DNA from: an uncultured Candidatus Saccharibacteria bacterium | GTDB lineage: Bacteria > Patescibacteriota > Minisyncoccia > Phycocordibacterales > WO2-35-19 | Assembly: GCA_964519145.1 (NCBI GenBank) | Contig: CAZFHL010000001.1 | Span: 682-64,681, forward strand | DNA length: 64,000 nucleotides | Direction of reading: 5' to 3' | In this document: in pieces, positions 1 through 64,000 of the stretch | Position numbering within the stretch: the first letter of the stretch is position 1 | How the letters are laid out: the number at the start of each line of letters is the position of its first letter | The notes under the pieces: generated by a model | Told to the model about the DNA's origin: nothing | Seen by the model: only the letters and a program-made list of their open reading frames with translations | Databases searched by the model: none | Translations under genes and position numbers: made by a program

Positions 1-8895: not shown

Positions 8896-9867
8896 ATGAA
8901 TAAAAAAATATTTATAACTAGACAGATACCAATCATTTGTAAACAAAATTTAGAAAAAGAAGGTTTTGTTGTTGATGTCTATGAAAAAGATGAACAAATA
9001 CAAAAGGACTATCTGGTTGAAGTATTACAAAAGAATCAATATGATGGTTTGATAAGTCTTTTAACTGACGATATAGACTCAGGTGTTTTGTCTGCTTCAG
9101 ATGACTTAAAAATAGTATCAAATTATGCTACAGGTTTTAATAATATAGATCTGAGTTTTGCTAAAGAAAAAAATATTTGTATAACAAATGCTCCTGCTCC
9201 TCTTACAGAAGAAGCTGTGGCTGAATATACCATTACGGCCATTTTAACTTTCTCAAGAAGGTTTTTTGAAGCTGATAAATATATAAGAGAATTAAAATAT
9301 AAAGGATGGTCTCCAAACAATTTTGTCGGTAGATCACTCAAAGGTCAAATAATTGGACTTGTTGGTACAGGAAAAATAGGTAGTATGACCGCTAAGTATG
9401 CACATTTTTTTGGCATGAAAATATATTATTATGATTTAGTTAGAAATTTAGATATTGAAAATAAATTTGAAGCAAAATATTTTGATAATTTACAAGAAAT
9501 GCTAAAAGAGGTCGATGTTGTTAGTTTACATTTACCTTTAAATTCAAAAACACACCATTTAATAAGTAGCGATACTTTTAACCTGATGAAGAAAGATGCG
9601 TTTATAATAAATACAGCTAGAGGCGCTATCATAAACGAAAAAGATTTGGTAAATGCCTTAAAAGAAGAAAAAATAAAAGGAGCAGTGTTAGATGTTTTTG
9701 AATTCGAACCAAATTTTTCTGAGGAATTATTAAAAATGCCAAATGTTATACTTACTCCTCATATAGCTTCTGCAAATGCAGAAACAAGAAATCAAATGGC
9801 TGAGATTGCTTCTAAAAATATAATAGATTTTTTTAGAGGAAATCAGGTTAATAATCTTGCTATATAA
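8896..9867 (+). CDS. D-isomer specific 2-hydroxyacid dehydrogenase (glycerate/hydroxypyruvate reductase-like)
   Basis: NAD-binding motif GLVGTGKIGS. Catalytic R/E/H region (TARG...HIASA). Confidence 0.85.
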   Translation: MNKKIFITRQIPIICKQNLEKEGFVVDVYEKDEQIQKDYLVEVLQKNQYDGLISLLTDDIDSGVLSASDDLKIVSNYATGFNNIDLSFAKEKNICITNAPAPLTEEAVAEYTITAILTFSRRFFEADKYIRELKYKGWSPNNFVGRSLKGQIIGLVGTGKIGSMTAKYAHFFGMKIYYYDLVRNLDIENKFEAKYFDNLQEMLKEVDVVSLHLPLNSKTHHLISSDTFNLMKKDAFIINTARGAIINEKDLVNALKEEKIKGAVLDVFEFEPNFSEELLKMPNVILTPHIASANAETRNQMAEIASKNIIDFFRGNQVNNLAI

Positions 9868-9997
9868 ATAAGAATCAATATTTTTTACACTATAAATCAA
9901 TATTATATAGTTGTCTATGCTTTTTTACACAGGTTTTTATGCTCTAAATTTTCGGCTGATGTGATATTCTCTATATAAAGATTTAATAAATTGATTT

Positions 9998-11677
9998 ATG
10001 AAAAACAATAATCACAAATATATTTTTGTTGTTGGTGGGGTAATGTCTGGTGTTGGTAAAGGGGTGACTACTTCTTCTATTGGAAGGATTTTAAAATCTA
10101 AAGGTTTTAATGTATCTCTTATAAAAGCTGATCCGTATTTAAATGTAGATGCTGGGACAATGAATCCGACTGAACATGGGGAAGTTTTTGTATTGGATTC
10201 TGGACTAGAAACAGATCAAGATATGGGAAATTATGAAAGATTTTTAAATCAATCTCTACCTTCTGAAAATTATATGACCAATGGTATGGTCTTTAAATAT
10301 GTCATAGATAAAGAAAGAGCGCTCGGTTATAAAGGCAAGTGTGTTGAGCCGGTTTATCATATAACAGAAGAGATTTTAAGGAGGATTAAAAAATCTATTG
10401 AAAAAACAGATTCTGAAATTACTATATTTGAAATAGGGGGCACTATTGGTGAGTATCAAAATGCCATCTTTTTAGAAGCAGCTAGGATGCTTAAGCTCAA
10501 ACATCCAAAAGATGTGATGTTTGTTATGGTTTCCTATTTGCCAGTTCCGGGGAAAATAGGTGAGATGAAAACAAAACCAACTCAAAATGCAGTGAGACAA
10601 CTTAATTCTTATGGAATAAATGCAGATATGATTATTGCAAGAAGTGAGATTCCGCTTGATCACAAAAGAAAAGAAAAAATCGCACTCTCTACCGGTGTAC
10701 CAGTCGACAATGTCATTTCAGCACCAGATATAGAAAGTATTTATGATGTACCGATAAATTTTGAAAAAGATGGTCTCTCAGATAGAGTTTTGGAATATTT
10801 TGATTTAAAACCAAGACAAAAAGATTTGGTTGAGTGGAGGGCGATGGTGGCCAAGAGAAAAAATACAAAGAAAAATATTAAAATAGCAGTTGTGGGAAAA
10901 TATTTTGATACAGGAGATTTTGTTCTTTCAGATGCATATATTTCTGTCATTGAAGCTATAAAATTTTCTAGTTTTTCACAAGGAGCTAAACCAGAGTTGA
11001 CTTGGATAAATAGTAAAGATTATGAACTTAATCCAAAAAAAGTATCAGAACTTAAAAATTTTGATGGGGTCATTGTTCCGGGGGGGTTTGGTCAGAGTGG
11101 TATAGAAGGTATTATAATGGCTATAAAATTTGTAAGAGAAAATAAAATTCCATATTTAGGGATTTGTTATGGTATGCAACTTGCTGTTATTGAATATTGT
11201 AGAAATGTTTTAGGACTCAAAGATGCTCACACCAGAGAAGTCAATTCAGAGTCTAAAAACTTGGTTATAGATGTGATGCCAGAGCAGAGAAAGAAAATAG
11301 AGATGGGGGAAATGGGAGGCTCTATGAGACTAGGGAGTTATGACGCTATCGTAAAAGTAGGAACGATAGCTGATTTATCTTATAAAAAATATTTAAAAGA
11401 TGAATATAAAGTAAAAGGGATATTTGGAAATATATCTGAAAGACATAGGCACAGATATGAGGTCAATCCTGAATACATAAAACAAATAGAGAGCGCTGGA
11501 ATGGTTTTTTCTGCTGTATCACCAAAAGGGGATTTAATGGAGATTGCAGAGCTTCCAAAAAAAGCCCATTCATTTTTCCTTGGTTGTCAATTCCACCCAG
11601 AGCTAAAAGCAAGGCCACTCTCTCCACACCCACTTTTCTCTGGATTTGTGGAAGCGATATTGAAGTTAAAGAAATAA
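9998..11677 (+). CDS. pyrG: CTP synthase
   Basis: N-terminal synthetase domain (FVVGGVMSGVGKG). C-terminal glutamine amidotransferase domain (GICYGMQ, HRHRYEVN). Confidence 0.95.
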   Translation: MKNNNHKYIFVVGGVMSGVGKGVTTSSIGRILKSKGFNVSLIKADPYLNVDAGTMNPTEHGEVFVLDSGLETDQDMGNYERFLNQSLPSENYMTNGMVFKYVIDKERALGYKGKCVEPVYHITEEILRRIKKSIEKTDSEITIFEIGGTIGEYQNAIFLEAARMLKLKHPKDVMFVMVSYLPVPGKIGEMKTKPTQNAVRQLNSYGINADMIIARSEIPLDHKRKEKIALSTGVPVDNVISAPDIESIYDVPINFEKDGLSDRVLEYFDLKPRQKDLVEWRAMVAKRKNTKKNIKIAVVGKYFDTGDFVLSDAYISVIEAIKFSSFSQGAKPELTWINSKDYELNPKKVSELKNFDGVIVPGGFGQSGIEGIIMAIKFVRENKIPYLGICYGMQLAVIEYCRNVLGLKDAHTREVNSESKNLVIDVMPEQRKKIEMGEMGGSMRLGSYDAIVKVGTIADLSYKKYLKDEYKVKGIFGNISERHRHRYEVNPEYIKQIESAGMVFSAVSPKGDLMEIAELPKKAHSFFLGCQFHPELKARPLSPHPLFSGFVEAILKLKK

Positions 11678-11727
11678 AACTTTATTTCACTAATTGTTTT
11701 ATATTTGTTATTGTTAGATCGTAATTT

Positions 11728-11798
11728 TGCGAGGTCTGCTAATGGTAGGCAAACGCTCTCTGAAAGCGTGAATCTTGGTTCGATCCCAAGCCTCGCAG
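11728..11798 (+). tRNA. tRNA-Gln (anticodon CTG)
   Basis: Acceptor stem tgcgagg/cctcgca with U1-A72. U8 present. D stem tgct/ggca. Anticodon stem acgct/agcgt with loop ctCTGaa. T arm cttgg-TTCGATC-ccaag. Discriminator G73. No encoded CCA. Confidence 0.8.
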
Positions 11799-11882
11799 CT
11801 AAATCTGGTGTATAAATTTATTTGGAAACTTATTTGATTTTTAATACATAATATGTAAAATATTTATCGGAAGGAGTTTACT

Positions 11883-12236
11883 ATGCTAGAAGTCGGAGAA
11901 AAAATTTCTGGAACTATTGTTCCGTTGTATGTTGCAACCAAAAATTCAGATTCCACCGAAGGTCGTGGCAAAACAATTGATCATTCTTATCATTTGACTG
12001 AGACAGGTGCAATTATTGCTTGTGAGGGTATTGGTGTTAGTGGCACATCTGGAAATGTTGTAAAGAGGATTGCTCTAAAGTTGGAGGACGGTAGATATTA
12101 TTTGTTTGCAAATGAAGGTTGCGATATTGATGTTGTATCAAACGAAAGAGAGTATGATGCCAGATCAATACTCAGAGATAGGGCAATGAAGAAATTAACT
12201 CCTGCTGAAATAGCTGCACTTACTTATCCCGTATAG
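11883..12236 (+). CDS. hypothetical protein
   Basis: Strong SD (ggaaggagtttactATG). 117 aa. No domain recognised. Confidence 0.5.
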   Translation: MLEVGEKISGTIVPLYVATKNSDSTEGRGKTIDHSYHLTETGAIIACEGIGVSGTSGNVVKRIALKLEDGRYYLFANEGCDIDVVSNEREYDARSILRDRAMKKLTPAEIAALTYPV

Positions 12237-12384
12237 TTAATATTTTGATTTAAAAAATTCCAATGCAATTATGCATTGGAATTTTATTTTATATAGATAA
12301 TTGTTATGGGTTCAATCTATTGCTCATATAATATATTATGTTATTATCTTATGCGGATAGATCAGTTTAAGGAGTAAAATAGCT

Positions 12385-12678
12385 ATGTCGGTAAGGGTAA
12401 AGCTCATCAAATTTTTATTAAAGAGACAATTTCTTATTCTTAAAATATTGGCAAATAATAACCATAAAGAAATGTGTGGTCTTGATATTGTAAAAGAATC
12501 TAAAGGAAAATTAAGAAGAGCGAGTATTTATGTATATCTTCAAAATATGAAGGATGAAGGGTTGATTTATAGTAGAAAAGAGAGAATAAATGAAGAAAGG
12601 ATTGAAATTCCAAGGACATTTTATTCGATTACAGAAAAAGGCTACAAAAAACTTCTAGAGTTTAATAATTTAAAATAA
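12385..12678 (+). CDS. putative winged-helix transcriptional regulator (PadR-like)
   Basis: 97 aa. The motif RRASIYVYLQNMKDEGLIYSRKE resembles the PadR/wHTH recognition helix and wing. Confidence 0.35.
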   Translation: MSVRVKLIKFLLKRQFLILKILANNNHKEMCGLDIVKESKGKLRRASIYVYLQNMKDEGLIYSRKERINEERIEIPRTFYSITEKGYKKLLEFNNLK

Positions 12679-12745
12679 AAATATTTTTTAAAAGATCTTT
12701 TTATTATTTATTTGATAAACATGCTGTAGTATTCTATATTTGTGA

Positions 12746-12976
12746 TTGGAGGTCTCTATGAGAGTATTAGAGAATAATAATTACATTGAGATTATTTGTG
12801 TCCGTTGTGGTTCAAAACTTGCAGTTAATGTCGAAGATATAAAATATCATGAAATACATCATCATTGTTCTGCAGAGTTTTATGTTTGCTGTGGAGCTTG
12901 TGGTAGGCGTACTGGTGTAGATTCTAGTCGTATTCCAAAAACTTGGATTAGAAAAATTATTTCTGATGATTTTTAA
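12746..12976 (+). CDS. hypothetical zinc-ribbon protein
   Basis: CVRCGSKL...CCGACGRR Cys pairs. SD ggaggtctctATG. Confidence 0.35.
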   Translation: MEVSMRVLENNNYIEIICVRCGSKLAVNVEDIKYHEIHHHCSAEFYVCCGACGRRTGVDSSRIPKTWIRKIISDDF

Positions 12977-13108
12977 ATTTAAAAAATTTCGGTACAATTG
13001 TGTACCGAAATTTTTATATATTTAAATTACCAATAATAATCTTTAGATAAAATATAAATTGATTTTTATAACTTCAAGTATTAACATCAAATTAGATTTG
13101 AGGAGCTT

Positions 13109-13735
13109 ATGTATAACACATTTGATATAGATTTTACAGGATATATTCTTCGTTATCCAGAAATAGCATCAATGTTGCTAGGAAATACAAGTGGAAAAAT
13201 CTGGATGATTGGCGGTGCAGTTGCAAAAATAATCCTTCATAAAATTGGTCATTCTGATTATCATCCTCCGTTTGATCCTTTCAATTTATACACTCTAGGA
13301 GATTTTCCTGCACGAGATTTTGATTTTATTGTAGAAGAAATCGACAACGATTTTATGGTGACTCGAGATTGGAAAAAGTCTGTTAATACATTTGGAGGTA
13401 TAAAACTTACCAAACAATCTCTTTTTGCAGATCCAAAAGCTGTTGTTGATATATGGAGACTCTGCGATCATGATGCGTGCAGGCGAAATGGGGCAGCACA
13501 TACAATAGGTAATGTTTTAAAACTTGCACCACTTTCAATTCAATCTATTGCAGTTGATTTAGAAGAAGGAAAAATCATGGGTAGAGTAGGGATAGATTCT
13601 ATAAAATCTAAAACAGTAAGAGTAAATAATAAAGAAGAATTTTTATATTATTGTAAAGTCTATAATAAAAATCCAAAATATTTTATTAAACAAAAAGCTT
13701 TAGAGTATGGTTTTACGCCAATTTATGATTATTAA
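13109..13735 (+). CDS. hypothetical protein, possible nucleotidyltransferase-fold
   Basis: The GGAVAK ... DFDFIVEE pattern resembles the polymerase-beta-like NTase motif G[GS]x(n)DxD. Confidence 0.35.
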   Translation: MYNTFDIDFTGYILRYPEIASMLLGNTSGKIWMIGGAVAKIILHKIGHSDYHPPFDPFNLYTLGDFPARDFDFIVEEIDNDFMVTRDWKKSVNTFGGIKLTKQSLFADPKAVVDIWRLCDHDACRRNGAAHTIGNVLKLAPLSIQSIAVDLEEGKIMGRVGIDSIKSKTVRVNNKEEFLYYCKVYNKNPKYFIKQKALEYGFTPIYDY

Positions 13736-13857
13736 AAACCACTTTTTTTGTGAAGTGGTTTTTCGTTTAATATTTATATTAATTTATTTTTATAGTATAA
13801 AAATTGACTTTTTGGTAAAATAATTATATCTTTATATATAGAAGGAAGGAGCTTTAT

Positions 13858-14478
13858 ATGCTTGCAAAAATGGAATTTTTGAAGGCAGCGGAAAATAGGG
13901 AAACTTTTTTTAAGAGAATCTCTTATTTTTTTCCGAAGCTTGATTATCGTTATAAGGCTATTGAAAAAGCTTATAATTCAGCCAAAGATGCATTTCGTGG
14001 AACATTTAGAGATGATGGGGAAACAAGATATTTTGAACATATACGAGCTGTTACTTTAATTATCATTGATTATGTGAGAGTGAAGGATTATGAGGTCATA
14101 GTAGCAGCGCTTTTGCATGATATTGTTGAAGATGTCCCGTCTTGGACAATTGACAGAGTGCGAGCAGAATTTGGTGATAGAGTGGCTCTTCTTGTTGATT
14201 ATATGACAAAACAGCCAAAAGAGGCCTATTCCTCAAAAGAAGAAAGAGATTTGGCTTATCATTCTAGATTTTGTTTTGCTCCAAGAGAATTTTTCTTGAT
14301 CAAACTTCCTGATCGTCTTCACAATATGCTCACTTTGTGGAATTGTACTGATGAAAAAAAGAAAAGAAAGATTGAAGAGACTAAGAGATATTATCTTCCT
14401 TATGCAGAAGAACACTTTATTTTGTACCACGAGCTTCTAGAAGCAATTGAAGCTCTTGAAAGGAAAGAAACATCTTAA
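13858..14478 (+). CDS. HD-domain (p)ppGpp hydrolase-like protein (small alarmone hydrolase / SpoT N-terminal-like)
   Basis: The FEHIRAVTLII...AALLHDIVEDV...FGDRVALLVDYMTK motifs match the RelA/SpoT HD hydrolase core. Confidence 0.65.
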   Translation: MLAKMEFLKAAENRETFFKRISYFFPKLDYRYKAIEKAYNSAKDAFRGTFRDDGETRYFEHIRAVTLIIIDYVRVKDYEVIVAALLHDIVEDVPSWTIDRVRAEFGDRVALLVDYMTKQPKEAYSSKEERDLAYHSRFCFAPREFFLIKLPDRLHNMLTLWNCTDEKKKRKIEETKRYYLPYAEEHFILYHELLEAIEALERKETS

Positions 14479-14485
14479 TAATTAA

Positions 14486-14519
14486 AATAGACTACTTGGT
14501 TTAACCAGTAGTCTATTTT
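14486..14519 (+). terminator. Rho-independent terminator
   Basis: aatagactacttggtt-taa-ccagtagtctatttt. Confidence 0.7.
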
Positions 14520-14595
14520 CATAAATTTTTATAATTATAATTATCTTATTAATATAATATTTCAACACTTTGCATATCATAAAATAAAAATAAAT

Positions 14596-14838
14596 TTGCT
14601 TTATTTATTGAAATATTATAGTATCTATTTGGCGCCACTTCTAGCCTTATTGGGTTTAGTGGTTGGTGTCTTGTATGATGGTAGGGTAGAAAATTATCCC
14701 TTGCATTTAGATTGTTTTGGTAGGGGATTTAAACTATTCACTCATTGTGAAAAAACAATAGTTCTGGTGTTTAGTACTAGCATCGGAACGAAAAACGCTC
14801 TCCTTACTAAAAGGAACCTCAGGTTTGACTGTATCTAA
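14596..14838 (+). CDS. hypothetical small membrane protein; the region may instead be a structured RNA
   Basis: Hydrophobic N-terminus. 14790-14910 contains nested stems (acgctctcc/ggagcgt, ttgac/gtcaa) ending in a strong terminator. Confidence 0.2.
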   Translation: MLYLLKYYSIYLAPLLALLGLVVGVLYDGRVENYPLHLDCFGRGFKLFTHCEKTIVLVFSTSIGTKNALLTKRNLRFDCI

Positions 14839-14880
14839 GGTCAATCAGGAGCGTTAACTCCCCAGTGGAGACAGTCATAA

Positions 14881-14909
14881 GAGCCCCGCCAGTCGGGGCT
14901 CATTTTATT
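14881..14909 (+). terminator. Rho-independent terminator
   Basis: gagcccc-gccagtcg-gggctc followed by attttatttat. Confidence 0.65.
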
Positions 14910-14965
14910 TATATTTTTTTATTAGATTTTTGAAAGATTGATATTTTTGTTATAATTTATATATT

Positions 14966-15742
14966 ATGGAAATTTGGCAAAGTTTTTTTCTCGGTATTGT
15001 TGAAGGTATAACAGAGTTTTTACCAATTTCTTCAACTGCGCATCTTATCTTATTTAGCAAAATTTTGAGAATTGAAGATTCAGATTTTGCAAAAAGTTTT
15101 GATATTATTATTCAATTCGGGGCAATTTTTGCTGTTATTTTTTTATATTATAAAAAGATATTAGATATAAATATTTGGAAAAAGATTTTAGTAGCTTTCT
15201 TGCCTACAGGTATAATTGGGCTTTTGACTTATAGATTTATTAAATCTTATTTTTTTAGCAATCATTTGTTTATAGCCTCCACCTTACTTATTGGAGGATT
15301 AATTTTAATCTTATTTGAAACTTATTATAGAAGGAAAAATATGATAGATAATCAATTTGATCTAAATAGTATTTCATATAAACAATCTTTTATAATTGGA
15401 ATCTTTCAATCTCTTGCTGTTATCCCTGGAGTTTCAAGATCTGCTTCTACAATTGTTGGGGGTTTGATTTTAGGACTCCCAAGAGTTTTGATTGTAGAAT
15501 TTTCTTTTTTATTAGCTATTCCAACCATACTGTCTGCTGTTGGACTCGATTTAATTAAAAATTATAAAATTTTTTCTACTGAACAAGTTTTTATATTGGT
15601 CTTAGGTTTTTTGTCTGCTTTTTTTACTTCAATTTTGTGTATTAACTTTTTATTAAAATTTATTAAGCAAAACGATTTTATTTATTTTGGTATATACAGA
15701 GTGGTTATCGGAATCTTATTTATTGTTTATATTATTTTTTAA
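14966..15742 (+). CDS. uppP: undecaprenyl-diphosphatase
   Basis: Signature GITEFLPISSTAHL. Eight transmembrane helices. Second motif PGVSRSAST. Confidence 0.9.
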   Translation: MEIWQSFFLGIVEGITEFLPISSTAHLILFSKILRIEDSDFAKSFDIIIQFGAIFAVIFLYYKKILDINIWKKILVAFLPTGIIGLLTYRFIKSYFFSNHLFIASTLLIGGLILILFETYYRRKNMIDNQFDLNSISYKQSFIIGIFQSLAVIPGVSRSASTIVGGLILGLPRVLIVEFSFLLAIPTILSAVGLDLIKNYKIFSTEQVFILVLGFLSAFFTSILCINFLLKFIKQNDFIYFGIYRVVIGILFIVYIIF

Positions 15743-16000
15743 ATATAGATATTAAGTCTCTTTTAAAAGTTTTCGCAAGTATAGTTTTGGATAGACTCGC
15801 GACAACTTTTGAAATGGGTCTATTGCTTTTTTTTATTAAAAATAATAAGATATCCCTGTTCATGAGACAAAGATGCTCCGGTAAGGTATCTCTTGTGGAT
15901 ACGGCTAGCGCCAAAATGCTAGCCGTTTTATGTTTTTGCCAAATAGATAATTGAATTATTAATATAATTTATGATATATTAAAAATATAGAAGTTAATTT

Positions 16001-17296
16001 TTGAAATATTATATGCAATACAAGATTAAGAAGATTATGGGCAGAGAAGTTTTAGATTCAAGAGGAAATCCAACAGTTGAAGTAGATTTGTGGTTAGCAA
16101 ATGGTTTTGGTAGAGCTTCTGTGCCGAGTGGCGCTTCTACGGGGAGTCACGAGGCATGTGAATTAAGAGATGGAGATAAAAAAAGATATTTAGGGAAAGG
16201 TGTATTGAAAGCTGTAGAGAATGTGAATAAACTCATATTTTCAAAAATAAAGGGTAAAAATTTCGATCAAGAATCTTTAGATGATTTTTTAATCAAACTT
16301 GATGGTACAAAAAATAAATCAAAATTAGGGGCAAATGCTATTTTGGCAGTTTCTATGGCTTTTGCAAAAGCTGTGGCAAATGAAGAAAAAATACCTTTAT
16401 ATAAATATTTTAAAAATATAAGCAAATCCGGAGCTTTAGCATTGCCTACCCCTCTTATGAATATTTTAAATGGTGGGGCTCATGCAAAAGGTAGTACAGA
16501 TGTTCAAGAATTTATGATTGTCCCTGTCGGAGCGAAGACTTTTAAAGAAGCTTTGAGGTGGGGAGCCGAAGTTTTTCATAGTTTAAAAAAAATATTATCT
16601 AACAAAGGTATGTCTACAACAGTTGGAGATGAAGGTGGGTTTGCTCCAAAACTAGGTAGTAATGAAGATGCACTTTCTTTGGTTGTTGAAGCTATAAAAA
16701 TGGCAGGATTTAAACCTGGTAAAGATATAAAGATTGCTCTCGATGTGGCTGCTACCGAATTTTATAAAGATGGTAAATATAATCTTGAAATAGAAGGCAA
16801 AAATTTGACAACAGATGAAATTATAAATCTCTATGCAGATTGGATTAAAAAATATCCAATAATATCTATTGAAGATGGTTTGGCAGAAGATGATTGGGAA
16901 GGTTATAAAAAATTTACATCAAAGTTTGGCAAGAAAATACAAATAGTGGGAGATGATTTGTTTGTGACAAATATAGAAAGACTTGATATGGGTATAAAAG
17001 AGAAAGCAGGAAATTCTATACTTATAAAATTAAATCAAATCGGTACTGTATCTGAAACAATTAAAGCTGTAAAAATGGCTCATAAAGCAGGTTTTAGTGC
17101 CATAATATCTCATAGATCAGGAGAAACTGAAGATTCTACAATCTCTGATTTGGCTGTTGGTCTTTCTTCTTTACAAATTAAAACTGGATCGATTTCAAGA
17201 AGCGATAGAATTGCAAAATATAATCAATTGTTGAGAATAGAAGAAGAACTTGGCTCAAAAGCTGTTTATAAAGGATTAGGAGCATTTAATATTTAA
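16001..17296 (+). CDS. eno: enolase
   Basis: Full-length enolase with the SHRSGETED motif and substrate-binding residues. Confidence 0.95.
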
Positions 17297-17325
17297 TTTA
17301 ATTAAGATTTAAAAATATAAAAAAT

Positions 17326-17943
17326 ATGATGGGAAAATTATTTTTAGTTAGACATGGAGAATCTGAATATAATAAATTAGGACTTTGGACAGGTCATACT
17401 GATGTCTCTTTGGCAGAAGCTGGATATGAAGAAGCTAGAAAAGCTGGAGAGGTTTTAAAAAATGAAAAAATAGATGTGGCTTATGTATCAGATTTAAAAA
17501 GAACTAAAGAAACTTTTGATGAAATTAAAAAAGTTTGTGGAAAGGATGATTTAGTTTGCCAAGCTGTTGCTTCATTGAAAGAAAGAGATTATGGTATCCA
17601 TACTGGTAAAAATAAATGGCAAGTAAAAGAAGATATTGGAGAAGAAGAATTTCAAAGAATACGAAGAGGTTGGGATGTAAAAATAGAAGGAGGAGAAACA
17701 CTTAAAGATGTTCATGATAGGGTGGTTCCGTACTATAAAGAAGCTATACTCAAAGATCTACAAGAAGGCAAAAATGTTTTGGTGGTTTCTCATGGAAATA
17801 CTTTAAGAGCTTTAATAAAATATCTTGAAAATATAGATGATGCAAAAATATGTGATGTAGAAATGGCTACAGGAGAAGTGCATTGTTGCACAATAGATGA
17901 AAATGGCAAGTCTACTTGCAGAGAAATACTTAAATCAATTTGA
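17326..17943 (+). CDS. gpmA: histidine phosphatase family / 2,3-bisphosphoglycerate-dependent phosphoglycerate mutase-like
   Basis: LVRHGESEYN catalytic His motif. Second His at SHGNTLRAL. Directly downstream of eno. Confidence 0.8.
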   Translation: MMGKLFLVRHGESEYNKLGLWTGHTDVSLAEAGYEEARKAGEVLKNEKIDVAYVSDLKRTKETFDEIKKVCGKDDLVCQAVASLKERDYGIHTGKNKWQVKEDIGEEEFQRIRRGWDVKIEGGETLKDVHDRVVPYYKEAILKDLQEGKNVLVVSHGNTLRALIKYLENIDDAKICDVEMATGEVHCCTIDENGKSTCREILKSI

Positions 17944-18032
17944 TTATCCACTATTTGCCATTGATATTATTTTTATGTAGTGTATAATACACTGTGGAGT
18001 AGTTCAAATTTTACTAAAGAAAAGGAGTTAGA

Positions 18033-18692
18033 ATGAAAGAAAATCTCGCGATTATCCTTTTTGGTCCTAATGGATGCGGAAAGGATACTCAGGCAAAGTT
18101 GCTTGAGGATCTCGGTTTTGTCCATATCAGTACAGGGCAAATTTGCAGGGAATCAAGAGATCCTCAAATACTCGAAACCATAGCAAAAGGTAAGCGTATT
18201 GATGATAGTAAAATGTTAAATTTACTAATCGAACATGAGAGCTTCAACGCCTCTCGTGTCATCATCAATGGGTTTCCTAGGACCAGGTTGCAAGTTGGTA
18301 TGTTGCACAAGGCTCTCAAGAGTAGAGAGATCTTATTTCTCCATCTCAAGACCACAAGAGAGATTGCAGAAATAAGAATTTCTAATAGGTTTAATGATAG
18401 TCAAAAATCTGGCAAAGTCAGGCCAGATGATGGTTTTTCAATTGCTAGAGAAAGATTGGACGACTATTTTAGAGATGAAAGCTTGATCTGTAGAAAAGCT
18501 AGAGAGCTTTGGCATTTTGCTACTGTTCCTAATGATGGCAAGATCAATGATGTCTTTGGTTTGATCAAAAATGCTTTGACTCATCATTTTAATTTAGACC
18601 TGAATCATCATCATGATATGAGTATATTTGAAACAGGCTTTGCGCTCACTCATTTGGCTCGTGTTCGTGATCCAATAAGTATTTTTCATTAA
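18033..18692 (+). CDS. adk: adenylate kinase-like nucleoside monophosphate kinase (divergent P-loop)
   Basis: P-loop GPNGCGKDTQ (canonical GxPGxGKGTQ). NGFPRT motif. LID-like RxxDD region. GC content is slightly higher than that of neighbouring genes. Confidence 0.65.
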   Translation: MKENLAIILFGPNGCGKDTQAKLLEDLGFVHISTGQICRESRDPQILETIAKGKRIDDSKMLNLLIEHESFNASRVIINGFPRTRLQVGMLHKALKSREILFLHLKTTREIAEIRISNRFNDSQKSGKVRPDDGFSIARERLDDYFRDESLICRKARELWHFATVPNDGKINDVFGLIKNALTHHFNLDLNHHHDMSIFETGFALTHLARVRDPISIFH

Positions 18693-18725
18693 CTTTTTCG
18701 TTTATTGATATTTTAGTTTGATTTT

Positions 18726-18754
18726 AAAGCCTCGTCTTGCACGAGGCTTTTTCT
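18726..18754 (+). terminator. Rho-independent terminator
   Basis: aaagcctcgt-cttgc-acgaggcttttt. Confidence 0.75.
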
Positions 18755-18922
18755 ATTGTTATTTTAGTATATGATGTAGCTCAGAGTTTAATTCAGGATT
18801 ATGGTTTGCCAGAAAAGTTATTAGGAATTCAATTTCCAGAGAATAAATAAGAGGTGTTAGAAAATAAAAATAGTTTCGGGTGGCTTAATTCCAGGAATCT
18901 TTTATGTTAATATTTAAATAAT

Positions 18923-20584
18923 ATGGCTTATTTGCTATTTTCTGGTAGACATTTACTTAACACTGAATTTCAACGAAAATATTTGTTGGATATTTTACAA
19001 TTGCCAATTGGTAAAATGAAAACTTTAAATAAATTTGCTGGTAATGGTGATGATAAAATTGATCATATAATTTTTGCTGTAACATCAGCCAATCAAGAAA
19101 ATTCTAGGTATAATCCTGTACCATTTTATCTTCGGGCATTAGGTCTTGATAGATTTTCAAAAGAATATCGTGATTTATTAAATATAAAATTCGATATATT
19201 ACCAATACCACATTTTAATACAGCTCAAAATTTTCCGGAATTACTATTGAAAGAGATTTCTGAAAAAACAGAAGGACGCTTGATGTTAAATAATAAAAAT
19301 TCAATAGTACTATGTTCTACTCCTAGTTTGGTGGATATGTTTAAGGATCTAGATTTTGCAATTTTAACGTCTGAATATGATTTTGAAAGTAAAGTTGTTG
19401 TTGAGAAAATACCAATAGATTATATAAAATTATTGACTGAAATTGAAAATGGTTGGGAAAATGATGAAGAAATAAAGAATGGACTATCAAAAACCTCCAT
19501 TAGTTTGTGGCAAGACTTTCCTCAAATACCAAAAAAAATTTTAAGATTATGGAAAGACCCATTATTAAATGAAAAGGGAAGTATAACTGAAAATAGGGAT
19601 TACTCTACTTACTCCATTGGTATGGGACATAAAATTTTGCTCGAATCTAAATATAATGATATAAAAAATTTTATTGTTCCAGGGAAAATTGTAGATGAAG
19701 GTTGTGCTGATGGGGCATTAATGACTTTTCTTGCCAAGGATTTTCCAGATTCAGACATAATAGGAATAGAGATAACATCTGAGTTTATAGCGCGCTTTCT
19801 TGAGCGTCAAAGATTGCGAGAATTTGGGGATACTTTTGTTTTTATCCATCAGAGAAATTTGATGGATAAGATATTTGAAGATAACTCAATTGACACAACA
19901 ATATGTAATTCTACTACTCATGAAATATGGTCTTATGGTGAAGGTCGGAATTCTTTAGATAAATATTTGAGCATGAAATTTGCTCAACTTAGGAAAAATG
20001 GTCATATAATAATCCGTGATGTTGTTGGTCCTGAAAATAAAGATCAAGAAATTTATGTTGAATTAAATGATCGTGACGGATCAAATGATGATGTTATGAA
20101 AGAATGTAGTGATAGGGAAGAATTGCGCGATCATTTAGAAAATATCTCTACTTATTCAAAATTTTTGCGATTTGCTGATGATTATTTAAAAGATATGAGA
20201 AATAAAGGTCAAAGAAATGATGAAACCAAAATAAAATTTAGGGAAGAAATAGTAAATAACAAAAAATATATAATCACTAGTTTAAAAAATGCATCTGAAT
20301 TTATGACTAAAAAAGATTATACCAATAATTGGCAAAGTGAACTGAACGAAGAATTTGCTTTCTGGAGTTTTAGCGAATGGAAAGAAGGTCTGAGTAGAGC
20401 AGGTTTTAAGGTGATAGAAAATCCAAATATACCAGATGAATCATCAAGATCTTTTACAATACCATGGGTTATAGAAAATAGATTTAAAGGTAAGGTAAAA
20501 TTGTTTAATAAAAATGAAATGGGTGATTTGATTGAAATACCATATCCAGTCACCAATATGGTTTTAGTTGGCCAAAAATTGTAA
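18923..20584 (+). CDS. two-domain protein with C-terminal class I SAM-dependent methyltransferase
   Basis: Motif I VDEGCADGALM. Motif II IIGIEI. Post I/II pattern. The N-terminal roughly 230 aa are unassigned. Confidence 0.55.
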   Translation: MAYLLFSGRHLLNTEFQRKYLLDILQLPIGKMKTLNKFAGNGDDKIDHIIFAVTSANQENSRYNPVPFYLRALGLDRFSKEYRDLLNIKFDILPIPHFNTAQNFPELLLKEISEKTEGRLMLNNKNSIVLCSTPSLVDMFKDLDFAILTSEYDFESKVVVEKIPIDYIKLLTEIENGWENDEEIKNGLSKTSISLWQDFPQIPKKILRLWKDPLLNEKGSITENRDYSTYSIGMGHKILLESKYNDIKNFIVPGKIVDEGCADGALMTFLAKDFPDSDIIGIEITSEFIARFLERQRLREFGDTFVFIHQRNLMDKIFEDNSIDTTICNSTTHEIWSYGEGRNSLDKYLSMKFAQLRKNGHIIIRDVVGPENKDQEIYVELNDRDGSNDDVMKECSDREELRDHLENISTYSKFLRFADDYLKDMRNKGQRNDETKIKFREEIVNNKKYIITSLKNASEFMTKKDYTNNWQSELNEEFAFWSFSEWKEGLSRAGFKVIENPNIPDESSRSFTIPWVIENRFKGKVKLFNKNEMGDLIEIPYPVTNMVLVGQKL

Positions 20585-20783
20585 TAATAATTAATAAATC
20601 TATTACATAATATTTTCTTAACTATCGATATTGTTTGATGTGGATATTTTTTATCAATTACTATTTATTTAAAAATTGTGCTATTATGGATACAAGCGAT
20701 TTGTTTGGTCGCTTTTGTTTTTCAATATAATCGATAAAGCTATTGAATAATCTTAATTTTAAAATAATTTAAATAAAATATTT

Positions 20784-21824
20784 ATGACAAATAAAAATAC
20801 AAAAATAGTTTGTACAATAGGACCTGTCACAAAAAGTGAAGAAATGTTATCAAAATTGCTTCAGTCTGGGATGAATATTGCCAGATTAAATTTTTCACAT
20901 GGTGATTTTGAAGAACATCAAATAAGTGTAGATAATTTAAGAAAAGCTGTTTCTAACACTGGTATAAATGGTTTTATCTTGCAAGATCTTTCTGGTCCAA
21001 AAATAAGATTAGGAAAATTTGAAACAGAGAGGGTTAATTTGGTTGCTGGAAATACTATTACTATAACCACGGAAGATATTGTTGGAAATACAGAAAAGGT
21101 TTCAATTAACTATCCAAATTTTCCTAAAGAAGTAAAAATAGGAGATAGTATAATGGTTGATGATGGTAAAAAAAGATTTGAAGTCTTAGAAATAAAAGGC
21201 GAGGAAGTTGTTTGTAAAATAATAGTAGGTGGAGACACAAAAGGTAGGAGAGGAGTAAATTTGCCAGATTCCGATTTATCTGTGAGCGCTCTTACAGAAA
21301 AAGATAGAAAAGATCTAGAATTTGGTGTTGCAAATAAAGTAGATTTTATGGCGCTTTCTTTTGTTCGCAACCCGGAAGACATAGATGAATTAAGAAATAT
21401 TTTAAAGGAGAAAAATTTTGAGACAAAAATAATTGCAAAAATAGAAACACCTCAAGCCATTAAAAACATTGATGCAATTATTGAAAAAGTAGACGGTATC
21501 ATGATAGCAAGAGGGGATTTGGCTATTGAGGTACCTTTTGAAAAAGTGCCTATGTATCAAAAAGAAATAATAGAAAAATGTAATAATAAAGGTAAATTTG
21601 TAATAGTGGCAACACAAATGCTTGAATCTATGATTCATTCTCCTGTAGCAACAAGAGCAGAAGTTTCTGATGTTGCAAACGCTATATTGGACGGTACAAA
21701 TGCGATAATGCTCTCAGAAGAAACCACTTTAGGAGAATACCCAATTCATGCTGTAGAAGTTATGACAAAAATTGCAGAAGAGGTAGAAAATAATTATCCA
21801 GATAAATTTAAAAAGAGAAAATAG
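20784..21824 (+). CDS. pyk: pyruvate kinase (short form lacking the C-terminal regulatory domain)
   Basis: KIVCTIGP start. K+/Mg-binding motifs ([10 protein letters not shown]). Only 346 aa against the typical length of about 470. Confidence 0.85.
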
Positions 21825-21884
21825 ACTGTGGTTTTTAATAAGTCCATTGACTAAAACTATTTAATTTGTTAGCTTATATATCAT

Positions 21885-22310
21885 ATGTTAAAAATAAGAC
21901 TTCAAAGAGTTGGAAGAGTTCATCAGCCTATATTTAGGCTAGTTTTGACTGATTCTAAAAATTCACCTAAAAGTGGAAATTTCAGAGAAATACTTGGTAA
22001 TTTTGATGTGAGAAGACCAGAAAAAGCTCAATTTAATATTGAAAAAATAAAATTTTGGATATCAAATGGAGCAAAGCCTTCTGATACAGTGTTTAATTTG
22101 CTTATAGATAAAAAAATTATAGAAGGTAAAAAGATTAATAATTTACCAAAAAAGAGTCCTATAATAAGTGAAGAAATGAAAGCTAAAATGGCAGAAGATG
22201 TAAAAGCTAAAGAAGAATTACAGGATATAAAGGTGGGGGCAGACACTCCAATAGAGACTGAATCAAAAGAAGAGCCATCAAATGAAAACACTGCTGTTAT
22301 CACAGAATAA
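21885..22310 (+). CDS. rpsP: 30S ribosomal protein S16 with C-terminal extension
   Basis: MLKIRLQRVGRVHQPIFRLV matches the conserved S16 N-terminus. Followed by a KH gene and trmD. Confidence 0.9.
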   Translation: MLKIRLQRVGRVHQPIFRLVLTDSKNSPKSGNFREILGNFDVRRPEKAQFNIEKIKFWISNGAKPSDTVFNLLIDKKIIEGKKINNLPKKSPIISEEMKAKMAEDVKAKEELQDIKVGADTPIETESKEEPSNENTAVITE

Positions 22311-22435
22311 ACTATCACTCAATAATATTTGTCCATCTGCTATTTATTAAAAGTAATACACACTGTTTTGCATATATTTGTTATTTGTAATATAATTGAA
22401 GAGGCTAGAGATTATTAATTATTTTTAAAACCGAA

Positions 22436-22744
22436 ATGGAAAACGATATACAATTTTTAGATTTTGTTGTTAAGGGTTTGGTAGATCATCCTGAGTCTGT
22501 AAAAATAAACAGAACAGTTGATGAAATGGGAGTATTATTAACATTAGATGTACACCCAGAAGATATGGGTAAAATAATCGGAAGATCTGGAAATACGGCA
22601 AAAGCTATAAGAATATTACTCAGAGTTGTTGGTATGAAAAACAATGCTAGAGTAAATCTAAAAATAAATGAGCCGGTTGGAGGAAAGAGAAGTGAATCAT
22701 CTCTAAAATCAGTAGATGATGTGATGGATGATTTGAAACTTTAA
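22436..22744 (+). CDS. KH-domain RNA-binding protein (UPF0109/YlqC-like)
   Basis: GKIIGRSGNTAKAIRILL KH motif. The rpsP-KH-trmD gene order is conserved. Confidence 0.8.
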   Translation: MENDIQFLDFVVKGLVDHPESVKINRTVDEMGVLLTLDVHPEDMGKIIGRSGNTAKAIRILLRVVGMKNNARVNLKINEPVGGKRSESSLKSVDDVMDDLKL

Positions 22745-22760
22745 TTTAAAACTTAAAAAA

Positions 22761-22797
22761 ACAAAACCACCTCATTTTCGAGGTGGTTTTGTTTTTT
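22761..22797 (+). terminator. Rho-independent terminator
   Basis: ccacctc-attttc-gaggtgg plus a T tract. Confidence 0.75.
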
Positions 22798-22817
22798 GTA
22801 AAAATATGGTATTTTAG

Positions 22818-22943
22818 CTTCAAAAGTCCTAGAACATAAAACCTTTTTGGGGCCTAGCGAGTTTGACGAGACGAGCTCGAGGAATTTTTTAGCAAAAAAA
22901 TATCCGTGGTCCAAAAAGGTTTTATCGAGAAAGACTTTTGAAG
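22818..22943 (-). repeat. interspersed structured repeat, copy A (core in reverse orientation)
   Basis: Core gcctagcgag...agctcgaggaattttttagcaaaaaaatatccgtgg. Arms cttcaaaagtcctag.../...gacttttgaag are self-complementary. Confidence 0.7.
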
Positions 22944-22963
22944 CAGTTTATATATAATATTTT

Positions 22964-23686
22964 ATGAACTTCCATATAATTACACTTTTTAAAGAAAGCT
23001 TCAGCTCATACTTAAGTGAGTCTATTTTAGGTAGAGCTATTAAAAATAAAATTATAAAAATACATTTTTATAATCCTAGAGATTTTGCAAATAATAAATT
23101 TAAACACATAGATCAAAGGCCTTATGGGGGTGGTCCTGGTATGGTTTTGCAAGCGGAACCCGTAGCTAAAGCTATTGAGAAAGCTATAAAAATAATAAAA
23201 ATTAAAAATCAAAAACTGGAAATTAAATCTAAAATTGAAAATTCAAAAATTAAATTTAAAAGTAAAAAAGGGGATAATAAATTTAAAATCAAAATCATAT
23301 TTTTTTCGCCCAGTGGAAAGAGGTTTGATACAAGCTATGCTAAAAAATTGTCTAAAAATTATAATGATATTGTTTTAATTTGTGGTAGATACGAAGGTAT
23401 TGACGCAAGGATTAAAAAGATTTTTAAAATGGACGAAGTTTCAATAGGAGATTTTGTATTAACAGGAGGTGAAATACCAGCTATGGTTTTGATTGATTGT
23501 ATAGGAAGACAAATAAAGGGTTTTTTAGGAAATTTTGATTCAAGAGAAGAAGAGAGGATTTCTAGCTCAGATGTTTATACAAGACCAGAAGTTTTGGAAT
23601 TTAATGCTAAAAAATATAGAGTGCCAAAAATTTTATTGTCTGGTAACCATAAAAAGATAGATGAATGGAAAGAAAAAAGTAAATAA
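22964..23686 (+). CDS. trmD: tRNA (guanine37-N1)-methyltransferase with a Lys-rich insertion
   Basis: N-terminal ITLFKESF. GRYEGIDARI. C-terminal SIGDFVLTGGEIPA (SPOUT knot). Low-complexity insert at about aa 70-115. Confidence 0.85.
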   Translation: MNFHIITLFKESFSSYLSESILGRAIKNKIIKIHFYNPRDFANNKFKHIDQRPYGGGPGMVLQAEPVAKAIEKAIKIIKIKNQKLEIKSKIENSKIKFKSKKGDNKFKIKIIFFSPSGKRFDTSYAKKLSKNYNDIVLICGRYEGIDARIKKIFKMDEVSIGDFVLTGGEIPAMVLIDCIGRQIKGFLGNFDSREEERISSSDVYTRPEVLEFNAKKYRVPKILLSGNHKKIDEWKEKSK

Positions 23687-23690
23687 AATT

Positions 23691-23734
23691 AAGAAAGCAA
23701 AAAACCTGATCAAAGTCAGGTTTTTTGCTTTCTT
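23691..23734 (+). terminator. Rho-independent (bidirectional-looking) terminator
   Basis: aagaaagcaaaaaacctgat-caaa-gtcaggttttttgctttctt. Confidence 0.75.
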
Positions 23735-24372
23735 AACCAACAAAAAGAATTTAGTCGTACTCTCTAAAATCTTTATTTAAATATTTGGTCAAGCCAAAGG
23801 AGAAATTCGTTAAAGATTTGTATCCTAGTGACCTTCTCTTTTGGTTTTACTCCTTTAAGTCGTAAGTACTACGACTGTTTAAAAAACAGTCTTTAAATAA
23901 TGTATCATATTTTATTTTTTTTAAAAAAATATCAGTGGATAAGTTTTAATTAAATTGTAGGATTTATCCCCGCTTCGATGAATTAAAAAGTAGACTTTTA
24001 TTCAAAAGTAATTAATGGATTAAAAATACTTATCCACATTGTTTGGTTGACAATGTTGACATTTATAACCTAAGGGTTTATACTTGTATTTACTATTGAA
24101 AGATTGAGTTATGGCTTGTCAACCTAATAAGTGGATATTTGTTTCAAATATTTTAATTTAGGTCAATAGAAGACTGTTTAGAGCTCAAAATAGTCCCCAA
24201 TTACAAGCAAATTTCTTAGTTTGACTTACAAAACAAATATCAGTTAAATATAAAAGTTTATAAAACCCAGTTTAAGTGGGTGTTATTTTGTTTGTAGTAT
24301 TTTAAATAAGGAATAAAAGATTATAGAGTCCGGTACCTTTTTATTTTAGTATTAAAAAATTATTAAAAAATT

Positions 24373-27300
24373 ATGTCAAATACAGCAACAAAAGCTAAAT
24401 CAACTAAAGTATTGCCAAAAAAATATTTTAGTAAATTTAAAAAACCAATGGTTCCGATTCCAAACTTAGTAAAGGATCAGGTAGAATCTTTTAATTGGTT
24501 GATTGAGAAGGGTATAAAAGAGGTTTTTGATGAGTTTAAAGCAATAAATGACTTTTCTGGTAAAAAATTTAGATTTGAATTTCTAAGTTTTGAAATGGAA
24601 AAACCTAAATATGATGAATATTATGCAAAAGAAAAGAAGCTCTCGTATGAAGCACCTCTTAAAGCTCGTGTAAAACTTGTAAACAAGACTACTGGTACTG
24701 AAAAAGAACAAGAGGTATTTATGACAGACTTTCCTATGATGACATCCCATGGGACTTTTATTGTTAGTGGAATCGAAAGGGTAATAGTGCCACAACTAGC
24801 TAGATCTTTCGGTGTATTTTTTACAGAAATAGAATCTAAAGGGAAATTGCTTTTTGGAGCAAAAATTATACCAGCTAGAGGTGCATGGATTGAAATAGAA
24901 ACAGATGTTGATAAGTCTTTGTTTGTAAGAATTGATAGAAAGAGAAAATTTTCAGTAACATCTCTTCTAAGAGCTTTTGGTGCAGAAACAGATTCAGAAA
25001 TGCTAGATTTATTTAAAGGAAATCCAGATGCTAAAGAATATATAGAAAAATCTTTAGCAAAAGATCATGCAAAAACAGCAGATGAATCATTTGTCGAAAT
25101 ATATAGAAGACTTCGTGATGGAGATTTGGCTACAGCAGAAAATGCTAGAGAGTTTTTCAAATCTCTTTTTGATGTTGAAAGATATGATTTACAAAAAGTC
25201 GGAAGATTTAGATTTAATTCAAGATTTGGTTTAAGTACAGAAGGTAAAGAGGCTGAAAGAAGAACTTTAAATTTAGAAGATATAAAATTGGTTATTAATC
25301 ATATAATATCTCTAAACGTAACTCCTGGTTCAACAGAAGATGATATAGATCATTTAGGTAGTAGAAGAGTTAGATATGTTGGAGAACTATTGCAACAAAA
25401 ATTTAGGATGGGCATGGCTCAAATCAAGAGGAATATGCAAAATAGAATGTCAACAGTTGAAACAGATTTAACTTTGCCAATACAATTTATAATACCAAAA
25501 CCTCTTCAGGCTAGAATAAAAGAATTTTTCACAACAAACCAATTATCTCAATTTATGGCCCAAGAAAATGCTTTGGCTGAGATAGAACATTTGCGTATTT
25601 TGTCTGCTCTAGGTCCTGGAGGTTTAAATAGGAGTAGAGCAGGTTTTGAGGTGCGTGATGTTCACCCTTCTCATTATGGTAGACTTTGTCCAATACATAC
25701 ACCAGAAGGTCCAAACATTGGTCTTATACTTCACTTATCTTTGTATGCAAGAATAAATGAATTTGGAATGATAGAAACTCCTTATGCAAAAGTTAAAAAA
25801 GGTATAGTGACAGATGAAATAGTATATTTGAATGCTTTAGAAGAGGAACAGTATGCAATTGCTCACGCCGCAGTTCCATATAATGAAAAGGGCAAAATTG
25901 AAGTTGATATGGTAGAAGCTAGAATAAAAGGTAAACCTGGTATTACAGATAGAGATAAAATAGATTTTATGGATGTGGCTACAAACCAAGCATTTTCAAT
26001 TGCTACTTCTATGATTCCTTTTCTTAATCATGACGATGCTCACAGAGCACTCATGGGTTCTAATATGCAAAAACAAGCTACTCCTTGTGTTGAACCAGAA
26101 GCTCCTGTAGTTGCTACAGGTATTGAGGGTCCTGCTATGAAAGATACAGGAAGACTTGTTGTTGCAAATGAAGATGGAACTGTAAGTAAATTGTCCGGAA
26201 ATTCAATAGAAATAACTAGCAATAAGGGTATAAAAAATAATTACAGACTAATAAATTTTGCAAAAACCAATAGTGCGACTTGTTTCCATCAGAGACCTAT
26301 TGTTGATATTGGTGATACAGTAAAAAAGGGTGATGTTTTGGCAGATTCATTAACTAGTGTAAATGGAGAAATGGCAATTGGTCAAAATATATTCATCGCT
26401 TTTCTTTCTTGGTCTGGTGCAAACTATGAAGATGCTATTATATTGTCTGAGAGATTAATAAAAGAAAATAAATTTACAACAGTTCATATTGATGAAGTTG
26501 TAGTAAATGTTCGTGATACTAAATTAGGTCCTGAAGTTACTACTTGCGATATACCAAACATTGGTGAAAGTAAATTAAAAAATTTAGCAGAAGATGGAAT
26601 TGTGAGAGTTGGAGCAGAGGTTAGTCCTGGTGATATATTGGTTGGTAAAATTACTCCAAAAGGTGAAAGTCAATTGACTCCAGAAGAGAGATTGCTTAGG
26701 TCTTTGTTTGGTGAAAAGGCTAGAGATGTTAAAGATACTTCAAAGAGAGTTGAGGGTGGTAAAAAGGGTAGAATAATAAATGTTCAGGTCTTTTCAAGAG
26801 AAAAAGGAGATAAGTTGGATTCAGGTATTATAAAAAGAATTCATATTGAAATTGCCCAAATAAGAAATGTTTCTGTTGGAGATAAGTTGGCAGGAAGACA
26901 TGGTAATAAAGGTGTTATATCAAGGATACTTCCTGTCGAAGATATGCCTTATACAGCAGACGGTACACCTGTTGATATAATACTGACCCCTCTTGGTCTG
27001 CCTTCAAGAATGAACCTTGGTCAAATCCTTGAATTGCATTTAGGTTTGGCAGCAAAAACTTTAGGTTATCAGGCAATTGTTCCACCATTTGCGGGTGCTA
27101 CAGATATGGAAATAAAAGAAGAATTGAAAAAAGCAGGATTTAATGAAAATGGAAAAATACAATTATTTGATGGTCGTACAGGGGATGCTTTTAAACAAGA
27201 AACTTCTGTTGGTTATATGTATATGTTAAAACTTGACCATATGGTTGAAGATAAAATACATATGAGATCTATTGGGCCTTATTCTCTAATCACACAACAA

Positions 27301-27603
27301 CCGTTGGGTGGAAAGGCACAAGGTGGAGGCCAAAGATTTGGAGAAATGGAAGTTTGGGCGCTTTTGGGTCATGGTGCTGCTTATACATTGCGTGAAATGT
27401 TGACTATAAAATCTGACGATATTTTAGGAAGAAGTGCGGCTTTTGATGCTATTGTAAAAGGAGAAAAAATTAAATCAGAAAATTTACCAGCGGCGTTTAA
27501 TGTTCTTATAAGCAATTTAAGAGGTCTTGCTCTAGATATTGATTTAGTAAAAAGAGACAGGGGAGATTTCAAATTATCAGATGATTTAAATAATAAAAAT
27601 TAA
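24373..27603 (+). CDS. rpoB: DNA-directed RNA polymerase subunit beta
   Basis: Full-length rpoB with conserved rifampicin region and catalytic motifs (GEMEVWAL). Confidence 0.97.
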   Translation: MSNTATKAKSTKVLPKKYFSKFKKPMVPIPNLVKDQVESFNWLIEKGIKEVFDEFKAINDFSGKKFRFEFLSFEMEKPKYDEYYAKEKKLSYEAPLKARVKLVNKTTGTEKEQEVFMTDFPMMTSHGTFIVSGIERVIVPQLARSFGVFFTEIESKGKLLFGAKIIPARGAWIEIETDVDKSLFVRIDRKRKFSVTSLLRAFGAETDSEMLDLFKGNPDAKEYIEKSLAKDHAKTADESFVEIYRRLRDGDLATAENAREFFKSLFDVERYDLQKVGRFRFNSRFGLSTEGKEAERRTLNLEDIKLVINHIISLNVTPGSTEDDIDHLGSRRVRYVGELLQQKFRMGMAQIKRNMQNRMSTVETDLTLPIQFIIPKPLQARIKEFFTTNQLSQFMAQENALAEIEHLRILSALGPGGLNRSRAGFEVRDVHPSHYGRLCPIHTPEGPNIGLILHLSLYARINEFGMIETPYAKVKKGIVTDEIVYLNALEEEQYAIAHAAVPYNEKGKIEVDMVEARIKGKPGITDRDKIDFMDVATNQAFSIATSMIPFLNHDDAHRALMGSNMQKQATPCVEPEAPVVATGIEGPAMKDTGRLVVANEDGTVSKLSGNSIEITSNKGIKNNYRLINFAKTNSATCFHQRPIVDIGDTVKKGDVLADSLTSVNGEMAIGQNIFIAFLSWSGANYEDAIILSERLIKENKFTTVHIDEVVVNVRDTKLGPEVTTCDIPNIGESKLKNLAEDGIVRVGAEVSPGDILVGKITPKGESQLTPEERLLRSLFGEKARDVKDTSKRVEGGKKGRIINVQVFSREKGDKLDSGIIKRIHIEIAQIRNVSVGDKLAGRHGNKGVISRILPVEDMPYTADGTPVDIILTPLGLPSRMNLGQILELHLGLAAKTLGYQAIVPPFAGATDMEIKEELKKAGFNENGKIQLFDGRTGDAFKQETSVGYMYMLKLDHMVEDKIHMRSIGPYSLITQQPLGGKAQGGGQRFGEMEVWALLGHGAAYTLREMLTIKSDDILGRSAAFDAIVKGEKIKSENLPAAFNVLISNLRGLALDIDLVKRDRGDFKLSDDLNNKN

Positions 27604-27607
27604 AAAT

Positions 27608-30600
27608 ATGAATAATAGAAATCAAAGCTTGACACCTGATTTTGATATGATGAAGCTATCTTTGGCTTCACCTGAAAGAATCAAAGAATGGTCATATGGA
27701 GAAATAACAAAACCTGAAACCATTAATTACAGAACACAAAGAAGTGAAAGACATGGTTTGTTTGATGAAAAAATATTTGGTCCTGATAAAGACTATGAAT
27801 GTTATTGCGGTAAATACAAAGGTATAAGATACAAAGGTATTATTTGTGAAAAATGTGGAGTAGAAATAACAAGATCTATTGTAAGAAGAGAGAGAATGGG
27901 TCATATAGAACTCGCTGCTCCTGTATCAAATATTTGGTTTTTAAAGAGTATGCCATCAAGAATTTCTCTTATATTGGGGCTTCAAAGTATTGATGTTGAA
28001 AAAGTAATATATTTTGCAGGATACATTATTACAAAAGTTTCTAATGAATCAAAATTAGAAATATTGAGAGATTTAGATGCTGAGTTTAAAGCAAAAATAA
28101 AACAATTAACAGAAGAAAAGCATAAAGATGAATTGAAAGAAAAATTGCTATCAACTAAAAAAGAAATTGAGGACATAGTAGAGGGTAAAGTTATAGATGA
28201 AGTGGCTTATCATAATTATTCTGTAAAATATGGTTCATTTTTTGAAGCAGAGATTGGAGCAGAGGCAATTTTCAATATATTTAGGAGAACAGATCTTAAA
28301 AAATTAGAGACAGCTATTTTGGAAGAATTAAAAAATGCTAAATCAGTTGACAGCACAAAACTTTCAAAGAGATTAAGCATTATTCAATCAATGATAAGAT
28401 CAAATACTAGACCTGAATGGATGTTTTTGACATCTGTACCTGTCATACCTCCTGCTATGAGACCAATGGTTCCTCTTGATGGTGGTAGATACGCTACAAG
28501 TGATGTAAATGATTTGTACAGAAGAGTGATAAACAGAAATAATAGATTGAAAAAATTAAAAGAAATTGGAGCTCCTGATGTAATTTTAAGGAATGAAAAA
28601 AGAATTTTACAAGAAGCTGTTGATGCTTTGATCGATAATTCCATAAGACATAATAATCAACAAGCAAATGCTCAAGTAAATAAATCAAGAGAATTAAAAT
28701 CTTTAGCAGATAATCTTAAAGGCAAAAGAGGTTTATTCAGACAAAATCTTTTAGGTAAAAGAGTAGATTATTCTGGAAGATCTGTAATTGTTGTTGGACC
28801 AGATTTAAAACTACATCAATGTGGTTTACCAAAACATATGGCTTTGGAATTGTTTAAACCTTTTGTTGTGGCTCAATTATTAAAAAAGGAACTTGCTTTC
28901 AATGTAAGAGGTGCTAGCCGTCTTATTGATGATCAGATACCAGAAGTATGGGCAATACTTGAAGATGTTATAAAAAATAAATATGTGCTTTTAAACAGAG
29001 CTCCTACTTTGCACAGATTAGGTATTCAAGCATTTCAACCTATTTTAATTGAAGGAAATGCTATCCAAGTTCATCCACTTGTTTGTAATGCTTTCAATGC
29101 TGACTTCGATGGAGACCAAATGGCAGTACATGTACCTCTTTCAGAAGAAGCGCAAATAGAAGCAAAGATGATCATGGCTTCCGATAAAAATATTTTGAAA
29201 CCTGGAAGTGGTGAACCTACAATATCAAATAAACCACTCGATATTATCTTGGGTTGTTATTGGATGACAAAAGATGTTGTTGGTGAAAAAGGCGAAGGGT
29301 TGGTGTTTCCATCTCCAAACAATGCCATCACTGCTTATGATTTTGATTTGGTAAGTTTTAGAGCAAAGATAAAAGTTTTACCTACTGATTCTTTAAAATA
29401 TAAAAAATTTAATGGAGAGTTATTTGAAACAACCATAGGAAGATTATTATTTAATGCTGTTTTACCAAATGATTATCCTTATATAAACAATGAAATAGAT
29501 ACGAAGAAAATGAAGGCGATAATTGATGATCTTATACAACAATATGGGACAGACGCTATCCCTGCTATTATGGATAAAATAAAATCTTTTGGATTTAAGT
29601 ACGCTACAGTTTCTGGTGTTACTTGGAGTATCAGTGATGTTATTGTTCCTACTAAAAAAGATGAAATAATTTCAAATTCAAAAGAAAAAATTCAAGTTAT
29701 TGAGGATCAATACAATGATGGTCTAATATCTGAATCTGAAAAGAAAATTAAAAATATTGAAATTTGGTCATCTACAAAAGAACAAGTGGAAAAAGCAATG
29801 CAGGAAGTGATGGATAAAACAGGTTCTGTTTATGATATGGTGAAATCTGGAGCGAGAGGATCGATGGGACAATTGGTTCAAATGGCTGGTATGAAAGGGC
29901 TTATTGTAAATAATGCTGGAGAGACCATTGATTTTCCTGTTATTTCTTCAAACAAAGAAGGTCTAACACCAATAGAATATTTCATCACTACTCATGGAGC
30001 AAGAAAGGGTCTTACTGATACAGCATTAAATACCGCAAAAGCAGGTTACCTTACAAGAAGGTTGTTTGATGTTGGTCAAGATGTGTTGATAACAGAGGAA
30101 GATTGTGGAACAAAAAATAATATTCTCTTACAAAGAAGAACTCCATCTGGTATGGAAGTTTCTTTGGCAAAAGTTTCTAAAGGTAGGTTTATTGCAGAAG
30201 ATTTGAAAGATCAAGATGGTAATTTGATTTTTGAAAAAGGTCATTTTGTTACTCGTGATGATGCAAATAAAATAGAAGCATCTTCTGTACAAAATTTACT
30301 AGTCAGATCTCCTCTTACTTGCGAAACATTAGATGGTATCTGTGTTAAATGTTATGGTTCTGATTTGGGTAGAAATAAAATAATTGGGGTAGGTGAAGCT
30401 GTTGGTACTATTGCTGCTCAAGCTATTGGTGAGCCTGGTACTCAACTTACTATGCGTACTTTCCATCAAGGAGGTACTGCTTCTGCTGGTGGAGATATTA
30501 CGCAAGGTTTACCTAGAGTAGAAGAGGTTTTTGAAAATAGAACTCCAAAAAATCCGGCTGTGATTGCAAAAGTAGATGGTATTGTTAGCGAGATTAAAAC

Positions 30601-31255
30601 AGAAAATAGAGAAAAAATAATTGTTATTTTGCCAGATGAAGGAAGTAAATCTAAATCTACAACCAATACAGAATATCCAGTAAATTATCACCGTATTGTC
30701 TTGGTTAAGATAGGAGATAAAGTCAAAAAAGGAGATTTTTTGACAGATGGCTCCGCAGATCTTGATGAGTTATTTAAATATGGAGGTAAAGAAAAAACAC
30801 AAAATTATATTATTCAAGAAATTACAAAAATTTATGAGTTGCAAGGAGAGCCTGTATCTAGAAAACATATTGAAGTGATTATTAGACAAATGTTTTCTAG
30901 AATTAAAGTCAAAGAACCGGGAGAAACTAGATTTTCACAAGGTGATGTTGTATCTAAATCTGAATTCTTGATTGAAAATACAGAATCAAAAATCACAAAT
31001 AAAGAAGAGGCAAAATCAGAATCATTGCTTCTTGGTGTTACAGAAGTTTCTCTTTCAAGACAGAGCTTTTTGTCATCAGCTTCTTTCCAACATACAACTA
31101 GGATGCTTATACAAAATGCTCTAAAAGGCACAGAAGATGAACTTAAGGGGTTAAAAGAAAATGTAATTATTGGAAGACTTATACCTGCTGGTTCAGGATT
31201 TAAAGGTAGTGAAAAATATAAAATCATAGAAGACTTAAAACAAAAAGAGATCTAA
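27608..31255 (+). CDS. rpoC: DNA-directed RNA polymerase subunit beta'
   Basis: Zn finger CYCGKYKG...CEKCGVE. NADFDGD catalytic motif. Full length. Confidence 0.97.
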   Translation: MNNRNQSLTPDFDMMKLSLASPERIKEWSYGEITKPETINYRTQRSERHGLFDEKIFGPDKDYECYCGKYKGIRYKGIICEKCGVEITRSIVRRERMGHIELAAPVSNIWFLKSMPSRISLILGLQSIDVEKVIYFAGYIITKVSNESKLEILRDLDAEFKAKIKQLTEEKHKDELKEKLLSTKKEIEDIVEGKVIDEVAYHNYSVKYGSFFEAEIGAEAIFNIFRRTDLKKLETAILEELKNAKSVDSTKLSKRLSIIQSMIRSNTRPEWMFLTSVPVIPPAMRPMVPLDGGRYATSDVNDLYRRVINRNNRLKKLKEIGAPDVILRNEKRILQEAVDALIDNSIRHNNQQANAQVNKSRELKSLADNLKGKRGLFRQNLLGKRVDYSGRSVIVVGPDLKLHQCGLPKHMALELFKPFVVAQLLKKELAFNVRGASRLIDDQIPEVWAILEDVIKNKYVLLNRAPTLHRLGIQAFQPILIEGNAIQVHPLVCNAFNADFDGDQMAVHVPLSEEAQIEAKMIMASDKNILKPGSGEPTISNKPLDIILGCYWMTKDVVGEKGEGLVFPSPNNAITAYDFDLVSFRAKIKVLPTDSLKYKKFNGELFETTIGRLLFNAVLPNDYPYINNEIDTKKMKAIIDDLIQQYGTDAIPAIMDKIKSFGFKYATVSGVTWSISDVIVPTKKDEIISNSKEKIQVIEDQYNDGLISESEKKIKNIEIWSSTKEQVEKAMQEVMDKTGSVYDMVKSGARGSMGQLVQMAGMKGLIVNNAGETIDFPVISSNKEGLTPIEYFITTHGARKGLTDTALNTAKAGYLTRRLFDVGQDVLITEEDCGTKNNILLQRRTPSGMEVSLAKVSKGRFIAEDLKDQDGNLIFEKGHFVTRDDANKIEASSVQNLLVRSPLTCETLDGICVKCYGSDLGRNKIIGVGEAVGTIAAQAIGEPGTQLTMRTFHQGGTASAGGDITQGLPRVEEVFENRTPKNPAVIAKVDGIVSEIKTENREKIIVILPDEGSKSKSTTNTEYPVNYHRIVLVKIGDKVKKGDFLTDGSADLDELFKYGGKEKTQNYIIQEITKIYELQGEPVSRKHIEVIIRQMFSRIKVKEPGETRFSQGDVVSKSEFLIENTESKITNKEEAKSESLLLGVTEVSLSRQSFLSSASFQHTTRMLIQNALKGTEDELKGLKENVIIGRLIPAGSGFKGSEKYKIIEDLKQKEI

Positions 31256-31266
31256 TAGATCTAAAT

Positions 31267-32955
31267 ATGCATTCAGATGTTTCAATTATAAAAGACAGAT
31301 TAGATGTAGCTGATGTTATTTCTGCTTATATAAAAATTGAAAAATCTGGTATAAATTGGAAAGCTAAATGTCCATTTCATAACGAGAAGACACCATCCTT
31401 CTTTATATCTACAGCAAGGCAAACATTTTATTGTTTTGGTTGCGGAGAGAAAGGTGATATATTTACATTCGTAGAAAAATTTGAAGGAGTTGATTTTAGA
31501 GGAGCACTTAAAATATTGGCAGATAAAGCAGGTGTGGAATTGAGTAAAAATTTAGTTTCTACAAAGGATGATTCTTTAGATAAAATGCTTGATTTAATGG
31601 AAGAATCTACATTATTTTATCAAAATAATTTGTCTAAAAATTTAGAAGCGCAGGAATATTTAAAAAAAAGAGGTATTTCTTTTGATTCAGTAAAAAAATG
31701 GAGGATAGGTTTTGCTATTGATGAATGGAGGAATTTGCATGACTATATTTTATCTAAAAATTTTAGTGTAAATGATTTGCTTGAAACCGGTATGGTAAAA
31801 AAGGCGCTTGATCAAAACGAAAAAACACAAAAAGTGTACGATACTTTTAGAGGGAGAATAATGTTTCCAATAATGGATACCGCTAATAGGACAATTGCAT
31901 TTTCTGGAAGAGCACTGAAAAAAGATGACAAGGTACCTAAATATTTAAATTCTCCTGAAACCAAATTGTTTTTTAAATCAGAAGTTTTGTATGGCTTTAA
32001 TATTGCAAAAGAACACATTAGAAAATTAGGTTATACAGTCTTGGTTGAAGGACAGATGGATTTAATAATGTCTCATCAGGCAGGGATTTTGAATACAGTG
32101 GCGTCTTCTGGCACCGCTCTTACCGAATTGCATTTAAAAAGAATATTAAAGTTATCAAATAAAATGATTATTGGTTATGATGGTGATCAAGCTGGAGTAA
32201 AAGCTTGTTTTAGAGCTTCTATTATGGCGCTTTCTCTTGGTATGGAAGTAAAAATTGTTGAAATAGATGAAAATGAAGACCCAGCTTTAATTGTTTTTAA
32301 GGATCCTAATATATGGAGAGATGCTGTAAAAAATGCAAAACATATAATTGATGCTTATATAGAGAAAGCATTTCTCGATAGAGATGATAGAAAGATAAAT
32401 TTAAGTGTATCAAACAATGTTTTGCCATTACTTTCTGTACTCAAAAGTGATATAGAAAAAGCTAGATTTGTAAAAAAAATTGCTTCTAAGATGAGTATAT
32501 CTGAAGAATTTATTTGGTCTGATTTGAAAAAAATAAAAATTGATGAAAATGGTGGAGATAGTTTTGTTATAGAAAATATTAAAACTGATAAAAATATATT
32601 TGATTTAGATAAATTACTTGTTTCCTTTATCTTTTTAAAAGAATCTCATAAGGTTTCTGATCATAATGTAAAAGATATGTGGCAAAAGATAGTTGGAAAA
32701 GAATATGTTGCAAAAAAGATAGAAGAATATTGTCAATATAAAGAAGCTTTAATTTTTGAAGCCGAATCTTATATAGGCGAAAGTACTTTTGATAACATTT
32801 TATTAGATGTTTTATGTAGGGTGGAATCAAATCATTTGAAAAATCGTTTAAAAATTATAGTAAAAAATATGGATATTTTAAAAGATAAAATAGAAATAGA
32901 AAAAAATAATGAAGAATTATTAAATATACAAAAAAGATTACGAGAGCTTGGTTGA
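31267..32955 (+). CDS. dnaG: DNA primase
   Basis: Zinc-binding CPFHNEKTPSF...CFGCG motif. RNA polymerase core. TOPRIM (EGQMD, GYDGDQAG). Confidence 0.9.
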   Translation: MHSDVSIIKDRLDVADVISAYIKIEKSGINWKAKCPFHNEKTPSFFISTARQTFYCFGCGEKGDIFTFVEKFEGVDFRGALKILADKAGVELSKNLVSTKDDSLDKMLDLMEESTLFYQNNLSKNLEAQEYLKKRGISFDSVKKWRIGFAIDEWRNLHDYILSKNFSVNDLLETGMVKKALDQNEKTQKVYDTFRGRIMFPIMDTANRTIAFSGRALKKDDKVPKYLNSPETKLFFKSEVLYGFNIAKEHIRKLGYTVLVEGQMDLIMSHQAGILNTVASSGTALTELHLKRILKLSNKMIIGYDGDQAGVKACFRASIMALSLGMEVKIVEIDENEDPALIVFKDPNIWRDAVKNAKHIIDAYIEKAFLDRDDRKINLSVSNNVLPLLSVLKSDIEKARFVKKIASKMSISEEFIWSDLKKIKIDENGGDSFVIENIKTDKNIFDLDKLLVSFIFLKESHKVSDHNVKDMWQKIVGKEYVAKKIEEYCQYKEALIFEAESYIGESTFDNILLDVLCRVESNHLKNRLKIIVKNMDILKDKIEIEKNNEELLNIQKRLRELG

Positions 32956-32991
32956 TGCTCAAAAATAAATTATGAGTTAATATATAAAAGT

Positions 32992-34197
32992 ATGTCAAAA
33001 AAGAAAAATATAAATAAATATAAAAAAATCAAGAAAGATAGATTAAAAAAAGTTATTAAAAAGACTGTCATTAAAAAAGTAAAACCAAAAAAAGTTTTAT
33101 CTAAAAATATTTCCAACAAAAAGATTTCTGAGGTAGATATTGTAAAGCAGAAAAAATTAAATTTAATCACAAAAGGTAAGGAAAGAGGATTTATTACTTA
33201 TGATGAAATTTTGAAAGAATTCCCTACTGTGGAAGAAGATGTCTTGATGCTTGAAGAAATATATGAAGAATGTGAAACGGCAGGCATAGATATTTTAGAA
33301 GGAGGAAGACTTCTTGAAGATGATGCAATATTGGGTAAAAATAAAAATCTTTTAAAAGATGACTCAAATTACGATTCCATTCAGATGTATTTAAAAGAGA
33401 TTGGTCAGCATTCTCTTATTTCTGGCTCTCAAGAAAAAGATTTGGCTAAAAGGATAATGCAGGGGGATAATGAGGCAAAAAATATATTAGCAAGGGCAAA
33501 CTTGCGTTTAGTTGTTTCTATTGCTAAAAAATATGTTGGCAGAAGTTCAGATCTGACTTTACTTGATTTGATTCAAGAGGGGAATCTCGGTTTATTTAAA
33601 GCTGTGGATAAATTTGATTATACTAAGGGTTATAAATTTTCTACATATGCCACCTGGTGGATTAGGCAAGCTATAACTAGGGCATTAGCAGATCAGAGTA
33701 GGACTATTCGTGTACCTGTTCATATGGTTGAAACAATTGCAAAATATAAACAAGTTGTAAGGAGATTGTCTCAAGATTTAGGCAGAGATCCACTACCAGA
33801 AGAAATAGCTGTTGAAATGGGTCTTGATGCTGATAAGGTTTATATGATTGAAAAAATTGATCAAGGGACTGTATCTTTAGAGAGTCCAGTGGGGGATGAT
33901 GAAGACAAATCAACTTTGGAAGATTTTTTGGCTGATGATAAAATATTATCTCCAGAACAAGAGTCAAATAGGAGAATTATAAGAGATCAATTGATGGAAA
34001 TTTTAAATGATTTACCTCCGAAAGAAAAGAAAATAATAGAAATGCGAAATGGTTTGATAGATGGGGTTTATCATACATTAGAAGATGTGGGCAAAGAATT
34101 TGGTGTTACAAGAGAAAGGATAAGACAAATAGAAGCTAAAGCTATTGAAAAAATGAGAGGACACGAAAAGACCAAAAGATTGCAACATTTTCTATAA
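32992..34197 (+). CDS. rpoD: RNA polymerase sigma factor RpoD/SigA with Lys-rich N-terminus
   Basis: Region 2 [13 protein letters not shown]. Region 4 [22 protein letters not shown]. dnaG-rpoD pair. Confidence 0.9.
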
Positions 34198-34248
34198 AAC
34201 TTTATAAATTAGTTTTGCTATTTTATTTAAAACTGTTAAAATATAAAT

Positions 34249-34476
34249 ATGTTAAAAAATAAAGATACTCACATGACTATATCTTACTTTGTACGAAATA
34301 TATCAATTGTTCTCGGTTTAGTCTTAATCTGGAGAGGTATATGGTATGTACTTGATGAATTTGATATATTGTTTCTAAATGGAAGTCATTTTTGGACAGC
34401 AATAGGCGGTATTGTATTAGGACTTATAATACTTTATATTCCAGATCATGACTTAAAAGAGATAGGAAAATTATAA
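34249..34476 (+). CDS. hypothetical small membrane protein
   Basis: Two predicted transmembrane helices. No domain recognised. Confidence 0.3.
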   Translation: MLKNKDTHMTISYFVRNISIVLGLVLIWRGIWYVLDEFDILFLNGSHFWTAIGGIVLGLIILYIPDHDLKEIGKL

Positions 34477-34508
34477 TATATAATTAAAATCTGTAAGTCT
34501 TAATTGAA

Positions 34509-34862
34509 TTAAGCGACTATATTTGGTGTGTTATCTGAAAGTTTTGGCTGTTTTGCTCCTTTAAATTTTCTATGTGTACTTATATCGACTACACTATTTG
34601 TTTTTGAATTTAATTCATCTATTCTTTTTTGTAGAGATTTTATTTGAATCAATAGTTCATCTGCTTTTTGCTTTGTTTCTTCAAGCGTTTCATTTTGGAC
34701 TCTGCTATTTGTAGATATTGCGCATACAGTATGTCCATATTCTATACACAACATACCTAATTTGTTATAAAGTATATCTAATTCGTTTAGATTTCCTTCC
34801 GAATGTATACCACTGTCCAAGACATCATCAACATCATTTAGATCCACTTTGTTATTTTCCAT
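34509..34862 (-). CDS. hypothetical coiled-coil protein
   Basis: 117-aa ORF convergent with its neighbours. No domain recognised. Confidence 0.35.
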   Translation of the reverse strand: MENNKVDLNDVDDVLDSGIHSEGNLNELDILYNKLGMLCIEYGHTVCAISTNSRVQNETLEETKQKADELLIQIKSLQKRIDELNSKTNSVVDISTHRKFKGAKQPKLSDNTPNIVA

Positions 34863-34945
34863 ATTTTATAGATAAATTAATAATTGAAATAATAAAAAAA
34901 TCTGTTAGAATTTTGATATTAAAAGCTAATTTAATTATAAGCCTT

Positions 34946-35347
34946 ATGTTTAAAGAATTCAAACAATTTTTATTGAGAGGTAATGTTGTAGATTTAGCGG
35001 TCGGTGTAGTGGTTGGAGCTTCTTTTGGTTCTGTGGTCTCTGCCTTAGTTTCAGATTTATTAACTCCTCTTATTGGAGCTGTAGCAAGAGTGCCAGACTT
35101 TAGTAATCTTTTGTTTACAATAAATGGAAGTCAGTTTATGTATGGGCATTTTATAAATGCAATAATCGCTTTTCTGTTGGTTTCTTTTTCTATATTTTTC
35201 TTTGTTGTAAAACCGATGAATATTTTGATTGCTAGAGCAAGAAAAGAGCCACCTTCAGATCCTACAACTAAAAAATGTGAAGAATGTTTGAGTGAAATAC
35301 CTATAAATGCTAAAAGATGTTCATATTGTACCCAATCTGTTAATTAA
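34946..35347 (+). CDS. mscL: large-conductance mechanosensitive channel with C-terminal Cys4 zinc-ribbon tail
   Basis: MFKEFKQFLLRGNVVDLAVGVVVGASFGSVVSALVSDLL matches the MscL N-terminus and TM1. The internal ATG at 34946 is preferred over the track start at 34718. Ends with CEECLSEIPINAKRCSYC. Confidence 0.85.
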   Translation: MFKEFKQFLLRGNVVDLAVGVVVGASFGSVVSALVSDLLTPLIGAVARVPDFSNLLFTINGSQFMYGHFINAIIAFLLVSFSIFFFVVKPMNILIARARKEPPSDPTTKKCEECLSEIPINAKRCSYCTQSVN

Positions 35348-35371
35348 TTTATAAATTAAACTTAGTTTTAA

Positions 35372-36028
35372 ATGAAAATTTCTATATTAGCCGTAATTTT
35401 TGCTGTAGCTTGTTCTTTTGTTATATTTTGGGTTTATTATAACAGGAATCAAAATGTTGTTCTAGAAGATAAGGTTAAAGATAATTTTGTTTATTTAAAC
35501 AAAGATGATGGTTTAATGAAAGACAATATTAAAAAAACAAATAAAAATAATATGAAAGCAACAATAAGTACAAATAAAGGAGATATCATTATTGATTTAT
35601 TTTCCAATATAACACCAGAAACTGTCGCAAATTTTTTCAAATTAAGCCAATCTGGTTTTTATGATGGTGTAAAATTTCATAGAGTAATAAAAGATTTTAT
35701 GATTCAATCAGGAGATCCTTATACTAAAGATGATAGTAAAAAAAATGTTTGGGGAACAGGTGGTCCCGGGTATACTTTTAAAGATGAAATTACAGAACAA
35801 AATAAAAATTTTAAAGGTACAATTTCTATGGCAAATGCTGGGCCAGATACAAATGGTAGTCAGTTTTTTATAAATACAAAAGACAATAATTTTCTTGATA
35901 CAAAACATACTGTTTTTGGAAAGGTTGTTTTTGGTATGGAGGTTGTAGAATATATAGAAAATAGTAAGACAGATAGTTTTGATAGACCTTTTGATCCTAT
36001 TATTATAAATACAATTTCTTTTGAATAA
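35372..36028 (+). CDS. cyclophilin-type peptidyl-prolyl cis-trans isomerase, membrane-anchored
   Basis: N-terminal transmembrane helix. [15 protein letters not shown] and [15 protein letters not shown] cyclophilin motifs. Confidence 0.9.
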
Positions 36029-36065
36029 TAAATCTCTTTCAAAAGTTTTTATTATTTTGAATTAA

Positions 36066-36183
36066 AAAACTCTTTCTCATCACACCTTTTTGAACCACGG
36101 ATATTTTTTTGCTAAAAAATTCCTCGAGCTCGCTTCAGTCAAGCTCGCTAGGCTTCAAAAAGGTATGATTTCGATGAGTTTTG
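36066..36183 (+). repeat. interspersed structured repeat, copy B
   Basis: aactctttctcatcacacctttttgaa-CCACGGATATTTTTTTGCTAAAAAATTCCTCGAGCTCGcttcagtcaaGCTCGCTAGGC-ttcaaaaaggtatgatttcgatgagtt. Confidence 0.7.
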
Positions 36184-36197
36184 TAATTTAAAATAAT

Positions 36198-36228
36198 AAA
36201 TCCCCGGTTATAAAAACCGGGGATTTTA
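36198..36228. terminator. bidirectional Rho-independent terminator between convergent genes
   Basis: aaatccccggtt-ataaaa-accggggatttt with A and T tracts on both sides. Confidence 0.75.
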
Positions 36229-36231
36229 AAT

Positions 36232-37794
36232 TTACATTCTATATCGGACAAGTCCTCTGGCGACTCGCTCTCTAATTGTTTCAAAATTTTCCACAATCAA
36301 AGATTCGCCATTTCTAAATACAACTTCGAGCAAATTTTCAACTCTCTCTTCATATTCGGTCAATCTGTCTCGAGTGACATATTCACCATTCTCGTCTAGG
36401 AATAATCCAACCAAACCCTTGTGGCTCTTCTTCTTAGAATCAGTCACAGGATCTTTTTCAATTTCAACAGGGTGTCCGTCAATCTCTACATAGATAGCTT
36501 TGAGTGCAAATCCTAGCGTATCACGACTGTGATTTCGCAAGATTCCACCAACGCCAATTACTAGATTTGATGCGGCATAACCCATTTCCATAAGTCTCTT
36601 CAAGGTTCTTCCGTATCTGGCAAGATACATACCATCTCCATAAATCAAACCAACCTTTGGATTTAGCACCCTAAAACCTTTAGAGTTTATTGTAGAGCCG
36701 AACGTCTCATCAAGAAGCCTTATGGCCCCTTTCCATTCATTACTACCTTCTTCTGCGGTAGGATCTCCGCAAATAATATATTCTGGATTTCCAGAATCAG
36801 GACGAAAAACTACTTTTCCGTCTCGACTGAGTATCTCAGATTTCAAAGTATTCGCAAAGTCTGTGAGTACTATATAGACATTGTAAGTGTCGGAAACAAT
36901 ACTAACTATACCCTCTGGATACAATCTCAGCATATTGCGAAATCCTAAAAGTTCGTCTTCTCGTCCAAATGAACACATAACAGAGTGTTCAGAAGCTGGC
37001 ACAGAAGACATAATTTCTTTGGTCGGATCAGCGCCATACATCCTGATAGCATATTCTCTTGCTGGCACAGTATCACTTCCTTTGAAAGAAAGGAGGTGAG
37101 CTGTACCTGTTATGACAGCTTGCTCTTCGGTAGAACAACCACGATAACCAAAGTCATGAACCATATAGTCTTTGAGAAAGTACATATCTTCGTCAACTGT
37201 ATTTTCAAAATATTTGTCAACAAGACGACGATATTCAAAAGAACAGCTAGCTGTAGTGATGGCATCCCAAATCTTCAGGATAAGACTCTCAAAGAAACCA
37301 ACACACCAGTAAAATTCTGGTAGGGTATTTGTGATAGTCATTATCGCATTTTTGACTGGGACAATCTGGCCTTCTCTAACAGCTTTGATTTCAATTGGTA
37401 TCTTGCCTAATCGGCAAAGACGCATAATCTTTTCTTCAGATTCTTTTGCTGTGCCACCTGTTGCTTTAGCAAGACCAAGTATCGCTTTTTTATTTTTGAT
37501 AAATTCGCGACCCATTTCTTCTGTGAGTGTCCTGCCAAGATAGGTAGACAAGTAATGCTGTAGACCAAACCAAACAGTATATCCATAATTTTTGTCTGAA
37601 CGAGCCATGAGATACGAGACAACCTTTGTAACTCCAGGAGCATATTGTTCCATATGTCCCATTTTGTAGACATCTGTCGCTAACAATGGATTTGCAAATG
37701 TCGGGTAAGATCTCTTGATGGCTTCAATTAATTCGGCTTCACTTGTAAATCCAAGTTCCAATAAGGAACTGCTGATAGTGTTGTTGTTTGTCAT
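36232..37794 (-). CDS. nadV: nicotinamide phosphoribosyltransferase family protein (NAMPT/NadV-like; possibly a Namat-type enzyme)
   Basis: Colinear similarity to NAMPT. NPLLATDVYKMGHMEQYAPGVTKVVSY matches [27 protein letters not shown]. Other shared blocks: IPIEIKAVREGQIVP, HDFGYRG, FKGSDTV, SVPASEHS, RPDSGNP, YGDG. Confidence 0.85.
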   Translation of the reverse strand: MTNNNTISSSLLELGFTSEAELIEAIKRSYPTFANPLLATDVYKMGHMEQYAPGVTKVVSYLMARSDKNYGYTVWFGLQHYLSTYLGRTLTEEMGREFIKNKKAILGLAKATGGTAKESEEKIMRLCRLGKIPIEIKAVREGQIVPVKNAIMTITNTLPEFYWCVGFFESLILKIWDAITTASCSFEYRRLVDKYFENTVDEDMYFLKDYMVHDFGYRGCSTEEQAVITGTAHLLSFKGSDTVPAREYAIRMYGADPTKEIMSSVPASEHSVMCSFGREDELLGFRNMLRLYPEGIVSIVSDTYNVYIVLTDFANTLKSEILSRDGKVVFRPDSGNPEYIICGDPTAEEGSNEWKGAIRLLDETFGSTINSKGFRVLNPKVGLIYGDGMYLARYGRTLKRLMEMGYAASNLVIGVGGILRNHSRDTLGFALKAIYVEIDGHPVEIEKDPVTDSKKKSHKGLVGLFLDENGEYVTRDRLTEYEERVENLLEVVFRNGESLIVENFETIRERVARGLVRYRM

Positions 37795-37808
37795 TTGTTT
37801 CCTCTTTT

Positions 37809-38240
37809 CTACTCTGCGTCTTTCTCTATATGCAGAGATTTGGTTTCTGTGTGGTTTAGAGTTTCTTCCAATTGTTCATAAGAAGCAGATAATCCAGCTC
37901 TGTCATCTAAAAAGATGTTCGCATAGATTTTTCTAGTGCCTCTCTTTTTCCAAAATGGTGGATCTTCGTTTATTGCATCAAACGGTATCCCGTTTTCTAA
38001 AAGATAATTTTTTACAAAATCCAAATCTTCATTTGCAGTCCAGCAAATAAGGTAGCAACCATGGGTTTTTGCTTTTCTCAATAACTCGATGACTTTTTGA
38101 TAACTTCTTCCTTTTTTGTGAAAATCAAAGACGGTATCATCAAAGTCATAAGCTACTACTATTGATCCGTATGCTTCAAATTCGGCAACGAGCCTTTTTG
38201 TTGCATATGTGTTGTCTAAATATGGATCTTGTAAATTCAT
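37809..38240 (-). CDS. HAD-superfamily phosphatase (possible nucleotidase)
   Basis: Motif I VAYDFDDTVFDF (DxDxT). Small cap-less HAD. Sits between the NAMPT-like and Prs-like genes. Confidence 0.5.
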   Translation of the reverse strand: MNLQDPYLDNTYATKRLVAEFEAYGSIVVAYDFDDTVFDFHKKGRSYQKVIELLRKAKTHGCYLICWTANEDLDFVKNYLLENGIPFDAINEDPPFWKKRGTRKIYANIFLDDRAGLSASYEQLEETLNHTETKSLHIEKDAE

Positions 38241-39100
38241 ACAACCTCCGACATTTTTACTACAGATAGAAAATCATTTTCTTCGTGTGCCTTGAAACTA
38301 TCTGTTGTATAAACATGATCAATTCCATTTTCTCTCAAGACATTAAGGCCTCTAGAAAAAATTCCGTGTGATACTACTAGGATTATTTTCCCGCAATTCA
38401 TTGCTTTTAAAGCTTTAGCTAAATGAATAAATGTTGCTCCACCATCACAAATATCATCAATTATGTAGAGATCTTGACCTTCAAAATCGGTTTCAAGAAT
38501 CTTTATTTCATCTACCAATCCACCGATATCTCTATGTTTTAGACACTGCACAACCTTCCTAACTTTTTTATTACCCAATTGGTTTGATACTGTATAAACT
38601 CTCTTTGCTGCACCAGCATCTGGCGAAACTAAATTAGCTTCATTTTTATTTTCCAGAACCTTTTCAATAAATTTGGTGCTAGATACATTCTCTGATCTAT
38701 CAATAAGAGCAGAAGCTACAATCGAATGAATATCGAAGAATACGACTCTCAGATAATTTTGAGAATTTAGAATTCCAGCAAAGATCTTTAGTGAAAATCC
38801 TTCACCAATCCTGCATACTCTGTCTTGACGACCGTATGGTAGGAAGGGAATGAACAAGGAAATATTTTTGACCTTGAGGTTTCTTAGTGCATTTGTTGCA
38901 ATAAGGATTCTCATCAAATCATTTCCATTTTCAAACCGACAAGTTATCATCACTTCTTCTTCATCAATGGTTTGAAGCCTCTTGCAATCATCTTCATTGA
39001 GTCTGAAATTTGCCTCTATTCCGCTAGGGAAGGGAGTAGAAGCGTCAGTCATGCCTTCTCCAAATGGTAAGAAGTTTGGTGTCAGATTTAGGGTCAGCAT
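38237..39100 (-). CDS. prs: ribose-phosphate pyrophosphokinase (PRPP synthetase) homolog, divergent N-terminus; possibly Adps-like
   Basis: PYGRQDR, FFDIHS and DDICDGGAT PRPP/ribose-phosphate binding loops. The N-terminal 40 aa are atypical. Confidence 0.75.
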   Translation of the reverse strand: MLTLNLTPNFLPFGEGMTDASTPFPSGIEANFRLNEDDCKRLQTIDEEEVMITCRFENGNDLMRILIATNALRNLKVKNISLFIPFLPYGRQDRVCRIGEGFSLKIFAGILNSQNYLRVVFFDIHSIVASALIDRSENVSSTKFIEKVLENKNEANLVSPDAGAAKRVYTVSNQLGNKKVRKVVQCLKHRDIGGLVDEIKILETDFEGQDLYIIDDICDGGATFIHLAKALKAMNCGKIILVVSHGIFSRGLNVLRENGIDHVYTTDSFKAHEENDFLSVVKMSEVV

Positions 39101-39261
39101 TTTTCGGTCCTTTCAAAGAACTATATATTGTATTTAATACACTATATCTACAAATAGTGTATACTATACACAAAATAAGTCAAGTAAAAAATATTTTATT
39201 CAACACTAATGATAGTTTGTCAAGTTTATCAAAATAATAAATATAGTGATATAATCAAAAT

Positions 39262-39882
39262 ATGGATAAATTAAAATTTGCGATTATAGCCACAGATATT
39301 GTGTGTTTTAAAATAGATGACAAGAAACTTAAAATATTAGTAGGCGAGGTTTTAAATCCTCTTTATAAAGGTAAACTAGCTTTAATTGGAGGACTCATAA
39401 GGCCAGAAGAAACTGCTATAGATTCTATTGATAGAATTTTTAAAGATAAGGCAGGTATGTCAAATATTTATAAGGAACAGTTATATACATTTGACGCTCT
39501 AGACAGAGATCTTCGTGGTAGAGTTCTTTCTGTTGCGTATTTAGCTATTAGCGAGGGTATTAATCAATCAAAAGGTAGTATAAAAACAGAGTGGATAGAT
39601 ATAAAAAAGATACCAAATTTAGCTTATGATCATAATGAAATAATAAAAGTTGCTTTAGAGAGGTTGCAAAATCGTCTTTCTCATACAAATATCGGTAAAT
39701 ATTTTTTGCCAAAAGAGTTCACTTTATCTGATTTGCAAGAAGTTTATGAAATCATTTTTAATAGAGATTTTGATAAAAGAAATTTTAGAAAAAAGATATT
39801 GAATGACGGTTTGTTAAAGAGCACAAATAAATTTAAAAAAAATGGCAAAATGAGACCGGCGCTTATTTATAAATATAAATAA
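39262..39882 (+). CDS. NUDIX hydrolase
   Basis: Nudix box GGLIRPEETAIDSIDRIFKDKAG (GX5EX7REUXEEXGU pattern). 206 aa. Confidence 0.7.
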   Translation: MDKLKFAIIATDIVCFKIDDKKLKILVGEVLNPLYKGKLALIGGLIRPEETAIDSIDRIFKDKAGMSNIYKEQLYTFDALDRDLRGRVLSVAYLAISEGINQSKGSIKTEWIDIKKIPNLAYDHNEIIKVALERLQNRLSHTNIGKYFLPKEFTLSDLQEVYEIIFNRDFDKRNFRKKILNDGLLKSTNKFKKNGKMRPALIYKYK

Positions 39883-39885
39883 CTA

Positions 39886-41145
39886 CTATTTTTTTATATT
39901 ACTGCCAGCTACAAATCCTGTAGTCCAACAAAGTTGTAAACTATAACCTCCAGATGGGCGATCTATATTTAAAATATCTCCAACTAAATAAAGGTTTGAA
40001 AATAATTTTGATTGCATAGTTTTAAAATCTACTTCATCTAAAGAAACGCCACCATTTGAAACTATGGCTTTGTCCACATCAAGTAATTTATCTACCTCTA
40101 TTGGTATGTTTTTGATGCAATTGACTAACTTTATCCTATCTTCTCTCTTTAAACTATTACATTTTGTTTCGCTATCTATTTTTATAATTTGGGTTATTGG
40201 TATAATCAAAGCTTTTGGAATTATCTCTGAAAGGGCATTTTTTATTTTTTTATTATTATTTTTTATACATAGTTCTTGTATTTTTAGATTCAATTTTCCT
40301 AAGTCCTCATTTGGTAAAAGATCTAAGTGTACAAAAACATCCCCATATTTTAAAAGTTCTCCTATGTCTTTACTCATATTTAGTATGGTAGGTCCTGTCA
40401 ATCCAAAATGAGTAAACAATATTTTTCCTCTTATAGAATTTTGTTTTTGATTGTTTTGGAATAAGCTTATCTTTACATCATCTATTTTGACTCCTGAAAT
40501 TTTTTTAGACCAACTGTCTTTTGTAGCTATCGGTACAAGAGATGGTGTAGGTTTTATAACATTATGACCAATTTTTGATAACCAAATAAATCCATCTCCA
40601 GTTGAGCCTGTTTCCGGACGGCTTATGCCTCCGGTGGCAACAACAATATTTTTAGCTTTTAAAATTTTATTATTTGCCAATTTTACACCAATTATTTTTT
40701 TATTTTCTAAAACTAAATCTATAACTTTTGAATTAGAGAGTACTTTAACATTTGTTTCTTTTAAATAATTTAAAAGAGTGTTGTATACATCTTTGGCCTT
40801 TTCAGAAATAGGGAATGTCCGGAGTTCATTTTCAACTTTTGTTTCAAGACCTCTTTTATGAAAAAATTCTAAAGTTTCTTTTACACTATATTTAGCGAAT
40901 GTAGAAAAAAGATATTTTCCATCATTTTTAAATTTCGCCAAAAGCTTTCTATTATCAAATTCTGAATTTGTGATATTGCATCTACCGCCTCCTGTGATCA
41001 AAAGTTTTTTGCCTAATTGTTCATTTTTTTCTAGTAATAGTACTTTGAGACCATTTAAACTTGCTGTACCAGCAGTCATCATACCAGCAGGGCCACCACC
41101 TATCACCAAACAGTCATATGTTGCTGTATTCTCTAGTTCCTTCAT
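39886..41145 (-). CDS. HI0933/BaiN-family FAD-dependent oxidoreductase
   Basis: N-terminal dinucleotide-binding motif DCLVIGGGPAGMMTAG. Length and C-terminal GGYSLQ region are typical of the family. Confidence 0.75.
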   Translation of the reverse strand: MKELENTATYDCLVIGGGPAGMMTAGTASLNGLKVLLLEKNEQLGKKLLITGGGRCNITNSEFDNRKLLAKFKNDGKYLFSTFAKYSVKETLEFFHKRGLETKVENELRTFPISEKAKDVYNTLLNYLKETNVKVLSNSKVIDLVLENKKIIGVKLANNKILKAKNIVVATGGISRPETGSTGDGFIWLSKIGHNVIKPTPSLVPIATKDSWSKKISGVKIDDVKISLFQNNQKQNSIRGKILFTHFGLTGPTILNMSKDIGELLKYGDVFVHLDLLPNEDLGKLNLKIQELCIKNNNKKIKNALSEIIPKALIIPITQIIKIDSETKCNSLKREDRIKLVNCIKNIPIEVDKLLDVDKAIVSNGGVSLDEVDFKTMQSKLFSNLYLVGDILNIDRPSGGYSLQLCWTTGFVAGSNIKK

Positions 41146-41359
41146 TTGTCTATATTATCATAAAATAAATATAGAATAGATTTATCTAAATTTTCAAAAA
41201 TTTGACAAAAAATGTGATATTTGATATACTACAAACATAACTTAATCTCGTGGTTTCTTTTCGAGCGATTCTCTTAAAGCTATTTTAAAAAACTCTGGGA
41301 CATACTGGTAAAACTTATTATAAAAACCAGAGGTTATGGAGCTTTTGCTCTAAAATATT

Positions 41360-42622
41360 ATGTATAAAAAATTTGGAAATGGGCATAAACCCAGAAATAA
41401 TTTTGATGGAAATAAAAATCATACTCAAAAAGTAGGTTCTTTTTCTCGTTTCGGTGGAGGTGGAAATAGGTTTAGAGGCAATATAAGAGGTAATGCAAGA
41501 AAAAATAATGGAGAAAAAATACATTTTTCAAAATTTATAAATAAAGCAGTTGATCTGGAAGTGGAAGAAAAATTTGTACCAGTTCATACTTTTGCTGATT
41601 TTAATATAGACAATAATTTAAAAAACTCAATTTTATCTAAAGGATACAAAAATCCTACACCGATACAAGATAAAGCTATAAACGAAGTTTTGGCAGGTAG
41701 AGATGTTTTGGGTATTGCAAATACAGGAACTGGTAAAACAGGAGCATTTTTGATACCTCTTATTGATAAGGTTTTGAAAAATAATAAAGAAAAAATATTG
41801 ATAATGGTTCCAACTAGAGAATTGGCTATTCAAGTAAATGATGAGTTAAAAGCTTTTACAAAAAATATGCAAATATTTTCTGTTTGTACTGTAGGAGGAA
41901 TGAGTATTCATAAGCAAATATCTGATTTAAAATACAGACACAATTTTGTTATTGGTACTCCTGGGAGATTAAAAGATTTGGTTGAAAGGAAAAAAGTTTT
42001 TCTTTCAGAATTCAATACCGTTGTGCTTGATGAAGCAGATAGAATGCTTGATATGGGCTTTATAAATGATATGCGTACGGTTATGGGCGGTATGCCAAAG
42101 ATAAAGCAAACACTATTCTTTTCAGCTACACTTTCTCCTGCTATAGAAAAATTGATAGGCGAGTTTTTAAACAATCCTGTCAAAATATCTGTAAAAACAA
42201 GAGATACATCAAAAAATGTTGATCAAGATGTGGTAAGGATAAAGCAAGGAGAAAATAAAGTAGATGTTTTATGCAGTATTTTACTGCAAAAAGAGCTAAA
42301 CAAAGTTTTGGTTTTTGGTAGGACAAAACATGGCGTAGAAAAAGTTTTCAAAATTTTAATTCAAAAAGGTTTGAAAGCAGAATCTATACACGGAAACAAA
42401 AATCATACACAAAGACAAAGAGCATTAATAAGGTTTAAACAAAATCAAATTCAAATACTTGTGGCTACAGATGTAGCTGCGAGAGGTCTTGACATTGATG
42501 ATGTGAGTCATGTTATCAATTTTGATATACCAGAAACTTATGCAGATTATGTCCATAGAATTGGTAGAACAGGCAGAGCAGGAAAAACAGGCAAAGCTCT
42601 AACTTTCATAGAGGAGAGGTAA
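41360..42622 (+). CDS. DEAD-box ATP-dependent RNA helicase with N-terminal RGG-like tract
   Basis: Q motif. AxTGTGKT. PTRELA. DEAD (VLDEADRM). SAT. HRIGRTGR motifs. Confidence 0.9.
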   Translation: MYKKFGNGHKPRNNFDGNKNHTQKVGSFSRFGGGGNRFRGNIRGNARKNNGEKIHFSKFINKAVDLEVEEKFVPVHTFADFNIDNNLKNSILSKGYKNPTPIQDKAINEVLAGRDVLGIANTGTGKTGAFLIPLIDKVLKNNKEKILIMVPTRELAIQVNDELKAFTKNMQIFSVCTVGGMSIHKQISDLKYRHNFVIGTPGRLKDLVERKKVFLSEFNTVVLDEADRMLDMGFINDMRTVMGGMPKIKQTLFFSATLSPAIEKLIGEFLNNPVKISVKTRDTSKNVDQDVVRIKQGENKVDVLCSILLQKELNKVLVFGRTKHGVEKVFKILIQKGLKAESIHGNKNHTQRQRALIRFKQNQIQILVATDVAARGLDIDDVSHVINFDIPETYADYVHRIGRTGRAGKTGKALTFIEER

Positions 42623-42635
42623 TATTATATTATAT

Positions 42636-42762
42636 CTCTTTCAAAACTCGTCGAAATCATACCTTTTTGAAGCCTAGCGAGCATAACTCTCGCGAGCTCG
42701 AGGAATTTTTTAGCAAAAAAATATCCGTGGTTCAAAAAGGTGTGATGAGAAAGAGTTTTGAA
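42636..42762 (-). repeat. interspersed structured repeat, copy C (reverse orientation)
   Basis: Core gcctagcgagcataactctcgcgagctcgaggaattttttagcaaaaaaatatccgtgg. Arms ctctttcaaaactcgtcgaaatcatacctttttgaa/ttcaaaaaggtgtgatgagaaagagttttgaa. Confidence 0.7.
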
Positions 42763-42829
42763 ATTTTAAGATGAGAAACACTCTTAGATTTAAATTGCTT
42801 TTAGGTTTTGTATTTATTATTATTGGTAT

Positions 42830-44605
42830 ATGCAAGACTCAAAAAATAATATAGGAGTATTTAGTGTATTTAAAGTTTTTTGGAAATCCATTAAACCTCA
42901 AAAATTTAGTTTCTTTTTCAATATTTTTGCTTTTTCCTTTGTTTCAATCATTGGACTTATGAATCCAATTTATTATAAAAAGTTTTTTGATTTATTAGGA
43001 GATGATATAAATAAAAATCAAACCAATCTTTTGATAGATGTCTTGTTAGTAATTTTATTTATAAATTTAATATCTTGGATTATTAGAAGAGTGGCAAATT
43101 TATCTATAAATGATTTTGAATCAAAGACAATCGCCAGAATCAAACAAAATTCTTTTGATTATATGATAAGTCATTCACATTCTTTTTTCGTAGACAATTT
43201 TGCAGGTTCTCTTGTCCAAAAAGTCGGAAGATTTGCAAAGTCTTTCGAAAAATTATACGACACAATCACCTTTAGCGTACTACCATTATTAATTAGTGTC
43301 GGGGTCTCTATTTATGTAGTTTACAGGGAAGAGCCTTTCATAGCTTATATAATAGCTATATGGTCTATTTTTGTGATGACATTTAGCTATTTATTTTCTA
43401 TATGGAAATTGAAATATGATTTAGCTGTTGCAGAATCCGATTCTAAAACCACGGGTGTGCTTTCAGATATTATAACCAATCATAACAATGTTGATTTGTT
43501 TGGTAATAAAGATTTTGAATCAAAAAAATTTAAAGAAGTTTTAAATGAACAAGCAAAAGTCACTAAATTCAATTGGAACATAATGAGTATTTTTGACGGT
43601 GTTCAAGGATTTATGATTGTATTGATAGAATTTTTTGTATTTTTTTATGCTGTTAAATTTTGGAAAGACAATATGATTACTTTAGGAACTTTCGTCTTGA
43701 TTCAGGTTTATGTGGTTGGATTAAGTCATAGGTTATGGGATATAGGACATATTGTTAGAAATATTTATGAGAGTTTTGCAGATTCTAAAGAAATGGTAAA
43801 TATACTTAGTACACCACATAATATAAAAGATAAAATAAATGCTAAAGATATTTCAATCAAAAATGGCTTTATTAATTTTGAAAAAGTTTCTTTTGGTTTT
43901 AATAAAGAAAATTTAATAATAGATGATTTTAATTTGAATATAGAAGCAAGACAAAAAATTGCTTTGATAGGCCCTTCTGGAGCAGGCAAATCCACAATAA
44001 TAAAACTCATTATTCGATTATACGATTCATTGTCCGGGGATATATTTATAGATAATCAAAATATAGAAGAAGTGAGTCAGGTTAGTTTAAGAAAAAATAT
44101 AAGTTTAGTTCCGCAAGACCCTATTTTATTTCACAGAAGTTTATTTGAAAATATAAAATATGGAAGAATTGATGCTACAGATGAAGAAGTTTTTGAAGCC
44201 TCTCGGCTTGCACATTGTGATGAATTTATTTTAAATTTGAAAGACAAATATGACACAATGGTGGGTGAAAGAGGGGTGAAATTGTCTGGAGGAGAGAGAC
44301 AAAGAATTGCAATTGCAAGAGCTATATTAAAAAATGCACCTATACTTATTTTAGATGAAGCTACTTCAAGTTTAGATTCTCATTCTGAAAGTTTGATCCA
44401 AGATGCTTTAAATAAATTGATGGAAAATAAGACGGTTATAGTTATAGCGCATAGACTTTCAACAATAATAAAAATGGATAGGATTTTGGTTTTAAAGAAA
44501 GGTAAAATAATAGAAGATGGAGATCATAAAAGTTTGCTTGAAAAACCAAGAGGTTTATATAAAAAATTGTGGAATTTACAAGCCGGGGGTTTTTTGAAGG
44601 TTTGA
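42830..44605 (+). CDS. ABC exporter, fused permease/ATPase (MsbA-like)
   Basis: Six transmembrane helices followed by NBD. Walker A GPSGAGKST. Signature LSGGERQR. Walker B ILILDEATS. Confidence 0.85.
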   Translation: MQDSKNNIGVFSVFKVFWKSIKPQKFSFFFNIFAFSFVSIIGLMNPIYYKKFFDLLGDDINKNQTNLLIDVLLVILFINLISWIIRRVANLSINDFESKTIARIKQNSFDYMISHSHSFFVDNFAGSLVQKVGRFAKSFEKLYDTITFSVLPLLISVGVSIYVVYREEPFIAYIIAIWSIFVMTFSYLFSIWKLKYDLAVAESDSKTTGVLSDIITNHNNVDLFGNKDFESKKFKEVLNEQAKVTKFNWNIMSIFDGVQGFMIVLIEFFVFFYAVKFWKDNMITLGTFVLIQVYVVGLSHRLWDIGHIVRNIYESFADSKEMVNILSTPHNIKDKINAKDISIKNGFINFEKVSFGFNKENLIIDDFNLNIEARQKIALIGPSGAGKSTIIKLIIRLYDSLSGDIFIDNQNIEEVSQVSLRKNISLVPQDPILFHRSLFENIKYGRIDATDEEVFEASRLAHCDEFILNLKDKYDTMVGERGVKLSGGERQRIAIARAILKNAPILILDEATSSLDSHSESLIQDALNKLMENKTVIVIAHRLSTIIKMDRILVLKKGKIIEDGDHKSLLEKPRGLYKKLWNLQAGGFLKV

Positions 44606-44617
44606 TAGCTGTTTAAA

Positions 44618-44746
44618 TTTCAAAACTCTTTCTCATCATACCTTTTTGAACCACGGATATTTTTTTGCTAAAAAATTCCTGCGAAGCTGCGCCAGTCGCG
44701 CTCGCTAGGCTTCAAAAAGGTATGATTTCGAGGAGTTTTGAAAAGA
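44618..44746 (+). repeat. interspersed structured repeat, copy D
   Basis: tttcaaaactctttctcatcatacctttttgaa-CCACGGATATTTTTTTGCTAAAAAATTCCTgcgaagctgcgccagtcgCGCTCGCTAGGC-ttcaaaaaggtatgatttcgaggagttttgaa. Confidence 0.7.
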
Positions 44747-44797
44747 GCTAATTGACTCTATTTGAAAAAAGTATGGTTTTGATGTATTTTTTATATT

Positions 44798-45679
44798 ATG
44801 AAAAATTTAAATAAAAAGGAGGTAAATTATAAGGTTATATTATTTTATAAATTTGCATATATAAAAAGCCCAATCAAATTGATGAATGAGCAAAAGGTGT
44901 TGTGCCAAAAACTTGGTTTAAAGGGTAGGATGCTCATAGCAACAGAGGGTATAAATGGCACATTTGAGGGTACTATAAAATCTATAAATAAATATAAAAA
45001 AGCTATGCATCAGAGTAAGCTTTTTTCTGATATTTTATTTAAAGAAAGTAAAGGGAATGGTAGAGCCTTTACTAAACTAAAAATTAAAGTAAGGGACGAG
45101 GTGGTTACTCTCGAAGGAGGCAAATTTAATGTAAAAAGAGAAACAGCTAAAACTATCACAGCAAGTGAATTAGAGAAGATGTATAGAAAGAATGAAGATT
45201 TTGTTGTTCTTGATTTAAGGAATAATTATGAAATCGATGTTGGTTATTTTGATAAAACATATAATCCAAATTTAGATAATTTTAGAGATTTGCCAGATAA
45301 GTTGAAAGATTTGAATGAGTTAAAAAATAAAAAAGTTGTTTCTGTTTGCACAGGCGGTATTCGTTGTGAAAAAGCTACTTGTCTTTTAAAAAAGAGTGGT
45401 TTTAAAAATTTATATCAATTAAAAGACGGTATTCATACATATATGGTCAAGTACCCAAATTCGCACTTTAAAGGTTCTCTTTTTGTATTTGATAATAGGA
45501 TGGTTACGACAGTGGTTGATTTGCCAAAAAGAGAAATAGTTGGAAGGTGTGTCTATTGTAATAAAAAAACAGAGCAATTTTATAACAATGATACTGTAAG
45601 TCCTTCAAAAAAGGTTATTTGTTGTCATCCTTGCGCAAAAAAACATTCAAATGAATTGAGAAAGTGTTTATCGGTTTAA
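44798..45679 (+). CDS. trhO: rhodanese-domain protein, UPF0176/YceA family (tRNA U34 hydroxylase TrhO-like) with C-terminal Cys cluster
   Basis: N-terminal YKVILFYKF...ATEGINGT. Rhodanese active-site Cys in CTGGIRCEKA. C-terminal CVYC...CCHPC. Confidence 0.75.
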   Translation: MKNLNKKEVNYKVILFYKFAYIKSPIKLMNEQKVLCQKLGLKGRMLIATEGINGTFEGTIKSINKYKKAMHQSKLFSDILFKESKGNGRAFTKLKIKVRDEVVTLEGGKFNVKRETAKTITASELEKMYRKNEDFVVLDLRNNYEIDVGYFDKTYNPNLDNFRDLPDKLKDLNELKNKKVVSVCTGGIRCEKATCLLKKSGFKNLYQLKDGIHTYMVKYPNSHFKGSLFVFDNRMVTTVVDLPKREIVGRCVYCNKKTEQFYNNDTVSPSKKVICCHPCAKKHSNELRKCLSV

Positions 45680-45691
45680 TATTGGAATTCT

Positions 45692-45825
45692 GCAAACCGT
45701 CTTTCTGGTATTAGTATTTCTGTGCACGGATATTTTTCTGGTGAAAAATTCCTCGTGCTCGCTCCGTCGAGACTCGCAAGGCACAGAAATACTAATACCA
45801 GAAAGACGGTTTGTAATAAATCTGA
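45692..45825 (+). repeat. interspersed structured repeat, subtype 2, copy E (perfect 30-bp inverted-repeat arms)
   Basis: aaaccgtctttctggtattagtatttctgtgc-ACGGATATTTTTctggtgAAAAATTCCTCGTGCTCGCTCCGTCGAGACTCGCAAGGCAC-agaaatactaataccagaaagacggttt. Confidence 0.7.
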
Positions 45826-45868
45826 TATAAAAAATTAGTCTATATTTGTTGATTTTTTTAAATCATTT

Positions 45869-46777
45869 TTGTATGATGCTATAAGAATTGAAAGGAGTTT
45901 TATGCTTGTAAAGCCAAAAAATCCCTATAGAGAAGTTTGGAATAAAGATGAATTGTCATCTTTGCTCGGGTCTGTTCGTAGGAGAGTTTTGCCAAAAGAT
46001 ATTAGTATTGAAGGTAGAACTTCTGGTGCTATAATCCATAAAATTGCTGAATTGCGAAATGAAGGTGTGATAAAAGTAAAATTCGTAAGAGTCTGGACAA
46101 AAGAAGAAGATGAATCTCTTATTGCTCAAGTTGAAGCTGGTAAAAATTTGGATCAAATCAAAATAAAAGGTAGAGAATCTTCTGCAATATATGCAAGAAT
46201 AAAAAGATTGAAAAAGGATAATCCAAATATTTCTTTAAAACGAAGGTTAAGTGGTGTTCAAATTCAAGCAAGAAACAGAAGAGAAGAGATTAAAAAAAGA
46301 TCATTAGAAAAGGCAAGATTTATGAAAAGACTAAAATCTTTTTTGAAATGTAAGGGTAAATATTGGCCAGCCACTCTTGTTTCCAGGAAACTTCATTGTA
46401 ATGAAGATAGAGTCTCTCGTTTACGGAAAACATTAGGTTTGAAGATTGTTCATCAAGAGGCCATGAAGAAGAGCAAAGTTTATAGGGATCATTATCAATC
46501 TATTTTGGCTAAAAAAAGATCTTTAAAAGAGAAAAGAGAAATGGATGCTAGATTGGCTTTAGCAGAAGAAGAGAGAAAAAAGCAAAAAATTCAAAAAGAA
46601 AAATCAGATGATTTGGAGAGAGTTTTTAGGAATTTCACTAGTCAGAGGTGTACCTATTCACTTAAAAAGTGTTCTAGGTGCTCTAAGTATTGGTATAATT
46701 GCGTTAATTTTTTTGCTGTAAAGACGGATCCTGTTTATGGCAAACAATTGACTGATGTTTGCAGGGCATGCATTTAA
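45869..46777 (+). CDS. hypothetical highly basic protein with C-terminal Cys cluster
   Basis: 302 aa, Lys/Arg-rich. C-terminal CxxCxKYWYNC...CRAC. SD aaaggagttttATG. No homology recognised. Confidence 0.45.
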   Translation: MYDAIRIERSFMLVKPKNPYREVWNKDELSSLLGSVRRRVLPKDISIEGRTSGAIIHKIAELRNEGVIKVKFVRVWTKEEDESLIAQVEAGKNLDQIKIKGRESSAIYARIKRLKKDNPNISLKRRLSGVQIQARNRREEIKKRSLEKARFMKRLKSFLKCKGKYWPATLVSRKLHCNEDRVSRLRKTLGLKIVHQEAMKKSKVYRDHYQSILAKKRSLKEKREMDARLALAEEERKKQKIQKEKSDDLERVFRNFTSQRCTYSLKKCSRCSKYWYNCVNFFAVKTDPVYGKQLTDVCRACI

Positions 46778-46811
46778 GATTTTTAAAATAAATAAATATT
46801 AAGATTTTTTA

Positions 46812-46840
46812 AAAAAGACCAATTAAACAATTGGTCTTTT
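46812..46840 (+). terminator. Rho-independent terminator
   Basis: aaaagaccaatt-aaacaa-ttggtctttt. Confidence 0.7.
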
Positions 46841-46969
46841 AAAATATTAGGCTTTATGTTTGAAGATTTTTGAAAGAACCTTATTTAAATTTAATTAATT
46901 ACTAATACATTAATTTTAACTGCCATATTTCAAAGGTGAACGGGTGTTTTCGGAATCACGGACAAAAAC

Positions 46970-46999
46970 TTGACTTTTTAGACTATCGTATGTTATAAT
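46970..46999 (+). promoter_or_regulatory. sigma70 promoter with extended -10 (TTGACT-18 nt-TGtTATAAT) driving the DGR target gene
   Basis: TTGACT at 46970-46975. TGtTATAAT at 46991-46999. Lies 95-145 bp upstream of the candidate starts. Confidence 0.5.
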
Positions 47000-47143
47000 A
47001 TATAGTAGAAATTGGAAATAGTTTTTCAGGTGGTCATAGTTAAAAGTTACTTACAAATCAAAGAGTGATTCAAAGAAATTAAGTATTTTTTAGTTATGAC
47101 CACTACCAGAGGTGGAGGTCAAACAGAAAGGAGGCTGACGATG

Positions 47144-47770
47144 AATGACATCCTCAGCCAAGCTCTCGAGGGGTTCATCGGACCCCTTAGACAGCTCATG
47201 ATTAACCTGCTCGGCCCAAACGGGCCAGAGTGGGGAGAGGAACTGAAGAAGTTTCTCCGAAAGGAGCCGACATGGTCGGCTCCGAAAATCCTCCAATTTG
47301 TGTCAGAGGTGGTGGTCCCCGCCACCTCGCAGTTCGTTCGGAGGGAGAAGTTCGTCGTCGCCACCTCGGCCTCGGCCGAGGTGAAGATCAGCTGGATTGG
47401 AGGAAATTTCTCCAGCTGGTTCCTTGCCGGTGACGGCAAGGTCGAGGAGGTAGGTGGGGAGACCACCCTCCTCGCCCATCGGTTGACCGAGAGGTCAACC
47501 GATGGGCCGATCATCGCCGAGCTGGGTGGCGAGAAGGTGGCGGAGACCACCCTCGTCGAGATGTTCGCCCTGCTGAAAAAGCAGGGTCGGGGTCAGGAGG
47601 GTACCCTCCTGACCAACAGGTACGCGAATGTCTTCTACATTCGCGACCGTGCGAATGTTCTTCGCACAGTTGACTGCTACTGGCACGGCGTTGGCTGGGG
47701 TGTGGGTGCCTACGAGGTTTCCCGTCCGTACCCGTGGGGTGTGGGCTATCAGATCTTTTCCCGTAGGTAA
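47144..47770 (+). CDS. DGR target (variable) protein, GC-rich, C-terminal VR; fold unassigned
   Basis: SD gaaaggaggctgacgATG at 47144. The track ORF starts at 47096 without an SD. The C-terminal 35 aa are encoded by the VR. About 60% GC against about 30% for the genome. No signal peptide. Not a recognisable CLec RGGSW pattern. Confidence 0.6.
   Translation, partial: NDILSQALEGFIGPLRQLMINLLGPNGPEWGEELKKFLRKEPTWSAPKILQFVSEVVVPATSQFVRREKFVVATSASAEVKISWIGGNFSSWFLAGDGKVEEVGGETTLLAHRLTERSTDGPIIAELGGEKVAETTLVEMFALLKKQGRGQEGTLLTNRYANVFYIRDRANVLRTVDCYWHGVGWGVGAYEVSRPYPWGVGYQIFSRR
47661..47766 (+). repeat. DGR variable repeat (VR)
   Basis: 106 bp with 90 of 106 identical to the TR. 15 of 16 mismatches fall at TR adenines (VR positions 47672, 47678, 47684, 47691, 47699, 47700, 47705, 47706, 47711, 47729, 47738, 47739, 47747, 47764, 47766). 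One falls at a non-A position (47724 G vs T). Confidence 0.8.
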
Positions 47771-47852
47771 TTTGAGTCTTAGGTTCTGACCCTTTGACTC
47801 TTTGACCCCTTGATACTTTGCATTCGTGCACGGTCTCAGGGGGTCTTTTTTT
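47771..47852 (+). promoter_or_regulatory. GC-rich hairpin/terminator 3' of VR (putative DGR target-recognition element)
   Basis: gaccccttgatactttgcattcgtgcacggtctcagggggtc + T7. 6-bp GC stem with inner palindrome cgtgcacg. Preceded by a direct ctttgac x3 motif. Confidence 0.45.
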
Positions 47853-48115
47853 ATACTCCAAAAACACATATAATTATTTTGAAATTATGTGTTACAGAAA
47901 AGTTAAAATTTTAGTTTTTCTGTCATGGTTTTAAAATATTTATAATGAGAGTTGTGTTGGATAAATCTTATACAAGAGTGTTATAAATATTTTTCAAAAA
48001 AATTAAAAGTTGGTATATGAAACTAATGGACTTTTATGTCTAGGGTAAGATTCAATCTCTTATGATTTAAGGGGTGGTGGAATGGGTGGTTTTATATACG
48101 AAAAGGTTTGTTTTA

Positions 48116-48221
48116 TTCGCACAGTTAACTGCAACTGGAACGGCGATGGCTGGAATGTGAATGCCAACGAGGTTTCCCTTCCGAACCCGTGGAATGTGGG
48201 CAATCAGATCTTTTCCCGAAA
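48116..48221 (+). repeat. DGR template repeat (TR)
   Basis: Adenine-rich counterpart of the VR. AAC/AAT codons in TR correspond to D, Y, H, G and R codons in VR. Flanked by AT-rich sequence contiguous with avd and RT. Confidence 0.8.
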
Positions 48222-48224
48222 CTA

Positions 48225-48554
48225 TTATTTTTCTCCTGTATTTACAGGAGTTTTTTGTTTTAGATTTTCTTGAAGACCTTTTCTCCATCCACCTAACATT
48301 TTACCTATTTCATCTAAATCAAGGGAAACTTTTATATATTTTTCATTTGGTACAAGTTTGCTTTCCCATGCAAGTTGCATAAAGAATTTTAGATTATCTA
48401 GTTTTGATATTGTTTTAGATAAAAATAATATTTTTTGTTCAGATACTAGATAAACAGAAGCAAAAGTTAATTCTAAAACATCTAAGAAAGATTGTTCTAT
48501 TCTGTTTCCAATACCAAATCTTTCTATCTTTGGAAAATCTCTATGAATAATCAT
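48225..48554 (-). CDS. avd: Avd-like accessory variability determinant (four-helix-bundle, PF05635-like)
   Basis: 109-aa basic protein. C-terminal DEIGKMLGGWRKG matches the Bordetella phage bAvd motif EVGRILGSWIARVNRKG. Preceding L..L..F..LA helix also matches. Oriented opposite to TR and RT. Confidence 0.55.
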   Translation of the reverse strand: MIIHRDFPKIERFGIGNRIEQSFLDVLELTFASVYLVSEQKILFLSKTISKLDNLKFFMQLAWESKLVPNEKYIKVSLDLDEIGKMLGGWRKGLQENLKQKTPVNTGEK

Positions 48555-48659
48555 CCAGTTTTTGTAAACTTCTTTTTCTTTTGATAAAACTTTTGGTAAA
48601 GAGTTTGTCGGGGGGGGGTAAACTATTTGTCATATTTTATGTTCTAATTTTAAGTTATA

Positions 48660-57852: not shown

Positions 57853-58028
57853 AAGCCAGTCGTGTGCGGGGCAAGAGGAGGTTTGTCCCGCACCTCATAT
57901 TAGAATCAGATGTCTATGGTTTTGATAAGAGGTTATAAGTTAGCAGAGATTTTTGAAATAATTCTGAGTTCTAAAATGAACTTTAATGAAATGCTTCAAA
58001 AGTCTTTCTATAATAAAATCTTAATACT

Positions 58029-58065
58029 AAAACACAAAAGATGCCCAAAGCATCTTTTGTGTTTT
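58029..58065 (+). terminator. Rho-independent terminator
   Basis: aacacaaaagatgc-ccaaa-gcatcttttgtgtttt. Confidence 0.7.
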
Positions 58066-58173
58066 AATAAAAATGTAATATTTTCTATACAATATTTTTA
58101 AATAAATAATAGTTGACTTTTTAACTTTACTATTTTAGTCTTTTTTTAGTTAGTTCGTTGAAAAGGAGTGTGT

Positions 58174-58896
58174 ATGGATAAGCCTATATCTACAGATGAT
58201 GCTTTAGCTGATTATTTGAAACGTATTAGATGGAATACTAGATCTACAAGTTTGGATTGTGCTGACATTATGAAAGCAACAAGAGTTGAGCAATCAACAA
58301 TAAGAAGATGGTATATAGGAACATGTGGTCCACTTGGGGAATCTTTGGTCAGGGTTAGATATTTTTTACATTTAAATAAATATCCAATAAAGGAATTGTT
58401 GGAGTTAGATGATTCTATATATAATCTTGGTTGGTTAGTGTATTTTAATCATATAACAATAGGAAAAATTGCTGAGGAATTGGGTTTTGGTGGTACAGAA
58501 CCAAAACAGCCAGTTTTTAGAATGTTACATGGTGACGGCATTCTTGTAGATGAACGAGTTCCATTTCTAAAAGGTATTTTAGAGAGATTTGATAAACAAT
58601 TGGCTATTATTGGCCTATCACATAAACAAAAAGTAGATTTAGATCCAAAAGTAATAGCCGATTCTATTTTGAAAATCTGTGTTGATGCTGATGCTTTATC
58701 AAAAGAATTGGTTTATTTGATTGAAACAACAAATGTGGCTCCAAGAGATTCTGTAAGAGGGTTGCTTGGTAAAAAGAGTTTTATGGAGATTGGAAATAAT
58801 CTTTTCCATTTGTGCAGACAATTAAATGCTTTGTCTACTGAAAGAGCAAGACTTGAATATTTGGTTACTCATTCAAAACAAAAAGGAGGAAAATAA
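58174..58896 (+). CDS. hypothetical protein, upstream partner of the GHKL ATPase gene
   Basis: SD aaaggagtgtgtATG at 58174. The track uses GTG at 58168. 240 aa. Stop overlaps the start region of the next gene (4-bp gap). No domain recognised. Confidence 0.5.
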   Translation: MDKPISTDDALADYLKRIRWNTRSTSLDCADIMKATRVEQSTIRRWYIGTCGPLGESLVRVRYFLHLNKYPIKELLELDDSIYNLGWLVYFNHITIGKIAEELGFGGTEPKQPVFRMLHGDGILVDERVPFLKGILERFDKQLAIIGLSHKQKVDLDPKVIADSILKICVDADALSKELVYLIETTNVAPRDSVRGLLGKKSFMEIGNNLFHLCRQLNALSTERARLEYLVTHSKQKGGK

Positions 58897-58898
58897 TT

Positions 58899-60608
58899 AT
58901 GAATATTGGTACAAGTAGAATACAAGTCAATATCGGCAATGTATTAAAGATACTTGCTGATAAATATCCAACATTGCATGATATGTTGTTGGAATATATC
59001 CAAAATCCAATTGACGCTAATGCAAAACTTATAGAAATTGTTGTTAATTATAAGACTAGAAATATAATTATCACAGATAATGGAGACGGCTCTACTGTCG
59101 ATAGTTTTGAAGAAGCATTAATGCAAATATGCCATTCACAGAAATTAGATACAACTGAAAAGAGATTTGGAAAGTTTGGTATTGGTCTAGTTTCTGCTTA
59201 TGGTAAGTGTAAATATTTTACTTTTTGTACTATTCCAAAGTCTGGTGGTAGTTATGTAGAATGGACTTTTGATCCTGCAGAAATTGCTAAACAGAATACA
59301 AACGAAATTCCTAAGAAATTGGTATCCGGCAGGTTTAGTAGGGAAGATAAAGGTTCAGGTATCTATAATTGGAGAACAAGAGTTTATGTTCATGATTTTA
59401 TCAAAGATAAGACTAAATCTAGAATTAATTTAGAGTATTTGGAAAATCAAATTACAGCAAATTTTTCTGTTGTTATGAGGAAACGCGGAGTTTCTGTTTC
59501 AATTAAAGTTATCAATGAAAATGGAGATATTCAAGAAGTTTTAATTAAAGCGAGTGATTTCACTGGTAGACCTCTTGCATTATATAAAGCAGGTGGTGGG
59601 GATTCTGGTGATGTTTTATTTAAAATATACACTCTAGATACAAAGAGTGCTCCTAAAGGCAGAATACTTTTCTATGAAAGAGGTGATCCTTATGGAATGC
59701 CTTGTGCCGATTTACTTTCAAACACAAGAGATTTGCTTGATAAAGAAGTAGTGGAGGCTTTAAGTTGCGGTATTTTTGAAGGAGAAGTTCACGCTTCTAA
59801 TATTAAGATTGATGCTGGTAGAAGATTTTTTGTATTAGATGATGCTTTAGTTGATTTATGCTTAAAGTTAAATAAGTGGTATAGAGAAGTTGGATTCAAA
59901 TATGCAGACAGAGAAGTTGTAGCAGATAGAGAACAGAGACTTCAAGATCTTGGTAGAAGATCCATGGAATTTTTTTCACATATGGTTGATGATCCAAAAT
60001 TCCTTCATCTGAAAGAGGTTCTACAATCTTTTAAATTTGGAACAGTTGGCAAAGGTCATACTGATAAAACTGATATATCTGTTGGTAGACAAGCTTTTAA
60101 CACCTTAGCTACTAGTTCTATCCCTAGTAAACCAAAAAGTGATGGTTCAGTTGGTAGTATTTATGATAGGGGTAATGGAGAAGAACGACCTGGACATATG
60201 CCATTCCTTTCTGCTGGACCTAAGGGTTCAAAGAGGATAGTAGTTAAGAATGATTCTCAGGGGCTAATCTTAGTTTATAGCGATATGTTAGGAGAAGATG
60301 CTCCTTATCGTCTTGATCATAGAAAAGGGGAAATGCTGGTTAATACAAGACACCCATATTTTGGAATAGCCGAGAAAGATAATTCTATTTTGATGAGATA
60401 TATGGAAATTTGTATGATATATGCTTTAACAGCCCATACTTTTCCTGAAGAGCGTAGAGATGTTATGAATTTGGGTTTCTATGAATCTTTAAAATCCATG
60501 TTGTTTTGGCTTGAAAAGGCTGATGACTTGTCTGGTAGGAAGCCGGGCAGTGCACTAGCTAATTTTCACAAAAAGAAGAAGGCAGAAAAGGAAGCTAAGA
60601 AGAAGTAA
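58899..60608 (+). CDS. Hsp90/MORC-type GHKL (Bergerat-fold) ATPase domain protein with uncharacterised C-terminal 400 aa
   Basis: N-box EYIQNPIDANA. G1 box ITDNGDGST. G2 box GKFGIGLVSAYG. These motifs fall within the first 110 aa. No HisKA domain, so not a sensor kinase. C-terminal Lys-rich tail. Confidence 0.65.
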   Translation: MNIGTSRIQVNIGNVLKILADKYPTLHDMLLEYIQNPIDANAKLIEIVVNYKTRNIIITDNGDGSTVDSFEEALMQICHSQKLDTTEKRFGKFGIGLVSAYGKCKYFTFCTIPKSGGSYVEWTFDPAEIAKQNTNEIPKKLVSGRFSREDKGSGIYNWRTRVYVHDFIKDKTKSRINLEYLENQITANFSVVMRKRGVSVSIKVINENGDIQEVLIKASDFTGRPLALYKAGGGDSGDVLFKIYTLDTKSAPKGRILFYERGDPYGMPCADLLSNTRDLLDKEVVEALSCGIFEGEVHASNIKIDAGRRFFVLDDALVDLCLKLNKWYREVGFKYADREVVADREQRLQDLGRRSMEFFSHMVDDPKFLHLKEVLQSFKFGTVGKGHTDKTDISVGRQAFNTLATSSIPSKPKSDGSVGSIYDRGNGEERPGHMPFLSAGPKGSKRIVVKNDSQGLILVYSDMLGEDAPYRLDHRKGEMLVNTRHPYFGIAEKDNSILMRYMEICMIYALTAHTFPEERRDVMNLGFYESLKSMLFWLEKADDLSGRKPGSALANFHKKKKAEKEAKKK

Positions 60609-60616
60609 AATTTAAC

Positions 60617-60653
60617 AAAACCCCACAAGACTTTTAGTTTTGTGGGGTTTTTA
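60617..60653. terminator. bidirectional Rho-independent terminator
   Basis: aaaaccccacaa-gacttttagttt-tgtggggttttt. Confidence 0.75.
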
Positions 60654-60666
60654 TCTTATTATTTTT

Positions 60667-61185
60667 TTAAACCAAATCTTTTAGCAAAGCTCCTACTCCA
60701 TAAGCTACTAAAGCAGCGATTAGGCCAATTATGCAAGTTTGCACAGCTGTTTTTATAGAAGATCTATGAGATACCGAACCTCTGATAAGACCAATAATGA
60801 AAAATGTTATGAGTGTTAGTATTGAAGCCGTTTTAAATTCATTTGTTATAGATTCTGGTTTTAAATAACTTATTACATAAGAAATTAGTGGGATAGAACC
60901 AACTATAATAAATGAAAAGAAAGTAGCCAAAGCTGTTTTAAACGGGTTTCCATTGTGTTCCTCTCCGTCTGCCAATAGTTGATCACTATGAGATTCTTCT
61001 GATAGATAATTTGAAGATGCCATTGAAAATCCGTCTGCTAAAACATTTGAAAATCCTAATATAAGAACTATACCAGAATCTAGACTGGCTCCTGCTATCC
61101 CGGCTATTATGGCAAATGTGGTGACTGTGCCGTCTATTGAGCCATATACAAATTCTGGCAGATATTTTAAAAATTTATTTTTCAT
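60667..61185 (-). CDS. VIT1/CCC1-family (DUF125) iron/manganese transporter
   Basis: N-terminal ...VYGSIDGTVTTFAIIAGIAGA matches the VIT-family cytoplasmic helix region. Five transmembrane helices. Confidence 0.75.
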   Translation of the reverse strand: MKNKFLKYLPEFVYGSIDGTVTTFAIIAGIAGASLDSGIVLILGFSNVLADGFSMASSNYLSEESHSDQLLADGEEHNGNPFKTALATFFSFIIVGSIPLISYVISYLKPESITNEFKTASILTLITFFIIGLIRGSVSHRSSIKTAVQTCIIGLIAALVAYGVGALLKDLV

Positions 61186-61335
61186 TTTTATTTGTTATTT
61201 ATATAAAATAAAATTATAACACATTTAATTTATAAAAATATTTTTTCAATATTCAAAAAAATTTTATTTATAAATACATTGCTAAATATTTATAAATATG
61301 GTAAAGTTTTTTTAGAAAAAAGGAGAAAATAAAAA

Positions 61336-63126
61336 TTGGAAAAGAGTAATGAAAAAAGTGTTTATTCGTTAAATAAAGAAACTTTAAGGATATATTGGAT
61401 GCATTCTAAAAAATATCCTGGAATGGTTTTGTTGTCTATTTTTGGAGCGTTGCTAACTATCTTTGCAGATGTGGTTGCTCCAATAATTTACAAAGATTTC
61501 TTCGATTTGTTAACAGTTTCTCAAAAAAATAATACGGTTGTCTCAAATATATGGCAAAAAATGTATTTGATGATGGGTGTTGCTTTTGCTTCTTGGATTG
61601 GCGGGAGGATTTGTATTTATGGTGTTTCAAAATTTGAGATACTTGTAATGGCAGATTTGCCGAATTATTGTTTTGAATATCTTCATAGACATTCTCATCA
61701 ATTTTTTACTGGCAACTTTTCTGGATCTTTAGTAAAGAGGGTAAATAGATTTACTTCTGGTTTTGAAGTGATAGCAGATCAATGCATTTTACAATTGGGT
61801 CAAGTTGCAATTAGGATTTTACTTATCATTGTTGTTATTTTTTGGCAAAATACTCTAATAGGATTTATGTTTTTATTATGGGCTTTTTTGTTCATTATTT
61901 TCAATTTTTTCTTTGCTAAATGGAAGTTGAAATTTGATATATATAGAGCAGAACTTGATACTAAAACTACAGCGGTTCTTTCAGATACTATTGCAAACAA
62001 CATAAATATAAAATTATTCTCTGGTTTACATAGAGAATCTGCTTCATTTAAAGAGATTACCTCTAGATTGGCAAGTGCAAGATATAGATCTTGGAGGATG
62101 GGCGAATATTCAGATGCTGTTCAAGGAGTTTCTATTAGAGTCCTTGAATTTGTTATGTTGGCCAGTGCAATAAATTATTGGTTAAATGGTAGCATAACAG
62201 TTGGCGGTATCATTATGCTTAGATCATATATGTGGCAACTCGCTGATAGGATAAGAGAGATTGGTCAATCAGTTAGAAAAATATATGAAGCAATGGCTGA
62301 TTCAAATGAAATGACAGAAATATTGGTAAAACCTCATGAAATTTTAGATTCAGAAAATGCAAAAAGACTTGTGGTAAAAAATGGGAAGGTCGAATTTAAA
62401 AATGTCGGTTTTAATTACGGTGATCCTAGATATCCTATTTTTCAAAATTTTAATTTAAAAATAAGAAAAAATAGTAGAGTGGGAATTGTCGGTACTTCAG
62501 GTGGTGGCAAATCTACCTTAATTAAATTATTGACTAGACTTTATGATCTAAATTCAGGGAGTATTTTAATTGATGGGCAAGATATTAGAGAAGTGACTCA
62601 AAGTAGTTTAAATGAAAATATTGCTGTTGTTCCTCAAGACCCTGTATTGTTCCATAGGACACTCATGGAGAATATCAGATATTCAAGACCAGGTGCTACT
62701 GATGAAGAAGTAATAAGAGCTTCAAAGCTTGCACATTGTCATGAATTTATATCAAATTCACCTTCAGGATACAATACATTTGTAGGGGAAAGGGGTCTAA
62801 AGCTTTCTGGGGGTGAGCGTCAAAGAGTGGCTATTGCAAGAGCAATATTGATGAATCCTAAAATTATTGTTTTTGATGAAGCCACGAGTGCTCTTGATTC
62901 AGAATCTGAAAAGTTGATTCAAGATGCTATGTCAAAATTAATGGAAGGCAGAACTGTGATTGCTATTGCCCATAGACTTTCTACTATTTCTAAAATGGAT
63001 AACATTGTAGTTATTTCTCAAGGGAGAATCATAGAAGAAGGTAAGCATGAAAGTTTAATTGCAAGCGGAGGGCATTATTCAAAATTGTGGTCTTTGCAGT
63101 ATGGTGGTGATAAAATAATTTCTTAG
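61336..63126 (+). CDS. ABC exporter, fused permease/ATPase (MsbA-like), second paralog
   Basis: Walker A GTSGGGKST. LSGGERQR. Walker B IIVFDEATS. The C-terminus is about 55% identical to ORF 42830..44605. Confidence 0.85.
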   Translation: MEKSNEKSVYSLNKETLRIYWMHSKKYPGMVLLSIFGALLTIFADVVAPIIYKDFFDLLTVSQKNNTVVSNIWQKMYLMMGVAFASWIGGRICIYGVSKFEILVMADLPNYCFEYLHRHSHQFFTGNFSGSLVKRVNRFTSGFEVIADQCILQLGQVAIRILLIIVVIFWQNTLIGFMFLLWAFLFIIFNFFFAKWKLKFDIYRAELDTKTTAVLSDTIANNINIKLFSGLHRESASFKEITSRLASARYRSWRMGEYSDAVQGVSIRVLEFVMLASAINYWLNGSITVGGIIMLRSYMWQLADRIREIGQSVRKIYEAMADSNEMTEILVKPHEILDSENAKRLVVKNGKVEFKNVGFNYGDPRYPIFQNFNLKIRKNSRVGIVGTSGGGKSTLIKLLTRLYDLNSGSILIDGQDIREVTQSSLNENIAVVPQDPVLFHRTLMENIRYSRPGATDEEVIRASKLAHCHEFISNSPSGYNTFVGERGLKLSGGERQRVAIARAILMNPKIIVFDEATSALDSESEKLIQDAMSKLMEGRTVIAIAHRLSTISKMDNIVVISQGRIIEEGKHESLIASGGHYSKLWSLQYGGDKIIS

Positions 63127-63274
63127 TTTTAAAAAAGAGCGTAAATTTACGCTCTTTTTCTGTCTTATAAAATGTCATTATTTTAGACTAAACTTTTTTT
63201 GATTTGAAAATTTTTAAACTCAAATAGAAAATCCAAATTACATTAATTCAGATTTTTGTGATATATATTTATAT

Positions 63275-64000
63275 ATGAATATATCAATTGGTATAGTCGG
63301 TCTTCCAAATGTAGGAAAATCTACGCTTTTTAATGCTTTAACAAAAAAGAGTGTTCCGGCAGAAAATTATCCATTTTGTACTATAGATCCATCTATCGGC
63401 ATTATACCTGTACCAGATTTTAGGTTAGATAAATTAAATGAATTTTCAAAATCTAAAAAGAAAATTCCTGCTGTAGTAGAATTTGTAGATATAGCGGGTT
63501 TGGTAAAAGGAGCATCAAAAGGAGAAGGCAAAGGGAATGATTTTTTACAAAACATAAGAGAGTGCAATGCTATTGCTGAAGTTGTACGCATATTTGATGA
63601 TCAAAATATTTTACATGTAGAAGGAAAAGTAGATCCACTCTCTGACATAGAAACAATAAATTTAGAATTAATTTTAGCGGATTTACAAGTGGCTTCAAAA
63701 AGAGCATCTTCTTTAGAGAGAGATGTTAAAAAGGGAGATAAAGAGGCTATTATTTTATCTGAAGCTTTGACCAAAGTTATAGTATGTTTAGAAAGTGGAA
63801 AACTTGCATCGTCTGTTATTTTAGAAGAAAAAGAATTTGTGTCACTCAAACAGATGCAATTTTTGACAATGAAGCCTATTTTATATGTTTTAAATAAAAA
63901 AGCTGGTGGTAAAAATATGGACGAAATAAATGATGAAAGATGGATAAAACTTTTAGATTTTTTTCAAAAAACAAATTCTAAATATATTTTCGTTGATGCA
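63275..64000 (+). CDS. ychF: ribosome-binding ATPase YchF (Obg-family), 5' partial at window end
   Basis: ATG at 63275. GIVGLPNVGKSTLFNALT G1 motif. DIAGLVKGAS G3 motif. The ORF runs off the window, so it is missing from the ORF track. Confidence 0.85.
   Translation, partial: MNISIGIVGLPNVGKSTLFNALTKKSVPAENYPFCTIDPSIGIIPVPDFRLDKLNEFSKSKKKIPAVVEFVDIAGLVKGASKGEGKGNDFLQNIRECNAIAEVVRIFDDQNILHVEGKVDPLSDIETINLELILADLQVASKRASSLERDVKKGDKEAIILSEALTKVIVCLESGKLASSVILEEKEFVSLKQMQFLTMKPILYVLNKKAGGKNMDEINDERWIKLLDFFQKTNSKYIFVDA

Follow-up and report, generated by a model that had tools for sequence, protein, structure and literature searches.

A palindromic repeat family of Patescibacteria with a conserved three-way junction at its centre

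Seven copies of a branched palindrome in a 64-kb window

Between the convergent cyclophilin and NAPRTase genes of an uncultured Candidatus Saccharibacteria bacterium lies an imperfect palindrome, here named copy C, which is one of seven copies (A to G, 118-134 bp in length) of the same structured repeat in the window, that is, in the whole 64-kb stretch of DNA that was analysed (Table 1). Copy A is found between a short ORF and tRNA-Gln, and copy B between khpA and trmD, inside a conserved operon. Copy D lies between the genes of a DEAD-box helicase and an ABC exporter, copy E, inverted relative to D, between the ABC exporter gene and trhO, and copy F between trhO and an inserted cassette carrying a diversity-generating retroelement, while copy G is located downstream of the gene of a TrmB-family regulator. 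All seven copies are intergenic and, as an earlier reading made from the sequence alone (hereafter the sequence-only reading) had described, lie 3' of genes, with start coordinates 9, 74, 38, 14, 13, 13 and 45 nt (A to G) past the stop codon of the left-hand gene. Pfam annotation of these neighbours, including those of copy B, identifies a KhpA-type KH protein, a cyclophilin, a DEAD-box helicase, an ABC exporter and a TrhO-like rhodanese. The gene names proposed earlier are thus all correct except for trmB, which encodes a TrmB-family transcription regulator and not a tRNA methyltransferase.

A repeat finder and a covariance model both place the seven copies where the sequence-only reading had listed them. 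The core motif AAAAATTCCTCGWGCTCGCT, with up to three mismatches allowed, has five matches in the window against 0.01 expected from shuffled sequences, and the alignment of the seven copies shows a mean column identity of 72%. The covariance model R1 was trained on 85 copies (alignment A2), of which six are from the window, copy A being excluded. When run unfiltered over the whole 64 kb, it returned seven loci with scores of 59-93 bits, including the untrained copy A (E = 1e-14), while the next match reached 13 bits only, which indicates that the list of copies is complete. Copy A is a divergent member of the family, its P2 helix being GCAUAAUUUUC/GAAAAUUUGC. If the strand showing the core as CACGGATATTTT..AAAATTCCTCG is called +, both orientations are present, as had been noticed. 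The division into two subtypes is also real, one set of arms being common to copies A to E and a second one to F and G.

Table 1. Positions of the repeat copies, of the parts of copy C and of selected neighbouring genes (numbering of the window)
Feature	Position	Strand	Description and basis
Short ORF next to copy A	12-266		
Copy A	275-400	-	Covariance match 297-376, 59.3 bits; alignment, fold
tRNA-Gln	474-546		
khpA	22436-22744		
Copy B	22818-22943	-	Covariance match 22841-22920, 89.2 bits
trmD	22964-23686		
Copy C	36066-36183	+	Covariance match 36084-36164, 92.7 bits; fold
Copy C, extended palindrome	36048-36200		Inverted repeat 36048-36094 / 36154-36200, 83% complementary
Copy C, 5' outer stem AAAACTC	36066-36072	+	Pairs with GAGTTTT at 36176-36182, 7 bp; sequence and fold
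Copy C, asymmetric internal loop	36073-36078 / 36170-36175	+	5' TTTCTC opposite 5' TTCGAT; sequence and fold
Copy C, variable stem P1, 5' strand	36079-36096	+	About 18 bp, pairs with 36151-36169; fold
Copy C, conserved three-way-junction core	36097-36150	+	About 54 nt; alignments A2 and A5, consensus structure
Copy C, junction AC	First two nt of core, before P2	+	Consensus structure
Copy C, hairpin P2	36099-36123	+	3 bp, bulged U, 7 bp, loop UGCU
Copy C, single U	Between P2 and P3	+	Consensus structure
Copy C, hairpin P3	36125-36150	+	3 bp, 2x2 internal loop, 4 bp, loop of 4-7 nt
Copy D	42636-42762	-	Covariance match 42661-42741, 81.4 bits
Copy E	44618-44746	+	Covariance match 44640-44721, 75.1 bits; inverted repeats with copy D
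Copy F (subtype 2)	45692-45825	+	Covariance match 45713-45793, 90.9 bits
Copy F, arms	45693-45725 / 45781-45813		33 bp, 100% complementary
Copy G (subtype 2)	56878-57007	+	Covariance match 56903-56983, 88.5 bits; inverted repeat; direct repeat family with F
Copy G, arms	56873-56915 / 56971-57013		

Each copy in the window consists of a long outer stem enclosing two hairpins, with a three-way junction of about 55 nt. The folds of all seven bear out the earlier description of a hairpin core flanked by long arms that pair with each other, with energies from -38 to -71 kcal/mol and z scores from -5.5 to -13.6 on either strand, the lower extreme of both being that of copy F. The two strands of the window copies fold about equally well. 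Across the family, the element measures about 100-130 bp, with complementary flanking arms of 7-50 bp. In some subfamilies, including subtype 1 of the window, the arms are interrupted by a conserved asymmetric internal loop, and in others, including copy F, they are uninterrupted and extend for up to 33-53 bp. The internal-loop motifs TCTTTCTC and TC(A/G)A(C/T)GA recur 18-19 nt from the core in copies of other genomes (for example L028, L052, L075, L095 and L097), in which the P1 sequences are unrelated. Where the arms of copy G differ from those of copy F, the differences are compensated on both sides.

Occurrence in CPR bacteria and covariation of the helices

When one genome per GTDB species was scanned with a core pattern comprising 20 specified bases, the core was found in at least 116 genome stretches, nearly all of them from metagenome-assembled genomes (MAGs) of Patescibacteria (CPR), so that more than 100 CPR stretches other than the window contain it. 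Among the matches listed are Paceibacterota, Nomura-, Taylor-, Yonath-, Zambryski-, Wildermuth-, Vogel- and Moraniibacteria, Minisyncoccia and entries labelled "Saccharibacteria", with multiple contigs from several single MAGs; the handful of listed matches from outside the CPR lack the rest of the core. The family appears to be restricted to Patescibacteria. A phage vector was considered, and the single match in IMG/VR was taken as chance. In Rfam 15, no family matched the element when the whole window was searched at gathering thresholds, which only two tRNAs passed, and at E <= 10 the surroundings of copies E and F gave only long hairpins of the miRNA-precursor type, far below the thresholds. 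Literature searches using sequence strings, or CPR combined with repeat, MITE, palindromic element or structured RNA, found neither a description of the element nor a published repeat family for CPR/Patescibacteria. The element is apparently undescribed.

The sequence-only reading had proposed covariation as a check on the family, and this turned out to be strong in all three helices. In the 85 aligned copies, standard pairs occupy 91% of the cells and the covariation score is 0.50, compared with 0.16 in shuffles (0 of 500 reached 0.50) and only 0.07-0.14 in slid controls in which the partners were moved by one to three columns. Two-sided changes are seen in these copies at 13 of 13 arm pairs of P1, at the two apical pairs of P2 and at six of the seven pairs of P3. 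The remaining P2 pairs are invariant because the search pattern itself fixed them; in divergent members recovered with the model, the entire P2 covaries (GGA/UCC, GCA/UGC, ACA/UGU, GAA/UUC and AGA/UCU).

In a gapless comparison of 99 copies, the arm pairs comprise 2081 Watson-Crick pairs, 66 G.T, 88 A.C and 244 other mismatches. G.U wobbles account for some 2% of the pairs in the arms, and the mirror-image A.C is at least as common, which means that neither strand is favoured. Template switching in imperfect palindromes is reported to homogenize the arms of inverted repeats and to create and maintain hairpins (PMC8604942, PMC8794818, PMC7202029), and offers a mutational route to compensation confined to Watson-Crick pairs. 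Since compensation can arise in this way, covariation is no proof of selection on RNA. The family is a cautionary case, as strong covariation alone would have led one to suspect a non-coding RNA.

An RNA function, either in cis (as a terminator, an RNase III site or a REP/Correia-like stabilizer of 3' ends) or as a small RNA released from the stem, is nevertheless a reading with several points in its favour besides the three covarying helices and the conserved unpaired bases. In same-strand gene pairs, the median distance of the core is 47 nt to the preceding stop codon and 89 nt to the next start, the stop being the nearer of the two in 38 of 54 cases, while convergent gene pairs around copies outnumber divergent ones by 18 to 8, which generalizes beyond the window the earlier remark that copies sit at the 3' ends of genes. 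The genomes that carry copies encode RNase III, cleavage by which has been documented for Correia-containing transcripts (PMC10969869). Moreover, the strand opposite to sense folds more stably in five of the seven window copies, and its P3 displays a tandem GA/GA internal loop followed by a U run, which was all that a terminator scan flagged, in copies C and D. No U tract follows the long stem, however, so that an intrinsic terminator was rejected, and the copies are no plain Rho-independent terminators. With respect to transcription, the element lies both ways round, between co-directional genes (33 cases of +E+ and 21 of -E-, the terminator-like orientation being in the minority with 21 vs 33) and inside ORFs (about 17 sense and 10 antisense). 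Together with the rarity of G.U, the silence of Rfam and the inversions described below, this makes a role as RNA unlikely.

Copies within genes: reading frames, inversion and conservation

About a quarter of the copies lie within ORFs that read through them. ORFs in loci outside the window were called simply by taking the longest ORF, and a number of the "inside" calls at ORF starts, for example those of L099 and L111, are artefacts. Pfam confirms nine of the ten in-gene cases that were checked, with domains of SecA, TsaD, Dus, MnmA, PGM/PMM, M23 peptidase and PheT on either side of the insert. These in-frame copies were all found in other genomes, the window having none. TsaD carries the element at the same site in two genomes and Dus at two sites, and many homologues of MnmA also contain an in-frame copy. 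The inserts are placed in surface loops and linkers of the proteins. In SecA, PheT and MnmA comparisons, insert sizes range between the core only and the core with complete arms (PheT gains about 19 residues and MnmA about 30), and residues that can be aligned with native ones form part of the palindrome, so that arm sequence might in part be copied from the flanks.

Read from its sequence, the consensus core is open in five of the six frames. Over 100 copies, the mean number of open frames is 3.8 for the core compared with 2.9 in shuffles, and 2.1 compared with 1.2 when 25-nt arms are included. Five frames are seen in use, with the peptides HGYFSAEKFLVLAPSRSQ, TDIFLLKNSSCSRRR, DLRARRREHEEFFSRKISV, TCERDGASTRNFSAEKYPC and LASATARARGIFQQKNIR; one predicted frame peptide of in-gene copies is HGYFSAEKFLVLAPSR. 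A small ORF running antisense to the core was ruled out, since the common CGAG..CTAG variant puts a TAG in frame (alignment A2).

The MnmA genes of two genomes, the protein products of which are 67% identical, provide the most direct evidence that the element is a feature of DNA. The element occupies the same loop in both, with homologous arms (24/30 and 24/30) around a core that is reverse-complemented in one relative to the other and, once flipped, identical at 54 of 55 positions. The closest MnmA homologue (80% identical) has the opposite orientation as well, to judge from the frame in which its peptide is read. The simplest route to this inversion is recombination between the inverted arms, which would turn the centre round and would also account for the mixed orientations. 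Since the core is conserved after inversion, its conservation is independent of the transcribed strand. Rare and unbiased G.U pairs, mixed orientation and a core that flips at an orthologous site, with undiminished conservation, together argue that the structure is selected or maintained in DNA and not in a strand-specific RNA, and leave the small ncRNA family that the sequence-only reading had offered as an option unsupported.

In PheT, the element fills the linker that precedes the C-terminal anticodon-binding domain. Of 120 homologues, 19 carry it, one of them in antisense and some frame-shifted, and deleted or degenerate remnants are found at the same linker in homologues up to 80% identical to carriers, which shows that the insertion is old and decaying in some lineages. 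In six orthologous carriers, the proteins of which are 59% identical, the core is 91% identical, whereas the most conserved flanking coding blocks reach 62% over all positions and 42% at third codon positions. The arms of these copies are 59-67% identical with pairing kept, and compensated changes occur in P2, P3 and the arms. The peptide variants LAPSRSQ, LGPSPSQ and LGSTASQ track base pairing in P3, so that the target of selection is the nucleic acid rather than the protein. The contrast between 91% identity in the core and 42% at third positions points to purifying selection or a conversion-type drive on the nucleic acid. Three of these genomes have no copy other than the PheT one in about 22 kb.

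These findings bring in a second alternative, namely that the element is a structural site in DNA, either serving the host or actively driven, the folded centre of which is bound by a lineage-specific protein. Such a site would be kept by purifying selection or homing-like conversion wherever the protein is present, mobility would be secondary, and its role might be in recombination or integration, in chromosome organization, or as a replication or repair signal. The conservation and compensated changes in PheT, the near-identity of flipped MnmA cores in proteins as different as these, the persistence of intact copies on their own and the indifference of conservation to orientation all fit a role at the level of DNA. 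On the other hand, the element decays in many lineages, and its absence from most related genomes (see below) means that there is no general requirement for it. Moreover, no partner gene was found near the copies, and insertion into essential genes together with near-identical bursts is the behaviour of selfish DNA. We regard this alternative as possible, if somewhat improbable.

Multiplication, patchiness and comparison with known elements

Copies at unrelated loci of the window are closely similar. Identity between C and D, arms included, is 93% over 127 nt; it is 97% over 69 nt for the halves of D and E turned towards the ABC gene, and 84% for F with G. As C, D and E have near-identical arms, the arms appear to travel with the core, and the multiplying unit to include them. 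The distribution of the element is patchy. In a control set of 80 related-genome loci (737 kb), which were anchored on trhO (53-73% identity) and chosen regardless of the element, both the first and a broadened model found one copy, compared with seven in the 64 kb of the window. In the closest syntenic relative, the DEAD-box helicase gene, trhO and bipA are contiguous, and there is no element in 17 kb. Absent from this relative are two gene blocks that copies D, E and F border in the window, one being the ABC exporter and the other an unknown ORF with the diversity-generating retroelement; this location of the copies would also suit a structural site in DNA. An empty site was sought at nucleotide resolution and not found, the TrhO of the closest relatives being only 72-73% identical, so that the comparison holds at the level of synteny.

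The target-site duplication that the sequence-only reading had named as the mark of a MITE was looked for in the flanks of B, C, D and E, which share no direct repeat where their similarity ends, and a conserved target tetranucleotide was likewise absent from the flanks of copies. The termini differ between subfamilies, and arm sequences vary by subfamily and genome. All-against-all clustering of 553 ORFs lying up to 2.5 kb from about 108 copies revealed no enriched protein family, whether transposase, RAYT, IS or other, the largest cluster covering 6 of the ~108 loci; the element is therefore non-autonomous. No evidence was found for a link to the neighbouring reverse transcriptase of the diversity-generating retroelement. 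Mobility is thus inferred from sequence comparison, that is, from the similarity of copies and from patchiness.

Our best reading, which we hold with middling confidence, is that the family is a non-autonomous palindromic mobile element, of the RPE/MITE kind, recognized through its folded centre. Of the two options in the sequence-only reading, REP/MITE-like is the better one, as the element is multi-copy, non-coding, palindromic, patchy, near-identical at unrelated loci and found in frame; it is no classical MITE or REP, with unconserved termini, no target-site duplication and no linked transposase or RAYT. Two observations fit a mobile element poorly. The conservation seen in PheT exceeds that expected of decaying selfish DNA. 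In addition, six of the seven close pairs of copies that were examined are adjacent convergent pairs of two different subtypes, which sits awkwardly with mobility.

The closest parallel is with the Rickettsia palindromic elements (RPEs), of which in-frame palindromic insertions are a hallmark (PMC10969869). Both RPEs and the present family are hairpin repeats of about 100-150 bp in the small genomes of host-dependent bacteria, both are intergenic as well as in frame in unrelated housekeeping genes to which they add a peptide, and both lack a known transposase, occupy orthologous positions across species and decay (PMC10969869). The likeness is in kind only, the hosts belonging to another phylum, and kinship in sequence with RPEs is not expected. 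The CPR family differs in that its conserved part is a central three-way junction common to many CPR lineages, that its arms vary freely yet stay complementary, and that its orthologous cores are 91% identical where silent sites are saturated. For RPEs, deterioration following an ancestral burst has been described.

As for MITEs (Correia/NEMIS, ERIC and BOX/RUP), they too are short, non-coding, multi-copy and patchy, mainly intergenic, sometimes adjacent to each other and invertible, and can affect transcripts via RNase III (PMC10969869), as the present element may. However, MITEs are defined by the conserved terminal inverted repeats of a parent IS and by target-site duplications, and our element, which is short, non-coding and interspersed, has neither, nor a parent IS; its termini vary between subfamilies, the centre being conserved and the ends free. 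REPs are 20-40 nt long, with a conserved 5' GTAG-like tetranucleotide and a stem sequence conserved within the genome. REP/BIME and REPIN-RAYT systems resemble the CPR family in being palindromes downstream of genes, in forming inverted pairs and in probably being recognized as folded single strands, but here the unit is 100-130 bp with a branched centre, and no RAYT flanked by copies was found in about 108 neighbourhoods. To our knowledge, REPs have not been reported in frame within essential genes.

The attC sites of integrons and the end hairpins of IS200/IS605 elements resemble the present family in another respect: what is recognized would be a folded strand that has unpaired or extrahelical bases, no target-site duplication arises, and stem sequence varies while pairing is kept. 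IS200/IS605 elements differ in having two different hairpins that flank tnpA/tnpB. That the copies might themselves be integron-like attC sites, marking gene cassettes with one site at each gene 3' end, would agree with every window copy following a gene, with imperfect palindromes of 100-130 bp that have unpaired internal loops, and with the borders that D, E and F form around blocks absent from the relative. Yet the core sites RYYYAAC/GTTRRRY (R''/R') are absent from the element termini (TTTCAAAACTC / GAGTTTTGAAA), and conservation is central, which is the opposite of attC, where the ends (R and L boxes) are conserved and the apex is variable. Orientation relative to the preceding gene, uniform in attC, is not so here (A, B and D vs C, E, F and G), there is no linked integrase, and the genes flanked are housekeeping ones in conserved operons (khpA-trmD), not to mention the in-frame copies. 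We therefore consider this explanation very improbable and close to refuted. The defining features of MITEs, REPs and attC sites fail and RPEs match in kind only, and the element belongs to no named family that was put to the test.

To return to a mobile element recognized through its folded centre, we propose that its centre of about 55 nt would fold within one DNA strand into a three-way junction with two short hairpins and fixed unpaired bases. The element multiplies within a genome, apparently together with its arms. It lands directly after stop codons or else within genes, where it keeps the frame and occupies surface loops and linkers, and it can flip in place, most simply by way of its arms. 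Both movement and maintenance would rely on a protein acting in trans and encoded elsewhere in the genome. This putative protein would recognize the folded centre in single-stranded or cruciform DNA, and not the ends of the element, in a manner analogous to the recognition of hairpins by HUH/Y1 transposases or integron integrases. Template switching within the palindrome as it is replicated is probably one of the means by which the arms stay complementary. The conservation of the core across lineages in which orthologous proteins are 50-65% identical does point to a structure-specific enzyme or binding protein.

More tentatively still, the junction of about 55 nt may be a functional nucleic-acid module and no mere passenger, the folded DNA of which is recognized by a CPR protein that would either spread the element to new or decayed sites by copying or conversion (a "homing hairpin") or employ it as a genomic signal. 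If true, which we think rather doubtful at present, this would explain together the near-perfect conservation in essential genes whose silent sites are saturated, the tolerance of inversion and the patchiness, and would amount to a new class of mobile or signal elements, recognized by their structure, in what is the largest uncultivated radiation of bacteria. The family itself reverses the usual logic of MITEs, with a conserved centre and free ends. The covariance models make whole-genome surveys and phylogenetic profiling for a protein partner feasible.

CPR/Patescibacteria genomes are tiny and gene-dense and are usually described as repeat-poor. The present family can take up about 1.4% of the DNA in a genome region, is a marker of the borders of variable gene blocks and adds 30-45 residues to essential proteins (PheRS-beta, SecA, TsaD, MnmA and Dus), which is of relevance for gene calling, protein modelling and MAG assembly in the CPR. 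As a side observation, made post hoc and at odds with the mixed orientation of the copies, the genes that host or neighbour the element lean to tRNA, with PheT, TsaD, Dus and MnmA as hosts and TrmD, TrhO and tRNA-Gln as neighbours.

Elements bordering variable gene blocks

In the closest syntenic relative (loci L117 and L118, TrhO 72% identical), the DEAD-box helicase gene, trhO and bipA are contiguous, and comparison with these loci reveals two gene blocks that are extra in the window. The first (42636-44746) is an ABC exporter located between the inverted copies D and E of the hairpin-forming element, while in the second (45692-49778) copy F is followed by an unknown ORF and a retroelement block. 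Since the two blocks are bordered by D/E and F, respectively, the elements are placed at the borders of variable blocks.

The retroelement near copy F is a diversity-generating retroelement, which spans 47096-49655. Its variable and template repeats differ at 15 positions, 14 of which correspond to template adenines.

Close convergent pairs

Close pairs of elements, with 45-140 nt between the two members, are frequent in other genomes, convergent (6 of the 7 examined) and composed of two subtypes differing in their P2 helix, that is, a GGA-type member together with a GCA-, ACA-, GAA- or AGA-type one. None of the seven close pairs examined combines two GGA-type members, in a sample in which every locus had to hold one GGA-type member.

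Coordinates of the retroelement components in the window and of close element pairs in other loci
Feature	Sequence	Coordinates	Strand
Retroelement target gene	Window	47096-47770	
Variable repeat (within target gene)	Window	47658-47763	
Template repeat	Window	48113-48218	
bAvd-like gene	Window	48225-48554	-
Reverse transcriptase	Window	48660-49655	
Close element pair	L054	6786-7035	
Close element pair	L061	6001-6209	
Close element pair	L068	6682-6887	
Close element pair	L072	6327-6584	
Close element pair	L079	1224-1462	
Close element pair	L028	1696-1978	

In-frame insertions in PheT and MnmA

The MnmA loop that hosts the element also holds, in homologues P0246-P0358, several other recurrent inserted peptides, including QKIGQANGLADTCFLTREEIRGPESELFS, KKAQTQVLGSPSQTRPDHSPDQFS, RISNVEC..NIQHSVFE and VESKKLKVES. 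A QVLGSP..PDHS-type insert is found both in this loop and in the PheT linker of homologue P0185. These recurrent inserts may thus represent further families of in-frame insertion elements in CPR genomes. As for the element inside pheT, genomes carrying it encode RNase III (L203 18505-19200, L206 19131-19826 and L207 17588-18313); the perfect hairpins of 25-35 bp in these essential mRNAs would be potential substrates of this enzyme, yet they are tolerated.

Downstream of copy G and other repeats

The region 3' of copy G (57008-58167) is a non-coding stretch of unusual length, with a G+C-rich hairpin at ~57041-57073 and a longer G+C-rich segment further downstream. It has no match in Rfam, and might represent either the remnant of a gene or an RNA that lacks annotation. 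Within it, an isolated 17-nt fragment (57993-58009, GCTTCAAAAGTCTTTCT) exactly matches copy B at its 5' end, in a wider similarity (57967-58009) whose weaker part reaches into the flank of copy B. Neither a core nor a 3' arm follows this fragment, which may be a truncated copy of the element.

Elsewhere in the window, a segment of ~150 nt is present in two copies 1.85 kb apart (5634-5787 and 7488-7640, 73-88% identical), and two related terminator-like palindromes of the AAAAAATTCCAATGCAATTATGCATTGGAATTTT type (12240-12298 and 12969-13027, 71% identical) lie 729 nt apart.

Follow-up and report, generated by a model that had tools for sequence, protein, structure and literature searches.

The four-gene cluster in the window (the whole 64,000-nucleotide stretch analyzed here) is probably a chromosomal, NrtR-repressed NAD+ recycling operon of the NARP1 type, judging from its sequence. 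NAD+ would most likely be rebuilt directly from ADP-ribose (ADPR) and nicotinamide, under the control of an ADP-ribose-sensing repressor. This reading draws on the genes present, the families and clades to which they belong, diagnostic residues, operators, the limits of the operon and neighborhood conservation; what the enzymes do, which effector the regulator senses and which substrate the phosphatase takes are inferred from these. Both the pathway and this type of operon were known before, and chromosomal bacterial NARP1 has been reported previously. The host is a CPR-like bacterium with a reduced genome.

Table 1. Genes and predicted regulatory features of the cluster (positions in the window)
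Feature	Position	Strand	Details
Intrinsic-terminator-like hairpin	36198..36226	-	12-bp stem, 6 G-C pairs, T-rich tail
NAMPT/Namat-family transferase	36232..37794	-	520 aa
Small capless HAD phosphatase	37809..38240	-	143 aa
Adps-type Prs homolog, predicted ADP-ribose pyrophosphokinase	38237..39100	-	287 aa
Predicted NrtR operator 1	39125..39145	.	21-bp palindrome ATATTGTATTTAATACACTAT, GT-N7-AC core, 9/10 arm pairs complementary
Predicted NrtR operator 2	39154..39174	.	21-bp palindrome containing GTGTATACTATACAC, perfect 15-bp core
Sigma-70-like promoter candidate, Prs-like-HAD-NAMPT-like operon	39156..39183	-	TTGACT-16-TACACT; consensus match only
Sigma-70-like promoter candidate, nrtR	39226..39255	+	TTATCA-18-TATAAT, extended TG; consensus match only
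Predicted NrtR-family regulator	39262..39882	+	206 aa; degenerate Nudix-like sensor domain and C-terminal winged helix

All four open reading frames called in the original prediction are present, with the boundaries given in Table 1. Its assignments of a NAMPT/NadV-family enzyme, a DxDxT HAD phosphatase and a Prs homolog were borne out by profile matches and intact DxDxT/T/K/DD motifs. The start of the HAD gene overlaps the stop of the Prs-like gene by 4 bp, so translation of the HAD protein is probably coupled to the Prs-like gene. The terminator-like hairpin is directly 3' of the NAMPT-like stop codon and marks the end of the operon.

By its sequence, the Prs-like protein is a member of the Adps clade, not a housekeeping PRPP synthetase. 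It has domains PF13793/PF00156 and passes the subfamily cut-off of TIGR01251 (135 vs. 113 bits), but fails all other Prs equivalog and subfamily models (e.g., NF002095, 118 vs. 296 bits). PHROG 619 (233 bits) is a better match than TIGR01251 or E. coli Prs (72 bits). The N-terminus, correctly noted as atypical in the original prediction, is about 17 residues shorter than that of Prs. The C-terminal α11-α12 helices are missing, leaving a C-terminal tail of 19 residues (40-52 in Prs). Features that distinguish Adps from Prs are known from structures of ICP1 Adps, the hallmarks being a remodeled PP loop (Cys215-Ser220 and the Phe221 lid), catalytic Lys185 on a β-hairpin, and loss of α11-α12 (Liu 2026). 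Every feature that separates verified Adps from Prs in these structures was found in the Prs-like protein. Its PP loop reads DDICDGGATF (C-D-G-G-A-T-F in Adps vs. I/V-D-T-G-G-T-L in Prs), an equivalent of Lys185 is on a β-hairpin with a Gly turn, and the HS motif and GExFSLK RF loop of Adps are present. The DxxDTGGT ribose-5-phosphate loop of housekeeping class I Prs is absent, and the motif DD[IVL]CDGGxTF is common to 110 of 120 homologs. The ICP1 adenine contact Phe92 is replaced by Cys; this residue is also not kept in the verified Adps of Bas63 and SPbetaL1.

The Adps clade is separate from housekeeping Prs (Osterman 2024). Our Adps and Namat trees are neighbor-joining trees with few outgroups, from which the NrtR-linked paralogs of Acinetobacter and Shewanella were left out. 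All Namat-adjacent proteins split from seven housekeeping Prs at 100% bootstrap, and the Prs-like protein is in a 90% clade with the verified Adps of Bas63 and that of ICP1. The verified SPbetaL1 Adps is outside this clade, and thus verified Adps enzymes bracket the Prs-like protein. The operon itself encodes a Namat homolog, two genes downstream of the Prs-like gene (within the 10 genes used as a criterion for Adps).

The NAMPT-like protein groups with Namat rather than with PRPP-type Nampt. It matches PF04095 and PF18127, and scores 492 bits against NF006629 (cut-off 405). The score is higher against SPbetaL1 Namat (336 bits) than against the Nampts of Xanthomonas (Xcc; 256) and human (236). 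The tree separates the bacterial clade and phage Namats from four NARP2-type Nampts, Xcc Nampt and human Nampt with 98% bootstrap support. A Namat-type 13-residue insert (IICGDPTAEEGSNEWKG) is present, as it is in 118 of 120 homologs. The alignment shows that the catalytic core is kept (Asp13, Tyr15, Phe189, Arg192, Asp215, Arg306, Asp308, Arg399 and Asp400 in SPbetaL1 numbering), and we identified the HDFGYRG motif with the catalytic His. The SCL loop of Namat supplies a stacking residue at its third position, which is Arg, Lys or Tyr. The corresponding loop here (ARSDKNY) is shorter; its Lys is aligned to Arg40 of SPbetaL1, as is that in RSDKWF of Bas63, and the downstream Tyr also occurs in Xcc Nampt.

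The clamp of the NAMPT-like protein departs from the Namat signature and has a Nampt-like GG start, which counts against a NARP1-type operon. The published signature (GS-X-phi-X-phi-X-phi-TRD) is absent and a near-invariant motif, GVGGILRNHSRD, is found in its place. The clamp is one residue shorter and reads Gly-Gly-Ile, with Ile at position 3, where Namat has Gly-Ser-Phe/Tyr. The Phe392/Tyr396 pair that forms the two-aromatic adenine clamp of Namat is missing. There is a single conserved clamp aromatic, His here and F/Y/W in relatives, which falls at position 7 or 8 according to how the gap is placed. Nampt has V/L/K there, and this residue is a point in favor of Namat. The clamp helix starts with GVGG and resembles GxGG of Nampt. 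In Namat, double clamp mutants lose up to 16-fold of the ADPR-PP activity and keep the PRPP activity. The original claim that the cluster has exactly the NARP1 gene pairing was therefore too strong, as the NAMPT-like protein fails the published clamp signature.

Operons of this type were annotated by Rodionov 2008 (PMC2330246) as classical nicotinamide salvage, a reading that we consider unlikely here. The Prs paralog would be a dedicated PRPP synthetase and NadV/Nampt would form NMN from PRPP and nicotinamide. NAD+ would then be completed by an NMN adenylyltransferase or a PncC/NadD/NadE route encoded elsewhere, and the HAD protein would be a phosphatase for sugar phosphates or NMN, unrelated to the pathway. 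The TIGR01251 and NF006629 cut-offs passed by the two proteins are consistent with salvage, but the failure of the Prs-like protein against every Prs equivalog model, the loss of the DTGGT loop, and the Adps clade membership with all Adps-specific features are not. Similarly, the GVGG helix start and the missing aromatic pair suggest Nampt, whereas the 98% split from PRPP-type Nampts argues for Namat; neither protein branches with housekeeping Prs or PRPP-type Nampt in the phylogenies that the original prediction had proposed as a check. In vitro, enzymes of the Namat family still act on PRPP, but the verified SPbetaL1 Adps gives no product with PRPP-pathway substrates. As originally noted, no NMN adenylyltransferase-like gene was found within the 64-kb window, nor was a second prs. 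The adenylyltransferase may be encoded outside the window, and there is a nadD-like gene near the Flavobacterium operon L054. Enzymes encoded in sister operons (see below) yield ADP-ribose, not ribose-5-phosphate. The clade placements favor the NARP1-type pair over classical salvage, as was first proposed.

The gene for the HAD phosphatase is an accessory dedicated to the operon. The motifs of the protein (D32-F-D-D-T36 in motif I, WT with T68 in motif II, K104, and D112-D113) do not vary across 54 sequences; its DFHKKGR loop is invariant and its N-terminal extension is conserved. The AF2 model has a pLDDT of 86.6 and its best structure matches are HAD structures; no Macro domain match was found in this HAD-fold protein. 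Homologs are within the operon in 10/10 close bacterial cases (the window, L004, L023, L029, L030, L032 and L052-L055) and, in four gene arrangements, beside the gene pair in Bastillevirinae, Phass-1, crAss-like and Lak phages. Our literature search found no description of this conserved extra phosphatase gene.

The divergently transcribed gene was originally predicted to encode a NUDIX hydrolase; we identified it instead as encoding a putative NrtR-family transcription repressor. The protein has the NrtR domain layout, with an N-terminal Nudix-like sensor domain and a C-terminal winged helix. It scores 77 bits against PF21906 (NrtR_WHD) and 116 bits against NF050029, the latter under the 400-bit equivalog cut-off of that model. 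The best full-length PDB relatives are AraR (5bs6, 120 bits) and S. oneidensis NrtR (3gz5, 68 bits). The PF00293 profile has no match in this protein, and the Nudix box, judged by sequence, is degenerate (G44-x5-E50-x7-R58-I-F-K-D-K), so that the REUxEE glutamates are lost. Exact TGTATNNNATACA palindromes occur only twice in the 64 kb, 29 bp apart and both in the 161-bp intergenic region. The two predicted operators fit the published 21-bp GT-N7-AC NrtR consensus, and the second and the candidate operon promoter overlap at the -10 hexamer. Of 29 relatives, 23 have equivalent palindromes, often in tandem, upstream of the Prs-like gene. In EMSA, NrtR of S. oneidensis bound tandem sites in front of prs-nadV and was released from DNA by ADPR and pADPR; relief of binding by ADP-ribose was shown for both the S. 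oneidensis and Synechocystis orthologs (Rodionov 2008, PMC2330246). Induction by ADPR fits classical salvage equally well, with ADPR as a mere signal of NAD consumption.

In the NARP1-type operon that we favor, NrtR would bind the two tandem operators overlapping the operon promoter and repress transcription. Cleavage of NAD(P)+ would cause free ADP-ribose (or 2'-phospho-ADP-ribose) to build up, releasing NrtR so that the operon is transcribed. The Adps-type Prs homolog would then pyrophosphorylate ADP-ribose at its 1'' hydroxyl with ATP as the donor, forming ADPR-PP and AMP. The Namat-like transferase would combine ADPR-PP with nicotinamide to form NAD+ and PPi, a route in which NMN adenylyltransferase is not needed. 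The HAD phosphatase most likely turns phosphorylated ADP-ribose species into usable ADP-ribose; candidate substrates are ADPR-1''-phosphate, 2'-phospho-ADPR from NADP+, and ring-opened ADPR cyclic phosphate. This role would be analogous to, but not homologous with, that of the Macro-domain phosphatase Adpp of NARP1-AP. The operon was originally suggested to be the main route to NAD+. NARP1 recycles ADP-ribose that is itself derived from NAD+, which excludes such a role unless ADP-ribose is imported.

The nrtR-prs-nadV operon type is widespread in bacteria. Among 37 GTDB loci, 30 have the Prs-like gene directly upstream of the NAMPT-like gene and 24 have NrtR. The NAMPT-like gene is the most conserved of the operon (65-73% identity across phyla), and the bacterial NrtR-linked clade is monophyletic (95-100%). 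Two sister operons (L006 and L054) add an ADP-ribosylglycohydrolase (ARH) and another (L055) adds a Macro domain protein. These enzymes make ADP-ribose, and their genes point to ADP-ribose as the input of the pathway. As the HAD and Macro genes occur together in L055, the HAD protein is not simply an Adpp replacement, and the substrates probably differ.

Removal of reactive free ADP-ribose could instead be the main function of the operon, with the HAD and Prs-like proteins making other products. Consistent with detoxification or turnover are the ADPR-sensing regulator and the dedicated phosphatase, and NrtR- or WYL-gated ADPr-processing operons that include phosphatases have been described (Iyer/Aravind). 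The most conserved gene, however, encodes a full-length, catalytically intact nicotinamide transferase that is strictly linked to the Prs-like gene, an arrangement that is sensible only if an activated ribosyl donor is consumed with nicotinamide. We thus regard detoxification as a highly improbable function.

Housekeeping recycling, rather than a prophage function, is the best reading of the operon. One flank of the cluster comprises core genes (rpoB, rpoC, dnaG, rpoD, mscL and a PPIase) and the other encodes a flavoprotein, a DEAD helicase and an ABC transporter. A DGR is situated 7 kb from the cluster. We found no integrase or phage structural genes at the cluster and no adjoining tRNA (the only tRNAs in the 64-kb window are at 474 and 11728), and PADLOC gave zero matches. 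Thus, nothing at the locus favors the prophage or counter-defense origin raised in the original prediction. A recently acquired phage NARP1, carried as mobile cargo that shields the element or the cell against NAD+-depleting abortive-infection systems, has very little probability. The Prs-like protein is nested among phage Adps, all three enzymes have strong PHROG matches, the cross-phylum identity suggests horizontal transfer, and the DGR is close by; the bacterial clade is nevertheless monophyletic, with its own NrtR and operators, which phage operons lack. The GC content of the NAMPT-like gene (0.396) is the second highest among window genes >600 nt (mean 0.319), but its GC3 exceeds the window mean by only about 1 sd. 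The core genes on both flanks and the enrichment of NARP1 in non-mobile chromosomal regions (AntiDefenseFinder survey 2024) also argue against mobile cargo.

The nrtR-prs-nadV operon was described in 2008, with prs read as a PRPP synthetase and the small HAD unmentioned (Rodionov 2008, PMC2330246); the original prediction did not recognize this operon type. The window shares with it NrtR beside a second prs paralog and nadV, and tandem 21-bp GT-N7-AC palindromic operators. Cytophaga hutchinsonii, among the original genomes of that study, has the identical four-gene order (NrtR-PrsL-HAD-NAMPT). Unlike in the 2008 operons, nrtR in the window is divergent, not co-directional, and the host is CPR-like. 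Shared with phage NARP1 (Osterman 2024; Liu 2026; Lan 2026) are the adjacent genes, the Adps-clade Prs-like protein with all signatures, and the NAMPT-like protein placed on the Namat-side superclade with the common insert and catalytic core. In contrast to phage NARP1, the cluster is chromosomal, has its own dedicated repressor and no evident anti-defense context, and has GVGGILRNHSRD in place of the clamp aromatics at motif positions 3 and 7.

NARP1-AP (Adps-Adpp-Namat; Osterman 2026 preprint) also comprises three genes, with that of the phosphatase placed between those of Adps and Namat, and is proposed to work by the same logic, conversion of phosphorylated ADPR to ADPR. The phosphatase of the window has a capless HAD fold, whereas Adpp has a Macro/Poa1p fold. 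The HAD protein is distinct from BT0820-type phosphatases (36.6 bits on the BT0820 model, cut-off 165), and differs from both these and T4 Pnkp-type capless HADs in its DFHKKGR loop, N-terminal helix and NARP1-type operon context. Chromosomal bacterial NARP1 (AntiDefenseFinder survey 2024; Paenibacillus foliorum, Lan 2026) is similar in its non-mobile location and presumed housekeeping role, and that of P. foliorum is biochemically active (Lan 2026). The P. foliorum pair has 54-72% identity to SPbetaL1 and the canonical clamp, and belongs to the SPbetaL1-like clade, whereas the NrtR-linked clade of the window forms a separate branch.

All four open reading frames of the original prediction are present where it had placed them (table), and matches in Pfam, NCBIfam and PHROGs upheld the assignments to the NAMPT family, the Prs family and the HAD-type phosphatases. 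A terminator with a 12-bp stem lies directly 3' of the NAMPT-like stop codon, and a promoter-like site was identified within the 161-bp divergent intergenic region. An Rfam scan detected two tRNAs only, and thus no riboswitch on the operon.

Genes of the operon and candidate operator sites, in window coordinates
Feature	Position	Strand	Remarks
NAMPT-like gene, 520 aa	36232-37794	minus	ORF call
HAD gene, 143 aa	37809-38240	minus	start overlaps Prs-like stop by 4 bp
Prs-like gene, 287 aa	38237-39100	minus	ORF call
NrtR operator palindrome 1, 21 bp	39125-39145		GT-N7-AC core
NrtR operator palindrome 2, 21 bp	39154-39174		GT-N7-AC core; overlaps -10 hexamer of operon promoter candidate
NrtR-family gene, 206 aa	39262-39882	plus, divergent	ORF call

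The operon is flanked on one side by core genes (rpoB, rpoC, dnaG, rpoD, mscL and cyclophilin) and on the other by genes for an HI0933 flavoprotein, a DEAD helicase and an ABC transporter. No integrase, nearby tRNA or PADLOC match was found around it, and the operons of relatives occupy unrelated chromosomal surroundings. Thus, we infer that the operon is chromosomal, was horizontally mobile over evolutionary time, and is not a prophage. For the same reasons we rejected origin from a prophage or defence island; the earlier suggestion of a counter-defence or prophage-derived module has little support, and we consider such an origin very improbable. Among window genes longer than 600 nt, the NAMPT-like gene ranks second in GC content (0.396; mean 0.319, sd 0.057), with a GC3 of 0.319 versus 0.214, and its product is 65-73% identical to homologs from other phyla. 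These values are compatible with either horizontal acquisition or strong constraint.

The window also encodes a diversity-generating retroelement (47096-49655). It includes an orphan gene of 224 aa without a Pfam match (47096-47770), with 58.8% GC in a genome of ~31% GC. The 3' end of this gene (47658-47763) is repeated at 48113-48218 with 86% identity, forming a TR/VR pair; at 14 of the 15 mismatched positions the second copy has an adenine. Next comes a reverse transcriptase gene (PF00078; 48660-49655). RVT_1 and bAvd genes likewise adjoin the NARP1-like operon of a related CPR contig (L004).

The divergently transcribed gene, previously read as a NUDIX hydrolase, encodes an NrtR-family regulator. 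The protein has a winged-helix domain (PF21906, 77 bits) and no match to the NUDIX Pfam model, and its Nudix box reads as degenerate, with the REUxEE glutamates lost. It scores 116 bits against the NrtR equivalog model, under that model's cut-off, and its best solved relatives are of the NrtR family (AraR, 5bs6, 120 bits; S. oneidensis NrtR, 3gz5, 68 bits). The common core of the two operator palindromes, TGTATNNNATACA, matches perfectly at exactly two places in the 64-kb window, both of them intergenic and 29 bp apart, and its GT-N7-AC form is that of the NrtR site as defined by Rodionov et al. (2008; PMC2330246). Equivalent palindromes, often a tandem pair, precede the Prs-like gene in 23 of 29 related loci. 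The arrangement resembles that validated experimentally in S. oneidensis: NrtR occupies a tandem pair of sites ahead of prs-nadV, and both ADP-ribose and 2'-phospho-ADP-ribose dissociate it from the DNA (PMC2330246).

We scanned GTDB, using one genome per species and the NAMPT-like protein as query, and obtained 37 loci. The closest are from Candidatus Saccharibacteria and Paceibacterota MAGs (62-71% identity), followed by Pedobacter and Mucilaginibacter (about 65%). In 30 loci the NAMPT-like gene is directly preceded by the Prs-like gene, and three further loci are interrupted by contig ends; an NrtR gene was found in 24 of the 37. This operon type is the nrtR-prs-nadV operon of Rodionov et al. 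(2008), who described its prs as a second paralog with a purpose that "is yet to be elucidated" (PMC2330246). In a Cyanobacteriota MAG (L008, 6137-6921), tblastn aligned the Prs-like gene that precedes the NAMPT-like gene as two separate segments, suggesting a frameshift or pseudogene. Some loci from distant taxa, Pedobacter, Mucilaginibacter, Saccharibacteria, Lloydbacteria and Bdellovibrionales (L009, L010, L022, L027, L028, L029, L030 and L032) have a conserved three-gene set on the same strand after the NAMPT-like gene. It encodes a kinase-like protein (weak Pkinase/MkoA matches), a protein without a Pfam match that has a DVTGSM motif (possibly vWA-like), and an adenylosuccinate-synthetase-like protein (PF00709, 193 bits). 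The set is not a PADLOC system and, being absent from the window, was rejected as part of the locus.

The Prs-like protein matches a phage family (PHROG 619, 233 bits), the broad TIGR01251 model (135 bits) and E. coli Prs (72 bits), and fails every other Prs model. It and the ADPR-pyrophosphate synthetase (Adps) of Bas63 match essentially one common set of about 1,550 phage records. We constructed a bootstrapped neighbor-joining tree using verified Adps (Bas63, SPbetaL1) and housekeeping Prs sequences from Osterman's supplementary table, and ICP1 Adps taken from its genome. All Namat-adjacent proteins separate from the seven housekeeping Prs with 100% support, and the window protein falls within a monophyletic bacterial clade (100%). 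This clade groups with Bas63 and ICP1 Adps (90%), and SPbetaL1 Adps is outside; verified Adps enzymes therefore bracket the window protein, which had been proposed as an Adps homolog on the basis of gene pairing.

Structures of ICP1 Adps define the features that separate Adps from Prs (Liu 2026), and we found all of the discriminating Adps states in the window protein. The PP loop is DDICDGGATF, versus DDMIDTGGTL in Prs, and is of the window type in 110 of 120 retrieved homologs. Also present are the HS motif, a Gly-turn hairpin with the catalytic Lys, a GExFSLK RF loop, a shortened N-terminus and a C-tail of 19 residues (40-52 in Prs), corresponding to loss of alpha11-alpha12. The adenine contact Phe92 is replaced by Cys, at a position that is also variable among verified Adps. 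The protein is likely to have Adps activity.

The NAMPT-like protein scores 336 bits against SPbetaL1 Namat (9w5x), the transferase that couples ADPR-PP to nicotinamide, versus 256 against Xanthomonas Nampt and 236 against human Nampt. For its tree, we added four Prs-less NARP2-type phage Nampts from a phage collection (one KVP40-like, one adjoining an NMNAT-like gene) and an approximate human Nampt sequence, and disregarded a wrongly picked 'self' ORF of related locus L023. The bacterial Prs-linked clade (95% support) and the phage Namats separate from the NARP2, Xcc and human Nampts with 98% support. Every Namat-side member has an insert of ~13 residues after RPDSG (IICGDPxA...KG) that is absent from all PRPP-type Nampts; 118 of the 120 homologs carry it. 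The catalytic core is fully conserved. The solved structure PDB 9ke8/9keo, labelled nicotinamide phosphoribosyltransferase, groups with SPbetaL1 Namat and shares the Namat insert; its clamp is partly different (GVGAQTYQRNTRD).

The adenine clamp of the window protein does not carry the Namat signature of Lan et al. Namat has GS-[FY]-T-Y-Q-[Y]-N-TRD, versus GVGG-I-LRNH-SRD in the window, which is one residue shorter and without the Phe392/Tyr396 pair. The window motif, GVGGILRNHSRD, includes the clamp His, Ile and Arg and is near-invariant across phyla (110 of 120 homologs). Its sole variable aromatic position holds only H, Y, W or F (V, L or K in Nampt), and deeper bacterial branches have an intermediate form, GG[IL]LLQxH-NRD. 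A smaller alignment suggested that the clamp His is the direct equivalent of Namat Tyr396; we rejected this, as a larger alignment puts the His one position later, and from the aligned sequences claim only a conserved aromatic at clamp position 7 or 8. Failure of the Lan signature together with a near-invariant motif of its own indicates a third clamp type. Thus, the NARP1 pairing originally proposed holds for the Adps-type Prs homolog and for placement on the Namat side, and does not extend to the strict Namat clamp. By sequence the enzyme is an Adps-partnered protein on the Namat side of the family, outside strict Namat membership, and on balance we predict that it uses ADPR-PP.

Classical salvage from PRPP and nicotinamide via NMN must also be considered. 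The start of the clamp is Nampt-like, Namat enzymes retain PRPP activity, and the genome beyond the 64-kb window is unseen. As originally noted, no NMN adenylyltransferase (NMNAT) was found within the 64-kb window, nor was a second prs, by tblastn with E. coli NadD and Prs and an HxGH motif scan; the tblastn queries were approximate for NadD and for part of Prs. We regard classical salvage as rather unlikely.

The HAD protein has four invariant HAD motifs, an invariant basic DFHKKGR loop and an invariant N-terminal helix. Its AF2 model (pLDDT 86.6) is a capless HAD, closest to BT0820, 1xpj, a phage D-arabinose-1,5-diphosphate phosphatase and the 3'-phosphatase domains of T4 Pnkp and Pnkp1. Every close bacterial homolog that we examined is within an NrtR-PrsL-...-NAMPT operon, namely those of C. 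hutchinsonii, P. frigiditerrae, Flavobacterium PL002, a 677-kb metagenomic contig, CPR contig L004, two Bdellovibrionales MAGs, related locus L029 and a Lloydbacteria MAG. Strong phage homologs adjoin the pair in Bastillevirinae (order PrsL-NAMPT-HAD), Phass-1 (PncA-PrsL-NAMPT-HAD), crAss-like phages (NAMPT-HAD-PrsL) and Lak-B8 (HAD-PrsL). That adjacency is kept despite shuffled gene order argues for functional coupling of the HAD with the pair. In phages, the gene widely carries the labels 'phosphoheptose isomerase', 'polynucleotide kinase' or 'hydrolase' (PHROG 1238; GenBank records, e.g., NC_024211 gp65), and these look like propagated mis-annotations. The nicotinamidase gene directly before the other three in Phass-1 (L001, 902-4417, a code-15 gut phage) is puzzling, as nicotinamidase would remove the nicotinamide needed by the pathway.

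We did not treat the weak HAD homologs (about 50 bits) of Listeria and Porphyromonas phages as NARP1-linked, as they belong to a different subfamily and lie in RNA-repair contexts. For example, the homolog of Listeria phage P100 (L051, 2977-3354; 50 bits) is surrounded by genes for RNA ligase, tRNA-splicing ligase and phosphoesterase, and represents an RNA-repair subfamily of its own within the same capless HAD fold.

Sister operons encode ADP-ribosylglycohydrolase (PF03747; L006 and L054), a deoxyribosyltransferase-like protein (Nuc_deoxyri_tr2, PF15891; L054) and a Macro domain together with the HAD (L055). Since all of these act in the release or processing of ADP-ribose derivatives, they support the view that ADP-ribose is what the pathway takes in. 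Simple replacement of the Macro phosphatase Adpp by the HAD was rejected due to the co-occurrence in L055. The only phosphatase described for NARP1 is Adpp, and we found no mention of a HAD partner or of NrtR in the searchable NARP1 literature. Phosphorylated ADPR species are the tentatively favoured substrate class for the HAD. A role purely in ADPR detoxification has little support and seems highly unlikely.

All enzymatic activities of the operon are predicted. The explanation that we consider probable is an NrtR-gated rebuilding of NAD+. ADP-ribose from NAD(P)+ cleavage would release NrtR, Adps would form ADPR-PP, and the Namat-like enzyme would join it to nicotinamide to give NAD+ without NMNAT, while the HAD would salvage phosphorylated ADPR. 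The earlier suggestion of a main route to NAD+ does not follow, since what the route recycles is itself derived from NAD+.

A broader and more doubtful reading is that the capless HAD is a third, widespread NARP1 extension that supplies NAD+ reconstitution with a phosphorylated product of NAD(P)+ breakdown, and that the NrtR-gated clade performs housekeeping ADPR-PP-dependent NAD+ synthesis. If so, the extension would be common to Bacteroidota, CPR and Bdellovibrionota and to Bastillevirinae, crAss-like and Lak phages, and would add an accessory enzyme to a pathway that phages use against NAD+-depleting immunity. Candidate inputs would be 2'-phospho-ADPR from NADP+, ADPR-1''-P from RES-type phosphorolysis, and the dead-end ADPR cyclic phosphate after ring opening; bacteria or NADases may make further phosphorylated ADPR species that need recovery. 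The bacterial clade would have its own single-aromatic clamp (GGI-LRxH), and the clamp variant is a natural test of the residues deciding ADPR-PP versus PRPP selectivity. For CPR bacteria with minimal metabolism, the operon would represent investment in cheap cofactor recycling, at one ATP per NAD+, and CPR episymbionts might even achieve a net gain of NAD+ from scavenged ADP-ribose. The question raised in 2008 about the co-regulation of a second prs with nadV would also be answered: prs would be an ADP-ribose pyrophosphokinase, and through the ADP-ribose-sensing repressor the substrate would, in the ordinary way, induce the two-step rebuilding of NAD+. Two separate literatures would thereby be linked.

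The operon type has been known since 2008 (PMC2330246) and the NARP1 pathway since 2024, and Osterman's discussion points to ADPR-regulated transcription. Chromosomal bacterial NARP1 is already in the literature, as the AntiDefenseFinder survey reports enrichment in non-mobile regions (469 occurrences in Acinetobacter) and the P. foliorum NARP1 is active (Lan 2026). What appears to be new is the residue-level assignment of the NrtR-regulated prs as putatively Adps-type, the distinct conserved clamp variant in its partner enzyme, the dedicated HAD accessory gene common to bacteria and several phage lineages, and the presence of the whole set in a CPR-like genome.

What the first reader, a model, noticed from the sequence alone, without database searches (positions are those of the whole stretch)
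45692..45825. Subtype-2 repeats: identical 60-bp core with copy-specific perfectly complementary 18-30 bp arms
Copies E (45692-45825) and F (56878-57007) share GTGCACGGATATTTT.(ctggtg/gttggtac)AAAAATTCCTCGTGCTCGCTCCGTCGAGACTCGCAAGGCAC. E is flanked by aaaccgtctttctggtattagtatttctgtgc and its exact reverse complement. F is flanked by ttacataacat...gtaccagtattcatgtgc and its exact reverse complement. The two sets of arms are unrelated in sequence. Perfect, copy-specific palindromic arms could be target-site-derived, as in MITE insertion with a palindromic target. They could also be maintained by gene conversion within each hairpin.
Basis: seen in the sequence. Interest (0 to 1): 0.5.

Follow-up and report, generated by a model that had tools for sequence, protein, structure and literature searches.

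The report
Structured hairpin repeat of Patescibacteria genomes
The two "subtype-2 repeats" are diverged sister copies of an apparently undescribed 120-150-base hairpin repeat, with a conserved branched tip on a freely varying stem, that litters the genomes of many candidate-phyla-radiation bacteria, even inside essential genes, and most likely spreads as selfish DNA.

Summary
E (45692-45814) and F (56878-57008) share a 63-nt tip that differs at 4 bases, which are two compensated base pairs. E has a perfect 33-34-bp stem. F has 12 bp, a 7x7 internal loop, then 19 bp.

One claim is wrong: the arms are not unrelated. Anchored on the core they are 59-65% identical, with the same layout and only compensated differences.

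E and F belong to one family with seven copies in the window. It also occurs in at least 115 loci of Patescibacteria genomes. The family has a long variable stem capped by a conserved 55-57-nt three-way junction of two small hairpins, with strong covariation and no Rfam match.

- Copies lie in either orientation, between genes and in frame inside PheT, SecA, TsaD, Tgt and others.
- They are nearly absent from 551 kb of related genomes.
- No neighbouring gene family is enriched.
- The mismatch spectrum indicates that one specific strand, the complement of E as written, is the folded one.

Best reading: a non-autonomous, structure-dependent selfish hairpin element, like Rickettsia palindromic elements or REPINs but with the conserved part at the tip. 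Its arms are kept complementary by selection and by template switching within the hairpin. The mobilising enzyme and the origin of the arms remain unresolved.

The parts
45692..45814 (+). Copy E, whole hairpin in the orientation of the covariance model. The strand inferred to fold is the complement, the window - strand.
   Evidence: 89.6 bits; DNA fold -46.2 kcal/mol, z -15.1.
45693..45725 (+). E 5' arm of stem P1 (33 nt). It contains TCTTTCT at the position where other copies have the 5' strand of the internal loop.
   Evidence: 100% complementary to 45781-45813.
45726..45780 (+). E conserved core (55 nt). It consists of junction AC, hairpin P2 at 45728-45752 (GGA, bulged T 45731, ATTTTTC, loop TGGT), junction T 45753, and hairpin P3 at 45754-45780 (CGTGC..GCAAG with an internal loop and a CGTC-type tip).
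   Evidence: Sequence; covariation on 79 and 122 family members.
45781..45813 (+). E 3' arm of P1. It is the exact complement of the 5' arm. The loop position reads AGAAAGA, so the loop is closed.
56878..57008 (+). Copy F, whole hairpin. It consists of outer stem 56878-56889 / 56997-57008, a 7x7 loop 56890-56896 (TTTCTCG) / 56990-56996 (ACTCAAC), inner stem 56897-56915 / 56971-56989, and core 56916-56970.
   Evidence: 85.8 bits; z -9.7.
22817..22944 (-).
   Evidence: 89.9 bits.
36048..36200 (+). Copy B (subtype 1). Its arms are 47 nt and include a copy-specific outer extension. It lies between convergent genes.
   Evidence: 92.6 bits.
42639..42763 (-). Copy C (subtype 1), between the DEAD-box helicase and ABC transporter genes. 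It is absent from the syntenic relative L117.
   Evidence: (82.6 bits).
44618..44743 (+). Copy D (subtype 1), between the ABC transporter and rhodanese-like genes. It is absent from the syntenic relative L117.
   Evidence: (77.9 bits).
277..386 (-). Copy G, a diverged seventh copy upstream of tRNA-Gln. The base of P2 has changed from GGA/TCC to GCA/TGC, a compensated change.
   Evidence: (58.9 bits, 295-378).

Best explanation
E and F are two diverged sister copies of a non-autonomous, structure-dependent selfish (mobile) hairpin repeat that is widespread in Patescibacteria.

The unit is a 120-150-nt hairpin. It has a long stem (P1, 20-47 bp) whose sequence is free to vary as long as it pairs. 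In about a fifth of copies P1 is interrupted about 18 bp below the tip by a conserved asymmetric 7x7 loop. The stem is capped by a conserved 55-57-nt three-way junction with two small hairpins. P2 is A/T-rich with an invariant bulged base. P3 is G/C-rich with tandem mismatches.

Shown:
- the anatomy and its covariation;
- multicopy, patchy, lineage-specific distribution;
- insertion in either orientation, between genes and in frame within essential genes;
- no linked gene;
- much stronger nucleotide conservation of the core than of the host gene;
- a strand-asymmetric mismatch spectrum.

Inferred:
- The core is the recognition module for a trans-acting enzyme. That enzyme handles one folded single strand (the complement of E as written). 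This strand is more likely ssDNA than RNA, in the manner of HUH/Y1 transposases on REP or IS200/IS605 hairpins.
- Only copies that still fold can propagate. This explains why stems vary by compensated changes.
- In addition, the two arms of a long quasi-palindrome correct each other by template switching during replication. That would make E's stem perfect by overwriting the ancestral internal loop with the complement of its 5' strand.
For: - Family and structure. There are 7 copies in the window and at least 115 loci in Patescibacteria genomes. 89.5% of cells are paired against 69% in shuffles and 39-56% when partners are slid, with 543 double-change cells. P2 base pairs are also compensated in copies not selected by the search pattern. 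Unpaired core positions diverge by 0.15 per site against 0.40 for stems, and double to single changes run 3.5:1.
- Selfish or mobile behaviour. Orientation relative to neighbours is ++ 29, -- 23, divergent 17, convergent 16 and inside an ORF 15. Copies sit in frame in PheT, SecA, TsaD, Tgt, UvrD, MnmA and Dus, using all five stop-free frames of the core. 551 kb around the orthologous gene in 80 relatives hold one weak hit. The syntenic relative L117 lacks copies C and D. The same hairpin occurs at different loci. Neighbours are ordinary housekeeping genes, 145 Pfam families with at most 2 members each.
- Constraint at the nucleotide level. In orthologous pheT copies the core is 93% identical (95% at third codon positions), against 66-68% (46-48%) for the flanking coding sequence.
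- Strand specificity. Among isolated P1 mismatches, A.C outnumber G.T by 32 to 8 (p 2e-4). Pyrimidine-pyrimidine outnumber purine-purine by 27 to 7 (p 8e-4) on the strand as written. On the complement these are G.T wobbles and purine-purine pairs.
- Correction between arms. E and F differ in stems only by compensated changes. E is the only one of 119 copies with the complement of the 5' loop motif in its 3' arm.
- Quasi-palindrome template switching itself is established knowledge (Ripley 1982; work of the Lovett laboratory), cited from memory.
Against: - No transposase, recombinase or parent element was found, and no target-site duplication or defined termini (one search was uninformative).
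- Orientation relative to local GC skew is only weakly biased (73 vs 47). This is unlike the strong lagging-strand bias known for IS200/IS605 elements.
- A strand-specific constraint combined with random genomic orientation is not cleanly predicted by any known class.
- The extreme conservation of the core across many lineages could also mean a host function.
- Some data suggest that arms are made from flanking DNA rather than carried along: pheT allele lengths and the similarity of the 5' arm to an allele without the core, and terminator-like outer arms.
- No expression data or population polymorphism data were available.
Confidence: 0.55

Rival explanations
1. Core-only insertion into pre-existing palindromes, with arms built from the target. 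In this view the mobile unit is the 55-57-nt core, perhaps with about 10 bp of inner stem. It lands in the loop of an existing hairpin such as a terminator. Alternatively, one flank is converted into the inverted copy of the other after insertion. The long arms would then be target DNA.
For: - Outer arms of several copies look like intrinsic terminators split at their loop: L038, L019, L035 and L015.
- Window copy B and the 'AATAGCTCTTCTC' subfamily have copy-specific complementary extensions outside the conserved part.
- pheT alleles with the core are 51-78 nt longer than allele L199 without it. L199 carries AATATTTCTCCAGAT where L200 has the 5' arm AATGCTTCTCCAGAA, a 12 of 15 match.
Against: - The arms of E, F and L021 are homologous.
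- Copies A-D and L016/L045 carry the same arms at different loci.
- The syntenic empty sites in L117 show no palindrome, although that relative is distant.
- Copies are as frequent between divergent genes, where no terminator is expected, as between convergent genes: 17 vs 16.
- L199 may be a remnant left after loss of the core rather than a true empty site.
Confidence: 0.15
2. A functional RNA. This could be a cis-acting mRNA element (terminator, stabiliser or processing site), or a multicopy small RNA whose conserved tip binds a protein and whose stem can have any sequence.
For: - Three helices show strong covariation.
- On the complementary strand the conserved mismatches become G.U wobbles, tandem G.A pairs and a bulged A, which are typical of RNA motifs.
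- All seven window copies lie 11-73 nt after a stop codon.
Against: - There is no orientation preference relative to flanking genes, whichever strand is taken as sense (29 vs 23).
- Copies lie in frame inside essential genes in both orientations.
- E and F have no U-tract or terminator signature.
- Related genomes almost lack it, so it is not a housekeeping RNA.
- Wobble pairs are rare overall, about 1-2% of pairs.
- There is no Rfam family and no conserved promoter, because the flanks are not conserved.
Confidence: 0.15
3. A DNA-level host signal. This could be a cruciform or hairpin bound by a chromosomal protein involved in supercoiling, replication, segregation or DNA uptake, analogous to the proposed host roles of REP/BIME.
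For: - The core sequence is conserved far beyond the neutral expectation across many lineages.
- Pairing is almost exclusively Watson-Crick, so both strands can fold.
- The distribution is dispersed and mostly intergenic.
Against: - Presence is patchy, with near absence in relatives of the same gene neighbourhood.
- The mismatch spectrum is strand-asymmetric.
- Copies sit inside coding sequence.
- Spacing is neither regular nor strongly oriented relative to GC skew.
Confidence: 0.1
4. An element removed at the RNA level (intron-like or bypassed), so that copies inside genes never reach the protein.
For: - Patescibacteria are known, from my own knowledge (Brown et al. 2015), to carry unusual insertions in rRNA genes that are absent from the mature rRNA.
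- The long stem would bring the two ends together.
Against: - Every copy found inside a gene keeps the reading frame open.
- The frames used are exactly the five stop-free frames of the core, never the sixth (and reading of the core). This fits translation, although copies that break a frame would have been missed.
- Most copies are intergenic.
Confidence: 0.03

Closest known systems
Rickettsia palindromic elements (RPE; Ogata et al. 2000, cited from memory)
   Same: Both are 100-150-nt palindromic, non-coding, multicopy repeats with no known transposase. Both are found between genes and inserted in frame in housekeeping protein genes, where they add a peptide segment.
   Different: No sequence relation is expected, and none was tested. 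RPE copies are conserved along their whole length. Here only the apical 55-57-nt branched core and an internal loop are conserved, and the stem varies by compensated changes. The host range is a different superphylum.
REP / REPIN elements and their RAYT (Y1) transposases
   Same: Both are short, structure-forming repeats recognised as folded single strands. Both form long hairpins, show lineage-specific expansions, have some copies inside genes (PMC3733652, abstract) and may have host-adapted roles.
   Different: REPs are 20-40-bp palindromes with a conserved unpaired GTAG or CGTC tag at one end, and in a REPIN the conserved REPs form the stem (PMC3733652). Here the stem is the variable part and the tip is conserved. 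CGTC occurs only as the usual loop of P3. No RAYT gene was seen next to any copy.
[quoted passage not shown]
   Same: Both are small, non-autonomous and multicopy, fold into a hairpin, and include subfamilies that share arms and core at different loci.
   Different: The terminal inverted repeats of a MITE are its conserved transposase-binding part, and they are flanked by target-site duplications. Here the terminal parts are the least conserved, and no duplication or parent insertion sequence was found.
IS200/IS605-type single-strand transposons and their miniature derivatives
   Same: Both involve small imperfect hairpins with an extrahelical base that are recognised on one strand only. This matches the strand asymmetry and the invariant bulge in P2.
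   Different: Those elements carry similar hairpins at both ends, insert next to a fixed tetra- or pentanucleotide, and show a strong orientation bias relative to replication. Here the two small hairpins differ from each other, no fixed flanking motif was found, and the GC-skew bias is weak.
Integron attC sites
   Same: Both are recombination-type hairpins defined by structure rather than sequence, with an unpaired central region, extrahelical bases and use of one strand.
   Different: attC sites conserve the basal R/L boxes (RYYYAAC/GTTRRRY) and vary at the tip, and they lie in cassette arrays next to an integrase gene. Here the opposite part is conserved, the boxes are absent from E and F, and the neighbours are housekeeping genes.

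Membership tests
MITE | Short, non-coding and multicopy within a genome | tested here: met
   There are seven copies of 110-150 nt in 64 kb, and many genomes have several loci.
MITE | Terminal inverted repeats conserved among copies and shared with an autonomous insertion sequence | tested here: not met
   The arms are the least conserved part, diverging 0.40 per site against 0.15 for unpaired core positions. No transposase is found among the neighbours.
MITE | Target-site duplication flanking the element | tested here: inconclusive
   No excess of direct repeats of 3 nt or more was found at the stem boundary tested (a slight excess at 2 nt, 18 of 117 vs about 10 expected). That boundary falls at the internal loop, so the outer ends are not defined.
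Rickettsia palindromic elements | Palindromic repeat found both between genes and in frame within protein-coding genes | tested here: met
   Open reading frames of PheT, SecA, TsaD, Tgt, UvrD, MnmA and Dus run through the element. Pfam families of PheT (including B5 and FDX-ACB), SecA and Tgt match those reading frames. At least 10 PheT homologues carry it.
Rickettsia palindromic elements | Sequence homology to an RPE family, and a Rickettsia host | not tested
   No RPE library was available. The hosts here are Patescibacteria, so this is an analogue and not a member.
REP/REPIN-RAYT | A 20-40-bp palindrome with a conserved unpaired GTAG or CGTC tag at one end (PMC3733652) | tested here: not met
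   There is no conserved tag at the base of P1. The flanking positions show no motif beyond the loop. CGTC is only the loop of P3.
REP/REPIN-RAYT | A RAYT gene in the genome, flanked by the repeats | not testable with these tools
   Whole genomes were not available. No such gene appeared among the 25 commonest of the 145 Pfam families found in 104 of the 197 neighbouring reading frames or in the 50 larger window reading frames scanned.
IS200/IS605-derived miniature element | Activity on one strand only | tested here: met
   The mismatch spectrum is strand-asymmetric: 32 vs 8 and 27 vs 7.
IS200/IS605-derived miniature element | Strong orientation bias relative to the direction of replication | tested here: not met
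   The split relative to local GC skew is 73 vs 47, and 4 vs 3 in the window.
Integron attC | Conserved R''/R' boxes RYYYAAC...GTTRRRY at the base, in a cassette array with intI | tested here: not met
   The ends of E (GCAAACC...GGTTTGT) and F (CATAACA...GTTATGT) do not fit. The neighbours are housekeeping genes.
Any Rfam RNA family | Match to a curated covariance model | tested here: not met
   Only two tRNAs reach the gathering score. At E-value up to 10, only generic microRNA-precursor hairpin noise far below threshold is found.
Intrinsic terminator | G+C-rich stem of 5-20 bp, small loop and a U-tract | tested here: not met
   No terminator-like site was found at E. E and F are followed by TTTGTAA and ATATATT. 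The stems are 31-34 bp with a 55-nt branched tip.
TIGR-Tas guide arrays of Patescibacteria | Tandem arrays of repeats processed to 36-nt RNAs, next to a tas gene (PMC12045711) | tested here: not met
   The copies are single and dispersed, kilobases apart, and no linked gene family was found.

The most novel reading that the evidence does not exclude
The conserved 55-57-nt three-way-junction core could be the true mobile and recognised module of a new kind of single-strand-dependent element. Its long arms would be built, or rebuilt, in place from the DNA next to the insertion point by fold-back or template-switch synthesis. It would be moved by an as yet unidentified enzyme specific to Patescibacteria. 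That would explain several things together: copy-specific perfect arms, a strand-specific mismatch spectrum with random genomic orientation, pheT alleles that grow by only one core length, and copies nested in terminator stems.
Probability: 0.15. Interest if true: 0.8.

Novelty: new variant of a known kind. Interest (0 to 1): 0.58.

Why it matters
If correct, this is a superphylum-wide family of structured selfish DNA that has gone unnoticed in the small, streamlined genomes of candidate-phyla-radiation bacteria.

Practical consequences:
- It breaks metagenome assemblies, since several matches end at contig ends.
- It produces spurious small 'hypothetical proteins'.
- It inserts peptides into essential proteins such as PheT, SecA and TsaD.

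Biological consequences:
- A core that is conserved more strongly than the essential genes hosting it, and constrained on one strand only, points to a specific unknown partner that reads a folded single strand. That partner could be found by phylogenetic profiling.
- The family is also a natural data set on how long hairpins keep their arms complementary.

Tried and rejected
- Rfam at gathering and at permissive thresholds: nothing.
- tRNA or tmRNA relation: none.
- Phage origin or carriage: the core pattern is absent from viral contigs and E has no match in phage records.
- 'Guide' hypothesis, that the arms match other DNA: inner-arm stretches of E (18-20 nt) and F (19 nt) have no exact match in viral contigs, and the 18-nt stretch of E has none in the 196 fetched loci.
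- Linked gene: nearest-neighbour reading frames were collected for the 122 copies (197 frames). The 104 scanned fall in 145 Pfam families, none with more than 2 members and no transposase among the 25 families listed.
- The reverse transcriptase in the window belongs to a diversity-generating retroelement with its own template and variable repeats. I do not link it to the hairpins.
- Terminator reading of E: no match.
- attC, TIGR array and retron (two short hairpins, no long msd stem, no adjacent RT) were considered and rejected on anatomy.
- Target-site duplication search: uninformative, because the outer ends are not defined.
- Extending the source contig and finding near-identical strains: window proteins are singletons on one 73-kb contig, and look-ups failed or gave a 1.4-kb contig. 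No true empty site for E or F could therefore be obtained.
- Literature searches for a description of this element in Patescibacteria found none in the held library.

Full report
**What is at the coordinates.**
E spans 45692-45814. It consists of two 33-nt arms that are 100% complementary (45693-45725 and 45781-45813) around a 55-nt core.

F spans 56878-57008. It has a 12-bp outer stem, a 7x7 internal loop (TTTCTCG / ACTCAAC) and a 19-bp perfect inner stem around the same core.

The shared tip is identical at 59 of 63 positions. The four differences are two compensated base pairs at the top of a small hairpin.

The 39-nt core string occurs twice against 0 expected. As single strands the elements fold at z = -15.1 (E) and -9.7 (F) relative to shuffles.

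Anchored on the core and without gaps, the 5' arms match at 22 of 34 positions and the 3' arms at 20 of 34. Chance would give about 29%. The inner 19 bp match at 15 of 19, and all four differences are compensated. Both copies share the layout of outer stem, loop position and 19-bp inner stem. In E the loop position reads TCTTTCT on the 5' arm and its exact complement on the 3' arm.

**One family, seven copies here, many genomes.**
The window is a bacterial chromosome of about 31% G+C carrying rpoB, rpoC, dnaG, rpoD and similar genes.

Nearly all are in Patescibacteria assemblies: Paceibacterota, Nomura-, Taylor-, Zambryski-, Wildermuth- and Vogelbacteria, and bins labelled Saccharibacteria. 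Almost every locus has its own complementary arms of 15-60 bp next to the core.

I aligned 79 canonical copies and wrote down a structure:
- P1, the long stem.
- Junction AC.
- P2: GGA, one bulged base, a 7-bp A/T stem and a 4-nt loop.
- Junction U.
- P3: CGNGC..GCN'AG, a 2x2 pyrimidine loop, a 4-bp G/C stem and usually a CGUC loop.

On that alignment 89.5% of cells pair, against 69% in column shuffles and 39-56% when partners are slid. There are 543 double-sided changes.

A covariance model built on it finds seven copies in the window. These are E, F, A (22817-22944, -), B (36048-36200, +), C (42639-42763, -), D (44618-44743, +) and a diverged copy at 277-386 (-). In that last copy the base of P2 has changed from GGA/UCC to GCA/UGC.

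Rfam has no matching family.

**How the family varies.**
Unpaired core positions diverge by 0.15 per site and stems by 0.40 per site. Double changes outnumber single changes 3.5:1 overall, and 0.9-1.6:1 even among close pairs, where independent mutation would give about 0.1:1.

About a fifth of copies carry a conserved asymmetric internal loop. CTT(T/A)CTC occurs on the 5' arm in 21 copies against 1 for its complement. TC(A/G)ACG occurs on the 3' arm in 12 against 0. The loop lies mostly 17-18 nt below the core. F has this loop. E is the single copy of 119 in which the 3' arm carries the complement of the 5' motif.

**Behaviour in genomes.**
- Orientation relative to the nearest long reading frames is unbiased: ++ 29, -- 23, divergent 17, convergent 16.
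- Fifteen hits lie inside long reading frames, and most of these are real housekeeping genes. They are PheT (two orthologues), TsaD (two), SecA, Tgt, UvrD, MnmA and Dus. Pfam families for PheT (including B5 and FDX-ACB), SecA and Tgt match those reading frames.
- The core has no stop codon in five of its six frames. All five are used by intragenic copies, and the sixth never is (and direct reading).
- In 120 PheT homologues one linker carries the element in three different frame and orientation states in different lineages. It also carries several other recurrent inserts.
- Between two pheT orthologues the flanking coding sequence is 66-68% identical (third positions 46-48%). The arms are 72-74% identical. 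The core is 93% identical (third positions 95%).
- Of the 197 nearest-neighbour reading frames collected for the 122 copies, the 104 scanned fall in 145 Pfam families. None has more than two members, and no transposase is among the 25 families listed.
- The pattern is absent from viral contigs and phage records.

**Relatives without it.**
Eighty metagenomic loci carry the orthologue of the rhodanese-like gene next to E, at 53-73% identity and 551 kb in all. They contain a single weak model hit.

The one syntenic relative, L117, has the same helicase, ABC transporter and rhodanese gene order with spacers of a few tens of nucleotides. It has no palindrome where the window has copies C and D.

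No syntenic neighbour exists downstream of E. The window's proteins are singletons on one 73-kb contig, so a true empty site for E or F could not be obtained.

**Which strand folds.**
Wobble pairs are rare, about 1%. Among isolated mismatches in P1, de-duplicated by arm similarity:
- A.C outnumber G.T by 32 to 8 (p = 2e-4).
- Pyrimidine-pyrimidine outnumber purine-purine by 27 to 7 (p = 8e-4).

On the complementary strand these are G.T(U) wobbles and G.A-type pairs. The conserved loops likewise become GA-rich there. So the complement of E as written is the strand that is folded, or at least spends time single-stranded.

Genomic orientation is nevertheless close to random relative to genes. It is only weakly biased relative to local GC skew (73 vs 47). 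That combination argues against a cis-acting mRNA element and against classic lagging-strand IS200/IS605 behaviour. It fits a strand-specific free intermediate.

**Origin of the arms.**
Two kinds of evidence point in different directions.

Arms travel with the core in these cases:
- E, F and L021 are homologous.
- Copies A-D share arms.
- L016 and L045 have identical hairpins in different flanks.

Some arms look recruited from the surroundings:
- Several copies have terminator-like outer stems split at the loop: L038, L019, L035 and L015.
- Copy B, and a subfamily with AATAGCTCTTCTC, have copy-specific extensions.
- In pheT, alleles with the core are only 51-78 nt longer than allele L199, which lacks it. 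L199 has AATATTTCTCCAGAT where L200 has its 5' arm AATGCTTCTCCAGAA. L199 could equally be a remnant left after loss of the core.
- L197 carries the core inverted between arms that look homologous to those of L200. This suggests the core was flipped by recombination between its own arms.

**Interpretation.**
The best-supported reading is a non-autonomous, structure-dependent selfish hairpin element. It is analogous to Rickettsia palindromic elements and to REPINs, but with the conserved recognition module at the tip and a free stem.

The steps that are shown are the anatomy, the covariation, the distribution, the in-frame intragenic copies, the conservation excess and the strand asymmetry.

The steps that are inferred are as follows:
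- Recognition of the folded single strand by a trans-acting enzyme, more likely acting on ssDNA than on RNA.
- Maintenance of arm complementarity by selection for foldability.
- Quasi-palindrome template switching, an established mutational mechanism that I cite from memory. It would account for E's perfect 34-bp stem.

Rivals are core-only insertion into palindromes, a functional RNA, a DNA-level host signal and an element removed at the RNA level. They are listed with their tests.

No paper in the held library describes this element. TIGR arrays of the same bacteria are a different thing, namely tandem arrays of 36-nt guide RNAs.

Noticed in passing
window 47096-49655: This looks like a diversity-generating retroelement. 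ORF 47096-47770 has no Pfam hit and ends in a variable repeat at 47658-47763. A template repeat lies at 48113-48218. Nearly every difference between the two is an A in the template copy. A reverse transcriptase gene follows at 48660-49655 (RVT_1, E 2.8e-18). G+C is locally raised.
   Followed up: partly
PheT homologues P0001-P0120 (linker between ...LDEF and FKMWS...); loci L028, L092, L197-L200: The same linker of phenylalanyl-tRNA synthetase beta carries at least five other recurrent inserts in different lineages. Examples are ASPDAFAQVLGSP..RPDHSQKHTGSA, AESFLNGLAGVGDPENRGPEK, NSLTFLQPSAGTFRPQN, PPRLSGTPPQAGGEG..PPLLVEEG and VKNSGAFALGDIGQGTHDA. These are probably other repeat families translated in frame, which would make the site an insertion hot spot.
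   Followed up: no
L197:1958-2041 versus L200:153-236: At the same pheT site the core is inverted in L197. The arms, read in gene orientation, still resemble those of L200 (12 of 16 in the 3' arm). The core may have been flipped by recombination between its own arms.
   Followed up: partly
L023, L043 (P3 region of the element); also L035, L044, L076, L095, L096, L109, L115: The tip of P3 tolerates insertions of 15-100 nt. In L023 and L043 the insert looks like another small repeat (ccttacagggacagtacaccttt...), that is, a nested element.
   Followed up: no
window 36104-36186, 42659-42743, 44661-44743: Copies B, C and D are about 95% identical in the arms and P2 but have quite different P3 tips (GCTTCAGTCAAGC, GCGAGAGTTATGC, GCGAAGCTGCGCCAGTCGCGC). 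The tip is locally hypervariable.
   Followed up: no
L010, L017, L022, L032, L047, L071, L084, L086: Many matches are cut off by contig ends, so the repeat appears to break metagenome assemblies. Public annotations also-78-aa 'hypothetical proteins' that are translations of the element (P0125-P0141).
   Followed up: partly
window 5634-5787 and 7488-7640: A 150-nt direct repeat pair (73-88% identical), 1.85 kb apart, on the strand opposite to most genes. It is unrelated to the hairpin family.
   Followed up: no
window 12240-12298 and 12969-13027: Two related A/T-flanked hairpins (71% identical), each following a small gene. They look like ordinary bidirectional terminators that share sequence.
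   Followed up: no
window 57009-58167: A 1.1-kb stretch after copy F has no long reading frame. It holds a G+C-rich hairpin (57042-57070) nested inside a wider inverted repeat (about 57013-57122). There is no Rfam match at E-value up to 0.1.
   Followed up: partly

Follow-up and report, generated by a model that had tools for sequence, protein, structure and literature searches.

A GC-rich variable-protein gene in an otherwise AT-rich DGR cassette of an uncultured Saccharibacteria bacterium

INTRODUCTION

No prokaryotic machinery other than DGRs is known to hypermutate proteins in a targeted manner, and DGRs are particularly frequent in Patescibacteria. Their mechanism was reportedly defined in the Bordetella phage BPP-1. 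Surveys have covered DGRs that include those of Patescibacteria/CPR (Wu et al. 2018, PMC5758913; Roux et al. 2021, PMC8144416), and in the former the GC deviation of a whole DGR was used only as a marker of horizontal transfer. In the DGR literature that we searched, we found no description of a split in GC content between the target gene and the reverse transcriptase (RT). With regard to target recognition, Guo et al. (2011, PMC3240598) described a hairpin/cruciform with GC-rich stems of 7 to 10 bp and 4-nt loops of GRNA consensus, in which structure and not sequence matters; this element lies 4 to 34 bp downstream of VR, and upstream sequences are dispensable in BPP-1.

Here, we analyze a DGR in a 64,000-nucleotide stretch of DNA (the window) from an uncultured Candidatus Saccharibacteria bacterium (GCA_964519145.1, contig CAZFHL010000001.1). 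Like the DGRs of Patescibacteria/CPR, it combines an RT, Avd, and an adenine-specific TR/VR pair in which VR occupies the 3' end of the target gene; the small target may be C-type-lectin-like, as in known DGRs, and a GC-rich hairpin follows VR. Unlike in known DGRs, GC is high throughout the target coding sequence (CDS) but host-like in avd and RT. In addition, the leader covaries, a hairpin encloses the start codon, the poly-G is conserved, and, in this copy, a train of hairpins lies inside the CDS. The GAGA loop of a 15-bp hairpin in that train fits the GRNA consensus of the recognition element. However, the ten hairpins of the train lie upstream of VR, within the CDS, and have loops of mixed size and sequence, while the hairpin downstream of VR has a UUCG loop, is terminator-like, and is found at 35 to 85 nt rather than 4 to 34 bp.

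In the amelioration model of Lawrence and Ochman, horizontally acquired islets are said to be detected by their atypical composition. The target resembles such an islet in its sharp discontinuity, in a GC3 far from that of the host, and in the substitution flux of its relatives toward host composition. It differs in being a single gene in an otherwise host-like cassette, with no close donor found, in a trait that spans hosts of differing GC as well as another protein family, and in having non-coding neighbors that are equilibrated. GC-rich genes for structured RNAs (rRNA, tRNA, and other ncRNA) also occur in AT-rich genomes. As in those genes, GC enrichment coincides with strong predicted folding, of which the window has a non-coding example at 57.5-58.0 kb, but the target is protein coding with conserved homologues, and its stems are not conserved in relatives.

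RESULTS

The gene in the GC-rich island is the hypervariable gene of a canonical DGR (Table 1). VR and TR form a 106-nt repeat that is 86% identical, with 14 of the 15 mismatches at TR adenines and 14 of the 25 TR adenines altered in VR, and their homology stops directly after VR. Together with the adjoining Avd and RT, this bears out the original prediction that the island gene is a DGR target, and the retroelement is presumably active. The match of avd to its Pfam family scores above the curated cut-off, and the RT has at least 8,000 relatives, mostly in Patescibacteria, the nearest at 65-69% identity. A mechanically called RT reading frame begins at TTG 48660, as opposed to ATG 48675. The target protein, with VR at the C terminus, may have a C-type-lectin-like fold, and the long GC stem with UUCG loop and T run located 35-85 nt downstream of VR is conserved. 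The order of the cassette (leader, target, TR, avd on the minus strand, poly-G, and RT) is common to the clade, and boxes resembling TTGACA and TATAAT are found at the matching relative place in homologous loci.

Table 1. Features of the DGR cassette, in window coordinates
Feature	Position	Strand	Details
Promoter-like site, target gene	46970-46999	+	Putative; -35 TTGACT 46970-46975, 18-nt spacer, -10 TATAAT 46994-46999
Structured 5' leader	47030-47103	+	P1 arms 47030-47053 / 47080-47103 around P2 hairpin
Start-codon hairpin	47133-47159	+	GGCTGAcGATG-aatga-CATCcTCAGCC; overlaps end of SD AAGGAGG 47128-47134
DGR variable protein CDS	47141-47770	+	209 aa from likely true start; GC3 ~0.73-0.75
Hairpin train	47169-47667		Ten perfect GC-rich hairpins/palindromes inside CDS
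VR	47658-47763	+	3' end of target gene; direct repeat D1
3' UTR	47771-47853	+	Repeated CTTTGAC motifs; terminator-like UUCG hairpin 47804-47845; T run 47846-47852; GC 0.446
TR	48113-48218	+	25 adenines; GC 0.51; flanks AT-rich
avd (accessory variability determinant)	48225-48554	-	GC 0.26, GC3 0.10; Pfam PF22296 bAvd, E = 1e-11
G9 homopolymer	48610-48618	+	Between avd and RT; sole G/C run >=8 in window
DGR reverse transcriptase	48675-49655	+	ATG 48675; Pfam PF00078, E = 3e-18; GC 0.26, GC3 0.18

The island, at 47096-47870, has a GC content of 56.6% (0.566) compared to 31.3% (0.313) in the rest of the window, as had been proposed. This corresponds to z of ~7 when scored against every other 775-bp segment of the stretch, where the maximum GC is 0.415, and no other coding island of such GC exists within the 64 kb. 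GC is 0.588 in the open reading frame at 47096-47770 and 0.592 in the CDS at 47141-47770. By codon position, the target has values of 0.58/0.46/0.72, while GC3 of neighboring genes ranges from 0.10 to 0.23, so that in codon usage as well as composition it deviates from the host. One other GC-richer islet lies at 57.5-58.0 kb, where GC is up to 0.54; this islet is non-coding and strongly folded (z = -9.1). In line with what had been described for avd, RT, and the TR flanks, the remainder of the cassette is AT-rich (avd, 0.26; RT, 0.26; target-TR spacer, 0.255; leader, 0.27).

Both edges of the island are as abrupt as had been described. GC rises from ~0.25 to >0.5 across 47080-47105 and falls from ~0.45 to ~0.2 across 47845-47860, directly past the terminator hairpin. 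The 5' edge does not coincide with the start of the gene, however. The true start is most likely ATG 47141 and not 47096, because homologues start there, with an SD upstream; ATG 47096 is inside the 3' arm of the leader P1 helix. The island therefore begins ~45 nt within the 5' UTR and not at the start codon. It spans the body of the variable-protein transcript, from ~45 nt of 5' UTR through the CDS to the terminator.

Several simple origins of the island were rejected. The reverse-strand open frames are an artifact of composition, as was originally suspected: the longest stop-free run is 150 codons, compared to 150 +/- 19 in synonymous shuffles, which leaves no grounds for a real antisense gene. 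Thermophily does not account for the GC-rich structure, with tRNAs at merely 51-54% GC, nor does an R-loop-prone, G-rich sense strand, given a mean GC skew of zero. The hairpins did not create the island either, since GC outside of stems is still 0.546 and GC3 is 0.74. Finally, adenine mutagenesis was rightly dismissed at the outset. A3 and T3 of the target are both ~0.13, A exceeds T outside VR in 34 of 36 targets, and A depletion is limited to VR. The GC profile along the target is a plateau with no gradient toward VR.

Candidates for RNA-level control appear to be conserved in the family, judging from covariation in the leader and the start-codon hairpin. The P1/P2 elements of the leader correspond to inverted repeat I1, and of the 19 pairs in a consensus over 12 loci, 11 show compensatory changes; GC of the leader is 0.27 here versus 0.47-0.55 in the L006 group. 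Across 41 loci, the start-codon hairpin is paired in 93.9% of cells, compared to 19-43% with the partner slid, and its 17 compensatory cells were matched by 0 of 500 shuffles. The terminator-like hairpin of the 3' UTR folds and has conserved counterparts in 15 homologous loci, and a poly-G of G8 to G11 occurs at the same place between avd and RT in 9 of 11 related cassettes. At the gathering threshold, Rfam returned just two tRNAs in the window, with weak, chance-level matches in 46900-48700 and no match for the leader.

The composition of the target recurs among relatives. In 44 distinct CPR-type (Patescibacteria) loci with host GC of 0.315-0.555, the median GC of the target outside VR was 0.55 (IQR 0.53-0.57). 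L003, L004, and L005 are one cassette from three data sources. Target GC was independent of that of the host (slope 0.19, p = 0.17), in contrast to the GC of the RT, which tracked it (slope 0.87, r = 0.89, p = 3e-4, n = 11). Sense-strand GC skew averaged zero and was positive in 17 of 36 targets. Orphan copies, with no RT within 10 kb, were equally GC-rich. Five further cassettes with a remote or unrelated target protein, three of which (L101, L102, and L103) were chosen by relatedness of their RT, carry the same island: target versus comparison GC was 0.58 vs 0.375 in L101, 0.45 vs 0.345 in L102, 0.54 vs 0.33 in L103, and 0.53 vs 0.35 and 0.385 in L098 and L099. The L101 target is unrelated (hhalign probability 0.7%), and several target families occur within a single RT clade. 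Among DGR cassettes of this Patescibacterial clade, GC richness of the variable-protein gene is a heritable hallmark. The window genome is the most AT-rich host sampled, and CPR hosts with 0.52-0.56 GC also carry the family. Several members (L021, L057, L061, L063, L065, and L019) have a host-like composition. A GC-rich body is not required for homing, because L021 and L057, which have AT-rich targets, retain canonical, adenine-only differences between VR and TR.

A search for GC-rich homologues had been recommended. Homologues in GC-rich hosts share 35-40% identity and lack the N-terminal module, and no close donor emerged; among 5.8 billion proteins, the closest target homologue has 57% identity, and no match to a phage reservoir for the target was found. 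To the question of whether homologues carry DGRs, the answer is yes for related cassettes in Patescibacteria. The homologues in GC-rich Verrucomicrobiota, where the gene matches a host GC of 0.57-0.68, and on conjugative plasmids of Bradyrhizobium are non-DGR.

The target co-diverges with RT and avd (Mantel r 0.65-0.89, p = 2e-4). For the RT, pairwise distances correlated with those of the target at r = 0.89 (n = 11) and 0.65 (n = 15), which contradicts the earlier claim that the target is phylogenetically foreign to its own retroelement. The RT of the window is star-like and about equidistant from all relatives, and target/RT congruence is poorly resolved for this branch. Synonymous divergence of the target (0.33-0.44) was lower than that of the neighboring RT (0.8-2.6) and also fell below that of flanking host genes. 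In the best-sampled subclade, polarized third-position substitutions amounted to 73 S>W versus 12 W>S, a net loss of GC. On terminal branches, the ratio was 30:2 for RT-linked copies and 67:15 for orphans; both lose GC, so the linkage of a copy to an RT does not explain the loss. Compared to simulated S>W:W>S ratios of 1.3:1 at equilibrium and ~10:1 under neutral decay, the observed flux indicates that the best-sampled copies are decaying close to neutrally and are not being held. The inferred ancestral GC3 of the target is ~0.85. Modules and whole cassettes are also exchanged between hosts, which complicates every argument from rates: nucleotide identity of whole cassettes is 83-85% between unrelated hosts whose GC is 0.36, 0.39, and 0.49, related hosts share higher nucleotide identity in the target than in the flanks, and in one pair avd is 95% identical while RT is just 77%. 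Ameliorated members arose independently, are scattered over the tree, and have DGR signatures that still work.

In this copy, the CDS is packed with hairpins. Stems in the train measure 6-15 bp and loops 3-9 nt; at 47474-47507, a GAGA loop caps a 15-bp stem, and 47591-47614 is a perfect palindrome of 24 nt. The train ends at the 5' edge of VR. Eight stems of at least 7 bp were observed, whereas 2,000 synonymous-codon shuffles gave 0.68 on average and never more than 4. The minimum free energy of the CDS had a z of -10.1 against synonymous shuffles and of -12.5/-14.4 (two strands) against dinucleotide shuffles. As Watson-Crick palindromes, the stems fold to the same extent on either strand, and all ten are perfect despite strong AT pressure. 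Among the homologues examined, perfect hairpins (8-10) inside the CDS are unique to this copy; the aligned positions of homologues are merely 34-63% paired, and the hairpins are common to none of them. Host genes of the window showed no excess of palindromes (32 hairpins observed vs 31.3 expected), which argues against a genome-wide process that generates them. Folding z scores against synonymous shuffles were ~-2.5 for targets (n ~32) and ~-0.2 for RT (n = 15), in comparison to -10.1 for this copy; flank controls were few and slightly negative (~-1.3, n = 4). Alifold of 31 sequences detected no conserved covarying structure inside the CDS across the family, with almost no two-sided changes. 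In contrast, the leader and start-codon hairpin do covary.

DISCUSSION

Our study documents an island of GC that is confined to one gene of a DGR cassette. We tentatively favor an explanation, to which we assign a probability of about 0.45, in which a nucleic-acid constraint holds the target CDS at ~55-60% GC and the island is a clade-wide property as opposed to a one-off import. Such a constraint would most likely be selection for a stably folded, translationally throttled transcript, with folded single-stranded DNA as a possible additional constraint, while leader, spacer, avd, and RT would be free to equilibrate with host composition. The cassette contains an internal control in that the homologous leader (0.27) and target-TR spacer (0.255) are at host composition, whereas the CDS is at 0.59. 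The constraint would be extreme in this genome, where the CDS upstream of VR is written as ten perfect GC hairpins and yet encodes a recognizable member of the family. The lower synonymous divergence of targets and their excess folding point to constraint, and we infer that it is constraint rather than recent import that keeps GC high. Against constraint are the net loss of GC in the best-sampled subclade, the members with host-like composition, and the lack of conserved covarying structure in the CDS.

Net GC-to-AT substitution, transfer of cassettes, and GC-rich non-DGR homologues point instead to the slow decay of a GC-rich ancestry. Under this alternative, which we regard as somewhat unlikely, the target is a compositional relic from a GC-rich lineage that ameliorates passively without selection for GC, and persists through repeated re-seeding by horizontal transfer among Patescibacteria, some of them relatively GC-rich, and may also persist through slower decay of GC-rich DNA. 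GC-rich Verrucomicrobiota and conjugative plasmids of Bradyrhizobium harbor non-DGR homologues, which makes a GC-rich ancestry in the distant past plausible; to that extent the original prediction of a GC-rich origin survives, though weakened. The S>W excess was strong on all branches tested, with an ancestral GC3 of ~0.85, and passive decay is also consistent with the 83-85% identical cassettes of unrelated hosts, target identity above that of flanks, mosaic divergence of avd and RT, working DGR signatures in scattered, independently ameliorated members, and CPR hosts that are themselves relatively GC-rich. Yet no donor-like near relative was found for any copy, and in these cassettes RT and avd have reached full equilibrium (GC3 of 0.18 and 0.10 here), while the leader and spacer of this one are at host composition. 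With a target dS of ~1.5 between the window and L006, a rough calculation suggests that neutral decay leaving a GC3 of 0.75-0.8 in both lineages would need an ancestral GC3 of >1. Furthermore, within the same RT clade the island also occurs in a target family of unrelated proteins, target GC stays in a narrow band regardless of host, and passive decay leaves excess folding and perfect hairpins unaccounted for.

A more recent event, as proposed in the original prediction, would have brought the target and its derivative TR into this genome from a GC-rich donor or phage and then coupled them to a resident AT-rich RT and avd. The extreme contrast in GC3 within the cassette (0.72 vs 0.10-0.19) would fit such an event, the several target families of one RT clade imply past replacement of targets, and with a star-like RT, congruence at this single locus is poorly resolved. 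We nevertheless consider recent acquisition improbable. The compositional split and architecture are seen across the family, the best non-self match has 57% identity with none in a GC-rich genome or a phage, and non-coding flanks of foreign composition, which co-transfer would have brought along, were not found, the leader and spacer being AT-rich already. The cassette as a whole is of the family type because leader, start-codon hairpin, 3' UTR motifs, avd, and poly-G are all present. It is even harder to credit a DGR-driven mutational bias that raised GC gene-wide, for example through upstream spill of adenine mutagenesis, GC-biased repair of homing intermediates, or R-loop-linked processes. 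The association of the island with DGR targets of several protein families, and a hairpin train that halts at the edge of VR, would fit a bias of this kind, but third positions are depleted of A and T alike, A exceeds T outside VR, composition forms a plateau with edges that follow the transcript and not the distance to VR, and sense-strand skew averages zero. Moreover, orphans are as GC-rich as other copies, while RT-linked copies are losing GC. The possibility that we find hardest of all to accept is an assembly chimera in which a GC-rich fragment of another organism was joined into an AT-rich contig, which had been raised originally. While the exact contig is present in one assembly only, VR inside the island matches TR outside of it with adenine-specific differences, the edges of the island coincide with elements of one cassette (leader helix arm and terminator), and dozens of independent assemblies likewise place a GC-rich target next to an AT-rich avd and RT. 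Both a chimera and a one-off import are very unlikely.

A bolder version of the constraint explanation, which we think rather doubtful, is that in this clade the target gene is actively held GC-rich and fold-prone whatever the host or protein family, and that the palindrome-chain CDS is a functional nucleic-acid device. If so, correction from arm to arm could provide self-templating protection of the scaffold-coding part from AT-biased decay. Alternatively, the chain could be an insulator or landing structure that would confine retrohoming to VR and throttle translation.

If the target is compositionally decoupled from RT and Avd across hosts, then atypical GC is no simple marker of recent transfer for these elements. 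Decoupling would also imply some constraint on target DNA or RNA beyond VR, where current models hold that upstream sequence is dispensable. The hairpin-packed CDS, covarying leader, start-codon hairpin, and poly-G provide testable handles on the regulation and insulation of the cassette. In AT-rich metagenome bins, GC islands could in addition be an inexpensive way to flag DGR targets.

A GC-rich target gene in a canonical DGR

Our results reveal a sharp compositional island at the target, the gene for the variable protein of a DGR. The stretch from 47096 to 47870 has a GC content of 56.6% (58.8% in the open reading frame) compared with 31.3% for the remaining window; every other 775-bp stretch in the window is at or below 41.5%, which puts the island at z ~7. 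The borders are sharp, falling at ~47085-47100 on the 5' side and at ~47850 on the 3' side, just beyond a terminator-like hairpin. At codon positions 1, 2, and 3 the target has GC contents of 0.58, 0.46, and 0.72, as expected of a true coding frame; third-position GC (GC3) in adjacent genes is 0.10-0.23. As the original prediction held, the antisense open frames are not a real signal: the longest reverse-strand run free of stops is 150 codons, the same as in shuffled sequences (150 ± 19), and its length is a chance product of target codon usage.

The island is part of a canonical DGR. Its identification as the target, also made in the original prediction, is borne out by variable and template repeats (VR and TR) that differ almost exclusively at TR adenines and by the accessory determinant (avd) and reverse transcriptase (RT) genes alongside. 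The ATG at 47096 chosen in that prediction falls within the 3' arm of the leader helix. The TR sits in a 63-codon open frame (48082-48273) that resembles the target C-terminus (…RTVNCNWNGDGWNVNANEVSLPNPWNVGNQIFSRN) and is probably a leftover of the duplication that produced the TR. In L002 and L003, two related loci from other genomes, such frames are annotated as small genes (52-59 aa) immediately upstream of avd.

Features of the DGR locus and its RNA elements
Feature	Position (nt)	Strand	Remarks
Promoter-like TTGACT/TATAAT pair	46970-46999		Upstream of target gene
Structured 5' leader	47030-47103
Hairpin around start codon	47133-47159
Likely start codon (ATG)	47141		Preceded by AAGGAGG; homologs begin there
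VR	47658-47763		15 differences from TR, 14/15 at TR adenines
3' UTR	47771-47853
TR	48113-48218		Paired repeat of VR
avd	48225-48554	minus	PF22296 match
G homopolymer	48610-48618		Between avd and RT
RT	48675-49655		PF00078 match

A second GC-richer islet, at 57480-57990 (57.5-58.0 kb), reaches 0.54 in 200-nt windows and is non-coding. It has no ORF longer than 81 aa and folds strongly (predicted z = -9.1), so that it probably represents a structured RNA missing from the annotation. Rfam gave nothing credible for it (two microRNA hits at chance level, E 0.06-0.07), nor was a tmRNA called there. GC of up to 0.50 in 200-nt windows was also seen at 5631-5982 and at 51567-51870, where the typA terminator and ORFs on the minus strand (51648-52007) overlap the stretch.

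Recurrence and mobility of the cassette

The target has 67 detectable relatives, the top non-self match being 57% identical, and DNA was obtained for ~60 homologous loci. Among 44 distinct Patescibacteria-type loci spanning host GC of 0.315-0.555, target GC outside the VR had a median of 0.55 (IQR 0.53-0.57) and was essentially independent of host GC (slope 0.19, p = 0.17). In the same cassettes, RT GC follows the host (slope 0.87, r = 0.89, p = 3e-4, n = 11). This recurrence makes a one-off import very unlikely, and with it the earlier proposal of acquisition from a GC-rich donor or phage. Nor is the target foreign to its own retroelement, as had been claimed. Specifically, its pairwise divergence outside the VR is correlated with that of RT and avd (Mantel r = 0.89 with 11 taxa and 0.65 with 15, p = 2e-4), so that the three have largely moved together; mosaicism was seen in one pair (RT 77% versus avd 95% identical). 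Leader-to-RT cassettes that are 83-85% nucleotide-identical occur in unrelated hosts (GC 0.36, 0.39, and 0.49), which indicates that the cassette is mobile. A chimeric assembly, raised as the alternative to import, is very unlikely given that one and the same cassette is found in three independent assemblies (L003, L004, and L005); the exact contig of the window is present in one assembly only. The prediction was right to dismiss adenine mutagenesis, which is excluded because third positions are depleted of A and T to the same degree and, outside the VR, 34 of 36 targets have more A than T.

High GC is also found away from the RT: of 31 genome loci, 19 lack an RT within 10 kb and are still GC-rich. 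In L007 (10001-11250) the target and a TR copy remain while avd and RT are not detectable, and in L008 (9906-10816) the target alone is left, with ~85 nt upstream and ~110 nt downstream; both appear to be decay states of the cassette.

The RT clade, with at least 8000 relatives, is associated with more than one target family. Three cassettes, those of the nearest RT relatives that lie on long contigs, had the same architecture and different target proteins, that of L101 being unrelated (profile comparison probability 0.7%). Their targets are also GC islands (0.58 versus 0.375, 0.54 versus 0.33, and 0.45 versus 0.345), and their RTs have a GC content of 0.29-0.34. Two remote members with only the N-terminal helical module in common are likewise GC islands.

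Hairpins within and around the target gene

Ten perfect GC-rich hairpins with stems of 6-15 bp, including a 24-nt perfect palindrome and a 15-bp stem with a GAGA loop, are arrayed from 47169 to 47667 in the coding sequence 5' of the VR. Eight stems span 7 bp or more, whereas 2000 shuffles preserving protein and codon usage averaged 0.68 such stems and never exceeded 4. Against shuffles of this kind, the minimum free energy (MFE) of the target has a z of -10.1, and the folding of either strand lies equally far outside that of dinucleotide shuffles (z = -12.5 and -14.4). All 87 pairs in the stems are intact in the face of strong AT pressure, which would require that the stems arose very recently or are under active maintenance. 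The excess is absent from host genes within the window, and none of the homologs has more than two such hairpins, with positions aligned to the window hairpins being unpaired. The hairpins were rejected as the source of the island, as GC is still 0.546 outside the stems. Within the target coding sequence, long-range complementarity links 47311-47327 with 47535-47551 (17 nt, 94%) and 47450-47477 with 47590-47617 (28 nt, 71%), segments that close a multi-hairpin domain in the MFE fold, and direct repeats of GGAGACCACCCTC(C/G)TCG occur at 47458 and 47542.

The recognition hairpin known from DGRs is located 3' of the VR, and BPP-1 does not need the sequence 5' of its VR (PMC3240598). In contrast, the hairpins described here are upstream and thus have no described counterpart. 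Wu et al. 2018 took GC deviation of the whole DGR as a sign of transfer; in a limited literature, which is no proof of novelty, we found no mention of a compositional split between target and RT or of hairpin-rich targets.

The 5' leader is built from a long P1 helix and a P2 hairpin, together with an internal loop rich in purines (GAAAAG/AGAAAG), and compensatory changes are seen in 11 of 19 predicted pairs. Matched by no Rfam family and with counterparts in L002, L005-L008, L052, L054, L055, L061, L071, and L094, it is a candidate for a new cis-regulatory RNA. The start-codon hairpin (consensus CTGAcCATGG-ata-CCATGcTCAG) is paired in 93.9% of cells across 41 loci including the window (alignment A3), with 17 compensatory cells and C-G to T-A covariation at two pairs; it explains the nucleotide-level conservation of 'GGAnnCTGACCATG' and the N-terminal MxTMLS codons. 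In the 3' UTR, two or three CTTTGAC/CTTGGAC repeats precede a terminator-like element, in which a long GC stem capped by a UUCG tetraloop leads into a T run. This design is common to 15 homologous loci and located past the point where TR/VR homology stops, and it may serve for recognition on the target side. Finally, the G homopolymer is the sole G/C run of at least 8 in the window. Runs of G8-G11 are present in 9 of 11 related cassettes (at the matching position in L002, L003, L006, L014, L017, L018, L020, and L027), often directly after a small hairpin, and could act as a slippage-prone switch or be a piece of the DGR RNA.

Relic or constraint

We lean toward constraint, with moderate confidence, as the cause of high target GC. 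A strong rival is that the composition is a relic, that is, a GC-rich ancestry slowly decaying toward the host. Such ancestry is suggested by non-DGR homologs of the target core domain (35-40% identity) in GC-rich Verrucomicrobiota (L031-L048) and on Bradyrhizobium conjugative plasmids (among them L100; NZ_CP094524.1, 131602-132276). Furthermore, polarized third-position changes in the best-sampled subclade number 73 GC-to-AT versus 12 AT-to-GC, where simulations give 1.3:1 at equilibrium and ~10:1 under neutral decay, and GC is being lost in RT-linked (30:2) and orphan (67:15) copies alike. Some members, dispersed over the tree, are already host-like in composition. Two of these, L021 and L057, retain adenine-only VR/TR differences, which implies homing without the need for a GC-rich body. 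The Verrucomicrobiota homologs have an invariant C-terminus, and the plasmid copies lie directly after an NYN-domain gene. In Opitutaceae the homolog follows an RND efflux pump gene, and in L102 an NYN gene is found ~0.5 kb 5' of the DGR target.

Constraint is supported by a synonymous divergence of 0.33-0.44 in the target versus 0.8-2.6 in the adjacent RT, and by flanking host genes that also exceed the target, often to saturation. Also in its favor are folding beyond that of synonymous-codon shuffles (mean z of ~-2.5 in ~32 targets versus ~-0.2 in 15 RTs), a narrow band of target GC whatever the host, and the same island in an unrelated target family. In the window, the family-type leader helix is at host level (GC 0.27, where relatives have 0.47-0.55), as is the target-TR spacer (0.255), while the coding sequence is at 0.59. 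In addition, we infer from a rough calculation with no fitted model that a dS of ~1.5 between the window copy and L006, with GC3 of 0.75-0.8 in both lineages, is incompatible with neutral decay. The interest of the locus lies in a compositional decoupling that recurs and in a coding sequence packed with hairpins.
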